From contig CAVPUL010000002.1 of the NCBI GenBank assembly GCA_963708875.1, positions 406,598 through 470,597 of the forward strand: a DNA stretch of 64,000 bases, read 5' to 3'. The notes beneath the pieces were generated by a model. The model was not told where the DNA came from, made no database searches, and was given only the letters and a program-made list of their open reading frames with translations. Origin of the DNA: an uncultured Actinomycetota bacterium. Lineage in GTDB: Bacteria > Actinomycetota > Actinomycetes > Propionibacteriales > Nocardioidaceae. The position numbers and the translations under genes are program-made. Position 1 is the first letter of the stretch. Every line of letters starts with the position of its first letter. Below are positions 1-64,000 of this stretch, in pieces.

Positions 1-323
1 GACTTCTTGATCCGGCCCAGCTCGGTCTCGGTGTCGGCGAGCGTGTCGGCGTCGCCCTCGTCCTGGGCCATCTCGACCATCAGGCCGAGGTCCTCGATGC
101 GGGTCTCGAGACCGGTGAACCGGTCGAGCTCGCCCTGCAGCGCGGAGAGGCGGCCGGTGATGCGGGTGGCGCTGTCGACGTCGTCCCAGAGGTCGGGCGC
201 GGCGACCTGCTCGCCGAGGTCGGCGATCTCCCCACGCATCCGGTCGATGTTGAGCACCGACCCGATGGTCTTCATGGTCGCCTGGAGCTGCTTGATCTCT
301 GCGTCGTAGTCGAGGGCTGCCAC
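1..323 (-). CDS. prfB: Peptide chain release factor 2 (5' part; runs off the window edge)
   Basis: Manual translation from GTG at 323 gives MAALDYDAEIKQLQATMKTIGSVLNIDRMRGEIADLGEQVAAPDLWDD..., matching the actinobacterial RF2 N-terminus. Open frame with no internal frameshift. Confidence 0.9.
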   Translation of the reverse strand, partial: MAALDYDAEIKQLQATMKTIGSVLNIDRMRGEIADLGEQVAAPDLWDDVDSATRITGRLSALQGELDRFTGLETRIEDLGLMVEMAQDEGDADTLADTETELGRIKK

Positions 324-366
324 AAGAGCCAACACTACGGCTCTGCCGGGAAGAACGTCGAAAGCA

Positions 367-416
367 GCAGCGGCGAGCACTCCCGGGCCTGTGAGTCCGG
401 TCGTGCCCGCCGCTGC
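367..416. terminator. GC-rich hairpin, possible terminator of the upstream secreted-protein gene
   Basis: GCAGCGGCG (367-375) pairs with CGCCGCTGC (408-416), with inner GCAC/GTGC pairing. No U-tract. Confidence 0.4.
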
Positions 417-433
417 AGTACGGGTGCCGCGTG

Positions 434-1231
434 TCAGCGGGTGCAGAGCACCTCGGGCGTCGCGACGGCGGCGATGGCGGCGGTCGGAGCTCCCGTGGTG
501 GTGGCGTCGATCTTGAGACGGAAGACGTTGGTCAGGTCAAGCACCTCGTCGGCCACGATCGTGCCGACCGCGAGCGGGTGCGAGGCGAGGACACTGCCGT
601 CGGCAGAGACGGTGATCGCGCCGCTCGAACCGGTGACCGAGTCGTCAGTGAGGGCGTACGTCGCCCGCAGCTGGGTGCACTTGCGACCGAGGGTGTACTC
701 GATCGAGGCGGGCGTGCCTGCAGCGGTGGTCGCGATGCTCTGGCCGAAGTACTCCGTGCCGACAGTGACGCCGACAGGCACGTTGAAGTTGGTGGAGACA
801 GGCTGGCGGTAGCCGAGCTTCTCCCAGCTGTAGACCTCGACGGCGAGCGGGGTGCTGGTGCCCTTGGCGAAGCCGTTGGACGCCTGCTTGACGACGCGGT
901 ACTCACGCTTGCCAGGCGTCGAGGGGACGTCCTTGAGCACGTAGGACCCGTTGGCCTTGATCTTGCTGGTGCCGGTGGCCTTCCACGTCTTCTTGTTGCC
1001 GACGCGCTGCTGCAGGGTGACCTTCTGGCCAGCCGCCTTCGGCGTGACCTTGCCCTTCACCTTGAGGGTCGTCTCCTTGCCGATGGCGACCGTCTTGTTG
1101 ACCTTGGCGGTGACCGTGTATGCCGTCGCCTGCTTGAGCGAGGTGACAGGCGCGGCCTGCGTCGGCGCGGCGAGCGCGAGCGAGCCGGCAGCGAGTGCCG
1201 CGGTGGCGGCCAGTGCGGTGATGCGGTTCAT
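434..1231 (-). CDS. Secreted protein with a beta-sandwich region and a C-terminal NPCBM/NEW2-like carbohydrate-binding domain
   Basis: Signal peptide MNRITALAATAALAAGSLALAAPTQA. C-terminal segment (YTLGRKCTQLRATYALTD...DLTNVFRLKID) resembles NPCBM. Confidence 0.6.
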   Translation of the reverse strand: MNRITALAATAALAAGSLALAAPTQAAPVTSLKQATAYTVTAKVNKTVAIGKETTLKVKGKVTPKAAGQKVTLQQRVGNKKTWKATGTSKIKANGSYVLKDVPSTPGKREYRVVKQASNGFAKGTSTPLAVEVYSWEKLGYRQPVSTNFNVPVGVTVGTEYFGQSIATTAAGTPASIEYTLGRKCTQLRATYALTDDSVTGSSGAITVSADGSVLASHPLAVGTIVADEVLDLTNVFRLKIDATTTGAPTAAIAAVATPEVLCTR

Positions 1232-1290
1232 GGGGTTCCCCGTCGTCATGGGGCCCTGCGGGGCCCGTTCGGTCAGGGAGACTCGGCGAC

Positions 1291-3051
1291 TCAGGGAAAA
1301 GTTGCGACCGGTCCGAGAAGGGCTCCGGCGTGCCGCGGCACCGCTGCCTGTCCGCCCTGCACGGAGGGGCCGGCGGGCGTCGCGAAGAGCACCTCCCGCT
1401 CCCCCACGTCGATGGTGACGTCTTCCTCACCCGTGTTGACCACGATGAGCAGGTCGCCGCGACGCATGGTGAAGAGCCTGCCCTCGACGGTGCACGAGAC
1501 CGACCCGAACGACGGGTCGGTCAGCTGCGGCAGCTCGCGGCGCAGTCGCCCGAGCCGGCGGTAGCAGTCGAGCAGCACCGCGTGGCGCCCGGACGTCAGC
1601 TCGTCCCAGTCGAGCTTCGAGCGCGTGAACGACCCGGGGTCCTGCGGGTCCGGCACCTCGGCGGGGTCCCAGCCCATCTTCTCGAACTCCGCGATCCGGC
1701 CCTCGGCCGTCGCCTTCCCGAGCTCCGGCTCCGGGTGCGAGGTGAAGAACTGGAACGGCGAGGAGGCCGCCCACTCCTCGCCCATGAACAGCATCGGCGT
1801 GAACGGGCCGGCCAGCGTCAGCAGGGCGGCGCAGGCGAGCTGGTCGTCGTCGAGGTGCTCGGCGAGCCGGTCGCCGCGCGCGCGGTTGCCGATCTGGTCG
1901 TGGTTCTGGTTGGTCACCACGAGCCGCCAGGTCGGCGTCCTGTCCGTGTCGACGGGCTGGCCGTGGTCGCGCTCGCGGAACGACGAGTAGGTGCCGTCGT
2001 GGAAGAAGCCGCGCTCGCACACCTTGGCCAGCGCCTCGAGCGGCTCGAAGTCCGCGTAGTAGCCGGCGGTCTCCCCGCTGAGCGCGACGTGGACGGCGTG
2101 GTGGAAGTCGTCGCTCCACTGCGCGTCGAGGCCGTGGCCACCGGCCTCGCGCGGGCGTACGAGCAGCGTGTCGTTGAGGTCGGACTCCGCGATCAGGGTC
2201 AGCGGGCGGCGTACGTGCGCGGACCAGGCCGCGGTCTCGATCGCCATCTCCTCCAGCAGGTGCACCGCCGAGGTGTCGCTGAGCGCGTGGACCGCGTCGA
2301 GCCGCAGGGCGTCGACGTGGAAGTCCTCGAACCACATCCGCACGTTGTCGAGGATGTAGCGGCGCACCTCGGCCGACTCCTCGCCGTCGAGGTTGATGAG
2401 GTCGCCCCAGGTGTTGCGCCCCGGCTTGAGGTACGGGCCGAACAGCGGCAGGTAGTTGCCCGACGGGCCGAGGTGGTTGTGGACCACGTCCTGCACGACG
2501 CCGAGACCCTTGGCGTGGCAGGCGTCGACGAACCGCCTGTAGGCATCGGGGCCGCCGTAGCCCTCGTGCACGGCGAACCAGCCGACGCCGTCGTAGCCCC
2601 AGTTGTGCGTGCCGTTGAACGCGTTGACCGGCATCACCTCGACGAGGTCGACCCCGAGGTCGAGCAGGTGGTCGAGCTTGTCGATCGCCGAGTCCAGCGT
2701 GCCCTCCGGCGTGAAGGTGCCGACGTGCAGCTCGTAGATCACCGAGCCGGCGAGCTGGCGGCCGGTCCAGGCCGCGTCCTGCCACTCGTACGCCAAGGGG
2801 TCGCGCCGGGACAGGCCGTGCACGCCGTCGGGCTGGTGGCGCGACCGCGGGTCCGGTCGCGGGTCGTGGTCGTCGTCGAGCAGGTAGCCGTAGTCGACGG
2901 CGGCATCCGATGCCTGCACCGGCTCCGTGGGCGTCCACCACCCGTCGGCGGTGCGGGACATCTCGACGCTCTCGCCCGCCAGGCTGAGCCGCACCCGCTT
3001 CGGCCGCGGCGCCCAGACGTCGTACGGTCCCCGAGAGATCGACGCAGTCAT
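1291..3051 (-). CDS. treZ: Malto-oligosyltrehalose trehalohydrolase (GH13)
   Basis: [33 protein letters not shown] and NHDQIGNR motifs; adjacent to treY. Confidence 0.95.
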
Positions 3052-3052
3052 G

Positions 3053-5332
3053 TCAGTCCTTCCTCACCAGCAGCGCGACGGGGTGCGTCGCGAGCAGGTC
3101 GACGAGCCGGCCGTCGGTGTCGAGCCCGGTGAGCACGTCGTGCCACCGGCCCTCGGGCAGGTCGAGCGTCGTGTCGCCCCAGCCCGTCGCGGCGACGCCG
3201 ACGGGGAGCCGGGTCACGACAGTGATCGCGCCACCGCGGTCGTACGCCACCACGTGACCGGCAGCCTCGCCGGAGGCGGAGACGGGCGTGTAGGACGTGA
3301 AGAGCTCGGGCCGGTCGCGGCGCAGGGTCAGCGCCGAGCAGGTGACGTGCAGCTTGGCCGCTGCGTCGTCCTCGGCGGTGCCGGCGAGGACGGCTGCGCG
3401 GTGGTCGAAGTCGACCGGCCGACGGTTGTCGGGGTCGACGAGCGAGGTCTCGTAGAGCTCGCTGCCCTGGTAGACGTCGGGCACGCCGGGGATGGTGATC
3501 GCGAGCAGCTTCGCCGCGAGCGAGTTGGCCTGCGCCGGCTCGTCGATCCGGGCGGCGAGACCGAGCAGCACGGCGCGCACGTCCTCGGAGTCGAAGACCG
3601 CGTCGACCGCGGCGTGCACCTCGGACTCGTACGCCTCGTCGGGCTCGGTCCACGTCGTGCGGTCGCCGGCCTCGCGCATCGCCTTCTCGGCATAGCCGTG
3701 CAGCCGCTCGCGGAGGTCGGGCAGGTGGTCGGGCGTCCACGCGCCGAGCACGGCCTGCCACAGCAGCGACCCGAACGCCGGGTCGGGCACGGGCGCGAGC
3801 CGCAGCAGCTCGTCGAGCGCGTGCTCCCACTCCACGGGCTGCTCGGCGAGAACGGTGATCCGGGCGCGGACGTCCTCGCCGCGCTTGGTGTCGTGGGTGG
3901 AGAGCGTGACCATCGCGTCCGGCCAGTCGCGCTGGCGCGCGGTCATCGCATCGTGGAACTCGTCGACGCCGATCGCGAAGATCGACGGATCGCCGCCGAC
4001 CTCGTTGAGCGAGGTGAGCCGCGACCAGCGGTAGAACGAGCAGTCCTCGACGCCCTTGGCCATCACCATGCCGGACGTCTGCTGCAGGCGCCGGGCCGGC
4101 TGGCCCCACTCGTCGTGGAGCACCGGCTCGAGGACGTCGTACGTCGTCGCGAGGTCGGGGCGTGACGTGCGGGCGGCGGCGAAGGCCTGGTCGAGGTGCT
4201 CGCGGCCCTCGGGGAGGTAGGACCGGTAGACCGGGAAGCAGGCGATGATCTCGCCGATGGCGTCGGCCGCCGCACCCTCGTCGACGCCCTCGACCACGCG
4301 CGCGACCTCGCGGGCGATGCGCAGGACCTCGGAGTGCAGGATGCCGTCGGCGACGGCGCGCTTGTTGTCGTGCACCATCCGGTGCCAGTCGACGGGCCCG
4401 CCGCGCAACCTGTCCTCGAGCGCCGACAGCGGCGCCTCGCCGGCCGGGTCGGTGAGGACGCGGTCGATGAGGGCGAGCGCGTCGTAGCCGGTGGTGCCGG
4501 AGGTCGCCCAGCTCTCCAGCAGCTCCTCCCCCGGCTCGAGGATCTTCTCGACCAGGACGTAGGCACCGCCGGTGAGCGCGGCGAGGTCGTCGAGGTAGCG
4601 CTTGGGGTCGCGGAGGCCGTCCGGGTGGTCGACGCGCAGCCCGTCGACCAGGCCCTCGTCGAACCACCGCTTGATCTCGACGTGCGTGTCCGCGAAGACC
4701 TCGGGGTCCTCGACGCGCACGGCGGCGAGCGTGTTGACGGCGAAGAACCGGCGGTAGTTCAGCCCGTCGTCGGCCGTGCGCCAGTTGACCAGCTCGTAGT
4801 GCTGCTCCTCGAGCGTGCTCGTGCCGGGAGCCAGCGGGAAGCGCTGGTCGTGGTAGCGGACCTCGCCCTCTTCGATTCGAACGGCGTCCTCGTCGTCGTC
4901 ACCGATGACGGGGATGACGATCCGGCCGTCGCCCGCGGCCCAGTCGACGTCGAAGGCGTTGGCGTGCTCGGACTCGCGGCCCAGCTTGAGCACGTCCCAC
5001 CACCACGGGTCCTCCGACGGCGTTGCGACACCGACGTGGTTGGGCACGATGTCGACCAGCACGCCCATGCCGAGCCGCTTCGCCTCGGCCGAGACCGCGT
5101 CCAGGCCCTCTGCTCCGCCGCGCTCCTCGTCGATGTGGTCGAACGCGACCACGTCGTAGCCGTGCGTGCTCCCGGGCTCGGAGGCCAGGAGCGGCGAGAG
5201 GTAGACCCAGTCCACGCCGAGGTCGTGGAGGTAGGGCAGCACCCGCGCTGCGTCGTGCAGCGTGAAGTCCTGGCTGACCTGCAGCCGGTAGGTGCTCTGC
5301 GGCGTGCGGGGTCCGGCGGCTCGGTGCTTCAC
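3053..5332 (-). CDS. treY: Malto-oligosyltrehalose synthase
   Basis: [44 protein letters not shown] and [13 protein letters not shown] motifs. Confidence 0.95.
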
Positions 5333-7509
5333 GTGAGGTCCGTACCCGACCGGGCAGCGAGTGATGCCGCGACCGAGTGGTCGGGGCTGGTCTCCGGCTC
5401 GGAGTGCTCGCGGAGCACGACGAGGCTGTGCGTCGACAGGTCGAACGTCGCACCGGCGTCGTACGTCGGGTCGGCGTCCGCGTCGCCGCCGGTGTCGATG
5501 ACGACGTCCCAGGCGGCGGCGTACTCCTCGGTCGGCAGCGTCACCTGCGTGTCGCCGTCGGCGTTGAAGTAGAGCAGGAAGTGGTCGTCGGTGATGGTGC
5601 CGCCGCGGGCGTCCTTGCCGGCGATGCCGTCGCCGTTGAGGTACATCCCGATGGCCTTGCCGCCCTCCCAGTCACCGTCCTCCATCGGCTCGCCGTCGAG
5701 GTCGAGCCAGACGATGTCGTTGAGGCGCTCGCCGTCGCCCGTGCGCACGGTGCTGCCGGTGAAGAAGCGCTTGCGGTGGAAGGTCGGGTGGTCCGCGCGC
5801 AGCTTGGCGACGGCCGAGGTGAACTCGATGAGCGGATTGTCGGCGCGGCTCCAGTCCACCCAGCTGATCTCGCTGTCCTGGGCGTAGGTGTTGTTGTTGC
5901 CGTCCTGCGTGCGGCTGAGCTCGTCGCCGTGCAGCAGCATCGGTACGCCCTGGCTGAGCAGCAGGGTCGCGATGAAGTTGCGCTGCTCACGGGCGCGCGC
6001 CCCGAGGATCTCGGCGTCCTCGGTCGGGCCCTCGACGCCGTGGTTCCACGACCGGTTGTGGCTCTCGCCGTCGTTGTTGTCCTCGCCGTTGGCGTCGTTG
6101 TGCTTCTCGTTGTAGGACACGAGGTCGCGCAGCGTGAAGCCGTCGTGCGCGGTGACGAAGTTGATGCTGGCGAACGGGCGCCGGCCCGAGTGCTCGTACA
6201 GGTCCGAGGAGCCGGACAGCCGCGACGCGAAGTCGCCGAGCGACGGCTCGCCGCGCCAGAAGTCGCGCACGGTGTCGCGGTAGTCGCCGTTCCACTCGGT
6301 CCACTGCGGCGGGAAGCCGCCGACCTGGTAGCCGCCGGGGCCGATGTCCCACGGCTCGGCGATCAGCTTCACCTGGCTGACGACCGGGTCCTGCTGCACC
6401 ATCTCGAAGAAGGTGGAGAGCTTGTCGACGTCGTAGAACTCGCGGGCGAGCGTCGCGGCGAGGTCGAAGCGGAAGCCGTCGACGTGCATCTCGGTCACCC
6501 AGTAGCGCAGCGAGTCCATGATCAGCTGCACCGAGTGCGGGTGGCGCACGTTGAGGGTGTTGCCGGTGCCGGTGTAGTCCATGTAGTAGCGCTGGTCGTC
6601 CTCGACGAGGCGGTAGTAGGCCGCGTTGTCGATGCCCTTGAAGCTCAACGTCGGCCCGAGGTGGTTGCCCTCGGCGGTGTGGTTGTAGACGACGTCGAGG
6701 ATGACCTCGATGCCGGCGACGTGCATCGCCTTCACCATCGCCTTGAACTCCTGCACCTGCTGGCCGAGGCCGGTGGCGGAGTAGTCGGCGTGCGGCGCGA
6801 AGAAGCCGAGGGTGTTGTAGCCCCAGTAGTTGCGCAGGCCCTGGTCGAGCAGCGTGGAGTCCTGGATGAACTGGTGCACCGGCATCAGCTCGATCGCGGT
6901 CACGCCGAGCTTCTGCAGGTGGGCCGTGATCGACGGGTGCGCCAGCCCGGCGTACGTCCCGCGCTGCTCCTCGGGCACGTCGGGGTGCAGCTGGGTGAGG
7001 CCCTTGACGTGCGCCTCGTAGATGAAGGACTCGTTGTAGGGGATGGAGAGGCGGCGGTCGCCCTCCCAGTCGAAGAACGGGTTGATCACGACGCCGTGCG
7101 TCATGTGCGCGGCGGAGTCGTCGTCGTTCTTGCTGTCCTCCTCACCGAAGTCGTAGGAGAACAGGGACTGGTCCCACTCGATCTCGCCGCTCGTGGCCTT
7201 GGCGTAGGGGTCGAGGAGCAGCTTGTTGGGGTTGCAGCGCAGGCCCTTCTCGGGGTCCCACGGACCGTGGACGCGGTAGCCGTAGCGCTGGCCCGGCTGG
7301 ACGGTCGGGATGTAGCAGTGCCAGACGTAGGCGTCGACCTCGGTGACCTCGAGCTTGGTCTCGATGTAGGCGCCGTCGTTCTTCGGGTCCGGCTCGAACA
7401 GGCAGAGCTCCACGCGCTCGGCGACCTCGCTGAAGATCGCGAAGTTCGTGCCGCTCCCGTCGAAGGTCGCGCCCAGGGGGTAGGCCGTGCCGGGCCAGGT
7501 TTCCGTCAT
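5329..7509 (-). CDS. glgX: Glycogen debranching enzyme GlgX/TreX
   Basis: YPLGATFDG, KLLLDPYAKA, NYWGYNT, DVVYNHTAEG and DGFRFDLA motifs. Confidence 0.95.
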   Translation of the reverse strand: MTETWPGTAYPLGATFDGSGTNFAIFSEVAERVELCLFEPDPKNDGAYIETKLEVTEVDAYVWHCYIPTVQPGQRYGYRVHGPWDPEKGLRCNPNKLLLDPYAKATSGEIEWDQSLFSYDFGEEDSKNDDDSAAHMTHGVVINPFFDWEGDRRLSIPYNESFIYEAHVKGLTQLHPDVPEEQRGTYAGLAHPSITAHLQKLGVTAIELMPVHQFIQDSTLLDQGLRNYWGYNTLGFFAPHADYSATGLGQQVQEFKAMVKAMHVAGIEVILDVVYNHTAEGNHLGPTLSFKGIDNAAYYRLVEDDQRYYMDYTGTGNTLNVRHPHSVQLIMDSLRYWVTEMHVDGFRFDLAATLAREFYDVDKLSTFFEMVQQDPVVSQVKLIAEPWDIGPGGYQVGGFPPQWTEWNGDYRDTVRDFWRGEPSLGDFASRLSGSSDLYEHSGRRPFASINFVTAHDGFTLRDLVSYNEKHNDANGEDNNDGESHNRSWNHGVEGPTEDAEILGARAREQRNFIATLLLSQGVPMLLHGDELSRTQDGNNNTYAQDSEISWVDWSRADNPLIEFTSAVAKLRADHPTFHRKRFFTGSTVRTGDGERLNDIVWLDLDGEPMEDGDWEGGKAIGMYLNGDGIAGKDARGGTITDDHFLLYFNADGDTQVTLPTEEYAAAWDVVIDTGGDADADPTYDAGATFDLSTHSLVVLREHSEPETSPDHSVAASLAARSGTDLT

Positions 7510-7628
7510 GCCTCGACGCTACCGGCGTCCCCGGGGGTGATGACGATTCGTCCACCCCGTCAGGTGGACCCGGTGAGGTCGGTCACGCGCAGTCGTGACC
7601 GGCCGCGAGCGACGTCCCGTGGGGCGGC

Positions 7629-7811
7629 TCAGGCGGCGACGGCCCCGCGGGTGCGGTCGCGGACGACGCGGCCCGTGGTCTGGGTCTGCTCGGTCCCGCA
7701 CCAGCACGTGAACGACACCACGATGCCGTCGGCGGTGTTGGCCACGGACGTGACCTGGCTCTCGAAGATGAGCACTCGGCAGGCACACACCTGGCAGTTG
7801 TTGTCGAACAT
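7629..7811 (-). CDS. Small Cys-rich hypothetical protein (60 aa), possible Zn-ribbon
   Basis: CQVC...CWC motifs; SD-like GAGGAGG upstream; divergent from LysR. Confidence 0.7.
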   Translation of the reverse strand: MFDNNCQVCACRVLIFESQVTSVANTADGIVVSFTCWCGTEQTQTTGRVVRDRTRGAVAA

Positions 7812-7860
7812 CGTGACCTCCTCAGATCAGTTGCGTAGGACGATCGTCTCGCTTCCCAAT

Positions 7861-7890
7861 CCCTAGGGGTAGCCTCAGTTACCTGAGGCT
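7861..7890. promoter_or_regulatory. Palindromes in the divergent LysR promoter
   Basis: CCCTAGGG (7861-7868) and AGCCTCAG-ttac-CTGAGGCT (7871-7890). Confidence 0.45.
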
Positions 7891-7906
7891 TCCCAAGGAG
7901 ATTCCT

Positions 7907-8824
7907 ATGCTTTCGTTGCACCAGCTCCGCTGCTTCCTTGCGACCTACGAGCACGGTTCGCTGACTGCTGCGGCCGAGGAGCTCGGCTATGCCCAGCCCT
8001 CGGTGTCCGAGCAGGTCCGCGCCCTCGAGAAGACGCTCGGCGTGCCCCTGTTCCGTCGTGTCGGGCGGGGCGTCGTACCGACCACGCTGGCCGACACCCT
8101 CCGGCCGTACGCCGAGCAGGCGATCGCCGCCGCGGAGGAGGCGCGGCGGGCGGTGCAGAGCGCGGCGTCCCTGGAGAGCGGGACGATCCGGTTCGGGATG
8201 TTCGGCGCCGCCCGGCTCTACGCCGGCGCCCAGATCGTCGCCGACGTGCTCGAGCGCTACCCAGGCGTGCGCGTCGAGCTGATCGGCCAGCACTCCAACG
8301 AGGTGCAGGACCAGCTCCGACGTGGCCACCTCGAGGCGGCCATGATCGCCGCCACGAGCGTCGAGAGCGAAGGCATGACCGTCACCCCCGTCGCCCGCGA
8401 CGAGCTGGTCTTCATCTCGGCCGACCCCGAGCGGCTCACGTCACCCATGACGCCGGCCCGGCTGGCGAAGGCGGCGCTGATCATGCCGGAGACGACGTGG
8501 CGCTCGAGCGACTCCGTCCGCATCATCCTGCGACGCTTCCTCCACGAGGCGGGCCACAACCCGCAGACCCGGATCGAGGTCGAGGAGGTCGAGACGGCGG
8601 TCGACCTGGTCGGCCGCGGGCTCGGCGACGCGGTCATCCCCCGCGGTGCCGCCGAGCAGCTCATCCCCCGACTGGCGCCGAGCGTCGGCTGGGTCTCGCT
8701 GCGCCCGAAGCAGTACGACGTGATGGCCATCGTCCACCGCCGTGGCGCGGTCCTCTCCCCCGCGGCCCAGGTGATGATCGAGGTCGCGACCCGGCACATC
8801 CAGTCGATCGCGGAGCCTGTCTGA
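7907..8824 (+). CDS. LysR family transcriptional regulator
   Basis: N-terminal HTH (LHQLRCFLATYEHGSLTAAAEELGYAQPSVSEQVRALE) plus substrate-binding domain. Confidence 0.95.
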   Translation: MLSLHQLRCFLATYEHGSLTAAAEELGYAQPSVSEQVRALEKTLGVPLFRRVGRGVVPTTLADTLRPYAEQAIAAAEEARRAVQSAASLESGTIRFGMFGAARLYAGAQIVADVLERYPGVRVELIGQHSNEVQDQLRRGHLEAAMIAATSVESEGMTVTPVARDELVFISADPERLTSPMTPARLAKAALIMPETTWRSSDSVRIILRRFLHEAGHNPQTRIEVEEVETAVDLVGRGLGDAVIPRGAAEQLIPRLAPSVGWVSLRPKQYDVMAIVHRRGAVLSPAAQVMIEVATRHIQSIAEPV

Positions 8825-8835
8825 GGCCGTCGAGC

Positions 8836-9291
8836 TCACCGGACCACCAGGGTCACGGCTGCGGTGCTGCTGGCGCCCACCGTCGGGTTGGCCGGCGAAC
8901 CGGGGATCGTCAGCGGCAGGTCGAGCGGCGCCTCGAGACGGACGGTCACCGAGCGTCCGATCGGGTCGACGCGCACACCGACGTCGATGCCGGGGAACCT
9001 CGATCCGGCGTCGGCCCTCACGAGGTAGTCGCGGACCGCGGCCTCGACGGCGGCCTCCTGCTGGATCAGGCGCGCATCGCCGAGGCCCTGCTCGTAGATC
9101 GCGGCCGAGCCGAGGTCGGCACCGTAGAGCGCGGCCCCGTCGGCGAGGTTGTCGAGTCCCTCCCGCTGGAGGTACGCCGCGGACGCGTCGATGACGACCA
9201 CGATGGCCATCAGCAGGATGCCGGCGAACCCGATGATCAGCAGCGTCACCTGCCCCGACTCGTCGCGGTCACGCGGAGAGGCCCGCCTCAC
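8836..9291 (-). CDS. TadG-like pilus assembly protein
   Basis: ESG|QVTLLII hydrophobic N-terminus and LDNLADGAALYGA segment; last gene of the tad operon. Confidence 0.8.
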   Translation of the reverse strand: MRRASPRDRDESGQVTLLIIGFAGILLMAIVVVIDASAAYLQREGLDNLADGAALYGADLGSAAIYEQGLGDARLIQQEAAVEAAVRDYLVRADAGSRFPGIDVGVRVDPIGRSVTVRLEAPLDLPLTIPGSPANPTVGASSTAAVTLVVR

Positions 9292-9740
9292 CCGTCGCCC
9301 TCCGGTGCACTCTCGACGTACTGGCCGATCGGCACCGTGTGCGTGGCATCGAGCGAGAACGAGGCGGCGCCCTTGCCGAAGATGGCCGGGAAGAAGGGCA
9401 GGTCGACGCCCGAGTCGACGGTCACCGTGATCACCGCCGTGCCGACGTGGCAGTTGTCGCCCGGGGCCTCGCAGGTGACGCGCACGCGCGCCCGTTGGCC
9501 GGGGGTGCCCTGGTCGGCGAGGACCTGCTCGACGGCCGCGATCGCCCGCGCCTCACCGGTGGCGTCGTCCGGCGCGAGGGCGTACGCCCGGCCCGCGGCG
9601 CGCGCTGCGGCGCTGGTCGCGAAGGCGCCCTGCTGCACCTCGAAGACCGAGATGACCACCCAGATCAGCGGGACGATGAGGATGATCGCCAGCCAGCTGA
9701 ACTCGATGAGGGCCGAGCCCGTGTCGTCGCGCTCCCTCAT
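9288..9740 (-). CDS. TadE-like pseudopilin
   Basis: Start reassigned to ATG 9740 (MRERDDTG|SALIEF); AARAAGRA motif. Confidence 0.85.
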   Translation of the reverse strand: MRERDDTGSALIEFSWLAIILIVPLIWVVISVFEVQQGAFATSAAARAAGRAYALAPDDATGEARAIAAVEQVLADQGTPGQRARVRVTCEAPGDNCHVGTAVITVTVDSGVDLPFFPAIFGKGAASFSLDATHTVPIGQYVESAPEGDG

Positions 9741-10138
9741 CGGGCCACCACGGCCTGCTCGGCAACGGCGTGGCCCGAGACGCGTACGTGGATCCCGGTC
9801 CCGCCGAGGCCCAGGACGGTGACCTCGGCCTCCACCACGGCTTCGTAGCCAGGGGCGCCGCCGACCGTCGCGGGGCGCACGCTGACCGAGCGTACGAAGT
9901 CCTCGGACAGCGCGCCGTCGATGAGGTCCTGCACCTTGGCCTGCCCAGCCGGCGCCGACGAGCCGGCAACCGCGGCGTAGCGGGCGCCCTCGGACGCCGC
10001 CGACGCGAGCGTGTTGCGCACGTGCAGGACGAGGGCCAGCTGCAGGATGCCGAGCACCAACGGCAGCAGGACCAGCAGCACGAGCACGAAGTCGACGACT
10101 GCAGCCCCACGCTCGTCGGCGCGAGCGCGACGGGTCAT
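9737..10138 (-). CDS. tadE: TadE-like pseudopilin
   Basis: ERG|AAVVDFVLV and AASEGARYAA motifs. Confidence 0.88.
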   Translation of the reverse strand: MTRRARADERGAAVVDFVLVLLVLLPLVLGILQLALVLHVRNTLASAASEGARYAAVAGSSAPAGQAKVQDLIDGALSEDFVRSVSVRPATVGGAPGYEAVVEAEVTVLGLGGTGIHVRVSGHAVAEQAVVAR

Positions 10139-10147
10139 GGAGTGGCC

Positions 10148-10348
10148 TCAGCCGCTCACCATCGAGAACGCCTGCTCGAGCAGGTTGCGCAGCTCGTCGC
10201 CGACGAACGGCGTGAGCGCTGCGACGACGATGGCGGTCATCAGGGTCACCATCACCCACCCCGGCACGTCACCCCGGTCGTCGCGCTCGCGATCGGGCGC
10301 AGGAGTGCGGGCGAGGACGTCGAGCAGTCCCGAGATCGACTGGTGCAT
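10148..10348 (-). CDS. Flp-type pilin (actinobacterial type)
   Basis: 66 aa; DDRG|DVPGWVMVTLMT followed by a hydrophobic helix; SD AAGGA upstream; located between tadC and tadE. Confidence 0.8.
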   Translation of the reverse strand: MHQSISGLLDVLARTPAPDRERDDRGDVPGWVMVTLMTAIVVAALTPFVGDELRNLLEQAFSMVSG

Positions 10349-10388
10349 GGAGCGGTCCTTTCGTTGGTGGAGCAGGGTTCGACGTGGG

Positions 10389-11330
10389 TCAGGGTGTGGT
10401 GAGGCGCAGGCCGAGCACGCCGGGATAGAACGCGAACAAGATCGTCACCGGGAGCACGAAGAAGACGACGGGCGCCATCATCGCGATCTCCTTGCGGGCT
10501 GCTGTCTCGATGAGGAGCCGGCGTCCGGCCTCGCGTACGTCGGCAGCCTGGGCGTGGAGCACGTCGGCCAGGGGCGTCCCGCGCTCCATCGCGACCGTGA
10601 TGCCGGTGGCGAAGCGGGCGACGATCGGCAGGCCGGTCGAGCGGGCCAGCGACTCGAACGCCGAGCCGACGGGCTCGCCCGTACGCACCCGGGCCAGCAC
10701 GTGGGCGAGGTCCTCCGACAGGGCACCGTTGCTGCGCCGCACGACGCGATCGAGGGCGGACACGGGACTCTCCCCCGCCGCCACGGAGAGGGCGAGGAGC
10801 TCGGCGATCGTCGGGAACTCGGTGAGGACCTGGCGCTCGCGGTTCTTCACCTGGGTGCTGAGCCGGTTGTCGCGCAGGAACACGCCGCACGCCAGGCCGA
10901 GCAGGCAGAAGACCACCGCCGAACCGACTCCGCCCACGCCGCCGAGCGCCCGTAGGAGGCTGATGGCGGCGGCCGCGGCAAAGCCGACGAGGCCCCAGAC
11001 GACCTGTTCGATGCGGAACTCCTGCACGGTGCGGTCGAGCCCGGCTCGCTCGAGTCGCCGACGTACGGACGTGCTGCCGCCCAGCAGTCGCTCGACCACC
11101 TCTGCGGCCGAGCGGAGCACAGGGCCGAAGATCCCGGCCGCCGCGGACGTCGGCGACGAGGACACCGGACGGGCCAGCGGGCTGTGGTCACGCCGCGGCA
11201 CGTCGCGCACGTAGGGCAGGACGCGTGCGGCGAGCTGCGGCCGGCGCAGCACGTTGACCCGCAGGCCGACGAGCAGCAGGCCGCACCCGGCCACACCACC
11301 GAGCAGGGCACCCCACACCGCGGTGCTCAC
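10389..11330 (-). CDS. tadC: TadC / type II secretion system F family protein
   Basis: Start GTG 11330 overlaps the tadB stop (GTGA); ELLALSVAAGESPVSAL and ERGTPLADVL motifs. Confidence 0.9.
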   Translation of the reverse strand: MSTAVWGALLGGVAGCGLLLVGLRVNVLRRPQLAARVLPYVRDVPRRDHSPLARPVSSSPTSAAAGIFGPVLRSAAEVVERLLGGSTSVRRRLERAGLDRTVQEFRIEQVVWGLVGFAAAAAISLLRALGGVGGVGSAVVFCLLGLACGVFLRDNRLSTQVKNRERQVLTEFPTIAELLALSVAAGESPVSALDRVVRRSNGALSEDLAHVLARVRTGEPVGSAFESLARSTGLPIVARFATGITVAMERGTPLADVLHAQAADVREAGRRLLIETAARKEIAMMAPVVFFVLPVTILFAFYPGVLGLRLTTP

Positions 11331-12181
11331 GACAGGATCCGCTTCTCGACGGGCAGGCGGCCGATCCGCATCATCGCCACGTAGGCAAGGACGCAGACCC
11401 CGAACCCGATGCCCAGCACGATCACGCCGCCGGGCGAGGCGTAGCGCTGGATGGCCGTGGTCTGGAACGACATCAGCAGCAGCACGATCCACGGCGCGGC
11501 GACCGCGAGGCGGGCACCGTTGACGGTCCAGGCCTGCCGCGACTCCAGCTCGGAGCGGGTGCGCGCGTCGTCGCGCAGGAAGCCCGAGAGGTTGCGCAGC
11601 AGTCTTCCGAGGTCGCCGCCGCCGACCTCGCGGGCCAGCCGAAGCCCCTCGATCACGCGGTCCCCGACCGGGTCGGCGAGTCGGTCCTTGAGGCGGTCGA
11701 GGCACTCGCCGAAGCGACCGGTGACCTGGTAGTCGAGGGCGAACTGCCCGAAGTCGTGACGCAGCGCGTCCGGTCCGGACGTGCCGAGCGCGGCGACGGC
11801 ATCGGGAAGCGAGAGCCCAGCCCGTACGGCGCTGGCGAGGTTGTCGACCGCCTCGGGCCACACCTCAGCGAAGTCGCGGAGCCGCCGTGCAGCGCGCTGG
11901 CGCAGCACGGCGATCGGCACGTAGGCCGCCATCGCTGCGAAGACGAAGGCGACCGGCAAGGTCCGTGACACCGCCTGCACCAGCGCCAACGCCACCGCGA
12001 AGAGCACCACGCACAGGGACAGGACGCTGGCGGGCGTGACGTCGCTCAGGCCAGCCCGTCCGAGCAGGCGGCGCAGCGCGGACGACGTGGGCGTCTGCTG
12101 CTTCGGCGTCTGCGGCAGGGCGAACGCCGACCAGATGAGGAGAAGTCCGACACCGACACCCAGCCCGATCAAGGCACCCAT
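11327..12181 (-). CDS. tadB: TadB / type II secretion system F family protein
   Basis: Start ATG 12181 overlaps the cpaF stop (TGATG); WPEAVDNLASAVRAGLSL motif. Confidence 0.9.
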   Translation of the reverse strand: MGALIGLGVGVGLLLIWSAFALPQTPKQQTPTSSALRRLLGRAGLSDVTPASVLSLCVVLFAVALALVQAVSRTLPVAFVFAAMAAYVPIAVLRQRAARRLRDFAEVWPEAVDNLASAVRAGLSLPDAVAALGTSGPDALRHDFGQFALDYQVTGRFGECLDRLKDRLADPVGDRVIEGLRLAREVGGGDLGRLLRNLSGFLRDDARTRSELESRQAWTVNGARLAVAAPWIVLLLMSFQTTAIQRYASPGGVIVLGIGFGVCVLAYVAMMRIGRLPVEKRILS

Positions 12182-13476
12182 CAGTGATCGCCTGCCCCTG
12201 ACTGGGAGGCGAGGAGGGCGTGCACGTCGATGCCCACCCGCTCGTAGCGCTCGACGCGGGCCGGCACCCCGCCCGTGCGCCGCAGCTCCGCACCGTTGCG
12301 CACGAAGATGGGCTCGACCTCGATGACGTCGGCCTCCACCCGACCCGGCACCGAGACGATCTCGTTGACGCGGCGCACGCCGTCCGGACCCAGGCTGAGG
12401 TGCACGACGAGGTCGACCGAGGTCGCCACCGTCGGCACCACGAAGCGCGCCGAGATGTTGTCGCCCGCGAGCAGCGGGAGGGTGCACATCTTCACCAGCG
12501 CTTCACGCGCGCTGTTGGCGTGCAGGGTGCACATGCCGGGAAGGCCGGAGTTGAGCGCGAGCAGCAGGTCGAGGCACTCGGCGGCCCGCACCTCGCCCAC
12601 GAGGATGCGGCTGGGCCGCATCCGCAGCGCCTCCTTCACGAGGTCGCGCAGCACGATCTCGCCGGTCTGCTCGAGCCCGGCCTGCCGGGTCTGCATCGCC
12701 ACCCAGTCGGGATGGCTGAAACGAAGCTCGAAGACCTCCTCGGCACTGACCACGCGCTCGCCACCGGGCACGGAGGCGGCCAGGCAGTTGAGCATCGTCG
12801 TCTTCCCGGCTTGCGTGCCGCCGGCGACGAGGATGTTGAGCCCGGCGCGGACCGACGCCTCGAGGAACGAGGCAGCCTGCGGCGTGAGCGTGCCCAACGA
12901 CACCAGGTCCGAGAGCCGGTGCGCGCGGAGCAGGAACTTGCGGATGTTGACAGCGGTGAAGCCTCGGGTGATGCCCTCCAGCACGACGTGGAGGCGATGA
13001 CCCTCGGGCAGCATCGCGTCGACGAACGGCGTGCTGATGTCGAGGCGTCGCCCGCTCGACTTGAGCATCCGCTCGACCAGCTCGTTGACCTGGGCGGTGT
13101 CGAGGCGGAGGTTGGTGAGCTCGTGGCGACCGCGGCGCGCGATGAACACCCGCTCCGGGGAGTTGATCCACACCTCCTCGACCTCAGGGTCGTCGAGGAA
13201 CGGCTGCAGCGGACCGAAGCCCGAGATCCGGGCGACCAGCTCGCCCACCATCGCGCCGTCGTCGGCGATCGGTGCGACGGCGCCGGTGAGGCTCAGGTCG
13301 TCGTGCTCGCGGACGACGTCCTCGGCGATGCGGCGTACGACGAGGGCCTCGCGCTGCGGGTCGACACCCTCGCGGCGGACCCGCTCGCGCACCTGGCCGT
13401 CGAGCCGCTCGACCAGGTCGTCGTGGGCGTGCGCCGTCGACGCCGGTCGATCCATCGCCAGACGGTCCAGTGCCAT
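12181..13476 (-). CDS. cpaF: CpaF/TadA pilus assembly ATPase
   Basis: Walker A GGTQAGKT, LRMRPSRILVGEVR, and TLHANS motifs. Confidence 0.95.
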   Translation of the reverse strand: MALDRLAMDRPASTAHAHDDLVERLDGQVRERVRREGVDPQREALVVRRIAEDVVREHDDLSLTGAVAPIADDGAMVGELVARISGFGPLQPFLDDPEVEEVWINSPERVFIARRGRHELTNLRLDTAQVNELVERMLKSSGRRLDISTPFVDAMLPEGHRLHVVLEGITRGFTAVNIRKFLLRAHRLSDLVSLGTLTPQAASFLEASVRAGLNILVAGGTQAGKTTMLNCLAASVPGGERVVSAEEVFELRFSHPDWVAMQTRQAGLEQTGEIVLRDLVKEALRMRPSRILVGEVRAAECLDLLLALNSGLPGMCTLHANSAREALVKMCTLPLLAGDNISARFVVPTVATSVDLVVHLSLGPDGVRRVNEIVSVPGRVEADVIEVEPIFVRNGAELRRTGGVPARVERYERVGIDVHALLASQSGAGDH

Positions 13477-13550
13477 GGGTGCCTGCTTCCCCGAGATGTT
13501 GCGTCTCGGACGTTACCCAGAGCAGGCGGGACAAAAACAGAGGTCAGGTA

Positions 13551-13568
13551 AAGGTTGTGGACAACCTT
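13551..13568. promoter_or_regulatory. Palindrome containing a consensus DnaA box upstream of the tad operon
   Basis: AAGGTTGT-gg-ACAACCTT; the minus strand at 13556-13564 reads TTGTCCACA. Confidence 0.5.
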
Positions 13569-13574
13569 CACCCG

Positions 13575-14318
13575 TCAGACCCGGGTGCGGCCGACCTCCG
13601 TGCCGTCTTCGGCGTAGCCGATCAGCACGGTCGGCCCGGTGTCATCACCGCGGCCGACGAACCATCCGTAGAACCGACCCTCGAACAGCACCACTTCGTA
13701 CGGGGCTCCGTCCGACGTACGCGCGACGGCTCGCGCGGCAGGCCCGGCCGAGATGCTGAAGACCCGGACGTCCTGCTCGCCGAGGAGGCCGGGCTGGCGC
13801 TGCACGTCCTCGGCTGCCATGTCGCCGAAGCGCGCGTCGGCCGGCGGGGCCGGGGCGCAGTAGCTGCCGTTGGCGTCGACGAACTCGCGCGGGACCGGCG
13901 CCGCCGTGCTGGTGCGGGTCTCGAAGAGCGCGGCCACGCAGGAGAATCCGTCCTGGCCGGGCGCCGACACCAGGGTGAAGAGGGTCCGGCCAGGACCTGC
14001 GGCGGTCGCGACGCGCTCCGCCGTCGCCGGGTCGATCGCCTGTGTGCCGGGCTCGCTCTCGGACGAGACGATCCCCCAGCCACTGAAGGCGTCGGTGAAC
14101 GACTGCGGCGACCAGCCGGCGGCGGTCGCCGCACCGGCGCCGAGCAGCCCGACCCCGAGCGCGGCGCCGACGACGCTTCCGACGCGGTGCTTCCGTCGGG
14201 CGGGTTGCGGGAGCGGTGTCGCCAGGATGCTGGCGAGCGCGTCGCGGGACCAGTCCTCGTCGAGCTCGGTCGATCGGGGACGGAGGGCGTCGACGGTGGT
14301 CATCAGGTCGCGGGTCAT
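13575..14318 (-). CDS. Single-pass membrane protein, probable anti-sigma factor
   Basis: Start ATG 14318 overlaps the ECF sigma stop; short N-terminal domain, a TM segment, then an extracytoplasmic domain with two Cys. Confidence 0.65.
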   Translation of the reverse strand: MTRDLMTTVDALRPRSTELDEDWSRDALASILATPLPQPARRKHRVGSVVGAALGVGLLGAGAATAAGWSPQSFTDAFSGWGIVSSESEPGTQAIDPATAERVATAAGPGRTLFTLVSAPGQDGFSCVAALFETRTSTAAPVPREFVDANGSYCAPAPPADARFGDMAAEDVQRQPGLLGEQDVRVFSISAGPAARAVARTSDGAPYEVVLFEGRFYGWFVGRGDDTGPTVLIGYAEDGTEVGRTRV

Positions 14319-14872
14319 GGGAGCTCCTGGGAGGCGACGGGCAGGGAGAGGTGAGGATCGAGGTGGCGCGCCCACGGGCTCGGGCGGTCGTCGGACAGGG
14401 CGTCGAGTGCGGCACGAGCGCGGCTCGTACGACGTCGGAAGGCGGCGGGCCGGATGCCCAGGACTGCGGCCGCCTGCTCCGTGGTGAGCCCGTCCCAGCT
14501 GACCAGGAGGAGCGCCTCGCGGTGCTGCTCGGTGAGACGCGCCAGTCGTTCCAGTGCCTCCTGGCGGCCCAACGCCCCCTCGAGCGAGTCCGGCTGGCTG
14601 GTCGCGACCTCGCCGAGGAGGACGATCCTGTCGGCGAGGGCCCGCTGGCGCCGCGCCGAGCGGTGCTGGTTGCCCATCACCTGGCGTGCGGTGACCAGGA
14701 GCCACGCGATCGCCGGATCGGGGACGTCGTCCCACCGGCGCCAGGCGGCCAGGAAGGTCTCCGAGACGACGTCGTGCGCGTCGTGGCTGCCGACGTGGCG
14801 TCGGGCGTACGCCATCACCCGCGGCGCGTCGTCGCGCCAACATCCGGTGAAGCGCTCCTGGTGGGTGCTCAT
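14315..14872 (-). CDS. ECF sigma-70 factor
   Basis: Region 2 (DAHDVVSETFLAAWRR) and region 4 (REALLLVSWDGLTTEQAAAVLG). Confidence 0.92.
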   Translation of the reverse strand: MSTHQERFTGCWRDDAPRVMAYARRHVGSHDAHDVVSETFLAAWRRWDDVPDPAIAWLLVTARQVMGNQHRSARRQRALADRIVLLGEVATSQPDSLEGALGRQEALERLARLTEQHREALLLVSWDGLTTEQAAAVLGIRPAAFRRRTSRARAALDALSDDRPSPWARHLDPHLSLPVASQELP

Positions 14873-14924
14873 GACTCGTAGTGTCCGACAACCCGACGGA
14901 TGTGACCGGACGCCGAGCGCCGGT

Positions 14925-15558
14925 TCAGAGAGCCGGCCAGGTGCCTCGGGCCCCGAGCCCGCGATCGATGCCCAGCAGCATCGTCGTCAGCGCCGCGTCG
15001 CGCTCCTCGGCCGGGAGTCCCCTGAGTGGGCCTTCCACGTTGAGCACGGAGAACCCGTGCACGGCGGCCCAGCACGTGACATCGGCGCCCACCCGGTCGG
15101 CGGACGGGAGGTAGCCCACTGCGACCAGCTCGTCGAGCGCGGCGTTGAGCATGCCGTAGGGATCGTCACCCGAGGCGCCGTCCTTGCCCTCCGGCGGCGC
15201 GGGGTAGGCGGTGAACAGGAGCCGGAAGAGCCCGCTCTCGGCCAGCGCGAACTCGACGTAGCCCCTCCCGATCGCCACCAGCCGACGCCGGGCGGCGGTC
15301 ACCGGATCGGCCTCGTCCACGCCGTCCAGACGTCGGTGGATCCGCGTCCACCAGGCCCGCGAGCGCCCGTTCGGCGGCCACGTCGACGAGGGCCTCGCGG
15401 TCGGCGAAGTGGCGGTAGGCCGCGGCGTGGGAGACCCCGACCCGACGGGCCAGCTCGCGCAGCGACAGCGACTCGGGACCGCCCTCGCGCACCACGTCGA
15501 CGGCGGCCTCGACGAGGGCGTCGCGCAGGTTGCCGTGGTGGTACGGGGTGGTCGACAC
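14925..15558 (-). pseudogene. TetR/AcrR family regulator (WHG-type C-terminus), frameshifted as assembled
   Basis: YHHGNLRDAL HTH in one frame and AIGRGYVEFALAESGLF...WAAVHGF in another. Removing one base at 15342-15343 restores ...GLVDAIHRRLDG.... Confidence 0.85.
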
Positions 15559-15573
15559 GCTCACAGCCTAGTC

Positions 15574-15628
15574 GATGTTGACAGCGGTAACACTTCGGGT
15601 GCAGGCTGATGTTACCGCCGACAACATC
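15574..15628. promoter_or_regulatory. Two TetR operator-like imperfect palindromes
   Basis: GATGTTGACAGCGGTAACAC (15574-15593) and GATGTTACCGCCGACAACATC (15608-15628) are near reverse complements of each other and lie between divergent tetR and MFS genes. Confidence 0.65.
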
Positions 15629-15646
15629 GCCCGACCGGAGTCTCTC

Positions 15647-17173
15647 GTGAATCGCAAAGCCGCCATCCTCGCGACCGTCTGCATGGCCGCGCTGACCATC
15701 AACCTCGACACCACGATCGTCAACGTGGCCCTGCCGAGCCTCGCCCGCGAGCTCGACGCCGACACCAGCGACCTGCTGTGGGTCGTCGACGGCTACAACC
15801 TCGCCTTCGCCTCGCTCGTCCTGGCGATGGGCAGCCTCAGCGACCGGTTCGGCCGGCGCCCGGCCCTGGTCGTCGGCCTCGCGTCGTTCGCGATCAGCAG
15901 CGGCCTGGCCGCGCTGGTCGACAGCGTCGAGGCACTCATCGCGCTCCGGGTCGCGATGGGCATGAGTGCCGCCCTGATCTTCCCCACGACCCTGTCGGTC
16001 ATCGCCAACGCCTTCACCGAGCGGCGCGAGCGCGCGACCGCCCTCGGGATCTGGGGCGCCGCGGTCGGGATGGGCGTCGCCCTCGGGCCCATCACCGGCG
16101 GCTTCCTGCTCGAGCACTTCAGCTGGCACAGCGTCTTCTGGGCGCTCGTGCCGATCGGTCTCGTGGCGATCGCGATGACCCTGGCCTTCGTCCCGGAGTC
16201 GCGCGACCCCGGCGTGCCCCCGCTCGACCTGCCGGGTCTCGCGCTCTCGGTCGCCATGCTCGGCACGCTCACCTGGACCATCATCGAGGCGCCCGACCAC
16301 GGCTGGAGCTCGGTCACCACGATCAGCGGGTTCACCGCCGCAGCGGTCCTCGCCCTGGTCTTCGTCCTGGTCGAGCGTGCGGCCGAGCACCCGATGCTCG
16401 ACGTCACGCTGTTCCTCGACCGCCGGTTCAGCGCCGCCTGCGCGTCGGTGACGATCGCGTTCTTCGCCCTCTTCGGCTTCATCTTCCTGATCACGCAGTT
16501 CTTCCAGTTCCTGCGCGACTACTCAGCCCTCGGCACCGGCGTACGGATCCTGCCCGTCGCGATCTCCATCGCCGTCGCCTCGGTCGCGGGCGGCCAGCTC
16601 GCGCCTCGCATCGGCACGAAGAGCGTCGTCGGCACCGGCCTGGCGATGCTCGGCACGTCGTTCCTGTGGATCTCGACGATGGACATCGACGTCTCGTACG
16701 CCACGACGATCGTGCCGCAGATGGTGCTGATGGGCCTCGGCCTGGGCCTCATCACCACCCCGGCGACCGAGTCGATCATGCAGGTGCTTCCGCCGGCACG
16801 TGCCGGCGTCGGGTCGGCGGTCAACGACGCGACGCGCGAGCTCGGTGGCACGCTCGGCGTCGCCGTCGTCGGGTCGCTCTTCGCATCGCTGTACGGCGCC
16901 AAGCTGGTCGAGCTGCTCGACGGACGGCTCGACCCCGCGACGCTCGAGGCGGCCCGCGGGTCCGTCGGCTTCACCGATGCGCTCGCGGCCCAGGTCCCCG
17001 GCGTCACGGCAGCGATGGAGACGGCCTTCATGGACGGGCTGTCGCGCGGCAGCCTGGTGATCGGCGTGATGTGCCTGGTGGGCTCGGCCTTCGCCTGGGC
17101 GGTGCTGCCCGGCGACCGCTACGACCCGCTGGCCGAGGCGGAGCTGGTGGCGAGCGACCCGGTCACCGTGTGA
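15647..17173 (+). CDS. MFS transporter, DHA2 (EmrB/QacA) family
   Basis: About 14 TM segments; DTTIVNVALP and GSLSDRFGRR (motif A); probable start GTG 15647. Confidence 0.93.
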   Translation: MNRKAAILATVCMAALTINLDTTIVNVALPSLARELDADTSDLLWVVDGYNLAFASLVLAMGSLSDRFGRRPALVVGLASFAISSGLAALVDSVEALIALRVAMGMSAALIFPTTLSVIANAFTERRERATALGIWGAAVGMGVALGPITGGFLLEHFSWHSVFWALVPIGLVAIAMTLAFVPESRDPGVPPLDLPGLALSVAMLGTLTWTIIEAPDHGWSSVTTISGFTAAAVLALVFVLVERAAEHPMLDVTLFLDRRFSAACASVTIAFFALFGFIFLITQFFQFLRDYSALGTGVRILPVAISIAVASVAGGQLAPRIGTKSVVGTGLAMLGTSFLWISTMDIDVSYATTIVPQMVLMGLGLGLITTPATESIMQVLPPARAGVGSAVNDATRELGGTLGVAVVGSLFASLYGAKLVELLDGRLDPATLEAARGSVGFTDALAAQVPGVTAAMETAFMDGLSRGSLVIGVMCLVGSAFAWAVLPGDRYDPLAEAELVASDPVTV

Positions 17174-17711
17174 GCCACTCGTCGCGGGTGACGCGGTAGA
17201 GCAGGCTCTCCCCCTCGTACCAGGGATCGGGCTGCCGCCCGACGAACGGCAGGCCGAGCCGAGCCGCCACGTGGGCCGACGCAGCGTTGTCGACGTACAT
17301 CCCGCACCACACGTCCGGCAGGCCACGCGCGAAGACGTCGTCGAGCAGGGCGCGAGCGGCCTCCGTCGCGTAGCCCCGGCCGACGGAGTCCGGGTGGAGC
17401 CACCAGCCCACCTCGTACTCACCGACGAAGAGCCCGGTGTCGAGGCGGTGGGCGCGAGCGACCGACACCTTCCCCACGACGACACCCGTCTCGCGTACGA
17501 CGATCGCACGCGCCACGTCGAACGGGTCGACCTCCTCGCGGCGACGGCACCCGTCGATCCATTCCCGCGCCTCGTCGAGGTCCACCATCGGCACGGGTCG
17601 GCCCAGCCAGCGGAAGACCTCGGGGAGGCTGAGGATGTCGAGGACGCGCGGCGCGTCGTCGGCGACGTAGGGCCTCAGGACGAGGCGGTCGGTCTCCAGC
17701 GTGCGGGTCAG
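17163..17711 (-). CDS. GNAT N-acetyltransferase, RimJ/RimL type (start codon uncertain)
   Basis: EVGWWLHPDSVGRGYATEAA motif. The frame extends upstream of GTG 17594 to LTRTLETDRLVLRPY, beginning at CTG 17711. Confidence 0.85.
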   Translation of the reverse strand: MTRTLETDRLVLRPYVADDAPRVLDILSLPEVFRWLGRPVPMVDLDEAREWIDGCRRREEVDPFDVARAIVVRETGVVVGKVSVARAHRLDTGLFVGEYEVGWWLHPDSVGRGYATEAARALLDDVFARGLPDVWCGMYVDNAASAHVAARLGLPFVGRQPDPWYEGESLLYRVTRDEWLTR

Positions 17712-18403
17712 GCCGGGCTGCCCGTCTCGAGCCGGAAGCCGACGCCGCGGATCGCGACCACGCGCTCCCCCGCATCAGCGGCCTCGAGCTTGCTGCGCAG
17801 GCGCCCGATCGTGACGTCGAGCGTCTTCGTCGAGCCGTACCAGTTCTGGTCCCACACCTGGTTCATCAGCGTCTCGCGCGGCACGACCTTGTCGTGGTGG
17901 GAGGCGAGGACGGCCAGGACGTCGAACTCCTTGGCGGTCAGCGCGACCTCGCGCTCGCCGAGGTGGACGCGGCGCGAGGCGGCGTCGATCTTGAGCCCCG
18001 ACGCCGTCGTGACAGTGGTGTCGCCGTCGACGACGACGGCGCTGCGGCGCAGCAGCGCGCGCACGCGGGCGAGGAGCTCGGCGAGGCCGAAGGGCTTGGC
18101 GAGGTAGTCGTCGGCGCCGACGTCGAGGCCGACCACGCGGTCGAGCTCGCCGGCACGGGCGGTGACCATGATGATGCCGCCCGTGTAGCCACCTGAGCGC
18201 ATCTGCCGGCAGACGTCGATGCCGTCCATGTCGGGCAGGCCCAGGTCGAGGATGACGACGGCGGGAGCCTCGGCGACGACGAACTCCACCGCCTTGGCTC
18301 CACTCGACACACGACTGACCGCGTAGCCCTCCCGCTCGAGGGTGCGCATGAGTGGGACGGCGATGTCTTCCTCGTCCTCAACCACCAACACGTCGTGCGC
18401 CAT
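17708..18403 (-). CDS. OmpR family response regulator with no adjacent kinase
   Basis: VLVVEDE, ILDLGLPDMDG, GADDYLAKPF and winged-helix TLDVTIGRLRSKL motifs. Confidence 0.95.
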   Translation of the reverse strand: MAHDVLVVEDEEDIAVPLMRTLEREGYAVSRVSSGAKAVEFVVAEAPAVVILDLGLPDMDGIDVCRQMRSGGYTGGIIMVTARAGELDRVVGLDVGADDYLAKPFGLAELLARVRALLRRSAVVVDGDTTVTTASGLKIDAASRRVHLGEREVALTAKEFDVLAVLASHHDKVVPRETLMNQVWDQNWYGSTKTLDVTIGRLRSKLEAADAGERVVAIRGVGFRLETGSPA

Positions 18404-18425
18404 GCAAGCGAGCATAGATGCAGGG

Positions 18426-18572
18426 TCAGCGACTGGTGGGTTGAATGCCCATGTCGAGGATCGGGGCGACCACCGTCTTCGACGGCGCAGCCGGTGCCTG
18501 CTCGCCCGGCCCGACGACGACGGCGCCGGCGGCCAGCAGCACGGCGATCGGGATCAGAAGGATGCGGGACAT
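18426..18572 (-). CDS. Putative 48-aa secreted or membrane-anchored peptide
   Basis: MSRILLIPIAVLLAAGAVVVGPGEQAPAAPSKTVVAPILDMGIQPTSR*; signal-peptide-like N-terminus; below the ORF-track length cutoff. Confidence 0.45.
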   Translation of the reverse strand: MSRILLIPIAVLLAAGAVVVGPGEQAPAAPSKTVVAPILDMGIQPTSR

Positions 18573-18689
18573 GTGTCAAGGATCAGTTGCGTCCTTCCAC
18601 ACCAGACCCTCACAACAGTCACACAAGGGAAAAGATCCGGGCGTCACCGGGCACAGTCGGGGGTCGGGGGCTCTGCTCCTGGGACGAGG

Positions 18690-19595
18690 TCACGCCTCGA
18701 AGACGTCCCCCAGCTCCGCGACTCGTTCCAACACCTGGGCAAGCGTGAACTGGTCGAGCGCGAGCTCGTCCTCGGCTCCTTCCTCGACCTCCTCCCACGT
18801 CAGCGGGGTCGCGACGGTGGGGCGCTCCTTGCCGCGCAGGGAGTACGGCGACACGGTCGTCTTGGACCCGGAGTTCTGCGACCAGTCGAGGAAGACCTTG
18901 CCCGGGCGCTTCGCCTTGGTCATCACGCTCGTGACCAGGTCGCCACGCTCCTTCTGCAGCGTCTCGGCCACCTCCTTGGCCAGTGCCGTGGTGCCCTCGC
19001 TGTCGAGGCTGTCGTCCCCTGTGTCCGGCATGGCGGCGTAGAGGTGGAGGCCCTTGCTGCCGCTCGTCACCGGCGTACAGCCCAGGTCGCGCTCGGCCAG
19101 CGCGTCGCGCACCATCAGCGCCACCTGCGCGCACTCGTGCAGTCCGGCGGGTTCGCCCGGGTCGAGGTCGATGACCAGCCGGTCGGGGTGGCGCGGGGTG
19201 CCGTCCTCCTCGACGGTCCACTGGTGGACGTGCAGCTCGAGGGCGGCGAGGTTGGCCAGCCAGGTGAGGGTGGCGAGGTCGTCGCAGATGGGGAAGCGGA
19301 TCGTGGTGTCGCCCTTGCCCGAGCGCGAGCCGGTCGTCGGGACCTCGACCGTACGCACCCAGGACGGCGTGCCGGCCGGTGCGTTCTTCTCGAAGAAGCT
19401 CGCCTTCTCCACCCCGTGCGGCCATCGGATCCGGGTGACGGCGCGGTCGACGAGGTGGGGCAGCAGCACCGGCGAGACCTGCGCGTAGTAGTTCAGCACC
19501 TCGCCCTTGGTCGTGCCCGTGCGCGGGTAGAGCACCTTGTCGAGGTTGCTGATCGTGAGGGTGCGGCCCTCGACGTCCACCTGCAGCTCTGTCAT
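18690..19595 (-). CDS. NHEJ primase-polymerase (stand-alone LigD POL domain)
   Basis: ISNLDKVLYP, FFEKNAP, DRLVIDLDPG, TSGSKGLHL and YSLRG motifs. Confidence 0.92.
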   Translation of the reverse strand: MTELQVDVEGRTLTISNLDKVLYPRTGTTKGEVLNYYAQVSPVLLPHLVDRAVTRIRWPHGVEKASFFEKNAPAGTPSWVRTVEVPTTGSRSGKGDTTIRFPICDDLATLTWLANLAALELHVHQWTVEEDGTPRHPDRLVIDLDPGEPAGLHECAQVALMVRDALAERDLGCTPVTSGSKGLHLYAAMPDTGDDSLDSEGTTALAKEVAETLQKERGDLVTSVMTKAKRPGKVFLDWSQNSGSKTTVSPYSLRGKERPTVATPLTWEEVEEGAEDELALDQFTLAQVLERVAELGDVFEA

Positions 19596-20515
19596 GCCAG
19601 ATCCTCCGGGGCCAGGTCGTCGCGGACGCCCTGGAAGGACGGCTGCCGCAGGCGTTCGTACCCCAGGCCGTGGGTGTCGATGTCCACGACGACGCGCGGC
19701 TCGACCCAGAACGTGCCGTCGGCATCCACCCGCGGCACCTCGTCGGCGAACGGGTTGTCGTCGCTCGTCAGCGGTGCCAGCAGGTCGGCGAGGCGCTTGC
19801 TGGTGGCGCCGGCGATGCCGCTGCCGACCCGGCCGCGGTAGAGCAGGCCGTCGGGGGTCTGCTCGCCGACCAGCAGCGCGGCCAGCCGGTTCGTCGTACC
19901 GACCTGGGGGCGCCAGCCGCCGACGACGAACGAGCCACGGTGCCGGTGGGCGAGCTTGCGCCAGTCCTCGCTGCGGGCGTCGAAGCGGTAGCGCGACGTA
20001 CGCCGCTTGCTCACCACGCCCTCGAGCCCCTGCTGCAGCGTCGCGTCGAACAGCATGTCGCCGTCGTCGTAGGCACCCGGGACCTGCCACGTCGTGTCGC
20101 CGAGCGGGAGCTCCTCCAGCAGCGCACGGCGCTCCTCGAGCGGGCGGCCGGTCAGGTCCTCGCCGTCGAGGCGGAGCAGGTCGAACACCATGAGCGTCGC
20201 CGGCACCGTCTTCACGAGCCGCGCGACCTCCTTGGCGTTGCGCAGGTGCATGCGGTGCTGGAGGACGCGGAAGTCGGGCACGCCGCGGTCGTTGAGGGCG
20301 ATGACCTCGCCGTCGACGAGCAGGTCGCGCATCCCCAGCGGCGGATCGCTGAGGTCGGGCCAGGCCGCCGTCACGTTGTTGTCGTTGCGGCTGGTCATCC
20401 TCGCGACGCCGTCACGGACGTCGACGAGGACGCGTACGCCGTCCCACTTCACCTCGTGCAGCCACTGCGCGCCGCTCGGGACGCGGTCTGTCTTGCTGGC
20501 GAGCATCGGGCGCAC
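19592..20515 (-). CDS. ATP-dependent DNA ligase (stand-alone LigD ligase domain)
   Basis: EVKWDGVR (motif I), DGEVI, EGVVSKR and LRQPSF motifs; probable start GTG 20515. Confidence 0.92.
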   Translation of the reverse strand: MRPMLASKTDRVPSGAQWLHEVKWDGVRVLVDVRDGVARMTSRNDNNVTAAWPDLSDPPLGMRDLLVDGEVIALNDRGVPDFRVLQHRMHLRNAKEVARLVKTVPATLMVFDLLRLDGEDLTGRPLEERRALLEELPLGDTTWQVPGAYDDGDMLFDATLQQGLEGVVSKRRTSRYRFDARSEDWRKLAHRHRGSFVVGGWRPQVGTTNRLAALLVGEQTPDGLLYRGRVGSGIAGATSKRLADLLAPLTSDDNPFADEVPRVDADGTFWVEPRVVVDIDTHGLGYERLRQPSFQGVRDDLAPEDLA

Positions 20516-20589
20516 GCGGTCAGTCTGGCATCCCGTCGCGAGCACCTGGAGGGAGACGAGTGTCTGATGTGACGGCTATCGTCTCGACC

Positions 20590-21531
20590 ATGCGAGCGAT
20601 CTGGAAGGGTGCCGTCTCCTTCGGCCTGGTCAGCGTCCCCGTGAAGCTCTACGCCGCGACCGAGAGCCACGACGTGTCGTTCCGGCAGGTGCACGCCAAG
20701 GACGGCGGCCGGATCAAGTACCAGCGGGTCTGCGCCCTCGACGGCGAGGAGGTGGCCTACGCCGACATCGCCAAGGGCTATGAGACCGAGGACGGCGAGA
20801 TGGTCATCCTCACCGACGACGACATGGCCGAGCTGCCGTCGACGTCGTCGCGCGAGATCGCCGTGGAGAAGTTCGTGCCGCGCGAGCAGATCGACCCGCT
20901 GCTCTTCGAGAAGTCCTACTACCTCGAGCCCGAGGGTGCCGGCGCCAAGCCCTACGCCCTGCTGCGCCAGGCGCTGCTCGACGCCGACCGGATGGCCGTC
21001 GTGACCGTGGCCCTGCGCCAACGCACGAGCATCGCGGTGCTGCGGGTCAAGGACGACGTCATCGTGCTCCAGACGATGATGTGGCCCGACGAGATCCGCA
21101 CGCCCGACTTCTCCGTCGAGCCGGGCGACGTCAAGCCGGCCGAGGTCAAGATGGCCCACATGCTCGTCGACACGCTCGCCGGCGACTTCGACGCGAGCGA
21201 GTTCGAGGACGACTACGCCGGTGCCGTCGAGGCGCTCGTGAAGTCCAAGATCGAGGGCGGTGAGATCAAGCGCACCGAGACCTCGACCAAGACCTCGGGC
21301 GAGGTCGTCGACCTCCTCGCGGCGCTGCAGAAGTCGGTGGCCGCCGCGAAGACCGCCCGCGGCGAGGACTCCGACGACGACAAGGCGGCTGCCACGAAGT
21401 CGTCGACTGCGAAGAAGGCCCCCGCCAAGAAGGCCCCCGCGAAGAAGACCGCGACCAAGAAGACGGCCGCGAAGAAGACGGCCGCGAAGAAGACCGCGAC
21501 GAAGAAGGCTCCGGCCAAGAAGGCCAGCTGA
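20590..21531 (+). CDS. ku: Non-homologous end joining protein Ku
   Basis: MRAIWKGAVSFGLVSVPVKLY and VVDLLAALQKSV motifs; basic C-terminal tail. Confidence 0.96.
   Translation: MRAIWKGAVSFGLVSVPVKLYAATESHDVSFRQVHAKDGGRIKYQRVCALDGEEVAYADIAKGYETEDGEMVILTDDDMAELPSTSSREIAVEKFVPREQIDPLLFEKSYYLEPEGAGAKPYALLRQALLDADRMAVVTVALRQRTSIAVLRVKDDVIVLQTMMWPDEIRTPDFSVEPGDVKPAEVKMAHMLVDTLAGDFDASEFEDDYAGAVEALVKSKIEGGEIKRTETSTKTSGEVVDLLAALQKSVAAAKTARGEDSDDDKAAATKSSTAKKAPAKKAPAKKTATKKTAAKKTAAKKTATKKAPAKKAS
21412..21525 (+). repeat. Imperfect 15-bp coding repeats (KKAPA/KKTAA) in the Ku tail
   Basis: KKAPAKKAPAKKTATKKTAAKKTAAKKTATKKAPAKKA. Confidence 0.85.
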
Positions 21532-21549
21532 CGCCTGCCGGCTCCGCGG

Positions 21550-22449
21550 CTACAGCCGCGCCAGGCTCCGCAGGTCCGCGAGGATCTCGTCGATCTTGAG
21601 CGCGAGGGACAGGTGGCCCTCCTCGGCGAAGAGGTGGGCCCGGGCGCCGGGGATGGCGTCGGCCAGCCACTGCCCGTGGGCGAAGGGCACCATCCGGTCA
21701 CGGCCGCCCTGCCAGACCGAGACGGGTACGTCGATGGCCGCGAGGTCGAAGCCCCAGGGCTGCACGATCTGCAGGGTGTCCTCGACCATCCCGACCGCGC
21801 CCTGGGCGACGGCGTGGTTGAAGGAGGCGGCCACGGCCGCGCCCATCTCGTCGGTGAGTGCCGCGACGTCGACCTCGTCGACCAGGTCGCCCAGGGATGC
21901 GGCGATGTCGCCGGCCGTGACAGTCGCCAGGTCGGCGACCTGCTCCGCCGCGACGGGTCCGTAGGACGTGCGGCCCTCGCGGGCAGCGTCGAAGTCACGG
22001 ACGTTCTCCTCGCCCATGCCGTCGGACCAGTCCGGCCCGGCGCTGTCGGCCGGCGCGACCCCGGCGAGGGTGGCGGCGGCACGGCAGCGGTCGGGCAGGA
22101 CGGCCGCGCAGGCGAGCGCCCGCGGACCCCCGCCCGACCAGCCGAGCGTCACGAACTCCCCCAGGCCCAGGTGGTCGAGCAGCGCCGCGGTGTCGGCCGC
22201 GTCGGCCGAGATCGGGACCGGCCAGCCGTCCGGCAGCGGGCGCGGGGTCGAGGCGCCGTAGCCGGGTCGCGAGTGCGTCACCAGGTGCAGTCCGGCGCGC
22301 GCCGCGGCGTCCCAGATGAGCGGGTCGACGACGGCCGCGCTCGGCGTACCGGAGTGGTAGGCCAGCGGGAAGCCATCGGGATCACCACCGGTCAGGAACT
22401 CGAGCTGCCGCCCGTCGGGCAGGGTCACGAACTGCGCGGATGAGGTCAT
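21550..22449 (-). CDS. Alpha/beta fold hydrolase
   Basis: HSGTP, GWSGGG nucleophile elbow and EGHLS motifs. Confidence 0.9.
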   Translation of the reverse strand: MTSSAQFVTLPDGRQLEFLTGGDPDGFPLAYHSGTPSAAVVDPLIWDAAARAGLHLVTHSRPGYGASTPRPLPDGWPVPISADAADTAALLDHLGLGEFVTLGWSGGGPRALACAAVLPDRCRAAATLAGVAPADSAGPDWSDGMGEENVRDFDAAREGRTSYGPVAAEQVADLATVTAGDIAASLGDLVDEVDVAALTDEMGAAVAASFNHAVAQGAVGMVEDTLQIVQPWGFDLAAIDVPVSVWQGGRDRMVPFAHGQWLADAIPGARAHLFAEEGHLSLALKIDEILADLRSLARL

Positions 22450-22467
22450 GGTCGGATCGTGGCACGC

Positions 22468-23917
22468 TCAGCAGGCGCGGGCCACCGCCCTGTGGCGCGT
22501 CATGTCGCGCAGCAGCGCCGACACCTCGGCCGCCACGGCTACAGCGAGGTCGCGTGCGGGTTCACCGTCGACCTCCGGCACCACGTGCCGCACGATCCCG
22601 TCAGCGAGGAGGTCGGTCGCGCGGACGCGCTGTCGCTCGCGCCATCTCCGGGGCGTGGTCGACGTCGCCGTGCACGATCACGCTGGCGCCCTCGGGCGGG
22701 AGCGGCGCGAGCCAGGCGTGCTCGGTCGCGATGACGGAGCGCGCGGGCAGGAACGCCAGCGCCCCTCCCCCGCAGCCCTGGCCGAGGATGACCGAGACGG
22801 TCGGGACCGTCATCGTCGTCAGCGTCGCGATGCAGCGGGCGATCTCGCCGGCGATGGCGCGCTCCTCCGCATCGGGCGACAGCTCGGCGCCCGGGGTGTC
22901 GATCACCGTGACCAGAGGCAGTCCGAGCTCCTCGGCCAGGCGCATGCCGCGGCGGGCCTCACGCAGTGCGCCCGGGCCCATCGCGTGGCCGGGCGTCTGG
23001 CGGGCGCGGTCCTGACCGACCACGACGCACGGTTGGTCGTCGATCCGGGTGAGCGCGACCATCACCGTCGAGTCCCGCTCGCCCTCGTCGGTGCCGCGCA
23101 GCTGGATCGTCCCGGTCGCGCCGTGCGCGAGGAGGTCGCGCAGGCCGACCCGGTCCGTACGGCGGGTGCGCTCGATGCTGTCCCACGCGCTGCCCGACCC
23201 CACCGATCGCGAGGCGCGGACGGGCAGCCGGCCCGGGCCGGGCGCATCGACCAGCACGGCCAGCGCGAGGTCGACCATCTCGGGCAGGTCCTCGGCGGCG
23301 ACGACGCCGTCGATGACACCGACGGCGGCGAGGTTCTCCGCGACCTGCACGCCGGGACGGAACGGCCGCCCGTGGAGCGCCTCGTAGACCTTGGGTCCGA
23401 GGAAGCCGACCAACGCGCCGGGCTCGGCCACCGTGACGTGCCCGAGCGAGCCCCACGAGGCGTAGACGCCGCCGGTCGTGGGGTGCCGCAGGTGCACGAG
23501 GTAGGGCAGGCCGGCGGCCCGGTGGTCCATCAGTGCGCGGGAGATCTCGGCCATCCGGACGAAGGCGGGCGTGCCCTCCTGCATCCGGGTGCCGCCGGAC
23601 GCCGTGCTGGCCAGCAGCGGCAGTCCCTCGGCGGTGGCACGTCGTACGGCAGCAGTGATCCGGTCCGCGGCGGCGCGCCCGATCGAGCCGGCGAGGAAGC
23701 CGAACTCGTTGACGACGACCGCGACCGGCCGGCCACGGACCTCGCCGCGGCCGGTGAGGACGGACTCGTCGGTGCCGGCCTTGGCGGCGGCGCCCTCGAG
23801 GACCGCGCGGTAGGCCGGATCCACCGACGAGAGGTCGATCGGCTGGTCCCACGACTCGAAGGTCCCTGCGTCGAGCACCAGGTCGAGGAGCTCGTGCGCC
23901 GACCAGCGACGCGTCAT
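22468..23917 (-). pseudogene. Fused beta/alpha acyl-CoA carboxyltransferase (AccD3-like), frameshifted near the C-terminus as assembled
   Basis: FLAGSIG, SGGTRMQEG, PTTGGVYASWG, VIDTPGA and GQGCGGGALA motifs. Removing one base at about 22639 gives MAERQRVRATDLLADGIV, ending at TGA 22468. Confidence 0.85.
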
Positions 23918-25087
23918 CCCTCGCCCACCCAGGCCCGGATCTCGTCGGCGTGCTGGTCGAGCAGCGGCGGGGCCGTGTGGTCGCGACGGGTGACCTCGGC
24001 ACCGGCCGCGTCGAAGAAGCGCAGCGGCGGTCCGGGGAGCGTGATGTCGCCGAGCGTCGGGTGGTCGACGTCGACGAGCAGGCCCTGGCTGGCGACCTGG
24101 TCCCACTCGTAGACCTCGTCGAGACTGCGCACCTTGCCTGCCGGTACGCCGACCTCGGCGAGCCGGGCCAGCAGGGGCTCGGCGTCCCAGTCGGCGAAGG
24201 CCGCCTCGACGACCTCGATCACCTGCTCGCGCCGGGCGACCCGCTCCTGGTTCGTGCCGAGTCCGTCAGCCTCGGGGTCGAGCCCGAAGCCGCCGCAGAA
24301 CCTCTTCCACAGTCCCTCGCTGCCGAGCGCGATCTGCACCGCGCCGTCGCGGCAGCGGAAGAGCCCGTAGGGCGCGATCGACGGGTGGTGGTTGCCCTGC
24401 GCGCGGCCGACCTCGCCGGCCACGGTCCAGCGGGTGCCCTGGAACGCGTGCACCCCGACGCACGAGGCCAGCAGCGACGTCCGCACGACCGTGCCCTTGC
24501 CGGTCTCGTGGCGCTCGTGGAGCGCGGCGAGGACGCCGTAGGCGCCGTACATCCCGGACAGCAGGTCCGCGATCGGTACGCCGACGCGCTGCGGGTCGTC
24601 GGGCCCGGAGCCGGTGAGCGACATCAGGCCGGCCTCGCCCTGGGCGATCTGGTCGTAGCCGGCGCGGCCGCCCTCGGGACCGTCGTGGCCGAAGCCGGTG
24701 ATCGAGAGGACGACGAGCCGCGGGTTGCGACGCATCAGCTCCTCGATGCCGAGGCCGAGCCGCTCGAGGACGCCGGTGCGGAAGTTCTCCACCAGCACGT
24801 CGGCCTTCTCCACGAGCCCGACCAGGACGGCCTTGTCGGCCGTCGTCCTTGAGGTCGAGCGCGATCGACTCCTTGTTGCGGTTGGTGCACAGGAAGTAGG
24901 TCGACTGGCGGGCGTCGGGCTCGCCGACGAACGGCGGCCCCCAGCCGCGGGTGTCGTCCCCGCTGCCGGGCGCCTCGACCTTGATCACCCGGGCGCCGAG
25001 GTCACCCAGCATCTGGGTGGCGTGCGGCCCGGCGAGGGCGCGGGTGAGGTCGACGACCAGGAGGTCGGAGAGAGGTCCGTTGCTCAT
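23914..25087 (-). pseudogene. CoA-transferase family III (CaiB/BaiF), frameshifted as assembled
   Basis: [32 protein letters not shown] and YDQIAQ motifs. Removing one base at 24840-24841 joins the two ORFs. Confidence 0.88.
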
Positions 25088-25091
25088 GCGA

Positions 25092-26411
25092 TCACCATCC
25101 CGGGAGGACGAGGGCTGCCCAGACGAGCAGCGGCCCGACGAGGGTGACGATGACGCCGTAGCCGAGGATCTGCTTGTAGTAGGTGCTCTCGTCGATGGTG
25201 TCCGGCCTGTTGGCCAGCATCAGCGCACCGTTGGTGCTGAACGGGCTGACGTCCACGATGGTCGACGACACGGCGAGAGCAGCCACGAAGAGCGCCGCGT
25301 TGATCCCGCCATCGGCGATGAGTGGCACGCCGATGGGGATGATCACCGGCAGGAGCGCCGTGGACGAGGCAAAGGCCGAGACGACACCACCGACGTAGCA
25401 GAGGATCAGGGCACCAATCACGGCCGCGCCGAACCCGGCAGCCCACTTCCCGACGAACTCGGGCGAACCTGCAGTGGTGAGGATGGTGGCGTAGGTGCTG
25501 ATGCCGGCGACCAGGAGCACGGTCGGCCAGGCGATCTGCTTGACCGCGTCCTTGTGCTCGTCGGCATTGAGCATCGCCAGGATCACGGCGGCCGTGATCG
25601 CCACGAAGCCGATGTTCTTGTCGAAGGCGAGGGAGATGAGCGCGACGCCGACGAACGCGACGAGGGTGAGGACCTGGTCGCGGCGTACGCCGTGCGCCTG
25701 GGTGCCGGTCGGGGCGGACGTGCCGTAGCCGCGGGCCGGCACGGTCGCGCCGCCGCGGTGGAGGTCGTCGTCGAGCGTGTCGGGCTCGTCGGGGTCGATC
25801 CGCATCGCCATCAGCTTGCGGCCGCCGAGGGCGACGAAGAGGATCATCGCCATGATCGTGTTGACGATGAGGCTGGCCAGGAAGACGGTGATCTCGCTCG
25901 TGGGGAGACCGGCGTCCTCCATCACCGAGTTGGTGATGACGCCGTAGATGCTGATCGGCGAGAAGCCGCCGGCCTGGGCGCCGTGCACCACGAACATGCC
26001 CATCATCAGCGGGCTGATGCCGTAGCGACCGGCGAAGCCCAGCGCGATCGGGCCGATGATGGCGCAGGCGGCGGGACTCACGGCACCGATGCCGGTGAGG
26101 ACGGCGGTCACGGCGAACATCACCCACGGGATCAGGGCCACGCGTCCGCCGACCCCGCGGACAGCCGTACGGACGATGAGGTCGACCGTCCCGTTGTTGC
26201 GCGCGATCGCGAAGAGGTACGTGACGCCGATGAGCGTGAGGATCAGGTCACCGCTGACGCCGGCGAGGATCTCCTTCTCGTCGAGGTCGAGTGAGTACAT
26301 CCCGACGAGCCACGCGGCGACGTAGGCCAGCGCTCCCATGTTGATCGGCAGCAGCGTGCCGACCACGAACAATGCGACGAGGGCGATGATCGCCACCCAT
26401 TCCGGACCCAT
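25092..26411 (-). CDS. Dicarboxylate carrier, MatC/SLC13-like permease
   Basis: N-terminus [21 protein letters not shown] resembles MatC_N; [11 protein letters not shown] motif; about 11 TM segments. Confidence 0.8.
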
Positions 26412-26469
26412 GCCGAACCTCCGAGTCGATGCCGCACGGCGTGGACCGGGGGTGACCCTCGTCACGTGC

Positions 26470-26490
26470 TTGGCTCAGTGGCCTAGCCAA
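26470..26490. promoter_or_regulatory. Candidate FadR/GntR operator
   Basis: TTGGCT-N9-AGCCAA inverted repeat between the divergent matC-like and fadR genes. Confidence 0.5.
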
Positions 26491-26526
26491 TAGGACAATG
26501 AGCCGCGAGTCAATAGGCTGTCCGGC

Positions 26527-27228
26527 ATGAGCGAGTCGTTCCCTCCCCGGTTGCTGCGCACGCGACTCTACGAGCAGGTCGCCGGGCAGATCTCGTCGTG
26601 GATCAGCGACAACGGCCTCAAGGCCGGGGACCGGCTGCCCGCCGAGCGCGAGCTCGCCCAGCGGCTCGGCGTCAGTCGCGCGACGCTCAGCCAGGCCCTG
26701 GTCGCCCTCGAGGTGATCGGTGTCGTCGAGGTGCGCCACGGCGACGGCACCGTCGTGACGTCGGGGCACCGGCAGTCGACCCGCATCGTCGAGGCGATCC
26801 GCAGTCATGCCGACCGCCTCCCCGAGATCATCGAGACCCGCGACGCGCTCGAGACCAAGATCGCCGCGCTGGCCGCCGTACGACGCACCGACGACGACCT
26901 CGCCCGCATCGACGACGCCCTCGCCTTCATGGCGTCCGAGGTCGAGTCCGGCGATCGCGGCGTCGAGGGCGACGAGCGCTTCCACGGCGCCGTCACCGCG
27001 GCCTCGCACTCGCTCCTGCTCGCCCGGCTGATGGACGAGATCGGCGACCTGATCCGGGAGACGCGGCTGGAGTCCCTCGGCCAGCCCGGGCGGCCGCAGG
27101 ACTCCCTCGCCGGTCACCGCGCCGTCGCCGATGCCATCCGCGCCGGCGACGCCGAGGCCGCCGCCGCGGCGATGCACGCGCACGTGGCGATGGTCAGCGA
27201 CGTCGCCCTGCTCCGCGACCAGCCGTGA
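26527..27228 (+). CDS. FadR/GntR family regulator (FCD domain)
   Basis: GDRLPAERELAQRLGVSRATL and DERFH motifs. Confidence 0.95.
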   Translation: MSESFPPRLLRTRLYEQVAGQISSWISDNGLKAGDRLPAERELAQRLGVSRATLSQALVALEVIGVVEVRHGDGTVVTSGHRQSTRIVEAIRSHADRLPEIIETRDALETKIAALAAVRRTDDDLARIDDALAFMASEVESGDRGVEGDERFHGAVTAASHSLLLARLMDEIGDLIRETRLESLGQPGRPQDSLAGHRAVADAIRAGDAEAAAAAMHAHVAMVSDVALLRDQP

Positions 27229-27995
27229 CCGCAGGCGAGCTGCTGCTGGTCCTGGTGACGGGCTTCGCGGCCGGCGTGCTGTCCTCCACGGTCGGCGTCG
27301 CGTCACTCCTCAGCTTCCCCGTGCTGGTCGCGCTCGGGCTTCCGCCGGTCGTCGCCAACGTCTCCAACACCCTCGGCATGATCCCCGGGGGCGTGGGTGG
27401 CGTCGTCGGCTACCGCCAGGAGGTCACGGAGGCGGGTCGGCTCGCGTACGTCATCTCGATCGTGTGTGCCCTCGGAGCGGTGGTCGGCGCCGCCCTCCTG
27501 CTCGGGCTGCCACCCGGGGTCTTCGAGGCGATCGTGCCCTACCTCATCCTCTTCACCTGCCTGCTCGTCGGCATCCAGCCGAGGGTCGCCGCGTGGCTGC
27601 GCGCACGCCACGAGCGGCGGCACGGCGAGCAGCTCGCCGAGCGGCGGAGCATGTCCCCCACGACGACGGCGTTCGCGACCGTCACCGGCGTCTACGGCGG
27701 CTACTTCGGCGCGGGCGCCGGCGTGATGATGGTCGCCGTGCTCGGCCTCGGCACCGACGTCGAGCTGCGCATCGTCAACGGCCTGAAGACGCTCTCGTTG
27801 ATGGTCGGCAACCTCGTCGCCGGGCTCATCTTCATCGTCGTCGCCGACCCGCGGTGGGATGTCGTGGCGCTGCTCGCCACGGGCTCGCTCGTGGGTGGGT
27901 ACGTCGGCGCGCGCATCGGCCGCAAGCTCCCCGACAAGGTCTTCCGGTGGGCCGTCGTCGCCGCCGGGCTCGTCGCCGCGCTACTGCTGTTCTGA
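27225..27995 (+). CDS. TauE/SafE (DUF81) family membrane protein
   Basis: Start GTG 27225 overlaps the fadR stop; GVYGGYFGAGAG motif. Confidence 0.88.
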   Translation: MTAGELLLVLVTGFAAGVLSSTVGVASLLSFPVLVALGLPPVVANVSNTLGMIPGGVGGVVGYRQEVTEAGRLAYVISIVCALGAVVGAALLLGLPPGVFEAIVPYLILFTCLLVGIQPRVAAWLRARHERRHGEQLAERRSMSPTTTAFATVTGVYGGYFGAGAGVMMVAVLGLGTDVELRIVNGLKTLSLMVGNLVAGLIFIVVADPRWDVVALLATGSLVGGYVGARIGRKLPDKVFRWAVVAAGLVAALLLF

Positions 27996-28865
27996 GCCCG
28001 ACGCACCCGCGCCGCGAGCCGCCGCAGAGTCCGGCATCCTGCGGTGGAAGCGCGACATCAGCGCATCGCTGAGCCGCGGCGCCACCACGTTGAGCACCTC
28101 GCCGACCCGTCCGGTCGTGGTGTCCCACGTGACCGGGCGGTCCTCCAGCGCACGCACCACCTTGGCCGCCGCCTGCTCGGGCGACATGCTCGCCCGGTTG
28201 TCGTACACATCGGTCGGCACCACCATCGCGGTGCGCACCAGGGCGAAGCGCATGTTGGTGAAGGTGACCCCGTCGGCGTACGTCTCGCGACCGGCGATCC
28301 GCGCCCACGTGTCGAGCGCGGTCTTCGAGGCGATGTAGGCGCTGAACTTCGGCGCCTTCATCTGCACGCCCCACGTCACGATGTTCACCACGTGACCGAA
28401 GCCCTGCGCCCGCATCGCCGGCAGCAGCCCCATCGTGAGGCGCACCGGGCCGAAGAAGTTGATCGCCATCGTGCGCTCGACGTCGTGGAAGCGGTCGTGC
28501 GAGAGCTCGAGCGAACGCCGGATGGAGCGCCCGGCGTTGTTGACGAGGTAGTCGACGGCACCCACCTCGGACAGCACCCGCTCGACCAGGACGTCGATCG
28601 CGTCGAGGTCGGTCAGGTCGAGGGCGTACGACGACGCGCGGCCGCCCGCGGCCTCGATCGAGGCGCGGACCCGCTCGAGCTCCGCCTCGCGCCGCGCGAC
28701 CAGCAGCACGTGGGCGCCGCGGGCCGCCACCTCGAGTGCCGTCGCCTCGCCGATGCCGGAGCTCGCGCCGGTGACCAGCACCGTGCGACCGACCAGCGGG
28801 CTCGGGCCGTCCCGCCGGGCAAGCCGACGCAGCCGGGCCCGCGGCGTGACCCAGAGCAGGCCCAT
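27981..28865 (-). CDS. SDR oxidoreductase, Acr1-like fatty acyl-CoA reductase type
   Basis: TGASSGIG, NNAGRSIRR and YIASK motifs. Confidence 0.88.
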   Translation of the reverse strand: MGLLWVTPRARLRRLARRDGPSPLVGRTVLVTGASSGIGEATALEVAARGAHVLLVARREAELERVRASIEAAGGRASSYALDLTDLDAIDVLVERVLSEVGAVDYLVNNAGRSIRRSLELSHDRFHDVERTMAINFFGPVRLTMGLLPAMRAQGFGHVVNIVTWGVQMKAPKFSAYIASKTALDTWARIAGRETYADGVTFTNMRFALVRTAMVVPTDVYDNRASMSPEQAAAKVVRALEDRPVTWDTTTGRVGEVLNVVAPRLSDALMSRFHRRMPDSAAARGAGASGSEQQ

Positions 28866-28887
28866 CAGGACAGGCCCATCAGGACAG
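28860..28887. repeat. Perfect 14-bp tandem duplication at the gdh/SDR junction
   Basis: GCCCATCAGGACAG x2 (28860-28873 and 28874-28887). Confidence 0.9.
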
Positions 28888-31800
28888 CAGGCCGCGCACC
28901 ACGCGGAGGCCGACCGAGAGACGTGCCAGCTCGGCGGTCTCCTCGCGGCAGATCTCCTCCAGCGTCTCGGCCGAGCGGCCGACCAGCTCCCGGTCGGAGT
29001 CCTCCCACGCGGCCACGCGTGCCGGGGCCGGATCGTCCGGGCTGGTCGACTCCAGCACCTGGGCAGTGAGCTGCTGGTGCACGCCGTAGAGGTCGTCGCG
29101 CACGGCCGCCCGGGCCATCGTCTGCCAGCGGTCGTCGCGCGGCAGCGCGAAGATCCGCTCGACCAGGGCCGGGAGGCCGAGCCGCTCACCGAGGGCGTAG
29201 TGGACGCGGGCCACCTCCACCGGGTCGACCCCGAGCCGGTCGCCGGTCTCCACCATCCCGAGCACGGCGTAGGCCGGGGCCAGTCCGGCGACGTGGGACG
29301 CGAGGCCGGCAGGCACGCCCTGGGCGCTGAGGCGCGACTCCCGGGCGAGGTAGTCGTCGAGCTCGCGACCGCTCATGACCGAGGGCAGCTCGGCCATCAC
29401 GGCCTGCACCCGCTCGCGGAAGAAGTCGACCGTGGCCTGCGAGTCGAGGGGCGGTCGCCGGTTGGTCACCAGCCACCGCGACGCGCGCTCGACGAGCGTA
29501 CGCATCTCGATCCGCATCCGGGTCTGGCGCTCGGCCGGCACCTGGTTGTCCAGCGCGGCGATCTCCTGGCGCAGCGCCAGCGACCCGAAGATCTCGCGGG
29601 CGACGAAGTTGGCGCGGGTCAGGTCGGCCGGGCTCGCGCCCGTCTCCCCCTGCAGCCGCGGCCAGAAGGTCATGCCGGCGCCGTTGACGAGGTCGTTGAC
29701 GACCTGGGTCACGATGATCTCCCGGCGCAGCGGGTGGTCCTCGATGGCCTCCTGGAGGTCCGGCACCATCTGTTGCGGGAAGTAGGCCAGCAGGTCCTCG
29801 CGCAGGTAGGGGTCGTCGGGCAGGTCGGACTCGATCAGCTCGTCGGCGAGCACGATCTTGGTCCACGCCAGCAGCACCGAGAGCTCGGGTGCCGACAGCG
29901 CCTGCTTGCGGTCGAGACGACGCCGCACCTGACGGGTCGAGGGCAGACCCTCGAGCTCGCGATTGAGCACGCCGCGCTTCTCGAGCGCGCGCATCCACTC
30001 CTCGTGGACGTGCAGCAGCGAGGGGGCGTGCGCCTCGGCGTTGGCCAGCGCGAGGTTCTGCTCGTAGTTGTCGCGCAGCACCAGGGAGCCGACGTCGTCG
30101 GTCATCGCGGCGAGCAGCTCGTTGCGGCCCTCCTCGTCCATCGAGCCCGCACGGACGACGCGATCGAGGAGGATCTTGATGTTGACCTCGTGGTCGGACG
30201 TGTCGACGCCGGCGGAGTTGTCGATGAAGTCGGTGTTCATCCGGCCGCCGTGGCCGCCCGCGCCGTAGCGCGCATACTCCACCCGACCGAGCTGGGTGAA
30301 GCCCAGGTTGCCGCCCTCACCGATGCACTTGGCCCGCAGGTCCTCGCCGTTGACCCGGATCGAGTCGTTGGCCTTGTCACCGGCGTCGGCGTTGGACTCC
30401 TCCGACGACTTCACATAGGTGCCGATGCCGCCGTTCCACAGCAGGTCGACGGGGGCGAGCAGGATCGCCTTCATCAGCTCGGCGGGCGTCATCGCGGTGA
30501 CGTCCTTGCCGAGACCCAGCACCTCGCGCACCTGCGCGGAGACCGGGATCGACTTCGCCGAGCGCGGCCACACACCGCCGCCCTCGGAGATCAGCGAGGT
30601 GTCGTAGTCCTTCCAGCTCGAGCGTGGCAGGTCGAAGAGCCGCTGGCGCTCGGCGTAGGACGGCGCGGCGTCGGGCGCCGGGTCGATGAAGATGTCGCGG
30701 TGGTCGAACGCCGCGACCAGGCGCGTGTGCTCGGAGCACAGCAGACCGTTGCCGAAGACGTCACCGGACATGTCGCCGATGCCGACGGCCGTGAAGTCCT
30801 CGGCCTGGCAGTCGACACCCATCTCGCGGAAGTGGCGCTGCACCGAGACCCAGGCGCCCTTGCGCGGTGATGCCCATCGCCTTGTGGTCGTAGCCGACCG
30901 AGCCGCCGGAGGCGAACGCGTCGCCGAGCCAGAAGCCGTAGTCCTTGGCCACCCCGTTGGCGATGTCGGAGAACGTCGCTGTGCCCTTGTCGGCCGCGAC
31001 CACGAGGTAGGAGTCGTCACCGTCGTGGCGTACGACCTCGCGCGGCGGCACCGTGGCCCCGTCGACGAGGTTGTCGGTGATGTCGAGCAGGCCGGAGATG
31101 AACGTCTTGTAGCAGTCGATGCCCTCGGCCAGCCACGCGTCGCGGTCGGCGGGGTCGGGCAGCTGCTTGCAGAAGAACGCACCCTTCGCGCCGACCGGCA
31201 CGATGACGGTGTTCTTCACCATCTGCGCCTTGACCAGGCCGAGCACCTCGGTGCGGAAGTCGTCTCGCCGGTCCGACCAGCGCAGGCCACCTCGCGCGAC
31301 GGCGCCGAAGCGCAGGTGCGAGCCCTCGACGCGCGGGCTGTAGACGAAGATCTCGTAGCGCGGTCGCGGCTCGGGCAGGTCGGGGATCGCCGACGGCTCG
31401 AGCTTGAAGGACATGTACGGGTGGATCGCGCCGTCCGCGGTCCGCTGGAAGAAGTTGGTGCGCAGCGTCGCCCGGACCAGCGTCCGGTAGGAGCGCAGGA
31501 TGCGGTCGTGGTCGAGGCTGACGACGTCGTCGAGCGCCCTCGCGAGCCGCTCCTCGATCGCCTCCACCTTGGCGACGCGCGCCTCGGAGTCGGCGTCGAG
31601 GACCCGGTCCGCGTGGCGGCCCGGGTCGAAGCGCGACTCGAACAGCTCGACCAGCAGGCGGGTGATGTCGACGTTGCTGCGCAACGCCTCCTCGATGTAG
31701 TCGAGGGCGAAGGGCGAGTTGCCCTGCTTGAGGTACTTCGCGTAGGCGCGCAGCACGGTGGCCTGGCGCCAGGTCAGGCCGGCGGCGAGGACGAGCTGGT

Positions 31801-33746
31801 TGAACCCGTCGATCTCGTTGTAGCCGTCCCACACCGCACGCAGCGCCTCTGCGAACAGTGTCCGCTCGTGGGGCTGCAGCACGCGGCCGTGGCGCAGCCC
31901 GAACTCGTAGATGTACGACGGCCGCGACAGGCCGAGCAGCTCGTACGGTCGCTCGTCGACCACCTCGACGCCCATCGAGGTGAGCATCGGCAGCACGGTG
32001 CTGAGCGACAGCGGGGCGCCGACGCGGAAGACCTTGAGCCGCGACTCGCCGCGTCGGTACTCGCCGCCCTCCTCGTCCTGGTCGAACAACGCGAGGTCGA
32101 TGCCCTCGGTGCCCTCGATGGCCTCGATCCGACCGAGGTCGGCCGAGCCGCGCTGGGGCGTGTAGTCCTCCTTGTAGGCCTCCGGGTAGGCCTCGGCCCA
32201 TGCTCTGGCCAGGCGCGGCACCCTCGCCCTCGCCGTGCTCGTTGACCACGGCGGTGACGAAGTCGTCGCGCCACGAGCGGGACGCCTCGGTGAGCCGGCG
32301 CTCGAGGTCGGGGACGTCGATCTCGGGGATGCTCTCGCCCTTGGGCGGGTGCACCACGAAGTGCACCCGCGCCGTGGTCGACTCGTTGACGCGAGCGGTG
32401 AACTCGACGTGCTCGCCACCGAAGTCGTCGCGGAGGATGTCGGAGAAGCGCTCGCGCACGGCGGTGCTGTAGCGATCGCGGGGCAGGTAGACCAGGACCG
32501 AGACGTAGCGCCCGTAGGTGTCGCGGCGCACGAACGCCCGCAGCTGGCGTCGCTCGCGCGCGAACATCACGTCCTGCGCCACCGGGGCCAGCTCGGCCGG
32601 CGAGGTGTGGAAGAGCTCGTCGCGCGGGTAGTTCTCGAGCGTGTCCATCAGCGCCTTGCCCGCATGGCTGCGCGGGTCGAAGCCGGCCCGGCTCATCACC
32701 TCGCGCACCTTCTCGCGCAGCACCGGGATCCGGGTGACCGACTCGGTGTAGGCGGCGCTGGAGAAGAGGCCGAGGAAGCGGCGCTCGCCGACGACCTGGC
32801 CGTCCTCGCCGAACGTCTTGACGCCGACATAGTCGAGGTACGCCGGCCGGTGCACGGTCGCGCGCGAGTTGGCCTTGGCGAGCACGAGCAGCGTCCGCTC
32901 GCGGGCCTTGGCCTTGGCGATCGGCGGCAGCTTGGCGAACGCGCTCGACAGATCCTGGTCGTGGCGCAGGATGCCGAGGCCGGAGCCGGGCACGGCCCGC
33001 AGGCCGCACTCGTCGGGCTCGTCCTCGTCGGCCTCGAGCTGGTACTCCCGGTAGCCGAGGAAGGTGAAGTGGTCGTCGGCCAGCCAGGTGAGGAAGTCGC
33101 GGCCCTGGCGGACCTCGGCCTCGCCCAGCGGCGGCGGGGCGTCGGTGAGCTCGGTGACCACCGCCAGGACCTTGTCGTGCATCTTGGCCCAGTCCTCGAC
33201 CGACTCGCGGACGTCGCGCAGCACCCGCTGGACGCCCTCGGTGATCTCGGTGGCCTCGTCGTCGTCGGTGCGGTCGATCTCGACGTGCATCCAGGACTCG
33301 ACGACGTCGTTGTCGCTCTGCGCACCGTCGATCACCTCGTGGGCGTGCACGTGCTGGAGCTGGCCGGTGATGTCGCGCTCGACGGCGAGCTGCGGGTGGA
33401 TCACCGCGTGCACGTTGTGACCGAGCCGGTTGAGCTCCATGGTCACCGAGTCGACGAGGAACGGCATGTCGTCCGTGACGACCTCGACCACCGACCGACC
33501 CGCGGACGACCAGCCGGACCCGGCCACGGTGGGCGTCACGACGCGTACGGCTGAGGTGCCCTGCGGACGCGAGGAGGCGAGCTCGCGGTGCGAGGTGAGT
33601 GCGCCGAACAGGTCCTCGGGCGAGCGCTCCGCGACCTCCTCAGGGGCCACGTGGCGGTAGTACGCACGGAGCAGGTCGCCCCATTCGGGCCGCGCCCGCG
33701 TCGCCTCGTCGAGCTGCTGGTCCTTGGTCTCCTCGGGCGTCGCCAC
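28879..33746 (-). pseudogene. gdh: Large NAD-specific glutamate dehydrogenase (about 1620 aa), two frameshifts as assembled
   Basis: DDMPFLVDS, RGGLRWSDRRDDFRTE, AADKGTATFSD, GYDHKAMGIT and TDFIDNSAGVD motifs across three frames; single extra bases at about 32217 and about 30862. Confidence 0.92.
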
Positions 33747-33821
33747 GCTCCGACCATAGAACCCGCCGAGTGACGGTCACAACAGGGGGTGGTGGCCCTC
33801 GAATGGGCCATGATGTGCGCC

Positions 33822-34289
33822 ATGAAGAAGCTCACCAAGACGCTGACGTACGACGCCACGGCGGAGGCGGTCGCGGGCATGCTCGACGACACCGGCTTCC
33901 GCGAGGAGGTGCTGGAGAAGCAGAAGGTCGTGCGCGGCTCGGTCACCATCGACGGCGACGTGGCGACCATCGAACAGGTCCGGTCCGGCAACGACATCCC
34001 GTCGTTCGCCCGCACGTTCGTCGGCGACGAGATCCTCATCGTCCAGACCGAGAACTGGACCTCCCCGACCTCCGCCGACGTACGCCTGGCGATCCCCGGC
34101 AAGCCGGGCGAGGCCGTCGGCACGATCACCCTGGTCGACTCCGGGACCACCACGACCGAGACCGTGGCCCTCGACATCACGGTCAAGATCCCGCTCGTCG
34201 GCGGGAAGATCGAGGGCATGATCGCCGACATGGTGGGCGCGGCGCTCGACGTCGAGCAGCGCGTCGGTCGGGAGTGGCTGACGCGCTAG
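33822..34289 (+). CDS. DUF2505 family (SRPBCC-like) protein
   Basis: VKIPLVGGKIE C-terminal motif; 155 aa. Confidence 0.8.
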   Translation: MKKLTKTLTYDATAEAVAGMLDDTGFREEVLEKQKVVRGSVTIDGDVATIEQVRSGNDIPSFARTFVGDEILIVQTENWTSPTSADVRLAIPGKPGEAVGTITLVDSGTTTTETVALDITVKIPLVGGKIEGMIADMVGAALDVEQRVGREWLTR

Positions 34290-34447
34290 TCGCGGTCCTC
34301 GGCGGCGTCCTCGCGTCGCCGCAGCCACACCACGATCCCGAGCACGACGAACGGGCCGAACGCCAGCAGCAGCGTGAGGCCCTGCTCGAACGGGTGCAGC
34401 GCGCCCATGTGCAGAGGGACCACGGGAGGGACCACGGGAGGGACCAT
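34286..34447 (-). CDS. Small single-TM membrane protein (about 53 aa)
   Basis: MVPPVVPPVVPLHMGALHPFEQGLTLLLAFGPFVVLGIVVWLRRREDAAEDRD*; the start could instead be the internal Met. Confidence 0.65.
   Translation of the reverse strand: MVPPVVPPVVPLHMGALHPFEQGLTLLLAFGPFVVLGIVVWLRRREDAAEDRD
34415..34445. repeat. 12-bp tandem repeat (about 2.6 copies)
   Basis: AGGGACCACGGG x2 plus a partial third copy; encodes VVPP on the minus strand. Confidence 0.8.
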
Positions 34448-34455
34448 CCGGGGTG

Positions 34456-36084
<1,629 letters not shown>

Positions 36085-36116
36085 GCGCCTGATCGTGTCA
36101 GACGACGGCGCGGGCC

Positions 36117-36461
36117 TCAAAGGGAGGCGAGGAGGTCACCGATCTCCTGCGTCGCCCACCACGCCAGGTCGTCGTCGGGATCCGCGTCGTCACGGTCGTC
36201 GACGTGCACGGCCACCACCTCGCGCCAGGTCGCCGGACCGTCGGCCGAGGCGCTCTCGACGACCACGACCAGGCGCCGCCGCTGCCCGTCGGGCAGGCCG
36301 GTCAGCAGCTCGGCCGAGGCGTCCGCCGCCGTCATGAGGGCGGCGTACTCCGTCTCGTCGCCGTCGTCCGTGGCGAGCACGGCTTCGGCCACGTCGGGGC
36401 CCGGGCCGTCCCACTCGCCCGCGAGCCGCGGGAGCGTGCTCGGGACGTAGCGGCGGCTCAC
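36117..36461 (-). CDS. Conserved actinobacterial hypothetical protein (DUF6912-like)
   Basis: ETEYAALMTAA...WWATQEIGDL pattern; start GTG overlaps the upstream stop. Confidence 0.7.
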   Translation of the reverse strand: MSRRYVPSTLPRLAGEWDGPGPDVAEAVLATDDGDETEYAALMTAADASAELLTGLPDGQRRRLVVVVESASADGPATWREVVAVHVDDRDDADPDDDLAWWATQEIGDLLASL

Positions 36462-37918
36462 GTCCTGCCCTTCGCCCGTGGACCGGCGCTCTTCCTGCGA
36501 CCCCGCGGGGCCTGCGGCCGGGTGTCGCTGGCGGAGTCGATGAGCTCCTCGAGGGACTCGAGCACGCACTGGCCCAGCACGTCGGCGTCGGGCACGGCGT
36601 CGCGGTCGGCGGTGATGCCGTAGAACACGCCACCGTCGTACGACGTCACGCCGAAAGCCAGCGGGTGGTCGGGCAGCAGCGGGTGCACGGGATAGGACTC
36701 GAGCATCCGGGCACCGTCGGCGTAGAGCGGGAACTGCGGACCGGGGACGTTGGTGATCGACACGTGGAAGCCGCCGCGCAGCTCGGCCGCGGCGAGCCGG
36801 GAGCCGAGCGCGTGGAACGTGGTCGGGGCGAAGCCGGCGATGCCCGACAGCCGCCGCGCCGAGACGTTGCGGCCGTTGTCACGGTGTGCCCGGAGGTCGT
36901 AGCTGACCTGGTGCAGGCGTACGACAGGGCTGGGCTCGATGATCGGCAGGTTCACGAGGTGGCCGGTGATCTGGGTGCCGAGCGAGGTCGCCTCGAGCTC
37001 GTCGTCGATGACCGACATCGGCACGATCGCCTTGATCGTCTTGAGCCCGCCCATCGACTCGGCGCGCGTCATCAGCCAGCCGCGCAGGCCGCCGGCGAGG
37101 GTCGCGAGGATGACGTCGTTGACCGTGCCGCCGTGCACCTCGCGGATCCGGCGGTAGGCGGACAGCTCGGTGCGCACGGTGACGAACCGGCGCTGCTGGG
37201 AGAGCTTGCGGTGGACCGGGGTCGAGTGGACGGGTCCGCGTCCGGCCAGGGCGTTGGCGACCTCGGCGACGCGGCCTCCGGTCGCGGAGGCCTGACGGGC
37301 GACCGACTCGGCGTTGGCGCGCGTGGTCGACCACAGGGTCCGTGGGCTCTCGAGGGTGTCGGTGACGGCGTTGAGCGCCGCGGCGACCGGGCCGGCCGTA
37401 CGCCGGGGACGCCAGTCGTCGTCGTGGCCGAGCGTGGACCGGTCCGGCGACGTGTCGAGCAGGACCTGGCCGATGTCGACGGTCTCGCGGCCGTCGACGA
37501 GGATCTGGTGGCTCTTGGTCAGCAGCGCGATGCGTCCGTCGGCGAGGCCCTCGACGAAGTAGACCTCCCACAGGGGCCTGCTGCGGTCGAGCGGGCGGGA
37601 CGCGATGCGAGCGACGAGCTCGCGGAGCTGGTCCATCGTCCCGGGACGCGGCAGCGCCGAGCGGCGTACGTGGTAGCCGAGGTCGAAGTTCTCGTCGTCC
37701 ACCCAGGCGGGGTTCGCCAGGCGCCCCGGCACCAGCTGCAGCCGCTGGCGGTAGCGCGGGACGAACGCGATCCGGTCGGCGATCAGCTCGACCAGGCGGT
37801 CGTGGTCGAAGCCGGAGTCACCGGGATCGAAGATCTCGACCGTCGCGTTGTGCATGGGCGTCGTGGGGGACTCGGCGGCCAGGATGGCCAGGTCCCTCGG
37901 CCGGAGCCGCTCACTCAC
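36458..37918 (-). CDS. WS/DGAT family O-acyltransferase homologue with a degenerate active-site motif
   Basis: PLDRSRPLWEVY and ITNVPGPQFPLY motifs; HQILVDG in place of HHxxxDG. Confidence 0.9.
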   Translation of the reverse strand: MSERLRPRDLAILAAESPTTPMHNATVEIFDPGDSGFDHDRLVELIADRIAFVPRYRQRLQLVPGRLANPAWVDDENFDLGYHVRRSALPRPGTMDQLRELVARIASRPLDRSRPLWEVYFVEGLADGRIALLTKSHQILVDGRETVDIGQVLLDTSPDRSTLGHDDDWRPRRTAGPVAAALNAVTDTLESPRTLWSTTRANAESVARQASATGGRVAEVANALAGRGPVHSTPVHRKLSQQRRFVTVRTELSAYRRIREVHGGTVNDVILATLAGGLRGWLMTRAESMGGLKTIKAIVPMSVIDDELEATSLGTQITGHLVNLPIIEPSPVVRLHQVSYDLRAHRDNGRNVSARRLSGIAGFAPTTFHALGSRLAAAELRGGFHVSITNVPGPQFPLYADGARMLESYPVHPLLPDHPLAFGVTSYDGGVFYGITADRDAVPDADVLGQCVLESLEELIDSASDTRPQAPRGRRKSAGPRAKGRT

Positions 37919-38048
37919 GCACGTACTCGCTTCGCTCCGTGCGCGCATGAGGCACATGTCACGCTGCGTCGAACTATTCGCTCGCTGCGCTCACTCATGC
38001 ACACACCTCTCGTCGATCACGCTTGTCCCGCATGGGATTCTGGCAGAC

Positions 38049-38429
38049 ATGCGCCTCCCCGCCGTCGCCGTGCCCCTCGTCCTCGTGCTCGCCGCGAGCC
38101 TCACCGCGTGCGGCAGCGACGACGCCGATCCTCCGACGAGCTCGTCGAGCGCCACCTCGGACGGCGACTCGGTCGCGGTGACGGTGACCCGCAAGGGCGA
38201 CACCTTCACCCCCAACGGCGAGCGCGTCGAGCTCGGCGTCGACCAGACCCTGGTGCTGACGATCGACGCCGACGAGGCCGGTGAGATCCACGTGCACAGC
38301 ACGCCGGAGCAGGAGATCCCGTACGACGCCGGCACCTCCGAGCACGAGCTCACCATCGACCGTCCCGGCGTGGTCGAGGTCGAGAGCCACGAGCCCGAAG
38401 TGGTCCTGCTCCAGCTCGAGGTGCGGTGA
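38049..38429 (+). CDS. Lipoprotein with a cupredoxin-like beta-sandwich
   Basis: Lipobox LTA|C; EIHVHS and VEVESHE motifs. Confidence 0.75.
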   Translation: MRLPAVAVPLVLVLAASLTACGSDDADPPTSSSSATSDGDSVAVTVTRKGDTFTPNGERVELGVDQTLVLTIDADEAGEIHVHSTPEQEIPYDAGTSEHELTIDRPGVVEVESHEPEVVLLQLEVR

Positions 38430-39769
38430 GCGCGGGGCAGCTGAGCATGGGCGGCTCCATCTCGGCGCACGGGCTGGGCGGCGCCAAGGACCTGCCCATC
38501 CCGTCGGAGCTGGCGATCGCCGGCGCGGTGGCCGCGCTGGTCATCTCCTTCACGGTCCTCGCGATCGCCTGGCGCGAGCCGCGCTACGACGCCGCGACGA
38601 GCGGCCGGCTCGCCCCCGGATGGCTCGACCGCTTCGTGTCGTCGTCGGCGCTGGCCGTCACCGCCCGCGTGTTCGGCATGGCGTTCTTCCTCTACGTCGC
38701 CGCTGCTGCTGTCTTCGGCAAGGACAGCCTGATCAACCCGTTCCTCGGGACGTTCTACGTCCTGCTCTGGGTCGGCCTGGTGCCGGCGTCGCTCCTGCTG
38801 GGCCCGTTCTTCAGGGCCGTCAGCCCGGCCCGCACGATCAGCATGCTGTTCGCGAAGATCTCCGGCGTCCCCGAGGGCGAAGGACTGCGCCCCTACCCCG
38901 AGCGGCTCGGATACTGGCCGGCCGCCGTCGGCCTGTTCTCGTTCGCGTGGCTGGAGCTGGTCTACCCCAACGCGACCGCCGTCGGCCCGGTCCGGCTCTG
39001 GTGCGCCGCCTACCTCGGCATCATGCTCATCGGCTCCGCCGTGTGGGGTACGACGTTCCTCGCCCGCGCCGACCCGTTCGAGGTCTACTCCTCGCTGGTC
39101 GGCAAGCTCTCCGTCTGGGGACGGCGCGACGGCCGGCTCGTCCTCCGCAGCCCGCTGGCCAACCTCGACACCGTGGTCGCCCGGCCCGGTCTGGTCGCGG
39201 TCGTGGCCGTGCTGTTCGGTAGCACCGGGTTCGACTCGTTCCGCGAGTCGACCGGGTGGCTCAAGCTCGTGCAGTCGATGTCGGGATCACGCGTCCTGCC
39301 CGACACCCTCGCGCTGATCGGCTTCTCGGTCGGCGTGGCGGTCATCCTCACGCTCGCGACCATGGCGACAGGAGTCACGAGCGCCACCTCGCGGCGCGCG
39401 CTGCCGAACCTCTTCGCGCACTCGATCGTGCCGATCATCGTCGGCTACATCGTGGCCCACTACCTGACCTACTTCGTCGAGTACGGCCAGCAGACCCTGG
39501 TCCAGCTCAGCGACCCGTTCAGCAGGGGCGACGACTACCTGGGCACGGCCGACCTGCAGATCAACTACTGGCTGTCGATCCACCCGACGTTCCTGGCGGT
39601 GAGCAAGGTCGTCGCCGTGGCGCTCGGCCACGTGGTCGGCGTCGTCGCGGCACACGACCGCGCCATCAAGCTGCTGCCACGGCGGCACCAGCTGACGGGT
39701 CAGCTACCCCTGCTCGTGGCGATGGTGGGCTTCACCGTGGGAGGTCTGTACCTGCTGTTCGCAGCGTGA
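38426..39769 (+). CDS. Polytopic membrane protein (family often labelled fenitrothion hydrolase; function unknown)
   Basis: SAHGLGGAKDLPIP N-terminus, AHYLTY and GHVVGVVAAHDRA motifs; about 10 TM segments; GTGA-coupled to the lipoprotein gene. Confidence 0.75.
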   Translation: MSAGQLSMGGSISAHGLGGAKDLPIPSELAIAGAVAALVISFTVLAIAWREPRYDAATSGRLAPGWLDRFVSSSALAVTARVFGMAFFLYVAAAAVFGKDSLINPFLGTFYVLLWVGLVPASLLLGPFFRAVSPARTISMLFAKISGVPEGEGLRPYPERLGYWPAAVGLFSFAWLELVYPNATAVGPVRLWCAAYLGIMLIGSAVWGTTFLARADPFEVYSSLVGKLSVWGRRDGRLVLRSPLANLDTVVARPGLVAVVAVLFGSTGFDSFRESTGWLKLVQSMSGSRVLPDTLALIGFSVGVAVILTLATMATGVTSATSRRALPNLFAHSIVPIIVGYIVAHYLTYFVEYGQQTLVQLSDPFSRGDDYLGTADLQINYWLSIHPTFLAVSKVVAVALGHVVGVVAAHDRAIKLLPRRHQLTGQLPLLVAMVGFTVGGLYLLFAA

Positions 39770-40634
39770 GGAGGCTGCCGTCGAGCAGTGGAACCGGTCC
39801 GTAGGGCCAGTTGGGTGGCAGCTGGGGGGCGACCGTGACGCTCTCGCAGCTGCCGAACGGGTCGACCACGTCGAGCGGGTCGCGGTAGCCCACGAAGACC
39901 ACGGTGTCCGCGTTGCCGTTCTCCTGGGTGCCGTCGTCGCACCGGATCTTGTCGACCTGGCCGTCGGGCAGGACGTAGATCGTGTCGTTGCCCTGCTCGG
40001 TGAAGACCTTGTCCGCTCCCGGACCGAGGAAGACGGTGTCGTCACCCTCGTCGCCCTTGATCAGCCAGTCGTTGCCCTCGCCGTCGATCAGCACGTCGTT
40101 GCCCGGACCACCCTGGATGGCGCCGTCGTCGCCGGGACCGCCGTCGATCCAGTCGTTGCCGGCACCGCCGATGTGCTTGTCCGAGCCCTCGCCGCCGAAG
40201 AGGCGGTCGTCGCCGTCGTTGCCACCGAGGACGTCGTTGCCGTTCGCGCCGTAGACGACGTCGTTGCCGACGTTGGCGGAGAGGACGTCGTCCCCGTCGC
40301 CCCCGTACACCTCGTCGTCGCCGGAGCCGCCGTCGATCTTGTCGTTGCCTGCGCCCCCGTCCACCCAGTCGTTGCCGGGTTGCGCGGTGATCCAGTCGTT
40401 GCCCTCGTCACCGTAGACGGTGTCGTTGCCGGAGCCTGCGTAGATCTTGTCGTCACCGGCGAAGGAGCGCACGCTGTCGCGGCCGCCGAGGGACATGATG
40501 AAGTCCGCACGCGAGCGACCGTTGATGACGTCGTCACCCGTCGTGCCGCGCGCCTGCTTCGCCGCGAGCGCAGGCGTCGCGGTCAGGGCAAGCACGGCCA
40601 GCGTCGCGACGCCGATCCGGAGCGGTCGTATCAA
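39732..40634 (-). CDS. Secreted calcium-binding protein with RTX/hemolysin-type nonapeptide repeats
   Basis: Signal peptide plus more than 10 GGxGxD repeats; TTG start with SD GAGGAG. Confidence 0.88.
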   Translation of the reverse strand: MIRPLRIGVATLAVLALTATPALAAKQARGTTGDDVINGRSRADFIMSLGGRDSVRSFAGDDKIYAGSGNDTVYGDEGNDWITAQPGNDWVDGGAGNDKIDGGSGDDEVYGGDGDDVLSANVGNDVVYGANGNDVLGGNDGDDRLFGGEGSDKHIGGAGNDWIDGGPGDDGAIQGGPGNDVLIDGEGNDWLIKGDEGDDTVFLGPGADKVFTEQGNDTIYVLPDGQVDKIRCDDGTQENGNADTVVFVGYRDPLDVVDPFGSCESVTVAPQLPPNWPYGPVPLLDGSLLTLRTAGTDLPR

Positions 40635-40694
40635 GGGTTTCTCCTCAAGGATCAGACTCCAAACTACGACAAACCTTGAGGATTTGCTCAGTTC

Positions 40695-41945
40695 CTACCG
40701 ATTTTTACTTCTCAGTTGCCTCCTTTTGCCGGTGCGATCACGCCGAACGGAGGACGGCAGGACCGCATCGGCGAGCGCGGACAGTCCCTGCACGAGGGCG
40801 GAGTCGCCCACGTCGGCCAGCGGACGGCCGGACACGAGCGCCCGGTCGAGGCCGGCACGGTCCTCCGGCAGGAAGTGCAGCCCGGCCACCCGGCTGAACC
40901 CCTCGACCATCCCGGCGATCTCCTTCTCCGACCACCCGATGGAGCCCCGCATCCGGTTGACCACCACGTGCACGGGCACCCCGGCGACCCGGTCGCGGAG
41001 GTCCACCAGCCCTCGGGCCAGACGGGCGAGACCCACGGGGTCTGCCGATCCGACCACGACGACCTCGTCAGCGACGTCGAGCGCCGCGAGTGTCAGGGCG
41101 TTGCGCCCGGGGCGACCGCCGAAGTCGGTGCCCGCGTCCTCCTCGAGGCTGAAACCGGTGTCCACGACGACGTGCCCGACGCCCCGCGCCCGCTCGAGGA
41201 GCTGCTCGACCTGCGCGGAGCGGACCTCGCGCCAGCGGTCGGCGCGCGGCAACCCGGTCACCACGGCCAGGTGGTCCCCGATCCCCCGGCACACCGAGGC
41301 GAACCGCTCATCGAGCTGACCGGATGCCGCGAGGCGAGAGGCGGAGAGGAGCCCGGAGACCTCGTCGAGGATGCCGAGCTGCTGTGCCACCGACCCGCCG
41401 TAGGGGTCGAGGTCTGCCAGCACCACGGCGACCTGCCGGCGGGCGACCTCCCAGGCCAGGTTGGTGGCGACGGTCGTACGTCCGGGGGCACCGGCCGGTC
41501 CCCACACCACGACGACCCTCCCCGCGTCGCCCACGGGCTCGCCCGGCACCTCCACGATCGCCCGGTCGTCGCCCCGAGCCCGGGTGTCTCCCTCGTCGAC
41601 GGTGGTCACCACCTCCGGGAGCGTCGCCAGCCCACCGGCGCCGACCACTGAGGCGATGCCGAGGCGCTGGGCGTGCTCGCGCACGTCGAGGTCGTCGGCG
41701 CGGGCCGACGTCACGGCAACGGGACGTACGGCGTGCCGACGCAGGTGGGCGATGCTCGAGGGGTCCAGCGCCGGGGCGTCCAACGACACCACCGCCACGT
41801 CCGCCTGTCCGCTGGTGACCGAGGCGAGGAGGTCGTCGACGTCGACGCAGCGCTTGAGCACCACGACGCCCGGGTGCGCCTCGAGGTCGGCCAGGGCAGG
41901 TGACTCCCAGGCCTCGCCCGCTGCCAGCAGCAGGACGCAGATCAC
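40695..41945 (-). CDS. CpaE/TadZ-like MinD/ParA-family ATPase with an N-terminal receiver-like domain
   Basis: Deviant Walker A GPAGAPGRT, LADLDPYGG and VVDTGF motifs; follows the SAF gene. Confidence 0.8.
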   Translation of the reverse strand: MICVLLLAAGEAWESPALADLEAHPGVVVLKRCVDVDDLLASVTSGQADVAVVSLDAPALDPSSIAHLRRHAVRPVAVTSARADDLDVREHAQRLGIASVVGAGGLATLPEVVTTVDEGDTRARGDDRAIVEVPGEPVGDAGRVVVVWGPAGAPGRTTVATNLAWEVARRQVAVVLADLDPYGGSVAQQLGILDEVSGLLSASRLAASGQLDERFASVCRGIGDHLAVVTGLPRADRWREVRSAQVEQLLERARGVGHVVVDTGFSLEEDAGTDFGGRPGRNALTLAALDVADEVVVVGSADPVGLARLARGLVDLRDRVAGVPVHVVVNRMRGSIGWSEKEIAGMVEGFSRVAGLHFLPEDRAGLDRALVSGRPLADVGDSALVQGLSALADAVLPSSVRRDRTGKRRQLRSKNR

Positions 41946-41950
41946 GGTGG

Positions 41951-42664
41951 TCAGCCCCGGCCGACGACACGGACGCGGTCGTCACCGCTGGCGGCGAGCA
42001 CCAGCCCGAGCGACTCCTCGTCGTCCTGCGGCACGGCGAGCACGAGCTGGCGGCTGGTGGCGGAGGCGAACGAGTCGGAGACGACCGGGGCGTCGAGGAT
42101 CATCACGTCCTCGAGCACGAGCTCGGCCTCGGCGCGCGACTGGCGGTCCTCGCCGATGACCCAGACGTCGACGCGCGAGCCGCGCGCCAGCTCCGTCGGG
42201 ACGTGCTCCGCGGCCACGGCGACGGACACGGCCACGGTGTCGTTGTCTGCCCGCTCCCCCAGGGCGGCAGCGGGCAGCAGCTCGCCGGCGGTCAGGGGGC
42301 GGGTGAGGGTCAGGGTGGCCGGCAGCTCGTCGTCGACGCCGAGGTAGCGCTGCTCGTCGGCGCTGTCGTCGAAGCGCACGCGGGTCACTCGGAGGTCGGC
42401 GGCGGTGATCGTCTGACCCACCGCGAGGTCGGACGACGCAGCCCAGACCTGGGTCATGTCGTCGGCCGTGGACAGGATCCGTGCGCCCGCGACGACCGAG
42501 CCGGCGACCAGGACGATCCCGACCCAGAGGCGCGGGTCGCGCCAGCCGGGAGACCCGCTGCGGGTGGCCACCGGGACGTCGGCGGTGTGGGGAGGACGAG
42601 GCGCCGCCCCAGAGGACTTCCGAGGCAGGATCCGAGACGCGTTCCGAGACACAAGGGCCATCAT
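41951..42664 (-). CDS. SAF domain protein, CpaB/RcpC-like
   Basis: RDPRLWVG TM segment, DLAVGQTITAADL SAF segment and GSRVDVWV motif. Start uncertain. Confidence 0.8.
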   Translation of the reverse strand: MMALVSRNASRILPRKSSGAAPRPPHTADVPVATRSGSPGWRDPRLWVGIVLVAGSVVAGARILSTADDMTQVWAASSDLAVGQTITAADLRVTRVRFDDSADEQRYLGVDDELPATLTLTRPLTAGELLPAAALGERADNDTVAVSVAVAAEHVPTELARGSRVDVWVIGEDRQSRAEAELVLEDVMILDAPVVSDSFASATSRQLVLAVPQDDEESLGLVLAASGDDRVRVVGRG

Positions 42665-42754
42665 TGCCGCACGGGCGGGACTTCACACCTGTCCATCCAC
42701 AGGCAGCGGCCGGGCGACTCCGCGCGGCACCTCGTCGGTGGCACGATGACCCCC

Positions 42755-43006
42755 ATGTCCGACGATGGCCCCCGCTTCCTGACGCTCGCCGACGTGGCCG
42801 ACCTGCTCAACACCTCGAGCGCGCAGGTCTATGCGCTCGTCCGTCGTGGCGACCTGCCTGCCATCAAGATCGGCGGCCGCGGCCAGTGGCGCGTGGAGCG
42901 GGTGCAGGTCGAGGAGTTCATCCAGCGGATGTACGCCGAGACGAAGGAGTTCGTCGACCAGCACCCCTTCGTGGACACCGAGGCGCCCGCGACGCCCGAG
43001 TCCTAG
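42755..43006 (+). CDS. Small excisionase/BldC-like (HTH_17) DNA-binding protein
   Basis: FLTLADVADLLNTSSAQVYALVRRGDLPAIKIGGRGQWRV; -10-like CACGAT 7 nt before ATG 42755. Confidence 0.88.
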   Translation: MSDDGPRFLTLADVADLLNTSSAQVYALVRRGDLPAIKIGGRGQWRVERVQVEEFIQRMYAETKEFVDQHPFVDTEAPATPES

Positions 43007-43019
43007 GTCGTGGGGTGGT

Positions 43020-44555
43020 CTAACCGACCTTGCCGTCGAGCTCGACCTCGACGACCTGCTCGTCGCCGTCGCGGGTCACTGACATCTCCACCGTCTCGCC
43101 GGGGCGGTGCGTCCGGATGGCCACGATGAGGGCGATGCCGTCGTTGACCGGCTGGTCGCCGACCGCGGTGATGACGTCGTCCTTCTGCAGCCCGGCGCGC
43201 TCGGCGGGGGTGTCCGGCATGACCTCGGTGATCGTCGCCCCCTGCGAGTCGGCCGCGCCGCCCGTCCGCACCTGGGCACCGATGACGGGGTACTGCGCCT
43301 TCCCGGTGCGCAGGATCTGGTCGACGGTCGTGACGACCTGCTCGATCGGGATCGCGAAGCCGACGCCGATGTTGCCGGCCTCCCCCGAAGCGCCGCCGTT
43401 GGTGGCGATCGCCGAGTTCACGCCGACCACCTCGCCAGCGAGGTTGACCAGCGGTCCGCCCGAGTTGCCGGGGTTGATCGCGGCGTCGGTCTGCACAGCG
43501 TTGATGTAGGAGGACTCGTCGTCGGACTCGCCCGAGGTCGTGACCGGGCGGTCGAGCGCGCTGACGATGCCCGAGGTGACCGTCTGGCTGAGCCCCAGCG
43601 GGGCACCGAAGGCGATCACCGAGTCACCGACGTGCAGCACCTTCGACGCGCCCAGCGCGGCGGGCTCGAGGCCCTCGGCACCCTCGACCTTGAGCACGGC
43701 CAGGTCGTAGACCGAGCTCCGGCCCACGACGGTCGCGTCGTGCTGCGTGCCCTCGCTGTCGATGACCACGATCGGACCGTCGTCCGCGGCGGCGGAGGCC
43801 ACGACGTGGTTGTTGGTGACGATGTGGCCCTCGCGGTCGAGCACGAACCCGGAGCCGGTCGCGCCGGCGGCCTGACCGTCGAACTCGGCGACGATCTGCA
43901 CGGTGCTGGGCAGCAGTGCCTGCGCCACGGCGGCTACTGATCCGTTGTCGGCGTCGAGGGGGGCCGCGGACTGCGTGCGCACACCCGCGAGGCCGTTGTC
44001 GACGGTGCCGTCCTGCGCGGCGAGCTGGCTCTGCAGCGCACCGCCGGCGAGGCCGCCGAGCACGCCGACGACCAGGGCGAGCGCTGCCACGGCGGGCCAC
44101 ACCCAGAGCGGGAGCTTGCGGGGCGCTACGGGGCGGGCGTAGTCGACCGGCGGGTACGGACCCGGTCCGAAGTAGCCCGGGCCGCCCGGTCCGTTCTGGC
44201 CGAACGGGACCGTCGGCGCGGCCTGCTCGTACGGCGAGCGCGGGGCCTGCTGGGCCTGCGGGGGGTAGGGGGCCTGCGGAACGGACTGCTCGGGCGCTCG
44301 GACACCAGGTCGCTCGCCGTAGGTGCTGCCGTAGGGCGGCGGTCCGGGCTCACCGGAGGGTTGGCCGTAGGCACGGCCGTCGGGCTGGGCATCGGAGTCG
44401 TCTGGTCCGTCTGCCGCACCGGGCTCGGTGGGACGCCACCCGGCGAGGGGCTGGGTGGGCTCCTCGGGAGCCGGCTGCTCGGGCGTCGACTCGTGGCCCG
44501 ACGCGTCGTACGTCGGCTCGGGAGCCTGCTCGTCGGGCCTGCGGTCGTCGCTCAC
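43020..44555 (-). CDS. htrA: HtrA/DegP family serine protease with PDZ domain
   Basis: GSGFV, TNNHV, DLAVL and QTDAAINPGNSGGPL motifs. Confidence 0.93.
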   Translation of the reverse strand: MSDDRRPDEQAPEPTYDASGHESTPEQPAPEEPTQPLAGWRPTEPGAADGPDDSDAQPDGRAYGQPSGEPGPPPYGSTYGERPGVRAPEQSVPQAPYPPQAQQAPRSPYEQAAPTVPFGQNGPGGPGYFGPGPYPPVDYARPVAPRKLPLWVWPAVAALALVVGVLGGLAGGALQSQLAAQDGTVDNGLAGVRTQSAAPLDADNGSVAAVAQALLPSTVQIVAEFDGQAAGATGSGFVLDREGHIVTNNHVVASAAADDGPIVVIDSEGTQHDATVVGRSSVYDLAVLKVEGAEGLEPAALGASKVLHVGDSVIAFGAPLGLSQTVTSGIVSALDRPVTTSGESDDESSYINAVQTDAAINPGNSGGPLVNLAGEVVGVNSAIATNGGASGEAGNIGVGFAIPIEQVVTTVDQILRTGKAQYPVIGAQVRTGGAADSQGATITEVMPDTPAERAGLQKDDVITAVGDQPVNDGIALIVAIRTHRPGETVEMSVTRDGDEQVVEVELDGKVG

Positions 44556-45073
44556 GGAGCAATCTTCTCCCGGATCGCCACCAGGCGCTCGGCCAGGGGC
44601 ATCCGGGAGGGTGAGACGGGACGGCGCGCCATGCGGTCGTCGACCACGTTGATCGGGGTCGCGGGCACGGCAGGTCGGCTCAGGTCAGTGACCGGGGGGC
44701 GCGGCTCGATCCGGGGCGAACCGGCCACACCGAGGGCCAGGACGCCGACCACGCACGCGCTGGCAGCGCCGCCGCCGATGGCGACGAGCCCGCGACGTGA
44801 GCGCTGGTTCGTGGTCGGGAACGATGCACCGGCGAGCGCGCCGGACGGGGCGATCTCGGAGCAGCGCCCGACCAGCGCGGACGTGAAGTCGTGCGACGGC
44901 TGGGAGGCGCCGTACGACAGCTGGGCGAGCTGGGTCTTGACCCAGCCCTCGTGCTCGACGAGGTCGCGGCAGGTGTGGCAGGTGTGCACGTGGTTCCAGC
45001 AGCGCTCCTCCTCGTCGGGGCCGAGGCGGCCGTCGACGAGGGCACTGACGCGCGAGCCGAGGTGGGTCATCAC
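44552..45073 (-). CDS. rseA: Zinc-finger (ZAS) anti-sigma factor, RseA-like
   Basis: HVHTCHTC (HxxxCxxC) plus a TM segment; directly follows sigE. Confidence 0.85.
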
Positions 45074-45717
45074 GACACCGCCGGCCGGCGTCGCGGCTGG
45101 GCAGGGACAGCGGGGCCGGAGTAGCGCTCGCGACCCGCGGTGGGCTCGCGGTGGGCGAGCGCCTGGCGGAGCATGCTCCGGCCGCGGTGGATGCGGGAGC
45201 GGACCGTGCCGAGCTTGGCGTCGAGGATCTCCGCGATCTCCTCATAGCTGAGGCCCTCGACGTCGCACAGCACCACGGCGGCGCGGAAGTCGGGCGGCAG
45301 CGTGGCGAGGGCGGTCTCGATGTCGTCGTCGAACGTCTGGTCGGCGAGCGCGAGCTCCGGCGCGGGCGCCGAGCTGGTCAGCCGGGCGGCGCGCTCGTCG
45401 GACAGGGCGTCGAAACGGATCCGCTGCTTGCGGCGGGCTCCGTCGAGGAAGAGGTTGGTGGTGATCCGGTGCAGCCAACCCTCGAAGGTGCCCGGCGTGT
45501 AGGTGTCGAGCGAGCGGAAGACGCGCACGAAGACCTCCTGCGTCAGGTCCTCGGCGTCGGGGCGGTTGCCGGTGAGGCGGTAGGCCAGCCGGAAGACGCG
45601 GGCGGAGTGCTGCTCGACGACCTCGTCCCACGTCGGGACCGTGTCGGACACCGGACCGGCGACGTCGCTCGTGTCGACCTGCTCACCCACGGGTGGCCCC
45701 TCGTTCTTCCTCGACAT
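45070..45717 (-). CDS. sigE: ECF sigma factor SigE
   Basis: [32 protein letters not shown] and [11 protein letters not shown] motifs; O-methyltransferase/sigE/rseA/htrA synteny. Exact start uncertain. Confidence 0.92.
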
Positions 45718-45923
45718 CAGCTGCAACGTCTTGCTGTCCTTCCTGACGCTAGGGACGCCGCCTGAGAATTGCCTGTGAACCTCATGCGCTCCGCCCAAGA
45801 AACGTCGCAGGACGAGGACCTCCCCGCGCGGCGGCGTACCGGCTCCAACGAGCGAGGTGGCCCGTGTGTTCCCGGTCACCGGCCTGAGCGAAGGGCGCGC
45901 TGGCGCGCGATAGAGTCCGGGAC

Positions 45924-46583
45924 GTGCCGACCCAGACTTCTCCGATCAAGCCCGCGAGCTGGACCTACGCCGAGTCGTTCGTGGCCGAGGACGAGATCCT
46001 TGCCGCCGCGCGCAGCCGCGCCGAGGAGGTCGGTGTCGCACCGGTGGGCTCCGGCGTCGGTGCCGCCCTCCGGTTCCTGGCGTCCGTCCTCGACGCCCGC
46101 GCGGTCGTCGAGATCGGCACCGGCACCGGCGTCTCCGGCCTCTGGCTGCTGCGCGGGATGCGCGCGGACGGCGTGCTGACCACGGTGGACATCGAGGCCG
46201 AGCACCAGCGGCTCGCCAAGGAGACGTTCGCCGAGGCGGGCATCCCCGCCAACCGCGCCCGTACGATCGCCGGCGCCGGGCTCGACGTGCTCCCCCGGCT
46301 GACCGACGGCCACTACGACCTGGTGTTCTGCGACGGCGACAAGCGTGAGTACGCCGCCTACCTCAAGGAGGCGCTGCGCCTGCTCCGCCCCGGCGGGATC
46401 GTGGCGTTCGACAACGCGCTCTGGCACGACCGTGTGGCCGACCCGGCCCAGCGCGACGAGGAGACCGTCACCATCCGCGACCTCGGTCGCACGATCCTCG
46501 AGCACGACTCCCTCGTCCCGGTGCTGCTGCCCATCGGCGACGGCCTGCTCGCGGCGAAGAAGGAGTGGGCCCCCGAGGCCTAG
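45924..46583 (+). CDS. SAM-dependent O-methyltransferase (Rv1220c-like)
   Basis: [11 protein letters not shown] and [10 protein letters not shown] motifs. Confidence 0.92.
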
Positions 46584-46590
46584 GTGCGTC

Positions 46591-46929
46591 CTAGCAGCGG
46601 GGCGCCGCCGCGAAGCCGTCCCAGCCCTCGGCGACGGCGACGATGTCGCACGCCTCGACCAGGATCGGCGACGAGCCGATCATCTGCGAGCCCGGCGACT
46701 CCCCCGCACCTTCGGTGAAGGTGCGCTGGAACTCCTCGCGCGCCTCGCTGGTCCCGAAGACGTACGACCCCTCGAACCACTCGCCGCGCACCATCCGCCA
46801 CGTCTTCCAGCGCAGGCCGGTCATCCCGGTGAACCGGGCGTGCGACGTCTCGGCGACGAAGCTCGCGAGCTGTTCCTCGACGCCGTCGGGCGCATCCGCC
46901 AGCGACCAGCGGATCGTGAGGCCCAGCAT
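46591..46929 (-). CDS. Small dimeric alpha-beta barrel protein (YdhR-like)
   Basis: From ATG 46929 (overlaps the pepA stop); GLRWKTW...FEGSYVF motif. Confidence 0.65.
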   Translation of the reverse strand: MLGLTIRWSLADAPDGVEEQLASFVAETSHARFTGMTGLRWKTWRMVRGEWFEGSYVFGTSEAREEFQRTFTEGAGESPGSQMIGSSPILVEACDIVAVAEGWDGFAAAPRC

Positions 46930-48464
46930 CAGGCGATGCCCTCCAGCGGGTCGTCCGAGCCGAGCCAGGTGAGCAGCAGGCGCGGGCCGTAGCCGCTCGG
47001 ACCCGCGGTCCACTCGTGGCGGTCCGTCGGTGACTCGGCGGCGGAGGCGAAGTCGACGTGCACCCACGGGACGTCGCCCGCGAAGTGCTGCAGGAACAGG
47101 GCAGCGGTGATCGCACCGGCACCGCCGGAGGCGTTGTCGCCGTCGGCGATCTTGGAGGTCACCTTGTCCTCGTAGTCCTCGACCAGCGGCATCCGCCAGA
47201 CGTTCTCGCCGGAGACGGTCGCGGCGGACTCGAAGTGCCCGGCCAGGGTGTCGTCGTTGGCGAAGTAGCCGGCCGTCCACTGGCCCAGCGACACCTTCAT
47301 CGCACCGGTCAGTGTGGCGATGTCGACGAGCACCGTCGGGGACAGCTCGGAGACGGCGTACGCCATGGCGTCGGCCAGGACCAGGCGCCCTTCGGCGTCG
47401 GTGTTGTTGACCTCGGACGTGCGGCCGCCGACGTGGGTGATGACGTCGCCGGGGCGCATCGCGGAACCGCTCACGGCGTTCTCGGCGGCCGGCACCAGGC
47501 CGACGACCCGGACCGGGCAGTCGACGTCGCCCAGCGCCGCCATCGTGGCGATCACGGCGCCACCGCCGGACATGTCGCGCTTCATCGTCAGCATGCCCTC
47601 GCTGGGCTTGATGTCGAGGCCGCCGCTGTCGAAGGTGATGCCCTTGCCGACCAGCACCACGGTGGGCGTACGCCGGTTGGCGCCGGGCGGTGCGTAGTCC
47701 ATCCGGATCAGGCGGGGCGGGTGCACCGAGCCGCCGCCGACGGCGAGCAGGCCGCCGAAGCCCTCGCTGCGCAGCCGCTCCTCGTCCCACACCGTCACGT
47801 CGAGGCCGGCGGCCTCGCCGACCTCCACTGCCTGGTCGGCGAGCCATGCGGGGGTCTTGAGGTTGGCCGGGACCGTGGCGAGCGCGCGCGAGCGCCAGCC
47901 GGCGCCACCGAGCGCGATGGCCCGGGCGAGCTCGTCGTCCGCGCCGTCGCCGTCGACGTCGGCCAGGACGATGCGCGCGACCGGCCGTTCCTTGGGACCG
48001 GTCGAGCGCCAGTGGAACGCGAACGACGCGAGCATCGCGCCGACCACGAAGGCGCCGAGGCCCTCGTCGGGGGCGACGGCGGCCAGCGTCGTGACGACGC
48101 TGGCGCGGTCCTTGGTGGCGCGGGCCACGGCTGCGCCGGCGCGTCGCAGGTCGGTGGTGGAGGCGTCGCCGACGCCGACCAGGAGCACCAGGGCGACGTC
48201 GTCGTCCCGCTCGCTGCTGCCCACCGGAACCGTGGTCACCTCACCCGCGCGGCCGGTGCCGCGGGCCGCCTCGAGGGCGGCGAGGAGGTCGACCCCGAGA
48301 GCCTCGGACGCCTCGTCGGCCCCGGGGCCGAGCAGCGGACCACGCTCGTCGGGCAGGACCGGGAAGGCCCAGACCTCCGCACCGCCGATCTGGTGCGGCA
48401 GTGCGGGACTGAGCGCGAACTGGGGTGGGGAGACCTGCGGGGGCAGCTGTGGGGTCGAGGCCAC
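46929..48464 (-). CDS. pepA: Leucyl aminopeptidase (M17)
   Basis: LVGKGITFDSGG, MKRDMSG and NTDAEGRLVLADA motifs. Confidence 0.93.
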   Translation of the reverse strand: MASTPQLPPQVSPPQFALSPALPHQIGGAEVWAFPVLPDERGPLLGPGADEASEALGVDLLAALEAARGTGRAGEVTTVPVGSSERDDDVALVLLVGVGDASTTDLRRAGAAVARATKDRASVVTTLAAVAPDEGLGAFVVGAMLASFAFHWRSTGPKERPVARIVLADVDGDGADDELARAIALGGAGWRSRALATVPANLKTPAWLADQAVEVGEAAGLDVTVWDEERLRSEGFGGLLAVGGGSVHPPRLIRMDYAPPGANRRTPTVVLVGKGITFDSGGLDIKPSEGMLTMKRDMSGGGAVIATMAALGDVDCPVRVVGLVPAAENAVSGSAMRPGDVITHVGGRTSEVNNTDAEGRLVLADAMAYAVSELSPTVLVDIATLTGAMKVSLGQWTAGYFANDDTLAGHFESAATVSGENVWRMPLVEDYEDKVTSKIADGDNASGGAGAITAALFLQHFAGDVPWVHVDFASAAESPTDRHEWTAGPSGYGPRLLLTWLGSDDPLEGIA

Positions 48465-48466
48465 GA

Positions 48467-48634
48467 TCAGCCGACGACGGCCTTGAGGGCGTCCCCGAGA
48501 GCTGTCGCCTCCTCGGCGTTCAGCTCGACCACGAGCCTCCCACCACCCTCGAGCGGGACGCGCATGACGATGCCGCGTCCTTCCTTGGTGACCTCGAGCG
48601 GTCCGTCGCCCGTGCGGGGCTTCATGGCGGCCAT
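48467..48634 (-). CDS. DUF3117 family protein
   Basis: MAAMKPRTGDGPLEVTKEGRGIVMRVPLEGGGRLVVEL. Confidence 0.92.
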   Translation of the reverse strand: MAAMKPRTGDGPLEVTKEGRGIVMRVPLEGGGRLVVELNAEEATALGDALKAVVG

Positions 48635-48818
48635 CGGCGCACCCTCTTCCTGTTGTCCATCGCCTCGGCGCTGGTTGCTCTTCACATGCGAATCGAGGCG
48701 GCTGCGTCGTCCGTGGCCGCCCCGATAGGCGTCGTACGCCTCCATTATCCCTCATGAGGCACGTGATCGGCACCACAGGGCGCGCGGAGGTGCGGAGGCC
48801 GTCGGGCAGACTGCCCCC

Positions 48819-49640
48819 ATGACGACCTCTGCGACCTCCTCGACGCCCTCGGCCGCGCCCGTCCTCCTCGACGTGGTCGACGCGGTGGCGACCATCACGC
48901 TCAACCGCCCGGAGGCGATGAACGGGCTCGACGTGGCCACCAAGGACCTGCTCCTGGAGATCGTCCAGCAGGTCGCCGACGACCCCTCCGTGCGGTGCGT
49001 GGTGCTCACCGGCAGCGGGCGCGCGTTCTGTGTCGGGCAGGACCTCAAGGAGCACCTGGCCGGCTTGACGGGTCAGGCCGACGTGCCGCTGTCGGACACC
49101 GTGGAGAAGCACTACAACCCGATCATGCTGGCCCTGTCGACCATGCCCAAGCCGGTGATTGCGGCCGTCAACGGCGTCGCCGCGGGCGCAGGTGCGAGCC
49201 TGGCGTTCGCTGCCGACTTCCGGATCCTCGTCGACTCCGCCGGCTACAACACGTCGTTCGCAGGAGTCGCGCTCTCGTGCGACACCGGGTCGAGCTGGAC
49301 CCTGCCGCGCCTGGTCGGGCGGGCGAAGGCGATGGAGCTGCTCTACTTCCCCCGCACCGTCTCGGCCCAGGAGGCCCTCGAGCTCGGGCTCGCGACCCAG
49401 GTGGTCACCGAGGACGAGCTCGCCGGCGCCGTGAGCGAGCTGTCGCGGCGTCTCGCGGCCGGGCCGACCGTCGCCTTCGGTTCGATCCGGCAGGCCGTGG
49501 CGTACTCCACCGCCCACCCGCTCGAGGAGTCGCTCGCCTTCGAGGCCGAGAAGATGGCGCTCACGGGCGGCACCGAGGACCACCTCGCCGCGGTCAACGC
49601 CTTCGTCGCCAAGGAGAAGCCGGTCTACCGGGGTCGCTGA
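48819..49640 (+). CDS. Enoyl-CoA hydratase/isomerase family protein (PaaG-like)
   Basis: LNRPEAMN, AFCVGQDL and AVNGVAAGAG motifs. Confidence 0.92.
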   Translation: MTTSATSSTPSAAPVLLDVVDAVATITLNRPEAMNGLDVATKDLLLEIVQQVADDPSVRCVVLTGSGRAFCVGQDLKEHLAGLTGQADVPLSDTVEKHYNPIMLALSTMPKPVIAAVNGVAAGAGASLAFAADFRILVDSAGYNTSFAGVALSCDTGSSWTLPRLVGRAKAMELLYFPRTVSAQEALELGLATQVVTEDELAGAVSELSRRLAAGPTVAFGSIRQAVAYSTAHPLEESLAFEAEKMALTGGTEDHLAAVNAFVAKEKPVYRGR

Positions 49641-49646
49641 GCCTGT

Positions 49647-49707
49647 GTAGTCCGCTGCGACATGCCGGTCCCGGACCCGCGCCGAGCGGCTTTTTGCAGC
49701 GGACTAC
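49647..49707. repeat. GTAG-tagged inverted-repeat element (REP-like)
   Basis: GTAGTCCGCTGC (49647-49658) and GCAGCGGACTAC (49696-49707) form a perfect 12-bp inverted repeat between convergent genes. Confidence 0.65.
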
Positions 49708-50465
49708 CCCCGGGCGCGGCTGGCCCGGAGCACGTCGAGGAGCTGGCGCGGCGCCTGGACGTCGGTCCGGCGGCGCGAGGGGCGTGCGCCGTACTCGACG
49801 GTGAGCGCCGAGCCGTCGAAGCGGTGGTTGAACCACATCGTCATGGTGCCGTGGCACAGGCCGCCGCAGTCGAGGGACGTACGCGGCAGCCGGAGGGCGC
49901 GGGCGAGCCGGCGCGCGAACCCGGGGTCCTTGGTGTCGGTGTCGACGCCGTGCAGCGGCTGGTGGAAGCTGATCACCCGCCGCGGCTGGACCTCCTCGAG
50001 GAACGCCATCATCGCCCGGGTCTCCGGCTCGCTGCCGGGACGCGGGCCGGACTCGTAGCTGCCGTCGAGGTCGGCCCACTGGTAGGGGAAGTTGCGGTTG
50101 AGGTCCACGCCGTGGGCGTTGCGGCGCGATCCGCGGGCGAGCCCGTCGGGGTTGTACGTCGGGATCACCCAGAGGTCGATGCCCAGCAGCGGCGGTCCGT
50201 CGCGCAGGGTCTCGAGGATGCGACGGGTGTGCGGCTCGTTGCCGTGCATCGTGGAGATGAGCACGATCCGTCGCTTGCCCGCCTCCCCCAGCCGCCACGC
50301 GCGGATCGGGCGACCCTTGACCGAGTGGCCGATGGTGCGCGCCTCGACGACGGCCGGGCGGTCGCCCGGCTCCGTCGCGACCGCATCCACGGGCGCGGGC
50401 AGCACCAGCAGGGTGACGACGAGGCCGACCGCCGTCGACAGCGCCCCGAGGATGCGCGCGCTCAC
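49704..50465 (-). CDS. Secreted M14 zinc carboxypeptidase (MpaA-like)
   Basis: HGNE, RRNAHGVDLNRNF, SFH and TVEY motifs; signal peptide. Confidence 0.88.
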   Translation of the reverse strand: MSARILGALSTAVGLVVTLLVLPAPVDAVATEPGDRPAVVEARTIGHSVKGRPIRAWRLGEAGKRRIVLISTMHGNEPHTRRILETLRDGPPLLGIDLWVIPTYNPDGLARGSRRNAHGVDLNRNFPYQWADLDGSYESGPRPGSEPETRAMMAFLEEVQPRRVISFHQPLHGVDTDTKDPGFARRLARALRLPRTSLDCGGLCHGTMTMWFNHRFDGSALTVEYGARPSRRRTDVQAPRQLLDVLRASRARG

Positions 50466-50884
50466 ACCGCGGCGGTGAGGTAGGCGTAGGTGAAGACGAG
50501 GACGCCGACCACCATGCCGAGGTGGGCCAGCAGCGAGAGGCCGGGACCGTCGCTCCAGCTGTCACCCGAGGCCTCTGGCGCGTGGCGACCCTTCGCCGGG
50601 AGCCAGCGCATCAGGATCAGCAGGCCGCAGACCGCGGTGAGCCACCAGGCGGCGATGGCCAGGATGCCGACGAGCGGTCCACCGATGAAGCTGTCCTCCG
50701 GCGCCACCAGCACGCCGAGCCACAGCACGAGCGCCACGATCCCGGCCGCGAAGTGGACCATCGGGAGGCGGCGGCTGATCGAGAACCGGCCCGCCGCGTC
50801 AGCGTCGCGCATGCGCAGTCGGGTCAACACGATCGCCACGGCGGCGAGGCCCGTGAGGATCCACACGACGATCGGGAAGGACAT
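50462..50884 (-). CDS. Four-TM hypothetical membrane protein
   Basis: From ATG 50884 (MSFPIVVWILTG); in frame with the upstream DivIVA-domain ORF as assembled. Confidence 0.7.
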   Translation of the reverse strand: MSFPIVVWILTGLAAVAIVLTRLRMRDADAAGRFSISRRLPMVHFAAGIVALVLWLGVLVAPEDSFIGGPLVGILAIAAWWLTAVCGLLILMRWLPAKGRHAPEASGDSWSDGPGLSLLAHLGMVVGVLVFTYAYLTAAV

Positions 50885-50900
50885 GTCGGAGGAGTCTGCC

Positions 50901-51247
50901 CTAGGCGGGGTCTCGGTCGCCAGACGTGGTCTGGCCGGGGCGGTCGTCAGGGTTGGCGTCGAGTCGGTCGTCGAGTCCGTCGTGGGTCCGTCGTCGCGTC
51001 CCTCGCGGTCCTCCAGCTCGCGGGCCAGCCGGGCGAGCAGCGTGTCGACCTCGGACATCCGGTAACCGCGTACGGCGAGCGAGAACCGTACGGTCCGCAG
51101 GTCGTGCGCGGCCAGGGGCCGGTCGCGGGGCAGGTCGAGGTCGGGGCGGTCGTCGTACGCCGGTGCCATCGATCCGCCGCGGCCGGACGCGACGACCGCG
51201 ATCCCACCCATGGCGAGCACGATCAGGATGGCGAAGAGCCACATCAT
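50901..51247 (-). CDS. Membrane-anchored DivIVA-domain protein (C-terminal frame uncertain)
   Basis: TM segment, then VRFSLAVRGYRMSEVDTLLARL (DivIVA repeat). Confidence 0.8.
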
Positions 51248-52023
51248 TCGGGACGCTCCGGAGTCGGCGTGGGCCAACGGTCCTCACGCGCCGCCACCAT
51301 CAGCGCGACGGCCTCGTCGACGTCGTCGGTCACGACCATCATGTCGAGGTCCTTGGCGTTGATCTTGCCCTCGGCGAGGACGGTGCCGCGCAGCCAGTCG
51401 AACATGCCCTGCCAGTAGTCCGTGCCGATCAGGACGATCGGGAACGACGTGACCTTCTGCGTCTGCACGAGGGTGAGGGCCTCGAAGAGCTCGTCGAGGG
51501 TGCCGAGGCCACCGGGCAGGACGACGAAGCCCTGCGAGTACTTCACGAACATGGTCTTGCGGGCGAAGAAGTAACGGAAGTTGATGCCCTTGTCGACCCA
51601 CTGGTTGAGCCCGGACTCGAAGGGCAGCTCGATGCCGAGCCCGACGCTGATCCCGCCCGCCTCGCACGCTCCCTTGTTGGCGGCCTCCATCGCGCCGGGG
51701 CCACCGCCGGTGATGACGGCGAAGTCGGCCTCGGCCAGCTTGCGCCCGGCTTCCTCGGCGACGGCGTAGTGCGGGTGGTCGGCGGGCGTGCGGGCCGAGC
51801 CGAAGACCCCGATCGCCGGGCCGAGCTCGGCGAGCGAACCGAAGCCCTCGACGAACTCGGACTGGATCCGCAGCACCCGCCACGGATCGGTGTGCACCCA
51901 GTCGCTCGGGCCGCGCGTGTCGAGGAGGCGCTGGTCGGTGGTGCTGCCCTCCCGCACCTGGCCGCGGCGCTCGATCTCCCGTCCCTTCACCCGGTCGTGC
52001 TGCTCCGCCGATCGGTGCGTCAT
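51244..52023 (-). CDS. LOG family (TIGR00730) Rossmann-fold protein
   Basis: VFGSAR, ITGGGPGAMEAAN and PGGLGTLDE motifs. Confidence 0.93.
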   Translation of the reverse strand: MTHRSAEQHDRVKGREIERRGQVREGSTTDQRLLDTRGPSDWVHTDPWRVLRIQSEFVEGFGSLAELGPAIGVFGSARTPADHPHYAVAEEAGRKLAEADFAVITGGGPGAMEAANKGACEAGGISVGLGIELPFESGLNQWVDKGINFRYFFARKTMFVKYSQGFVVLPGGLGTLDELFEALTLVQTQKVTSFPIVLIGTDYWQGMFDWLRGTVLAEGKINAKDLDMMVVTDDVDEAVALMVAAREDRWPTPTPERPE

Positions 52024-53078
52024 GCCAGCCACTCCTTGAGGATGCGCTCGCAGCGCTCGATGTGCTCGGTGGGGACGTGCTCGTCCTGCTTGTGCGCGAA
52101 CATCGGGTCGCCGGGGCCGAAGTTGACCGCCGGGATGCCGAGCTTGGTGAACTGCGCGACGTCGGTCCAGCCGAACTTCGGGTGGACCTCGCCTCCGACG
52201 GTGTCGACGAACGCCTGGGCGGCGGGACGGTCGAGCCCGGGCAGGGCGCCGGCGGCGATGTCGGTCACCGTGACGTCGTAGCCCTCGAAGAAGTCGCGGA
52301 CGAACGCCTCGGCCTGCTCCTCGCTGCGGTCGGGCGCGAAGCGGAAGTTGACCTCGACCACGCACTCGTCGGGGATCACGTTGCCTGCGACGCCACCGCG
52401 GATGCCGGTCGCGTTGAGGCCCTCGTGGTAGGTCAGGCCGTCGATCTCGGGCTGGTGGGCGACGTAGTCGTTGAGCCGCGCGAGCACCGGCCCGGCGAGG
52501 TGGATGGCGTTGACGCCCTTCCAGCTCCGGGCGCTGTGCGAGCGCTCGCCGGTGGTGCGTACGTCGATGCGCATCGTGCCCTGGCAGCCGGCCTCGATCG
52601 CGGCGTTGCTCGGCTCCATGAGGATCGCGAAGTCGGCCTCCAGCAGCTCGGGGTCGGACTCGGTGAGCTTGCGCAGGCCGTTGTGGACCGAGTCGACCTC
52701 CTCGGCCTCGTAGAAGATGAAGGTGAGGTCGCGGTTGGGCTCGGTGACGTCGGCGGCGAGCTTGAGCATCACCGCGTCGCCGCCCTTCATGTCGCAGCTG
52801 CCGAGGCCGTGGAGGATGCCGTCCTCGAGCCGCGAGGGCAGGTTGTCGTTGAGCGGGACCGTGTCGAGGTGGCCCGCGATCACGACCCGCTCGTCACGCC
52901 CCAGGTCGGTGCTGGCGATGACCGTGTGGCCACGGCGGGTGACCGTCAGGTGTCCGAGCGCTCCCAGCGCAGCCTCGACGGCGTCGGCGATCTCCTCCTC
53001 GTGGTGGGACACCGACTCGATGTCGACGAGCTGCTGGGTGAGGGTGACGACGTCGGCGGACAGGTCGAGGTGAGCCAT
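52020..53078 (-). CDS. dapE: Succinyl-diaminopimelate desuccinylase
   Basis: AGHLDTVP, GSCDMKGG, YEAEE and AHKQDE motifs. Confidence 0.95.
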   Translation of the reverse strand: MAHLDLSADVVTLTQQLVDIESVSHHEEEIADAVEAALGALGHLTVTRRGHTVIASTDLGRDERVVIAGHLDTVPLNDNLPSRLEDGILHGLGSCDMKGGDAVMLKLAADVTEPNRDLTFIFYEAEEVDSVHNGLRKLTESDPELLEADFAILMEPSNAAIEAGCQGTMRIDVRTTGERSHSARSWKGVNAIHLAGPVLARLNDYVAHQPEIDGLTYHEGLNATGIRGGVAGNVIPDECVVEVNFRFAPDRSEEQAEAFVRDFFEGYDVTVTDIAAGALPGLDRPAAQAFVDTVGGEVHPKFGWTDVAQFTKLGIPAVNFGPGDPMFAHKQDEHVPTEHIERCERILKEWLA

Positions 53079-53112
53079 GGATCCATCCAACCATCCGGCC
53101 ACCCGCCTGCCG

Positions 53113-56100
53113 TCAGGCCTTCGCCACCTCGACCGCGACCTCCTCCGCGTCGGCGTACGACACGCTCGTCGCCAGCGTCTCCTCGGCGATGAGCGCCTCG
53201 TGCGTCCGGGCAGCGTCGAGGGTCTCCGCCGGGCCGGACACGGTGAGCGCGATGCGGTCGGAGACGGCGAGACCGGCGTCCTTGCGGGCCTGCTGGACCG
53301 CGCGGACCAGGTCGCGGGCGGTGCCCTCGGCGGCCAGCTCCGGAGTGACGTCGGTGTCGAGGACGACGAAGCCGCCGCGCGGCAGCACGCCGGTCGCCGT
53401 ACCGCCCGAGCCGTCACCGGCGACGGTGTCGAGGGCGTACTCCCCCTCGACGAGCGCGAGCCCGCCCGCCGTGACGGTGCCGTCCTCGGCGACCGACCAG
53501 TCGCCGGACTTCGAGCCCTTGATCGCGAGCTGGACGTCCTTGCCGAGGCGCGGCCCGGCCGCGCGGGCGTTGACGGTGAGCCGCTGCTCGACGCCGTACG
53601 ACGCCGCCTCGGGGGTGTCGAGGTCGAGGAGCCGGACCTCCTTGAGGTTCAGCTCGTCGGCCACGAGCCGGTCGAACCCGCCCAGGGTCGACGCGTCCGG
53701 CACCACGACCGTCAGTGACTGCAGGGGCAGCCGGTTGCGGAGGTTGGCGGCCTTGCGGAGCGCGGAGCCGGCCGAGCAGACGTCGCGGACGGCGTCCATC
53801 GACGCAGCGAGCGACGCGTCGGCGGGCAGGTCGTCGGCGGACGGCCAGTCGGTGAGGTGCACCGAGCGCTCACCGGTGAGGCCGCGCCAGACCTCCTCCG
53901 TCGTCAGCGGCATCAGCGGGGCGGTGACCCGGCAGACGACCTCGAGCACCGTGTAGAGGGTGTCGAAGGCGTCGGCGTCCTCGTCCCAGAAGCGCTCGCG
54001 GGAGCGGCGGATGTACCAGTTGGTGAGCACGTCGAGGAAGCTGCGCGTCGAGTCGCACGCCGCTGCCACCTCGTAGTTGTCGAGCTGGTCGGTCATCGCG
54101 GCGACGTAGTCGCGCAGCTTGGCCAGGATGTAGCGGTCCATCGGGTCCGCGCTGTCCGTGCGCCAGGTGGCGTCGTGGCCCGCACCACCGCCCGCCGCGT
54201 TGGCGTACAGGGTGAAGAACGACCAGCTGTTCCACAGCGGGATCAGCACCTGCCGCACCGAGTCACGGATGCCCTGCTCGGTGACGACGAGGTTGCCGCC
54301 GCGCAGGATCGGGCTCGACATGAGGAACCAGCGCATCGCGTCGGCACCGTCGCGGTCGAAGACCTCGCGCACGTCGGGGTAGTTGCGCAGGGACTTCGAC
54401 ATCTTCTGGCCGTCGTTGCCCAGGACGATGCCGTGGCTCAGGCACGTCGAGAACGCCGGGCGGTCGAAGATCGCGCCGGCCAGGACGTGCATCGTGTAGA
54501 ACCAGCCGCGCGTCTGGCCGATGTACTCGACGATGAAGTCGCCCGGGAAGTGGTTGTCGAACCAGTCCTTGTTCTCGAACGGGTAGTGCACCTGGGCGAA
54601 GCTCATCGAGCCGGAGTCGAACCACACGTCGAGGACGTCGGTGACGCGCCGCATCGTGCTGTTGCCAGTGGGGTCGTCCGGGTTGGGGCGCGTCAGGTCG
54701 TCGACGAACGGCCGGTGGAGGTCGGCGTTGCCGTCCTTGTCCACCGGCAGCCGGCCGAAGTCGCGCTCGATGTCCTCGAAGGAGCCGTAGACGTCGACGC
54801 GCGGGTAGTGCTCGTCGTCGGACTTCCACACCGGCACCGGGCTGCCCCAGAAGCGGTTGCGGGTGATCGACCAGTCGCGGGCGTTCTCCAGCCACTTGCC
54901 GAACTGGCCGTCCTTGATGTGGTCGGGCACCCAGCGGATGTCCTGGTTGAGCGCGATCAGCCGCTCCTTGACCTTGGTGACCTCGACGAACCACGACGAG
55001 ACACCCTTGTAGATCAGGGGCTGCCGGCAGCGCCAGCAGTGCGGGTAGGAGTGGTCGTACGTCTCGCGCCGCACCAGGACGGTGCCTGGCGTGACCGAGC
55101 CGGTCGGGCCGTCCTGCCGGTTGGCGGCCTTGAGGTGGTCGATCACGTGGAGGTTGGCGTCGAAGACCTGCATGCCCTCGTAGTCGGTGACCGGGAAGGT
55201 GAAGCGACCGTCCTTGCCGACGGGCATGACCGCCTCGATGCCCTCGCGGTCGGTGACGACCTTGTCGTCCTCACCGAAGGCGCCGGCGGTGTGCACCAGC
55301 CCCGTGCCGTCCGTGGTCGTCACGAACTCGGCGGGCACGAGGCGGAACGCCCGCTCGTGGCCGGCGTAGTAGGAGAACGGCGGGGCGTACTCGAGGCCGA
55401 CGAGGTCGGCACCCGTGTGGCGCGAGGTGATCGTCGGCTCGTCGGTGTCGGGATAGAGCTCGCGCTTGTACGACGCCAGGCGGGCGTCGGCGATCAGGTA
55501 GCGCTCGGTGGTGCCGGTGGGGCCGTCGGACTCGACGACGACGTAGTCGATGTCCTCGCCGACCATGACCGCGAGGTTGCTCGGGAGCGTCCAGGGAGTC
55601 GTCGTCCAGACGAGGACCTTGACGCCCTTCAGGGGACCCTCGGTGGTCACGTCGTAGCCGACGGTGACGGCCGGGTCCTGGCGCATCTGGTAGACGTCGT
55701 CGTCCATCCGCAGCTCGTGGTTGGACAGCGGCGTCTCGTCCTGCCAGCAATAGGGCAGCACGCGGAAGCCTTCGTACACCAGGCCCTTCTCGTGCAGCTG
55801 CTTGAAGGCCCACATGACCGACTCCATGAACTCGGGGTTCATGGTGCGGTAGTCGTGGTCGAAGTCGACCCAGCGCGCCTGGCGGGTGACGTAGTCGCGC
55901 CACTCGCCGGTGTACTTCAGGACGCTCTGACGGCAGGCCTCGTTGAACTTCTCGATGCCGAGCTCGACGATCTCGTCGGTGGTCTTGATGCCGTTGAGTC
56001 GCATCGCCTCGAGCTCGGCGGGCAGCCCGTGGGTGTCCCAGCCGAAGCGGCGCTCGACCTTGCGGCCGCGCATCGTCTGGTAGCGCGGGATCAGGTCCTT

Positions 56101-56343
56101 GACGTAGCCGGTGAGCAGGTGGCCGTAGTGCGGCAGGCCGTTGGCGAAGGGCGGGCCGTCGTAGAAGACGAACTCGTTGCTGCCGTCGTCACCGGCGTCG
56201 CGCTGCTCGACGCTCGCGCGGAACGTGTCGTCGGCCTCCCAGTAGGCCAGCACGGCCTCCTCGATGGCGGGGAACCGCGGGCTCGAGGGCACGCCGGTGG
56301 CTCCCTCGGAGAGGGAGGTGTGGGAGACCTGGGGGTACGTCAT
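53113..56343 (-). CDS. ileS: Isoleucine--tRNA ligase (type 2)
   Basis: [13 protein letters not shown] (HIGH), [13 protein letters not shown] and [11 protein letters not shown] motifs. Confidence 0.97.
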
Positions 56344-56363
56344 GGCGGGTGCTCGATTCTCGA

Positions 56364-56545
56364 CTCGTGGTGTGACTCCACGAGGACGATCGGCTGACCG
56401 CGGTACCACCTCGCTTGCTCCCGCCGGGGCGGGAACCGCTTCATTGGGCTGTGCCGGGCCCTACCCGTCGGGTTCTAGTGGGGTGCCGGCCGGATCGCCG
56501 TACCTGTTCTTCCCGTGGCTCGCCGCTGATGACGGCTCAGACGCC
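56364..56545 (-). ncRNA. Translational T-box riboswitch (Ile) in the ileS leader
   Basis: Short stem I GCCGT-CATCA-GCGGC with AUC specifier (56528-56530), stem II S-turn (AGAAC/TAGAA), and CGAGG-TGGTACC-GCG...CGT-CCTCG antisequestrator. Confidence 0.92.
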
Positions 56546-56599
56546 TGGCTCGATCGTACGGCTCGGGATCGGTTGCGGGCCAATCCGTTTGCGGCAGTG

Positions 56600-57700
56600 T
56601 CAGTGCGCGGCCCGCACCACGAACGGGACGGTCAACGCGCACTCCGGCGTGGTGTGCACCAGGACGCCGGAGATCTTGCGGTCCCCCAGGGTCACCAGCG
56701 ACACGGCGCTCCACCCACCATCCACCTCGCGGGCCACCGCCGTCGCGCCGCTGCGTGGCAGCCGCCCGACGGTGCCCAGCCGCACCTGGGTGGACGGCTG
56801 CGAGCCGCACCCGCCGGCCGCGCCGACGAGGCCGCGCACGCGGAAGCGGCGGTCGACGCGCAGCTTCACGGTGCCGTCGGCGGACGTGTACCGCCCGGCC
56901 TCCGGCCGACCGTGTGCTCGGACGGCCTTGATCGCCGACGAACCGTCGTAGTCGGCGTCGCCCCGCTCGTCGCGTGCCTGGACGTCGATCCGGGACCGCC
57001 CGACGGCCGGCGCGGTGACACGGACGACCACGGGCCGGACCTCGTCGGCGGCCAGGCCCGTGACGACGACGGGTTCGAGCCGCGCCGTGCCCGAGCCGGT
57101 CAGGGCGACCCGGCTGCTGGACAGCACGTGCGAGGTGACGAGGGCGAGCGTCCTGGTCGGCGTCCCGGCGACGACCCGGGTGGGGGTCGGGGAGGCCCGG
57201 AACGTCGACACCAGGTCGGCCTCGGCGCCGGAGTAGGAGATCCGGGTCACCCACGTGTCCCGCATCCGGTCGCTCACGACTCCTCCGGTGGTCAGCGACA
57301 CGTCGAGGCAGGTGTAGTCGTGGGCGATGTCGGAGAAGGTCTGGATGGTCGACAGCGTGTCGCTCGCGGGCCCACCGACAGTGCTGGACGCCAGGGTCTT
57401 CTCCGCGACGCACTCCGTGCCGGCCGCTGACCAGCGACCGAGGTTCCACGTGACGGAGACCTGGCTGGACGGCGACGCCGTCGCCGCGAGGGCCGCTGTC
57501 ACCGCGACCTCACCGGTGCGCCAGTCCGTCTCCGCGGAGACGGCGCGGAGCGTGCGCGACGGCTCGGCGGTCGACGGCATCCCGCTGACGTGGGTGTCGA
57601 AGATGGTGTGTTGGCCCGTCTCGACGGGCACCGCCCCGGCTGGTGCGGGCGCCAGCGCCACAGCGGCCAGCAGTGTCACGACGATCCCCCGGATGCGCAT
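56600..57700 (-). CDS. Secreted hypothetical beta-rich protein
   Basis: Signal peptide (ALAPAPAGA); -10-like TAGGTT 7 nt upstream; no family recognised. Confidence 0.7.
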   Translation of the reverse strand: MRIRGIVVTLLAAVALAPAPAGAVPVETGQHTIFDTHVSGMPSTAEPSRTLRAVSAETDWRTGEVAVTAALAATASPSSQVSVTWNLGRWSAAGTECVAEKTLASSTVGGPASDTLSTIQTFSDIAHDYTCLDVSLTTGGVVSDRMRDTWVTRISYSGAEADLVSTFRASPTPTRVVAGTPTRTLALVTSHVLSSSRVALTGSGTARLEPVVVTGLAADEVRPVVVRVTAPAVGRSRIDVQARDERGDADYDGSSAIKAVRAHGRPEAGRYTSADGTVKLRVDRRFRVRGLVGAAGGCGSQPSTQVRLGTVGRLPRSGATAVAREVDGGWSAVSLVTLGDRKISGVLVHTTPECALTVPFVVRAAH

Positions 57701-57834
57701 GCGCCGGAACCTAGCACCGGATCGTCATGACCGGGATCCGCACGAGCCGGCTCGTCACCGCAGCAGTCGGGTCGTCTGGCCGCGTCGACCGAAAGCGTTT
57801 GGTCCGATCGTCGAGATGCGCTTGGGTTGCGGCC

Positions 57835-58365
57835 ATGAGCTTCGACGGCATGTGGCTGCCCCAGGACGAGGACCCGCGGATGCAGGAGGGGCCGACCGTC
57901 GGGGAGAAGGCGTGCCTGGTGGGCTACCTCGAGCACTACCGCGGCACGATCGCGCTCAAGTGCGACGGCCTCGACGCCGAGCAGCTGGCCACCAGGGCCG
58001 TACCGCCCTCCAACATCTCGCTGCTCGGCCTCGTCCGGCACATGGCGCGGGTCGAGCAGAGCTGGTTCCGCCGGGTGATCGAGGACCGGATGGACATCGA
58101 GCGGCTGTTCCAGGACGAGGACGGAGGCTTCGACCTCCCCGACGTCGACGACGCACTGGTGCGCGAGTCACACGCCCTGTGGGAGTCCGAGGTCGCGTAC
58201 GCCCGCGAGGTGCTCGAGCGCACGGACCTCGACACCGTCGTCGACGTGCACGGTGAGCCCACCGAGGTGCGCGACATCATCGTGCACATGATCGAGGAGT
58301 ACGCCCGCCACTGCGGGCACGCCGACCTCGTGCGGGAGTGCATCGACGGCCGCACCGGCCAGTAG
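57835..58365 (+). CDS. DinB family (DUF664) protein
   Basis: LLGLVRHMARVEQSWF and HMIEEYARHCGHADLVRE motifs. Confidence 0.9.
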   Translation: MSFDGMWLPQDEDPRMQEGPTVGEKACLVGYLEHYRGTIALKCDGLDAEQLATRAVPPSNISLLGLVRHMARVEQSWFRRVIEDRMDIERLFQDEDGGFDLPDVDDALVRESHALWESEVAYAREVLERTDLDTVVDVHGEPTEVRDIIVHMIEEYARHCGHADLVRECIDGRTGQ

Positions 58366-58399
58366 GTCGGGGCTCGCACCTCGTCCGTAGGCTGGTCGG

Positions 58400-59350
58400 G
58401 TGACTGCTGCCTCCGGCTACGGCCTGCTGACCCTCCACGGTGACACCGTCCTCGACGCGTGGTTCCCCTCCCCCGTGCTGGGTGCGACCGACGGTGACCC
58501 GTCGGCCGAGCTCGCCCACCTCGACGGCGGCGAGGACGACATGCGTGGCGTCACCCGCGTCGTACGCCTCGTGGAGATCGACGACCTCGACGCCGCACCC
58601 GTGAGCACCGAGGACGTCTGGCTGCGCCTCCACCTGCTCTCGCACCGCCTCGTGCGCCCGCACGGCCTCAACCTCGACGGCATCTTCGGCCTCCTCGCCA
58701 ACGTCGTGTGGACGTCCGCCGGCCCGTGCGCGGTCGAGGGCTTCGAGCAGGTGCGGGCCAAGCTGCGCACCGTCGTGCCGGGCCACGTCGTGCAGGTCTT
58801 CGGGGTCGACAAGTTCCCGCGGATGACCGACTACGTCCTGCCCACCGGCGTACGCATCGCCGACGCCGACCGCGTGCGACTGGGCGCGCACCTGGCCGAG
58901 GGCACGACCGTGATGCACGAGGGCTTCGTGAACTTCAACGCAGGCACGCTCGGTGAGTCGATGGTCGAGGGCCGGATCTCCGCCGGTGTCGTCGTGGGCG
59001 TCGGCTCCGACGTCGGCGGCGGCTCATCGATCATGGGCACGCTGTCCGGTGGCGGCAAGGAGGTCATCTCGGTGGGCGAGCGCTGCCTGATCGGCGCCAA
59101 CGCCGGCATCGGGATCTCGCTCGGCGACGACTGCGTCGTCGAGGCCGGCTGCTACGTCACGGCGGGCACCAAGGTCACCGTCCTCGACCTCGACGGCAAG
59201 CCGCAGGTCGTGAAGGCGGCCACCCTCTCGGGCCTCGACAACATCCTGTTCCGCCGCAACTCGGTCAGCGGCGCCATCGAGGCCGTGCCGTGGAAGGGCG
59301 GGTCGGACGGCGCCGGCATCGCCCTCAACGCCGCACTGCACGCCAACTAG
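58400..59350 (+). CDS. dapD: Tetrahydrodipicolinate N-succinyltransferase
   Basis: [20 protein letters not shown] and hexapeptide repeats. Confidence 0.96.
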
Positions 59351-59358
59351 GGCAGCGC

Positions 59359-60327
59359 GTGCCGTCCCTGCGGACGGTCACCATCGGGGCGGTGGTGGCC
59401 CTGGGTGCCGTCGCCACGACCTTCGTGGTCATTGATCGCGGAGGCGTGCCGTCGCTGATCGACACGAGCGGTTGCACGGCCGAGGTCGACGGCCACCGGG
59501 TCGAGATCGACCTCGAGCAGGCGGAGAACGCCGCCCTCATCACGGCCATCTCGATCGAGCGCGGCATGCCCGCCCGGGCGGCGAGCATCGCCCTGGCGAC
59601 CGCCTTCCAGGAGTCCAAGCTCTACAACATCGAGTACGGCGACCGGGACTCCGTCGGCCTGTTCCAGCAGCGGGCCTCGCAGGGTTGGGGCACCGTCGCG
59701 GAGCTGATGGACCCGGTCTACGCGACCAACGCCTTCTACGACGCGCTCGTCAAGATCGACGGCTACCGCGAGATGGACATCACCGAGGCCGCGCAGGCCG
59801 TCCAGCGCTCGGCGTACCCCGATGCGTACGCCGACCACGAGGACGACGGCCGCGCCCTGGCCTCGGCCCTCACCGGGAACTCGCCGCGCACCCTGTGGTG
59901 CGACGTGCCGGGCGATGCGAAGGAGGCGTCCGACGACCTCGACGAGGCGGGCCTGGTGGCGCGCGCCGCCGTGGTGCGTGCCGACCTCGAGGCGCGGTTC
60001 GGCACGCTGTCGCTCGGCGGCTTCGAGCCGCAGGGCGTCTCCAGCGGTCACATGGAGGGCTCCGCGCACTACGAGGGTCGCGCGATCGACATCTTCTTCC
60101 GCCCGGTCAACGCCGAGAACAACCAGCGGGGTTGGGCGATGGCGAGCTACCTCGTCGCCAACGCCGACCGCCTCGACATCAAGACGTTGATCTTCGACGA
60201 CCGGATCTGGCACGCCGGCTCGCGCTCGGGCGACGGGTGGACCGACTACAGCGTGCCGTCGTCCTCGCGCGGCGACCGGGCGATCCTCGAGCACCGCGAC
60301 CACGTGCACGTCGACGTGTTCGACTGA
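59359..60327 (+). CDS. Membrane-anchored putative peptidoglycan hydrolase (lysozyme-like plus LAS/M15-like domains)
   Basis: QES...GDRDSVGLFQQR..QGWG; C-terminal HYEGRAID (Hx6D) and HVH motifs. Confidence 0.65.
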   Translation: MPSLRTVTIGAVVALGAVATTFVVIDRGGVPSLIDTSGCTAEVDGHRVEIDLEQAENAALITAISIERGMPARAASIALATAFQESKLYNIEYGDRDSVGLFQQRASQGWGTVAELMDPVYATNAFYDALVKIDGYREMDITEAAQAVQRSAYPDAYADHEDDGRALASALTGNSPRTLWCDVPGDAKEASDDLDEAGLVARAAVVRADLEARFGTLSLGGFEPQGVSSGHMEGSAHYEGRAIDIFFRPVNAENNQRGWAMASYLVANADRLDIKTLIFDDRIWHAGSRSGDGWTDYSVPSSSRGDRAILEHRDHVHVDVFD

Positions 60328-60331
60328 GATC

Positions 60332-61459
60332 TCATCCGGCCAGGCGTGCGACGGCGGCCGCGACCCGCTCGTCCGTGGCGGTGAACGCGACCCGGACGTG
60401 CTGCCTGCCGGCGGCGCCGTAGAAGTCCCCCGGAGCCACGAGGATGCCCTGCTCGGCGAGCTCGGCGACGGTCGTCCAGCAGTCGTCACCCCTGGTGGCC
60501 CAGAGGTAGAGAGACGCCTCGGAGTGGTCGATCCGGAAGCCGGCCGACTCGAGGGCCTGCTTCAGCCGGCCGCGGCGGGCGGCGTACGTCGCATGCTGCA
60601 CCGCGACGTGCTCGTCGTCCTCGAGCGCCGCGATCATCGCGCGCTGCTGCGGGCCGGGCATCTGGAGCCCGAGGTTCTTCCGGACCGCGAGCAGCTCGCC
60701 GACCAGGGCCGGATCGCCGGCGACGAAGGCGCAGCGGTAGCCCGCGAGGTTGGACCGCTTCGACAGCGAGTGGACGGCCAGGACCCCCTCGTGCGACCCA
60801 CCACTGACCCGCGGGTCGAGGATCGACAGCGGCTTGTCGGCGGGGTCGTCGGACCAGGCGCACTCGATGTAGCACTCGTCGGAGACGAGGATCGTGCCGC
60901 GCTCGCGGCACCACTCGACGACCTTGCGCAGGTGGTCGAGCGGCAGCACGCGGCCGCTCGGGTTGGCCGGGCTGTTGAGCCAGAGCAGCCGCGGGGTGCG
61001 CGGACCGAACGCCGTGAGCGAGTCGGTGGCCAGGCTCTCGGCCCCTGCGAGCGCCGCGCCCACCTCGTAGGTCGGGTAGGCCAGCGCCGGATAGCCGATC
61101 AGGTCACCGGCGCCGATGCCGAGGTGGACCGCCATCGAGCCGATCAGCTCCTTGGAGCCGATCACCGGCAGCACGCCGTCGAGGCCGAGTCCGGTCACGT
61201 CGTGGCGCCGGGCCAGCCAGTCGATCGCAGCCCGGCGAGTGGCCTCGAGACCGATCGTCGTCGGATAGCCCGGCGAGTCAGCCGCGTCGCGGAGCGCCTG
61301 CTGCACCACGTCGGGCGTCGCGTCGACGGGAGTGCCGACCGACAGGTCGACGACTCCGTCGGGGTGGGCGCGCGCCGTGGCGGCGTACGCCGTCAGCTTG
61401 TCCCAGGGGAAGTCCGGGAGCCGGCCGGAGACCGGCCCCTCACCCCCGGAGGGCGTCAC
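60332..61459 (-). CDS. dapC: N-succinyldiaminopimelate aminotransferase
   Basis: [22 protein letters not shown] and [13 protein letters not shown] motifs; GTGA-coupled to fdxA. Confidence 0.95.
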
Positions 61460-61782
61460 TCGGCGTGCTCCTGCGGGGGCAGTGCGGAGACGAGCGCGTG
61501 GTCGGCGTCGATGACGCCCATCTTCGCGGCGCCGCCGGGCGAGCCGAGGTCGTCGAAGAAGTGGACGTTGGCGTCGTAGTAGCCCTTCCACTCCTCCGGG
61601 GTGTCGTCCTCGTAGAAGATCGCCTCGACCGGGCAGACCGGCTCACAGGCGCCGCAGTCGACGCACTCGTCGGGGTGGATGTAGAGCATCCGCTTGCCCT
61701 CGTAGATGCAGTCGACGGGGCACTCGTCGACGCATGCGCGGTCCTTGAGGTCGACGCACGGCTGGGCGATGACGTAGGTCAC
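61456..61782 (-). CDS. fdxA: Ferredoxin (7Fe type)
   Basis: [25 protein letters not shown]...[12 protein letters not shown]. Confidence 0.97.
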
Positions 61783-61847
61783 CAGATCCTCCTGAGGAAC
61801 GGGGAGCACGGATGGGGGAACGTGCGGCTCACTCTAGTATCCGGGGC

Positions 61848-62777
61848 GTGTCCGACGCGTCAGAACCCCAGCCGGTGGGCAAGCACTCGCTCGGCCCCCA
61901 CGTCGTGGGGCTGCGCATCGTGGTGCGCCACCTGCTCCCCGACGGTCGCGCGACCGACGTCCTCGGGGTGTGTACGGCGTGGGGCGGGGACTCGCTCACG
62001 ATCGACCGCGACGGCCCACCGGAACGGGCTGGCTCGGTGACCATCGCGCTGGCCGACGTGGTGACCGGCAAGCCGGTGCCCCCGCGCGCCTCGGTCCGGG
62101 CGCAGGTCGGGGCACGGGAGGTCGAGGAGCACATCGGTGCCTTGTGGTCGTCCGTCACGACCGAGCCGCTCGGCGACTGGGTGCTGCGGGCCTCTCCCCC
62201 GCACGGTGGACGGCTGCGGCGTCGGGGCAACTCGGCGCTCGCGATGGAGCAGCCCGGGATCGGGTGGGCGGACGCGGCCTACGGCGTACGCCGGTTCTAC
62301 GAGGCCCTCGAGCAGGAGCCATGGGTGCAGGTCCAGCTGGGTTCCGATGTCGAGCGTGCCCTCGCTCCGCTGGGCTTCGCCCCGATGGGCGACGGCGACG
62401 CGCACGCCCAGCTCGCGTCCGTGGCGCGCGCCCTGCGCTCCGTCCGCGCGGTGGCGCCTGACGTGCGCGCGTCGCTCGAGGAGTCGCCGCACGACGCCGT
62501 CGTCTCGCTGGAGGACGGAGCGGCCACGGGCCGTGGCGTCCTGTCCGGGGACTGGCTCCTCATCGAGTCGGTGGCCGTCGACCCCGCACACCGCCGTCGG
62601 GGGCTGGCCACGGCCGTCCTCGCCGACCTCCTCGACTGGGGCGCTTCGCTGGGCGCCGGCACGGCCCTGCTCCACGTCGAGACCGTCAACGCGAGCGCGA
62701 TCGCGCTCTACGAGCGGCACGGCTTCGTCACGCACCACACCAACCGCTACCTGACGGCTGCCGGTCTCACGCGCTGA
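61848..62777 (+). CDS. GNAT acetyltransferase with an N-terminal SH3-like domain
   Basis: VAVDPAHRRRGLA and NASAIALYERHGF motifs; TAGTAT -10 seven nt before GTG. Confidence 0.88.
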   Translation: MSDASEPQPVGKHSLGPHVVGLRIVVRHLLPDGRATDVLGVCTAWGGDSLTIDRDGPPERAGSVTIALADVVTGKPVPPRASVRAQVGAREVEEHIGALWSSVTTEPLGDWVLRASPPHGGRLRRRGNSALAMEQPGIGWADAAYGVRRFYEALEQEPWVQVQLGSDVERALAPLGFAPMGDGDAHAQLASVARALRSVRAVAPDVRASLEESPHDAVVSLEDGAATGRGVLSGDWLLIESVAVDPAHRRRGLATAVLADLLDWGASLGAGTALLHVETVNASAIALYERHGFVTHHTNRYLTAAGLTR

Positions 62778-63720
62778 TCCGCAGCTTCTCGGTGAGCACG
62801 AGCAGCCGCTTCCACAGCAGCCTCTGGACCAGCACCACCACGACCCCGGCGCCGACCATGCCGGCCAGGTTGATCGCCAGCTGCTCAGCCGATCCGACCA
62901 GCTCGTCGACGTCCCCCAGGGCCAACGCCAGCGCCAGGTTGCCGGCCGCCGGGACCGTGGTGACGGAGATGAACACCCCGACGAGCGCGTTGCCGCGGTC
63001 GGTGGTCATCGCCAGCACTCCGGCCGCGCCGGCCACGATCGCGACGATGAAGGACCAGGCGTCGGGCCGGTAGATGAAGCTGGTCTGTGGCCGGGGCTCG
63101 GAGAGCATGCTCGCATCGACGAGCGGGGTCGCCGCCGCAAGCAGGGACAGCCCTGCCACGACGACGATCGCCACCGCGAAACCACCGAGCAGGAGCGCGG
63201 TGGCGCGCCACACCACCTCCCACTTGCGCAGCACCAGCCCCACCGAGATCGCAGCCACGGTGCCGAACTCGGGCCCGACGACCATCGCGCCGACGACGAG
63301 GATCGGCGAGTCGGTGATCACGGCGATGGCGGCGAGGACGACCGCGAGCACCATGAAGGTGAAGTAGCTGACCGTGCCGTGGGTCGCTCTCTCCGCGCGC
63401 TCGACGACCTCCGGCCAGATGACGGCGTCCTCCGGATCGCCCGGTGCCGCCCGGCCGATCGCCTCGGCAGCGTCGAAGGGAGCGCTGTCGGGCGCCCACA
63501 CGAGGATGGCGCCGGACGAGGACAGTCCGGTGTCGTGGAGCGAGTCCAGCACCTCGGACGTGAACTCGCGGGCCACGTCGAAATCGATGACGTCGGCCTC
63601 GATGCCGACGCCCGCGTCGCGGATCCGGGTGACATTGGTGATGCAGTCGTGGTCCGTCACCAGCGCGAGCACCTCGTCCACCAGGTCAGGCGGGACGGTG
63701 AGGCGGAGGTGGACGACCAT
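62767..63720 (-). CDS. DUF389 family membrane protein
   Basis: ILVVGAMVVGPEF, GVFISVTTVPAA and LAINLAG motifs. Confidence 0.9.
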   Translation of the reverse strand: MVVHLRLTVPPDLVDEVLALVTDHDCITNVTRIRDAGVGIEADVIDFDVAREFTSEVLDSLHDTGLSSSGAILVWAPDSAPFDAAEAIGRAAPGDPEDAVIWPEVVERAERATHGTVSYFTFMVLAVVLAAIAVITDSPILVVGAMVVGPEFGTVAAISVGLVLRKWEVVWRATALLLGGFAVAIVVVAGLSLLAAATPLVDASMLSEPRPQTSFIYRPDAWSFIVAIVAGAAGVLAMTTDRGNALVGVFISVTTVPAAGNLALALALGDVDELVGSAEQLAINLAGMVGAGVVVVLVQRLLWKRLLVLTEKLRISA

Positions 63721-63759
63721 GGCCGGAGCCTAGGGCGTGTCCCTGTGGCGAAACCCGGT

Positions 63760-63957
63760 TGTGGTGCCAGTCGGTGCTCGCGCACCATGGTCCCCGACGG
63801 GCGCGAGGCCTGACACCCCTCCTGCACACCAGCAGAGCGGCGGCCGTCCGCGCGTCCGGCGTACCGACGAGAGGTCGGTGCAACGCCGACAAAGGTGTGG
63901 TGGCACCGCGACCTTGCCCCCGCCCACACCTCCAGGGCCCCTATCTGGAGGTGTTTC
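63760..63957 (+). ncRNA. Candidate non-Ile translational T-box riboswitch
   Basis: AGGTGTGG-[TGGCACC]-GCG-N10-CGC-CCACACCT antisequestrator, and a competing ACACCTCCAG/CTGGAGGTGT hairpin that buries the SD GGAGG. Confidence 0.8.
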
Positions 63958-64000
63958 ATGAGAACGCTCTGCTCTGACCTGACCACCACGACACCCGGCG
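63958..64000 (+). CDS. 5' end of a gene (MRTLCSDLTTTTPG...), truncated by the window edge; possibly an aminoacyl-tRNA synthetase
   Basis: SD GGAGG (63947-63951) six nt before ATG 63958. Only 14 codons are visible, so product identity is inference. Confidence 0.55.
   Translation, partial: MRTLCSDLTTTTPG

Follow-up and report, generated by a model that had tools for sequence, protein, structure and literature searches.

A candidate malonate-utilisation operon pairing a family III CoA-transferase with an AccD3-type carboxyltransferase in an uncultured Nocardioides bacterium (Nocardioidaceae)

The cluster studied lies in a window of 64,000 nt (the whole stretch of DNA analysed) and consists of five genes in two divergent groups. 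On the minus strand, matC (positions 26411-25092) encodes a 439 aa MatC-family dicarboxylate carrier (PF07158, E 3.9e-54, plus PF03600). Its stop codon is separated by 4 nt from the start of a gene for a family III (CaiB/Frc-type) CoA-transferase (25087-23914; PF02515, matched in two pieces), which is in turn coupled through an ATGA overlap at 23917-23914 to the gene for a fused AccD-AccA-type (beta/alpha) carboxyltransferase (CT) of the AccD3 clade (23917-22468; PF01039 plus PF03255). On the plus strand, fadR (26527-27228), coding for a GntR/FadR-subfamily regulator (PF00392 plus PF07729), is coupled through a GTGA overlap to tauE (27225-27995), coding for a TauE/SafE-family anion transporter (PF01925). 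The first-pass annotation, made from the letters alone, had described an operon of the three minus-strand genes divergent from fadR and tauE, with ATGA coupling and no biotin carboxylase nearby. All five genes were found in place with Pfam support, as was the overlap, and the neighbourhood of the cluster contains no biotin carboxylase gene; at least five are present elsewhere in the genome. A second CT copy in this genome stands alone.

The region between matC and fadR contains a candidate operator, a conserved 15-bp pseudo-palindrome (A-x-TGGC-N3-GCCA-x-T) at 26477-26491, with a weaker overlapping half-site at 26471-26476. Positions 26479-26488 are near-invariant across 60 loci, and the 15-bp box occurs once in the genome. 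The operator suggested earlier, TTGGCT-N9-AGCCAA, is indeed present at 26470-26490 and is the sole copy in the 4.0-Mb genome; however, the outer arm on the left shows partial conservation, with T26470 present in 11 of 60 loci, and the 21-bp palindrome was rejected as the operator in favour of the conserved core at 26477-26491. In mycobacteria a second copy of the box is found upstream of the CoA-transferase gene, and in Streptomyces mat clusters it takes a near-perfect palindromic form. Next to it lie conserved, overlapping promoter elements: a minus-strand TTGAC (26509-26513), resembling a -35 region for matC, and a plus-strand TANNNT (26514-26519), the putative -10 region of a leaderless fadR transcript. 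The arrangement GTCAA-TANNNT, followed after 6-7 nt by a start codon, recurs in 49 of 66 loci. A strict scan for sigma-70 promoters and terminators gave no match, the elements at 26509-26519 included.

The survey of CT homologue neighbourhoods proposed at the outset revealed the cluster to be conserved. The CoA-transferase gene lies directly upstream of the CT gene in 60 of the 80 closest loci, and MatC and FadR are found in 52 of them; among 100 distant, class-wide loci, the CoA-transferase gene adjoins the CT gene in 41. The distribution of tauE (51 of the 80 closest loci versus 1 of the 100 class-wide ones) marks it as a lineage-specific addition. Moreover, 9 of 17 longer homologues carry CoA-transferase and CT domains in one chain. 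In seven of these nine fusions both parts are near-complete, one carries a Streptomyces-type CT, and the four fusion genes examined adjoin GntR/FCD regulators.

The nearest solved relative of the CoA-transferase is human succinate-hydroxymethylglutarate CoA-transferase (E 2e-79), with an Asp at the catalytic position aligned (codon at 24565-24567), while its scores reach the cut-off of no named equivalog. Those of the regulator likewise fall below every cut-off, LldR, NanR and PdhR being the nearest models. The products of the cluster are proposed to act as a malonate importer (MatC), a malonate CoA-transferase, a malonyl-CoA decarboxylase (the CT) and a MatR-like regulator. MatC would bring malonate into the cell; the CoA-transferase would move CoA from acetyl-CoA or succinyl-CoA to malonate; and the CT would convert malonyl-CoA to acetyl-CoA and CO2 with no need of biotin, a reaction of which MdcD-MdcE is capable. 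Through the 15-bp box, FadR would repress the two divergent promoters. The observed genes, folds, conservation, co-occurrence, fusions and loss of docking elements make it fairly probable that this is a malonate-utilisation operon performing import, CoA transfer and biotin-free decarboxylation on free CoA; its substrate, direction, biotin independence and regulation are what we infer. The dicarboxylate activation and decarboxylation route first suggested is thus supported by the comparative tests, namely the conservation of the cluster, the AccD3 clade of the CT and the absence of a nearby biotin carboxylase.

Malonate has the best support as substrate, the choice having been narrowed by the substitution of MatB in Streptomyces and by co-occurrence with barbiturase. 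MatC by itself is no guide, since its paralogues also adjoin PrpF-like genes. In Streptomyces, an acyl-CoA synthetase gene is found beside the fused CT gene in 15 of 18 loci, with MatC and FadR in four; the one synthetase tested was MatB (PDB 3NYQ, E 7.5e-262). As MatB stands there beside the same regulator, MatC and operator, MatB and the CoA-transferase occupy the same slot. Barbiturase is a malonate-yielding enzyme of pyrimidine breakdown. The CoA-transferase was found in 92 of 98 barbiturase genomes, compared with 26 expected if the two were independent (401 genomes, whose kin are not independent of one another). Both genes occur together in 24 of the 100 class-wide CT loci, and in Nocardioides the two have an identical distribution (16 of 25 genomes), which holds also where they are not linked; in the present genome, barbiturase lies on a contig (C1) other than that of the cluster. 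The CoA-transferase and the CT would also clear internal malonate arising from the barbiturase route.

The same logic of import, activation and decarboxylation might serve another malonate-type acid, such as methylmalonate (from thymine), malonamate or ureidomalonate (from barbiturate), or an alkylmalonate. The CoA-transferase co-occurs more tightly with barbiturase than with the CT or MatC, and the barbiturase clusters inspected contain carbamate kinase, hydantoinase-like genes and amidases but no obvious ureidomalonase, so that something other than free malonate may be the intermediate. Full-text literature searches for barbiturase together with carbamate kinase gave no match. Further, the CT is only 32-35% identical to the MatB-linked Streptomyces CT, which forms a separate clade. 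However, it is a true MatB that accompanies the same regulator, operator and MatC in Streptomyces, and the CoA-transferase persists in genomes that have no decarboxylase, as would suit malonyl-CoA, which can feed fatty-acid synthesis directly. A substrate other than malonate is thus considered unlikely.

The CT is a single chain, beta then alpha, without a zinc ribbon, as is characteristic of AccD3-type proteins, and in profile searches it scored below every NCBIfam AccA, AccD, MdcD and MdcE cut-off. The model predicted for an intact orthologue (pLDDT 96) shows a complete two-domain CT fold; a fold search of a structure atlas returned unannotated relatives only. The acyl-CoA oxyanion motif, G149-G150, is invariant, and the biotin-side oxyanion motif, GQGCGGGA, is kept (G383 in 89 and G384 in 83 of 93 sequences); the roles of these two Gly-based motifs have been described (10.64898/2026.02.06.704326). 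Since the genome encodes at least five biotin carboxylases, a partner acting in trans is possible. The CT could then still depend on biotin, together with BCCP and biotin carboxylase, either carboxylating its substrate or transferring the carboxyl group of malonyl-CoA to biotin, and the retention of both motifs on a normal two-domain fold is in its favour. Against this, profile alignments begin only at position 58 (accD) and 56 (accA), and the missing AccD N-terminus with its zinc ribbon and AccA N-terminal helices are the parts that dock biotin carboxylase and BCCP in Escherichia coli (PMC11160672). No biotin carboxylase gene was found within 6-7 kb of about 200 zinc-ribbon-less CT loci, versus an adjacent one in nine of nine fused CTs with a zinc ribbon and the GA(Y/F/N)PG motif (eight of eight with flanks, plus locus L206). 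The present CT has GAELS in place of that motif, the aromatic-PG element serving here as a correlate only. In addition, pull-downs with M. smegmatis AccD3 recovered no AccA partner (PMC4347857), and the fusions of this clade are to CoA-transferase, none being to biotin carboxylase or BCCP. Biotin dependence in trans is accordingly held to be distinctly improbable, and from these sequence features we infer that the CT decarboxylates, and does so without biotin.

Decarboxylation does not seem to be obligatory: 23 of 108 CoA-transferase genomes lack both an AccD3-type CT and a classical malonyl-CoA decarboxylase (MCD), and 15 of 63 metagenomic CoA-transferase loci have no adjacent CT gene. No substitute was seen in the 13 metagenomic and 20 genomic loci inspected, and an alternative decarboxylase was rejected, the CT-less genomes having neither MCD nor a Streptomyces-type CT. 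The operon might be mainly a salvage route supplying malonyl-CoA for lipid or polyketide synthesis, with the CT as an overflow valve or an unrelated housekeeping enzyme. The lack of a decarboxylase candidate in about a fifth of the CoA-transferase genomes and the many stand-alone CT copies, including the second copy of this genome and most mycobacterial AccD3 genes, would agree with this. Nevertheless, translational coupling, adjacency in both close and distant loci and repeated fusion tie the CT to the CoA-transferase, and there is little to recommend salvage as the main role.

In the assembly each of the two enzyme genes contains a +1 frameshift, not mentioned in the first-pass annotation and due to one extra base relative to the intact genes of Nocardioides alpinus: at about 24840-24845 in the CoA-transferase gene and about 22630-22640 in the CT gene, where reading continues past the shift to the stop at 22468. 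Single-base indels also affect unrelated conserved genes, such as that for NAD-glutamate dehydrogenase, and seven frame switches were counted among 46 probed loci, part of which may be probe artefacts. This shared defect suggests that the two frameshifts are probably assembly or sequencing errors, and disfavours a cluster-specific pseudogene. Decay of the operon through real pseudogenising mutations, despite both genes being out of frame, is scarcely credible given those indels elsewhere, the 92-95% identity to intact orthologues and the intact operator and promoters.

The CT resembles mycobacterial AccD3, as had been noted: it falls in the same clade (138 rows, SH-aLRT 96; quick tree with midpoint root) and is 57% identical to the M. 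lacus copy, which was used as a stand-in for Rv0904c and whose gene is divergent from an EchA6-type gene. In M. tuberculosis, accD3 adjoins echA6. Among mycobacterial carboxyltransferases, AccD3 alone has neither a partner nor a function assigned to it. It is dispensable for lipid synthesis in M. smegmatis (PMC5311964), and a paper of March 2026 states that it might lack a CT domain (PMC13012033), whereas the predicted model and the comparisons made here point to a complete two-domain CT. The Rhodococcus and Corynebacterium literature on 'accD3' was set aside, as it concerns a different gene, the mycolic-acid CT. To give stand-alone mycobacterial AccD3 a decarboxylase role would be an additional step, since the CoA-transferase is missing from 58 of 143 CT genomes. 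Classical MCD (PF05292) was detected in just two of 301 Actinomycetota genomes, and not in the present one (97.6% complete). It is possible, although less likely than not, that the CoA-transferase and the AccD3-type CT, in some cases a single chain, together make up a malonate decarboxylase of two domains that cycles on free acetyl-CoA and needs no ATP, ACP or biotin, and that AccD3-type proteins in general, that of M. tuberculosis among them, are the unrecognised malonyl-CoA decarboxylases of a phylum almost devoid of classical MCD. If the CT does decarboxylate malonyl-CoA without biotin in this pathway, the final steps so far missing from oxidative pyrimidine breakdown would be supplied in roughly one quarter of the Actinomycetes genomes sampled, a malonate CoA-transferase subfamily would gain a name, and a malonyl-CoA drain bearing on the lipid and polyketide supply of actinomycete production strains would come into view.

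The cluster is best regarded as a new variant of mat-type malonate catabolism, which makes AccD3 function directly testable. With the matABC/matR system of Rhizobium leguminosarum bv. trifolii (An and Kim 1998, as cited in PMC6491548) it has in common a MatC-family carrier, a GntR-type regulator and the proposed sequence malonate, malonyl-CoA, acetyl-CoA. However, rhizobial activation relies on the ATP-dependent MatB rather than a family III CoA-transferase (the present cluster contains no MatB, and the genome's best match to Streptomyces MatB reaches 35%), and rhizobial MatA is a GNAT-like MCD of family PF05292 (PMC3701320) rather than a crotonase-fold CT. MdcACDE also joins a transferase step to decarboxylation on a CT fold, and MdcD-MdcE, homologous to the present CT, decarboxylates malonyl-CoA in vitro without biotin (PMC5534430). 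It differs in having MdcA, which was not found in this genome, and a dedicated ACP, as opposed to a single chain that would act on free CoA; the CT scores 65 against a cut-off of 278 bits for MdcD and 22 against 237 for MdcE. Escherichia coli AccD/AccA and the actinobacterial fused CTs linked to biotin carboxylase are the best PDB sequence matches of the CT and share both oxyanion motifs, whereas the present CT lacks the zinc ribbon, the AccA N-terminal helices and an adjacent biotin carboxylase or BCCP gene. Mycobacterial AccD3 (Rv0904c, MSMEG_5642) is likewise a fused beta/alpha CT without a biotin carboxylase neighbour, although most of these genes have echA6 beside them and neither a CoA-transferase nor a carrier; a few mycobacteria, such as M. 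rutilum, hold a second copy in a full operon. The Streptomyces mat cluster (the sco2443-sco2445 region in S. coelicolor) has the same regulator, matC and fused-CT layout, with regulators 53-55% and MatC proteins 46-60% identical to the present ones and the same TGGC-N3-GCCA box geometry. Its CT, named 'MatA, a malonyl-CoA decarboxylase' with reference to the Rhizobium paper alone and no data (PMC6491548), is also fused and zinc-ribbon-less, with no biotin carboxylase gene nearby; the two clusters differ in that Streptomyces has MatB where the present one has the CoA-transferase, and in the addition of tauE to the present one.

The five genes of the cluster at 22468-27995 lie where the first-pass annotation had placed them: matC, a family III CoA-transferase gene and a fused AccD-AccA-type carboxyltransferase (CT) gene on the minus strand, and the genes for a FadR-subfamily regulator and TauE on the plus strand. 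The ATGA overlap described between the two enzyme genes is present, and a GTGA overlap joins fadR and tauE. Measured against the intact N. alpinus orthologues, each enzyme gene has one extra base. Since comparable indels strike unrelated genes, such as that for NAD-glutamate dehydrogenase, these frameshifts are probably errors in the assembly of the source genome (G000; Nocardioides-type, 4.02 Mb, 97.6% complete), and the searches were run with intact orthologues instead. The NAD-glutamate dehydrogenase gene itself (28879-33746) is broken across several frames, probably by similar assembly errors. The cluster is flanked at 18690-21531 by Ku and a split LigD (polymerase, ligase) of non-homologous end joining, a flank also found in close Nocardioides relatives.

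The survey of AccD3-homologue neighbourhoods proposed earlier (AccD3 being the mycobacterial fused CT) was carried out. In the 80 closest loci the CoA-transferase gene lay immediately upstream of the CT gene in 60; MatC and FadR were present in 52 and TauE in 51. In a class-wide sample of 100 loci the CoA-transferase occurred in 48 (directly upstream of the CT in 41), MatC in eight and TauE in one. The CoA-transferase and CT therefore form the core unit; MatC and the regulator make up one context in which it occurs, and TauE has been added locally. Searching from the CoA-transferase side, the CT was the next gene in 48 of 63 metagenomic loci. At five loci (L118, L122, L164, L042 and L056) MatC directly precedes the CT, and no activating-enzyme gene separates the two; the L118 and L122 genomes have a CoA-transferase elsewhere. 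Both enzyme domains lie on one chain in nine of 17 longer homologues, seven with near-complete parts, and the identity in the CT part is 32-78%. The four fusions looked up are intact genes adjoining GntR/FCD regulators; at some of them an ABC or MFS transporter takes MatC's place. Read-through across the ATGA overlap could have produced the close fusions as artefacts, an explanation that suits the distant ones, which have longer linkers, less well.

Two independent contexts point to malonate as the likely substrate. In Streptomyces, 15 of 18 loci with a related fused CT lacking the zinc ribbon have an acyl-CoA synthetase next to it, and MatC and a regulator of 53-55% identity are also present at four of these 15. 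The synthetase tested is MatB (match to PDB 3NYQ, E 7.5e-262), and the operator geometry of these mat clusters is that of the window's cluster. Further, one longer homologue (P0310) fuses a CoA-transferase of the cluster's type to a Streptomyces-type CT. Given this fusion and the matching layout, regulator and operator, MatB and the family III CoA-transferase occupy one slot.

The second context is that of barbiturase, which converts barbiturate to ureidomalonate, itself converted to malonate. The CoA-transferase and CT adjoin barbiturase, usually with carbamate kinase, in 24 of the 100 class-wide loci. The barbiturase tested matched the Rhodococcus enzyme 5HWE (E 7e-208), whose C-terminal motif is common to all 19 clustered copies. 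Among 401 genomes, 108 have the CoA-transferase, 98 barbiturase and 92 both, a co-occurrence that does not amount to a statistical test, related genomes not being independent. In Nocardioides the 16 genomes with the CoA-transferase are also the 16 with barbiturase, unlinked cases included. The source genome carries its barbiturase cluster (L234; G000:C1:96000-112900; CoxG-like, amidase, hydantoinase/oxoprolinase A and B, carbamate kinase and barbiturase genes) on another contig, without the CoA-transferase and CT pair. No obvious ureidomalonase gene was found in that cluster, which suggests that malonate is reached by phosphorolysis, with malonamate as an intermediate. By itself MatC does not identify the substrate, as mycobacterial paralogues adjoin PrpF-like genes. 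Those at L247-L251 and L257, which also lie beside LysR regulators, probably serve other acids.

The 21-bp palindrome proposed as operator is present and unique, but its conservation is confined to the inner part: 26479-26488 is almost invariant in 60 loci, with A-x-TGGC-N3-GCCA-x-T at 26477-26491 as the candidate operator. Its geometry agrees with predicted FadR-subfamily boxes such as TGGTAAGACCA (PMC2018728), and five of six mycobacterial operons have a second copy ahead of the CoA-transferase. In 49 of 66 loci a TANNNT hexamer lies 6-7 nt upstream of the fadR start, a spacing that indicates a leaderless transcript. Back to back with it, a conserved TTGAC is directed toward matC. The box sits at the expected -10 region of the matC promoter, so that its conservation may partly reflect promoter sequence.

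The AlphaFold model of an intact CT orthologue (pLDDT 96) shows the usual two-domain CT fold; its TM scores against PCC beta and transcarboxylase 12S are 0.74-0.78. The likeness to AccD3 held: the CT shares 57% identity with the M. lacus protein, a stand-in whose gene is divergent from an EchA6-type gene, and it groups in one clade with copies of this kind. This clade is separate from the Streptomyces MatB-linked CTs and from fused CTs linked to biotin carboxylase, which may themselves be a single clade. The profile match begins at AccD position 58 and, in the alpha half, at AccA position 56; the CT thus lacks the N-terminal segments used in the E. coli complex to dock biotin carboxylase and BCCP (PMC11160672). 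This loss is matched by a natural control: where a fused CT retains both the zinc ribbon and GA(Y/F/N)PG, biotin carboxylase lies within ~750 bp at all eight flanked loci and at L206, and none was found nearby at the remaining ~200 CT loci. GAELS, GAALS or GPALS occurs at the GA(Y/F/N)PG position in the AccD3 type, GAAND in the Streptomyces type. No biotin carboxylase was found near the cluster, as originally noted; at least five occur elsewhere in the source genome, mostly adjoining other CTs. A second AccD3-type CT (L111; G000:C5:475311-476732; 60% identity) stands alone near a 2-oxoacid dehydrogenase operon, a setting repeated in other Nocardioides. At L211-L213 the genes for a TPP enzyme and an FAD-linked oxidase precede a distant zinc-ribbon-less fused CT, placing it in the context of another pathway.

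Decarboxylation requires the acyl-CoA oxyanion motif, which is kept, and invariant, in the CT; MdcD-MdcE decarboxylates malonyl-CoA without biotin (PMC5534430). The biotin-side Gly-Gly motif is also kept, and the sequence is therefore no proof of biotin independence. With acetyl-CoA as CoA donor, the two enzymes would run a catalytic cycle from malonate to acetate and CO2; with succinyl-CoA, which the nearest characterised relatives of the CoA-transferase use, acetyl-CoA would be the net product. Twenty-three genomes with the CoA-transferase have neither an AccD3-type CT nor a classical malonyl-CoA decarboxylase (PF05292); there, malonyl-CoA may pass directly into fatty-acid synthesis.

For AccD3 itself, a pull-down recovered no partner (PMC4347857), the protein is not required for lipid synthesis (PMC5311964) and it was still unexplained in 2026 (PMC13012033), all of which is compatible with the reading above. 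The CoA-transferase is absent from 58 of 143 CT genomes, most mycobacteria among them, so the neighbourhood argument does not apply to stand-alone AccD3, for which a decarboxylase role would follow from homology only. In M. smegmatis a second AccD3 homologue, MSMEG_2169, lies four locus tags from the 230-aa FadR regulator Ms2173 (MSMEG_2173), described in the literature as a copper-responsive global repressor; this region may be the same operon as the window's cluster. A search of 301 Actinomycetota genomes found the classical decarboxylase in two, and the mycobacteria that were searched gave no match. The Kolattukudy group reportedly purified avidin-insensitive malonyl-CoA decarboxylases of ~45 kDa from M. 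tuberculosis H37Ra and S. erythraea in about 1979-1984; as no classical enzyme was found in these mycobacterial searches, AccD3/MatA-type CTs could account for such activities. The proposed role of the cluster reduces the AccD3 question to one assay.

In the part of the literature covered, no paper was found that describes a malonate CoA-transferase of family III, treats AccD3-type CTs as decarboxylases, or connects either enzyme with barbiturase. One paper (PMC6491548) names the S. coelicolor CT 'MatA, a malonyl-CoA decarboxylase', presenting no data of its own. Malonate import, CoA activation and decarboxylation were already known from rhizobia, and comparison gives good support to the reading of the present operon as a variant of this mat-type malonate catabolism.

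Follow-up and report, generated by a model that had tools for sequence, protein, structure and literature searches.

A short leader RNA upstream of an accessory aspartyl-tRNA synthetase gene in Actinomycetota is a probable translational T-box for tRNA-Asp

T-boxes are the textbook example of a structured RNA that reads another RNA. Near the 3′ end of the stretch of DNA analysed here (64,000 nucleotides, hereafter the window), which belongs to a Nocardioides-like actinobacterium, an RNA leader of ~163 nt (roughly 63795-63957) has the pairing architecture of a T-box in its 3′ portion and a very short Stem I in its 5′ portion. In current structural models the tRNA is held by an elbow platform in Stem I, a role that Stem II takes in actinobacterial ileS leaders, and one review calls Stem II essential where Stem I is truncated. 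At least one of the elbow platform and the Stem II S-turn is thought to be indispensable, and both are absent from this leader. Based on the comparisons described below, we estimate a probability of roughly 85% that the leader is a translational T-box sensing the charging of tRNA-Asp.

The 3′ portion of the leader can form two alternative hairpins, the loops of which may also pair with each other:
63893..63931 (+ strand): antisequestrator (T-box proper), consisting of helix A1, a bulge, helix A2 and a 10-nt loop, read directly from the sequence
63926..63954 (+ strand): sequestrator hairpin of 10 bp, ACACCUCCAG (63926-35) with CUGGAGGUGU (63945-54), which buries the Shine-Dalgarno sequence (SD)
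63916..63938 (+ strand): candidate extra pairing of A2 loop GCCC (63916-19) with sequestrator-loop GGGC (63935-38)

The first of these has the form that an initial annotation of this DNA had recognized as a T-box antiterminator. Helix A1 pairs AGGTGTGG (63893-63900) with CCACACCT (63924-63931) at 8/8 positions (RNA strands AGGUGUGG and CCACACCU), helix A2 pairs GCG (63908-10) with CGC (63921-23), and between them lies the 7-nt bulge TGGCACC (RNA UGGCACC; 63901-63907), in which UGGC (63901-04) is complementary to the 3′ GCCA of a tRNA. Helix A1 undergoes compensatory UA to AU changes among relatives, as well as UA to UG changes. The bulge is invariant, with C at its fourth position in 88/89 sequences, although for part of this set the bulge was fixed by the pattern used for collection.

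The strands of the sequestrator (ACACCTCCAG and CTGGAGGTGT as DNA) pair perfectly over 10 bp, seven core pairs being invariant in 14 sequences, and the SD (GGAGG, 63947-51), located 6 nt 5′ of the ATG at 63958, is paired with CCUCC in this helix. Nucleotides 63926-31 are common to the sequestrator and to A1, and the two structures are mutually exclusive. No terminator-like site was found in the leader region. Both the SD-burying hairpin and the translational mode of control deduced from it in the initial annotation are thus upheld. At a computed -17.0 kcal/mol, the sequestrator is favored over the antisequestrator (-13.1 kcal/mol) by 3.9 kcal/mol, a gap that would be expected for a switch tipped by pairing with the 3′ end of a tRNA. 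In 99 of 102 distinct leaders, the A2 loop could form at least four Watson-Crick pairs with the loop of the sequestrator; flanking changes include CCCUU/AAGGG, CCCAA/UUGGG, UUGCCC/GGGCAA, CCCG/CGGG and CGCC/GGCG. Together with the sequestrator, this pairing would create a pseudoknot in the OFF state, a proposal that is only suggestive given a weak class-swap control (4.24 versus 4.03) and a weak shuffle control.

The gene downstream of these hairpins became apparent when the sequence was extended past the end of the window:
63958..64000 (+ strand), running on to window-equivalent 65226: start of the AspRS2 gene, an open reading frame on the extended sequence (L002:556-1824)

The ATG at 63958 is the start of a 422-aa protein that scores 509 bits (cut-off 353) against NCBIfam NF003483, aspartate--tRNA(Asn) ligase, and that carries the Pfam domain tRNA-synt_2 (class IIb catalytic) and an OB anticodon-binding domain. 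The gene therefore encodes an archaeal-type non-discriminating AspRS, as the AspRS-like beginning of its product had led the initial annotation to propose. Profile searches of the same genome detected a bacterial-type AspRS (821 bits) and no AsnRS above cut-off, and GatB is also encoded; the leader thus precedes a second AspRS gene, in a host that makes Asn-tRNA by transamidation. The tRNA-Asp of this genome has anticodon GUC and discriminator G73, to which the bulge UGGC is complementary, and its tRNA-Ile has A73, in agreement with an earlier assignment of non-isoleucine specificity.

The window also contains an ileS T-box, the UGGU bulge of which is complementary to A73, and this leader provides an internal check on the discriminator rule. 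Two copies of the 12-mer GGTGGNACCGCG are present in the 64-kb window, where 0.25 would be expected, and both lie in the correct orientation 5′ of aminoacyl-tRNA synthetase genes; the copy outside the leader described here lies on the minus strand (56399-56410), 5′ of a 1098-aa open reading frame that is probably ileS.

Orthologous leaders were examined at 80 loci from Nocardioides, Promicromonospora, Kribbella, Kineosporia, Nakamurella, Micromonospora, Nonomuraea, Dactylosporangium, Amycolatopsis and Chloroflexota. A T-box motif precedes about 68/80 of these genes across Actinomycetota and Chloroflexota, with compensatory changes in A1. The leaders fall into a full-length class, found in Kribbella, most Nocardioidaceae, Micromonospora, Nonomuraea and Chloroflexota, and a short class, to which the leader in the window belongs; leaders of intermediate class also occur. 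Full-length leaders carry GAA-GAC-A at the specifier position of the Rfam T-box model.

A covariance model (R1), built from an alignment of 14 sequences with RNAalifold, has a single match in its own genome, at the leader in the 63795 region (170 bits), and matches 76/201 genomes of the family. Each of the 30 family matches that were fetched lies directly 5′ of an AspRS2 homologue (30/30). Across the 201 family genomes, RNA and gene occur together in 73, the RNA alone in three, the gene alone in 10 (several of these at contig ends), and neither in 115. A pattern scan of metagenomes, in which the linker and the bulge were fixed, added 80 loci. The resulting alignment (A3) comprises 96 leaders, 89 of them distinct, and was fitted to the structure of the model for most helices, the pseudoknot excepted; with that fitting, 97.7% of cells are paired. 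Compensatory changes are observed at 20/37 pairs among the 89 distinct short-class leaders. None of 500 shuffles reaches the observed values, and slid controls pair at 32-56%. Covariation in orthologous leaders, along with conservation of the bulge, was the check suggested by the initial annotation, and the leaders exhibit both.

This alignment defines a Stem I that differs from the one first proposed:
63796..63848 (+ strand): Stem I, a three-way junction made by a lower helix with two hairpins inside it, the specifier hairpin and a variable one
63805..63821 (+ strand): specifier hairpin of 4 bp, GAGG (63805-08) with CCUC (63818-21)
63822-35 (+ strand): variable hairpin within the Stem I junction, CUGC (63822-25) with GCAG (63832-35)

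The lower helix joins 63796-99 to 63845-48 and 63801-04 to 63840-43, and compensatory changes are found in 8/8 of its pairs among 89 distinct sequences; pair 7:57, for example, is GC in 40 cases, AU in 31, UA in four and UG in three. The stem of the specifier hairpin covaries at 4/4 pairs, and its 9-nt apical loop (CCUGACACC, 63809-17) displays the specifier GAC (Asp) at 63812-14, preceded by U63811 and followed by the purine A63815. Among short-class leaders, UGAC is conserved in 84/84 (U), 83/84 (G), 84/84 (A) and 85/85 (C) cases, and the base after the specifier is a purine in all. The initial annotation had likewise assigned a GAC specifier for Asp, but had placed it at 63796-98, where the triplet is not conserved. 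About one relative in four lacks the variable hairpin, which contains no S-turn motif. By inspection of the alignment, short-class Stem I has no K-turn, AG bulge, distal loop sequences or tRNA-elbow platform, and short-class leaders have no Stem II S-turn, the last as had been noted previously. A description of the architecture as minimal must be qualified, as it includes the lower Stem I helix, the three-way junction and a Stem IIA/B-like pseudoknot. One further candidate, GCG at 63838-40, follows a 'GAA/AGA' element and could have been an Ala specifier at the canonical position; it was rejected because its bases take part in the lower helix and because tRNA-Ala mismatches both UGGC and the gene.

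The specifier GAC and the tRNA-Asp anticodon of this genome (GUC) are complementary, and the same evidence bears on whether the leader might instead sense tRNA-Asn, or tRNA-Asp and tRNA-Asn together, given that a non-discriminating enzyme charges both and feeds the GatCAB route to Asn-tRNA. The tRNA-Asn of this genome (anticodon GUU) also has G73 and would fit UGGC, GAC could interact with GUU if the first specifier base formed a G-U pair, and the genome has GatB and no AsnRS. Furthermore, the T-box of an operon for non-discriminating AspRS and GatCAB in Clostridium is described as responding to Asn (Saad 2012, as cited in PMC4206432). Yet AAC is never the specifier in the 84 short-class leaders or the full-length orthologues, where GAC is found instead, and the TBDB preprint indicates that T-boxes tend to need Watson-Crick pairing with the anticodon. 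We therefore regard a response to tRNA-Asn, alone or in combination, as improbable, and favor tRNA-Asp as the sole ligand.

The position of Stem I also depends on where transcription begins, for which the upstream sequence provides a candidate:
63759..63788 (+ strand): putative promoter, with -35-like TTGTGG (63759-64), an 18-nt spacer and -10-like CACCAT (63783-88)

In 72/84 distinct upstream regions of homologous leaders, a TANNNT hexamer occupies a fixed position relative to the U of UGAC (-28 to -26). Its counterpart in the window, CACCAT, is a degenerate, weak version of the family -10, and a scan for E. coli-type promoters found none of consensus type upstream. Because the position of this -10 element is conserved and a -35-like element lies 18 nt upstream of it, transcription would be expected to start near 63795. 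The Stem I-like fold of the initial annotation (63763-63817) makes use of genuine complementarity (63763-70 with 63810-17, 7/8 pairs; 63777-83 with 63801-07, 7/7 pairs), but it covers the conserved -35 and -10 positions. We discarded this fold, since it lies largely upstream of the likely transcription start and since its loop GAC (63796-98) is not conserved.

Between Stem I and the antisequestrator, two further elements are apparent:
63849..63869 (+ strand): compact, Stem IIA/B-like H-type pseudoknot of 21 nt, nearly invariant, with stems S1 and S2
63870..63893 (+ strand): lower part of the discriminator, with purine linker AGAG (63870-73), Stem III and AAA (63891-93)

Stem S1 pairs CGC (63849-51) with GCG (63859-61), and S2 pairs CGU (63853-55) plus CG (63857-58) with CGACG (63865-69), leaving N63856 bulged and UAC (63862-64) as L3. 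Within 63849-69 only the bulged base varies freely. The pairs of S2 are invariant and so carry no covariation signal. At S1 pair 61:69, CG is found in 70 sequences, UA in 15 and UG in two, and each A69 goes with U61 (Fisher 5e-15, a value that ignores phylogeny). The intermediate-class relatives L019, L029, L042, L071 and L102 have a canonical, covarying IIA/B element at the same place and with the same topology. From the covariation at 61:69 and from this shared position and topology, we read 63849-69 as the likely equivalent of Stem IIA/B.

Two other arrangements of this region were considered. A pseudoknot of CGUC (63845-48) with GGCG (63858-61) drew on apparent covariation of 57:69 in 14 sequences, but this pairing fails among 89 when position 57 is A or G; pairs 7:57 of lower Stem I and 61:69 of S1 hold throughout the larger set. 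A plain hairpin (63853-69) would be closed by G63859-C63864, but 15 sequences have A at 63859 with the C unchanged. The pseudoknot is preferred over this hairpin because each of these changes at 63859 is compensated at 63851, and not at 63864.

Stem III pairs 63874-79 with 63885-90 around the loop GCAAC, and 5/6 of its pairs covary. A Stem III-like hairpin that the initial annotation had drawn at 63858-63888 is not a conserved helix. The linker GAGAGG and the A-rich run 3′ of Stem III are nearly invariant, with the reservation that the linker was fixed in the collection pattern for part of the set; they are the counterpart of the purines found on either side of Stem III in canonical T-boxes.

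The leader escapes the Rfam T-box model. A search with this model (RF00230), an approach suggested in the initial annotation, returned no match on 63600-64000 at E<=10, none at the gathering score across the window, and none on 10 short-class loci at E<=1, but it did align full-length orthologous leaders end to end at 34-73 bits, all below the Rfam 15 gathering score of 93 bits. The class II model of TBDB, 'translational_ILE', was made from ileS leaders only. Translational T-boxes in the literature searched are tied only to actinobacterial ileS, as the initial annotation had stated. That literature contains no description of an actinobacterial Asp T-box, although an earlier mention in Vitreschak 2008, Sherwood 2015 or TBDB is possible.

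The silence of Rfam and the absence of the elbow platform, K-turn and Stem II S-turn would also be consistent with a decaying T-box remnant, in which a truncated decoding module no longer binds tRNA and expression is constitutive-low or set by temperature, protein or RNA stability. The gene is accessory, RNA or gene being present in only 2/14 genomes of the genus, and in the closest relative (L004) the 3′ half of the T-box has been replaced by a 44-nt tandem repeat in three copies, indicating that the switch can be lost. Decay is nonetheless hard to reconcile with the strict conservation of UGAC, the following purine and UGGC, or with the compensatory changes that maintain Stem I, Stem III and the pseudoknot in 89 distinct sequences. 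Such patterns mark an RNA under selection for function rather than one in decay, and we consider a remnant very improbable.

By applying established T-box knowledge to a functional tRNA-Asp-responsive leader, a mechanism can be proposed. The GUC anticodon would pair with GAC (63812-14), which a very short Stem I hairpin presents in its apical loop; this hairpin would stack on the lower helix of the three-way junction, with the compact IIA/B-like pseudoknot coming next. When the tRNA is uncharged, its 3′ GCCA would pair with UGGC (63901-04) and stabilize the antisequestrator (63893-63931), thereby freeing the SD (63947-51) for translation of AspRS2. With charged tRNA, or none, the sequestrator (63926-35/63945-54), being the more stable of the two hairpins, would form and hide the SD. 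Such a switch would raise aspartylation capacity when charging of tRNA-Asp drops, through an accessory second AspRS.

Blocked translation of a GC-rich leader often exposes the leader to Rho, and the orthologous leaders L055 and L079 of Chloroflexota end in intrinsic terminators. The switch could then act mainly on transcription or on the fate of the mRNA, for instance by Rho-dependent termination or by access of RNases when translation is blocked, instead of on ribosome binding. Here, however, an intrinsic terminator is absent, the alternative hairpin is conserved and its pairing matches the SD exactly, and any Rho or RNase effect would be secondary to SD sequestration. This is the least probable of the readings considered.

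A broader interpretation goes beyond control by tRNA-Asp charging, and we advance it only tentatively, at somewhat under even odds: the T-box would hold its tRNA with neither elbow platform nor Stem II S-turn, the three-way-junction Stem I and the pseudoknot at 63849-69 would substitute for them, the pairing of 63916-19 with 63935-38 would lock the OFF state, and the leader would be the first non-Ile member of the translational T-boxes.

If the short leader is functional, the core required for tRNA sensing can be smaller than thought, dispensing with both elbow platform and Stem II, and its compact scaffold of ~135 nt could serve for engineered tRNA-responsive switches. Translational T-box control would likewise be extended beyond ileS, and the full-length, intermediate and short leaders of one gene would represent a natural reduction series toward a minimal tRNA-sensing core. 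Current annotation by Rfam, and probably also by the Ile-only class II model of TBDB, overlooks a family that is present in many soil Actinomycetota. The association of these leaders with the accessory archaeal-type AspRS of actinomycetes suggests that it is an inducible back-up enzyme.

The closest mechanistic parallel is provided by the translational ileS T-boxes of actinobacteria, which have an ultrashort Stem I (Sherwood, Grundy & Henkin 2015) and are represented by the M. tuberculosis and N. farcinica structures 6UFG and 6UFM. The ileS T-box in the window, at about 56340-56560 on the minus strand, has AUC in a 7-nt apical loop, a Stem II S-turn (motif GAAGAAC/CUAGAAC) and a IIA/B pseudoknot. 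Like these RNAs, the AspRS2 leader opposes an SD sequestrator to an antisequestrator and has no terminator, has a truncated Stem I that lacks an elbow-binding platform and carries the specifier in its apical loop, and includes a IIA/B-type pseudoknot, a Stem III with flanking purines and a UGGN bulge. It differs from them in combining GAC with UGGC rather than AUC with UGGU, in the long-range lower helix that closes its specifier hairpin into a three-way junction, in a loop of 9 nt rather than 7, in controlling an accessory second AspRS and in going undetected by Rfam; unlike the ileS leader of the same genome, it does not contain the Stem II S-turn hairpin.

The glyQS-type T-boxes of B. subtilis and G. 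kaustophilus also naturally lack Stem II, but in these RNAs IIA/B is absent as well, Stem I is long and bears the elbow platform, and the switch is transcriptional and Gly-specific. A non-discriminating AspRS/GatCAB operon is likewise under T-box control in Clostridium acetobutylicum, according to the account of Saad et al. (2012) cited in PMC4206432, where the host is a Firmicute and the T-box is linked to tRNA-dependent asparagine formation. The full-length Asp T-boxes of the orthologues share with the leader in the window the same gene, the GAC specifier and a near-identical discriminator domain (AAGGUGUGGUGGCACCGCG), and in Actinomycetota they too use an SD sequestrator. In contrast to the short leader, they keep a long Stem I with K-turn, specifier internal loop and distal platform; some retain Stem II and a canonical IIA/B, and the versions from Chloroflexota end in intrinsic terminators.

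The short-class leader, whose Stem I is truncated and to which the predicted tRNA-Asp T-box of the window belongs, recurs at three loci of Promicromonospora (L014-L016; Micrococcales) in a form nearly identical to that of Nocardioides, and there the adjoining gene for AspRS2, the second, archaeal-type AspRS, encodes a protein with 75-76% identity. Most Nocardioidaceae genera carry the long-Stem-I form of the leader, with AspRS2 identity of 63-66%, and the cassette of leader and gene occurs in only 2 of the 14 genomes of the window's genus. Taken together, the likeness between Promicromonospora and Nocardioides, the prevalence of the long form and this distribution within the genus suggest that leader and AspRS2 gene have been transferred horizontally as one unit. 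Three family genomes (G072, G078 and G103) gave no AspRS2 match at E<=1e-80, yet weak matches (E 2e-4 to 4e-7) to R1, the covariance model built on the short class.

The closest relative of the window locus, L004 (AspRS2 identity 96%), represents a natural loss of the switch. Within positions 1320-1500 its T-box is disrupted after GGUGGCACAGCGAUCUAGCCCCC, and a perfect tandem repeat (1349-1486; 3.1 copies of a 44-nt unit) stands where the 3′ strands of the antisequestrator helices A2 and A1 and the anti-SD should be, with the SD and ATG alone remaining. AspRS2 expression in L004 is presumably unregulated.

Leaders reduced even further were observed in L031 (Intrasporangium), L021 and L035. Their specifier hairpin is K-turn-like or bare and presents UGAC; the next element, some 15-25 nt downstream, is Stem III, and a recognizable IIA/B element is absent from the interval. 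A UGGCACA bulge (GGUGGCACAGCG) instead of UGGCACC is found in L088, L094, L098-L101, L105, L107, L113, L028, L031 and L004.

The A2 loop is complementary, in its 3′ portion (63916-63919), to the bases immediately following the anti-SD (63935-63938), as is the case in nearly all translational members among the related leaders, in these combinations:

A2 loop/post-anti-SD: GCCC/GGGC, CCCG/CGGG, CCCC/GGGG, CCCUU/AAGGG, CCCAA/UUGGG, CGCC/GGCG

Together with the sequestrator, this pairing could form an OFF-state pseudoknot, although the statistical controls are weak.

Full-length Asp T-boxes from actinobacteria and Chloroflexota (L022, L034, L045, L048 and L055) align end-to-end with the Rfam T-box model RF00230 at 34-73 bits, below its gathering score of 93 bits (Rfam 15 copy), and the whole family is therefore missed by gathering-threshold annotation. 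The window contains another T-box:

56340-56560, minus strand: the other ("first") T-box, upstream of a 1098-aa ORF

This ORF is probably ileS. The T-box has a promoter with TACGAT as its -10 element, an ultrashort Stem I (GCCG-UCAUCAG-CGGC) whose loop holds AUC, both the Stem II S-turn and IIA/B, and GGUGGUACCGCG at 56399-56410. Because it reaches at most 29.6 bits against RF00230, through its 3′ part only, it would likewise stay unannotated.
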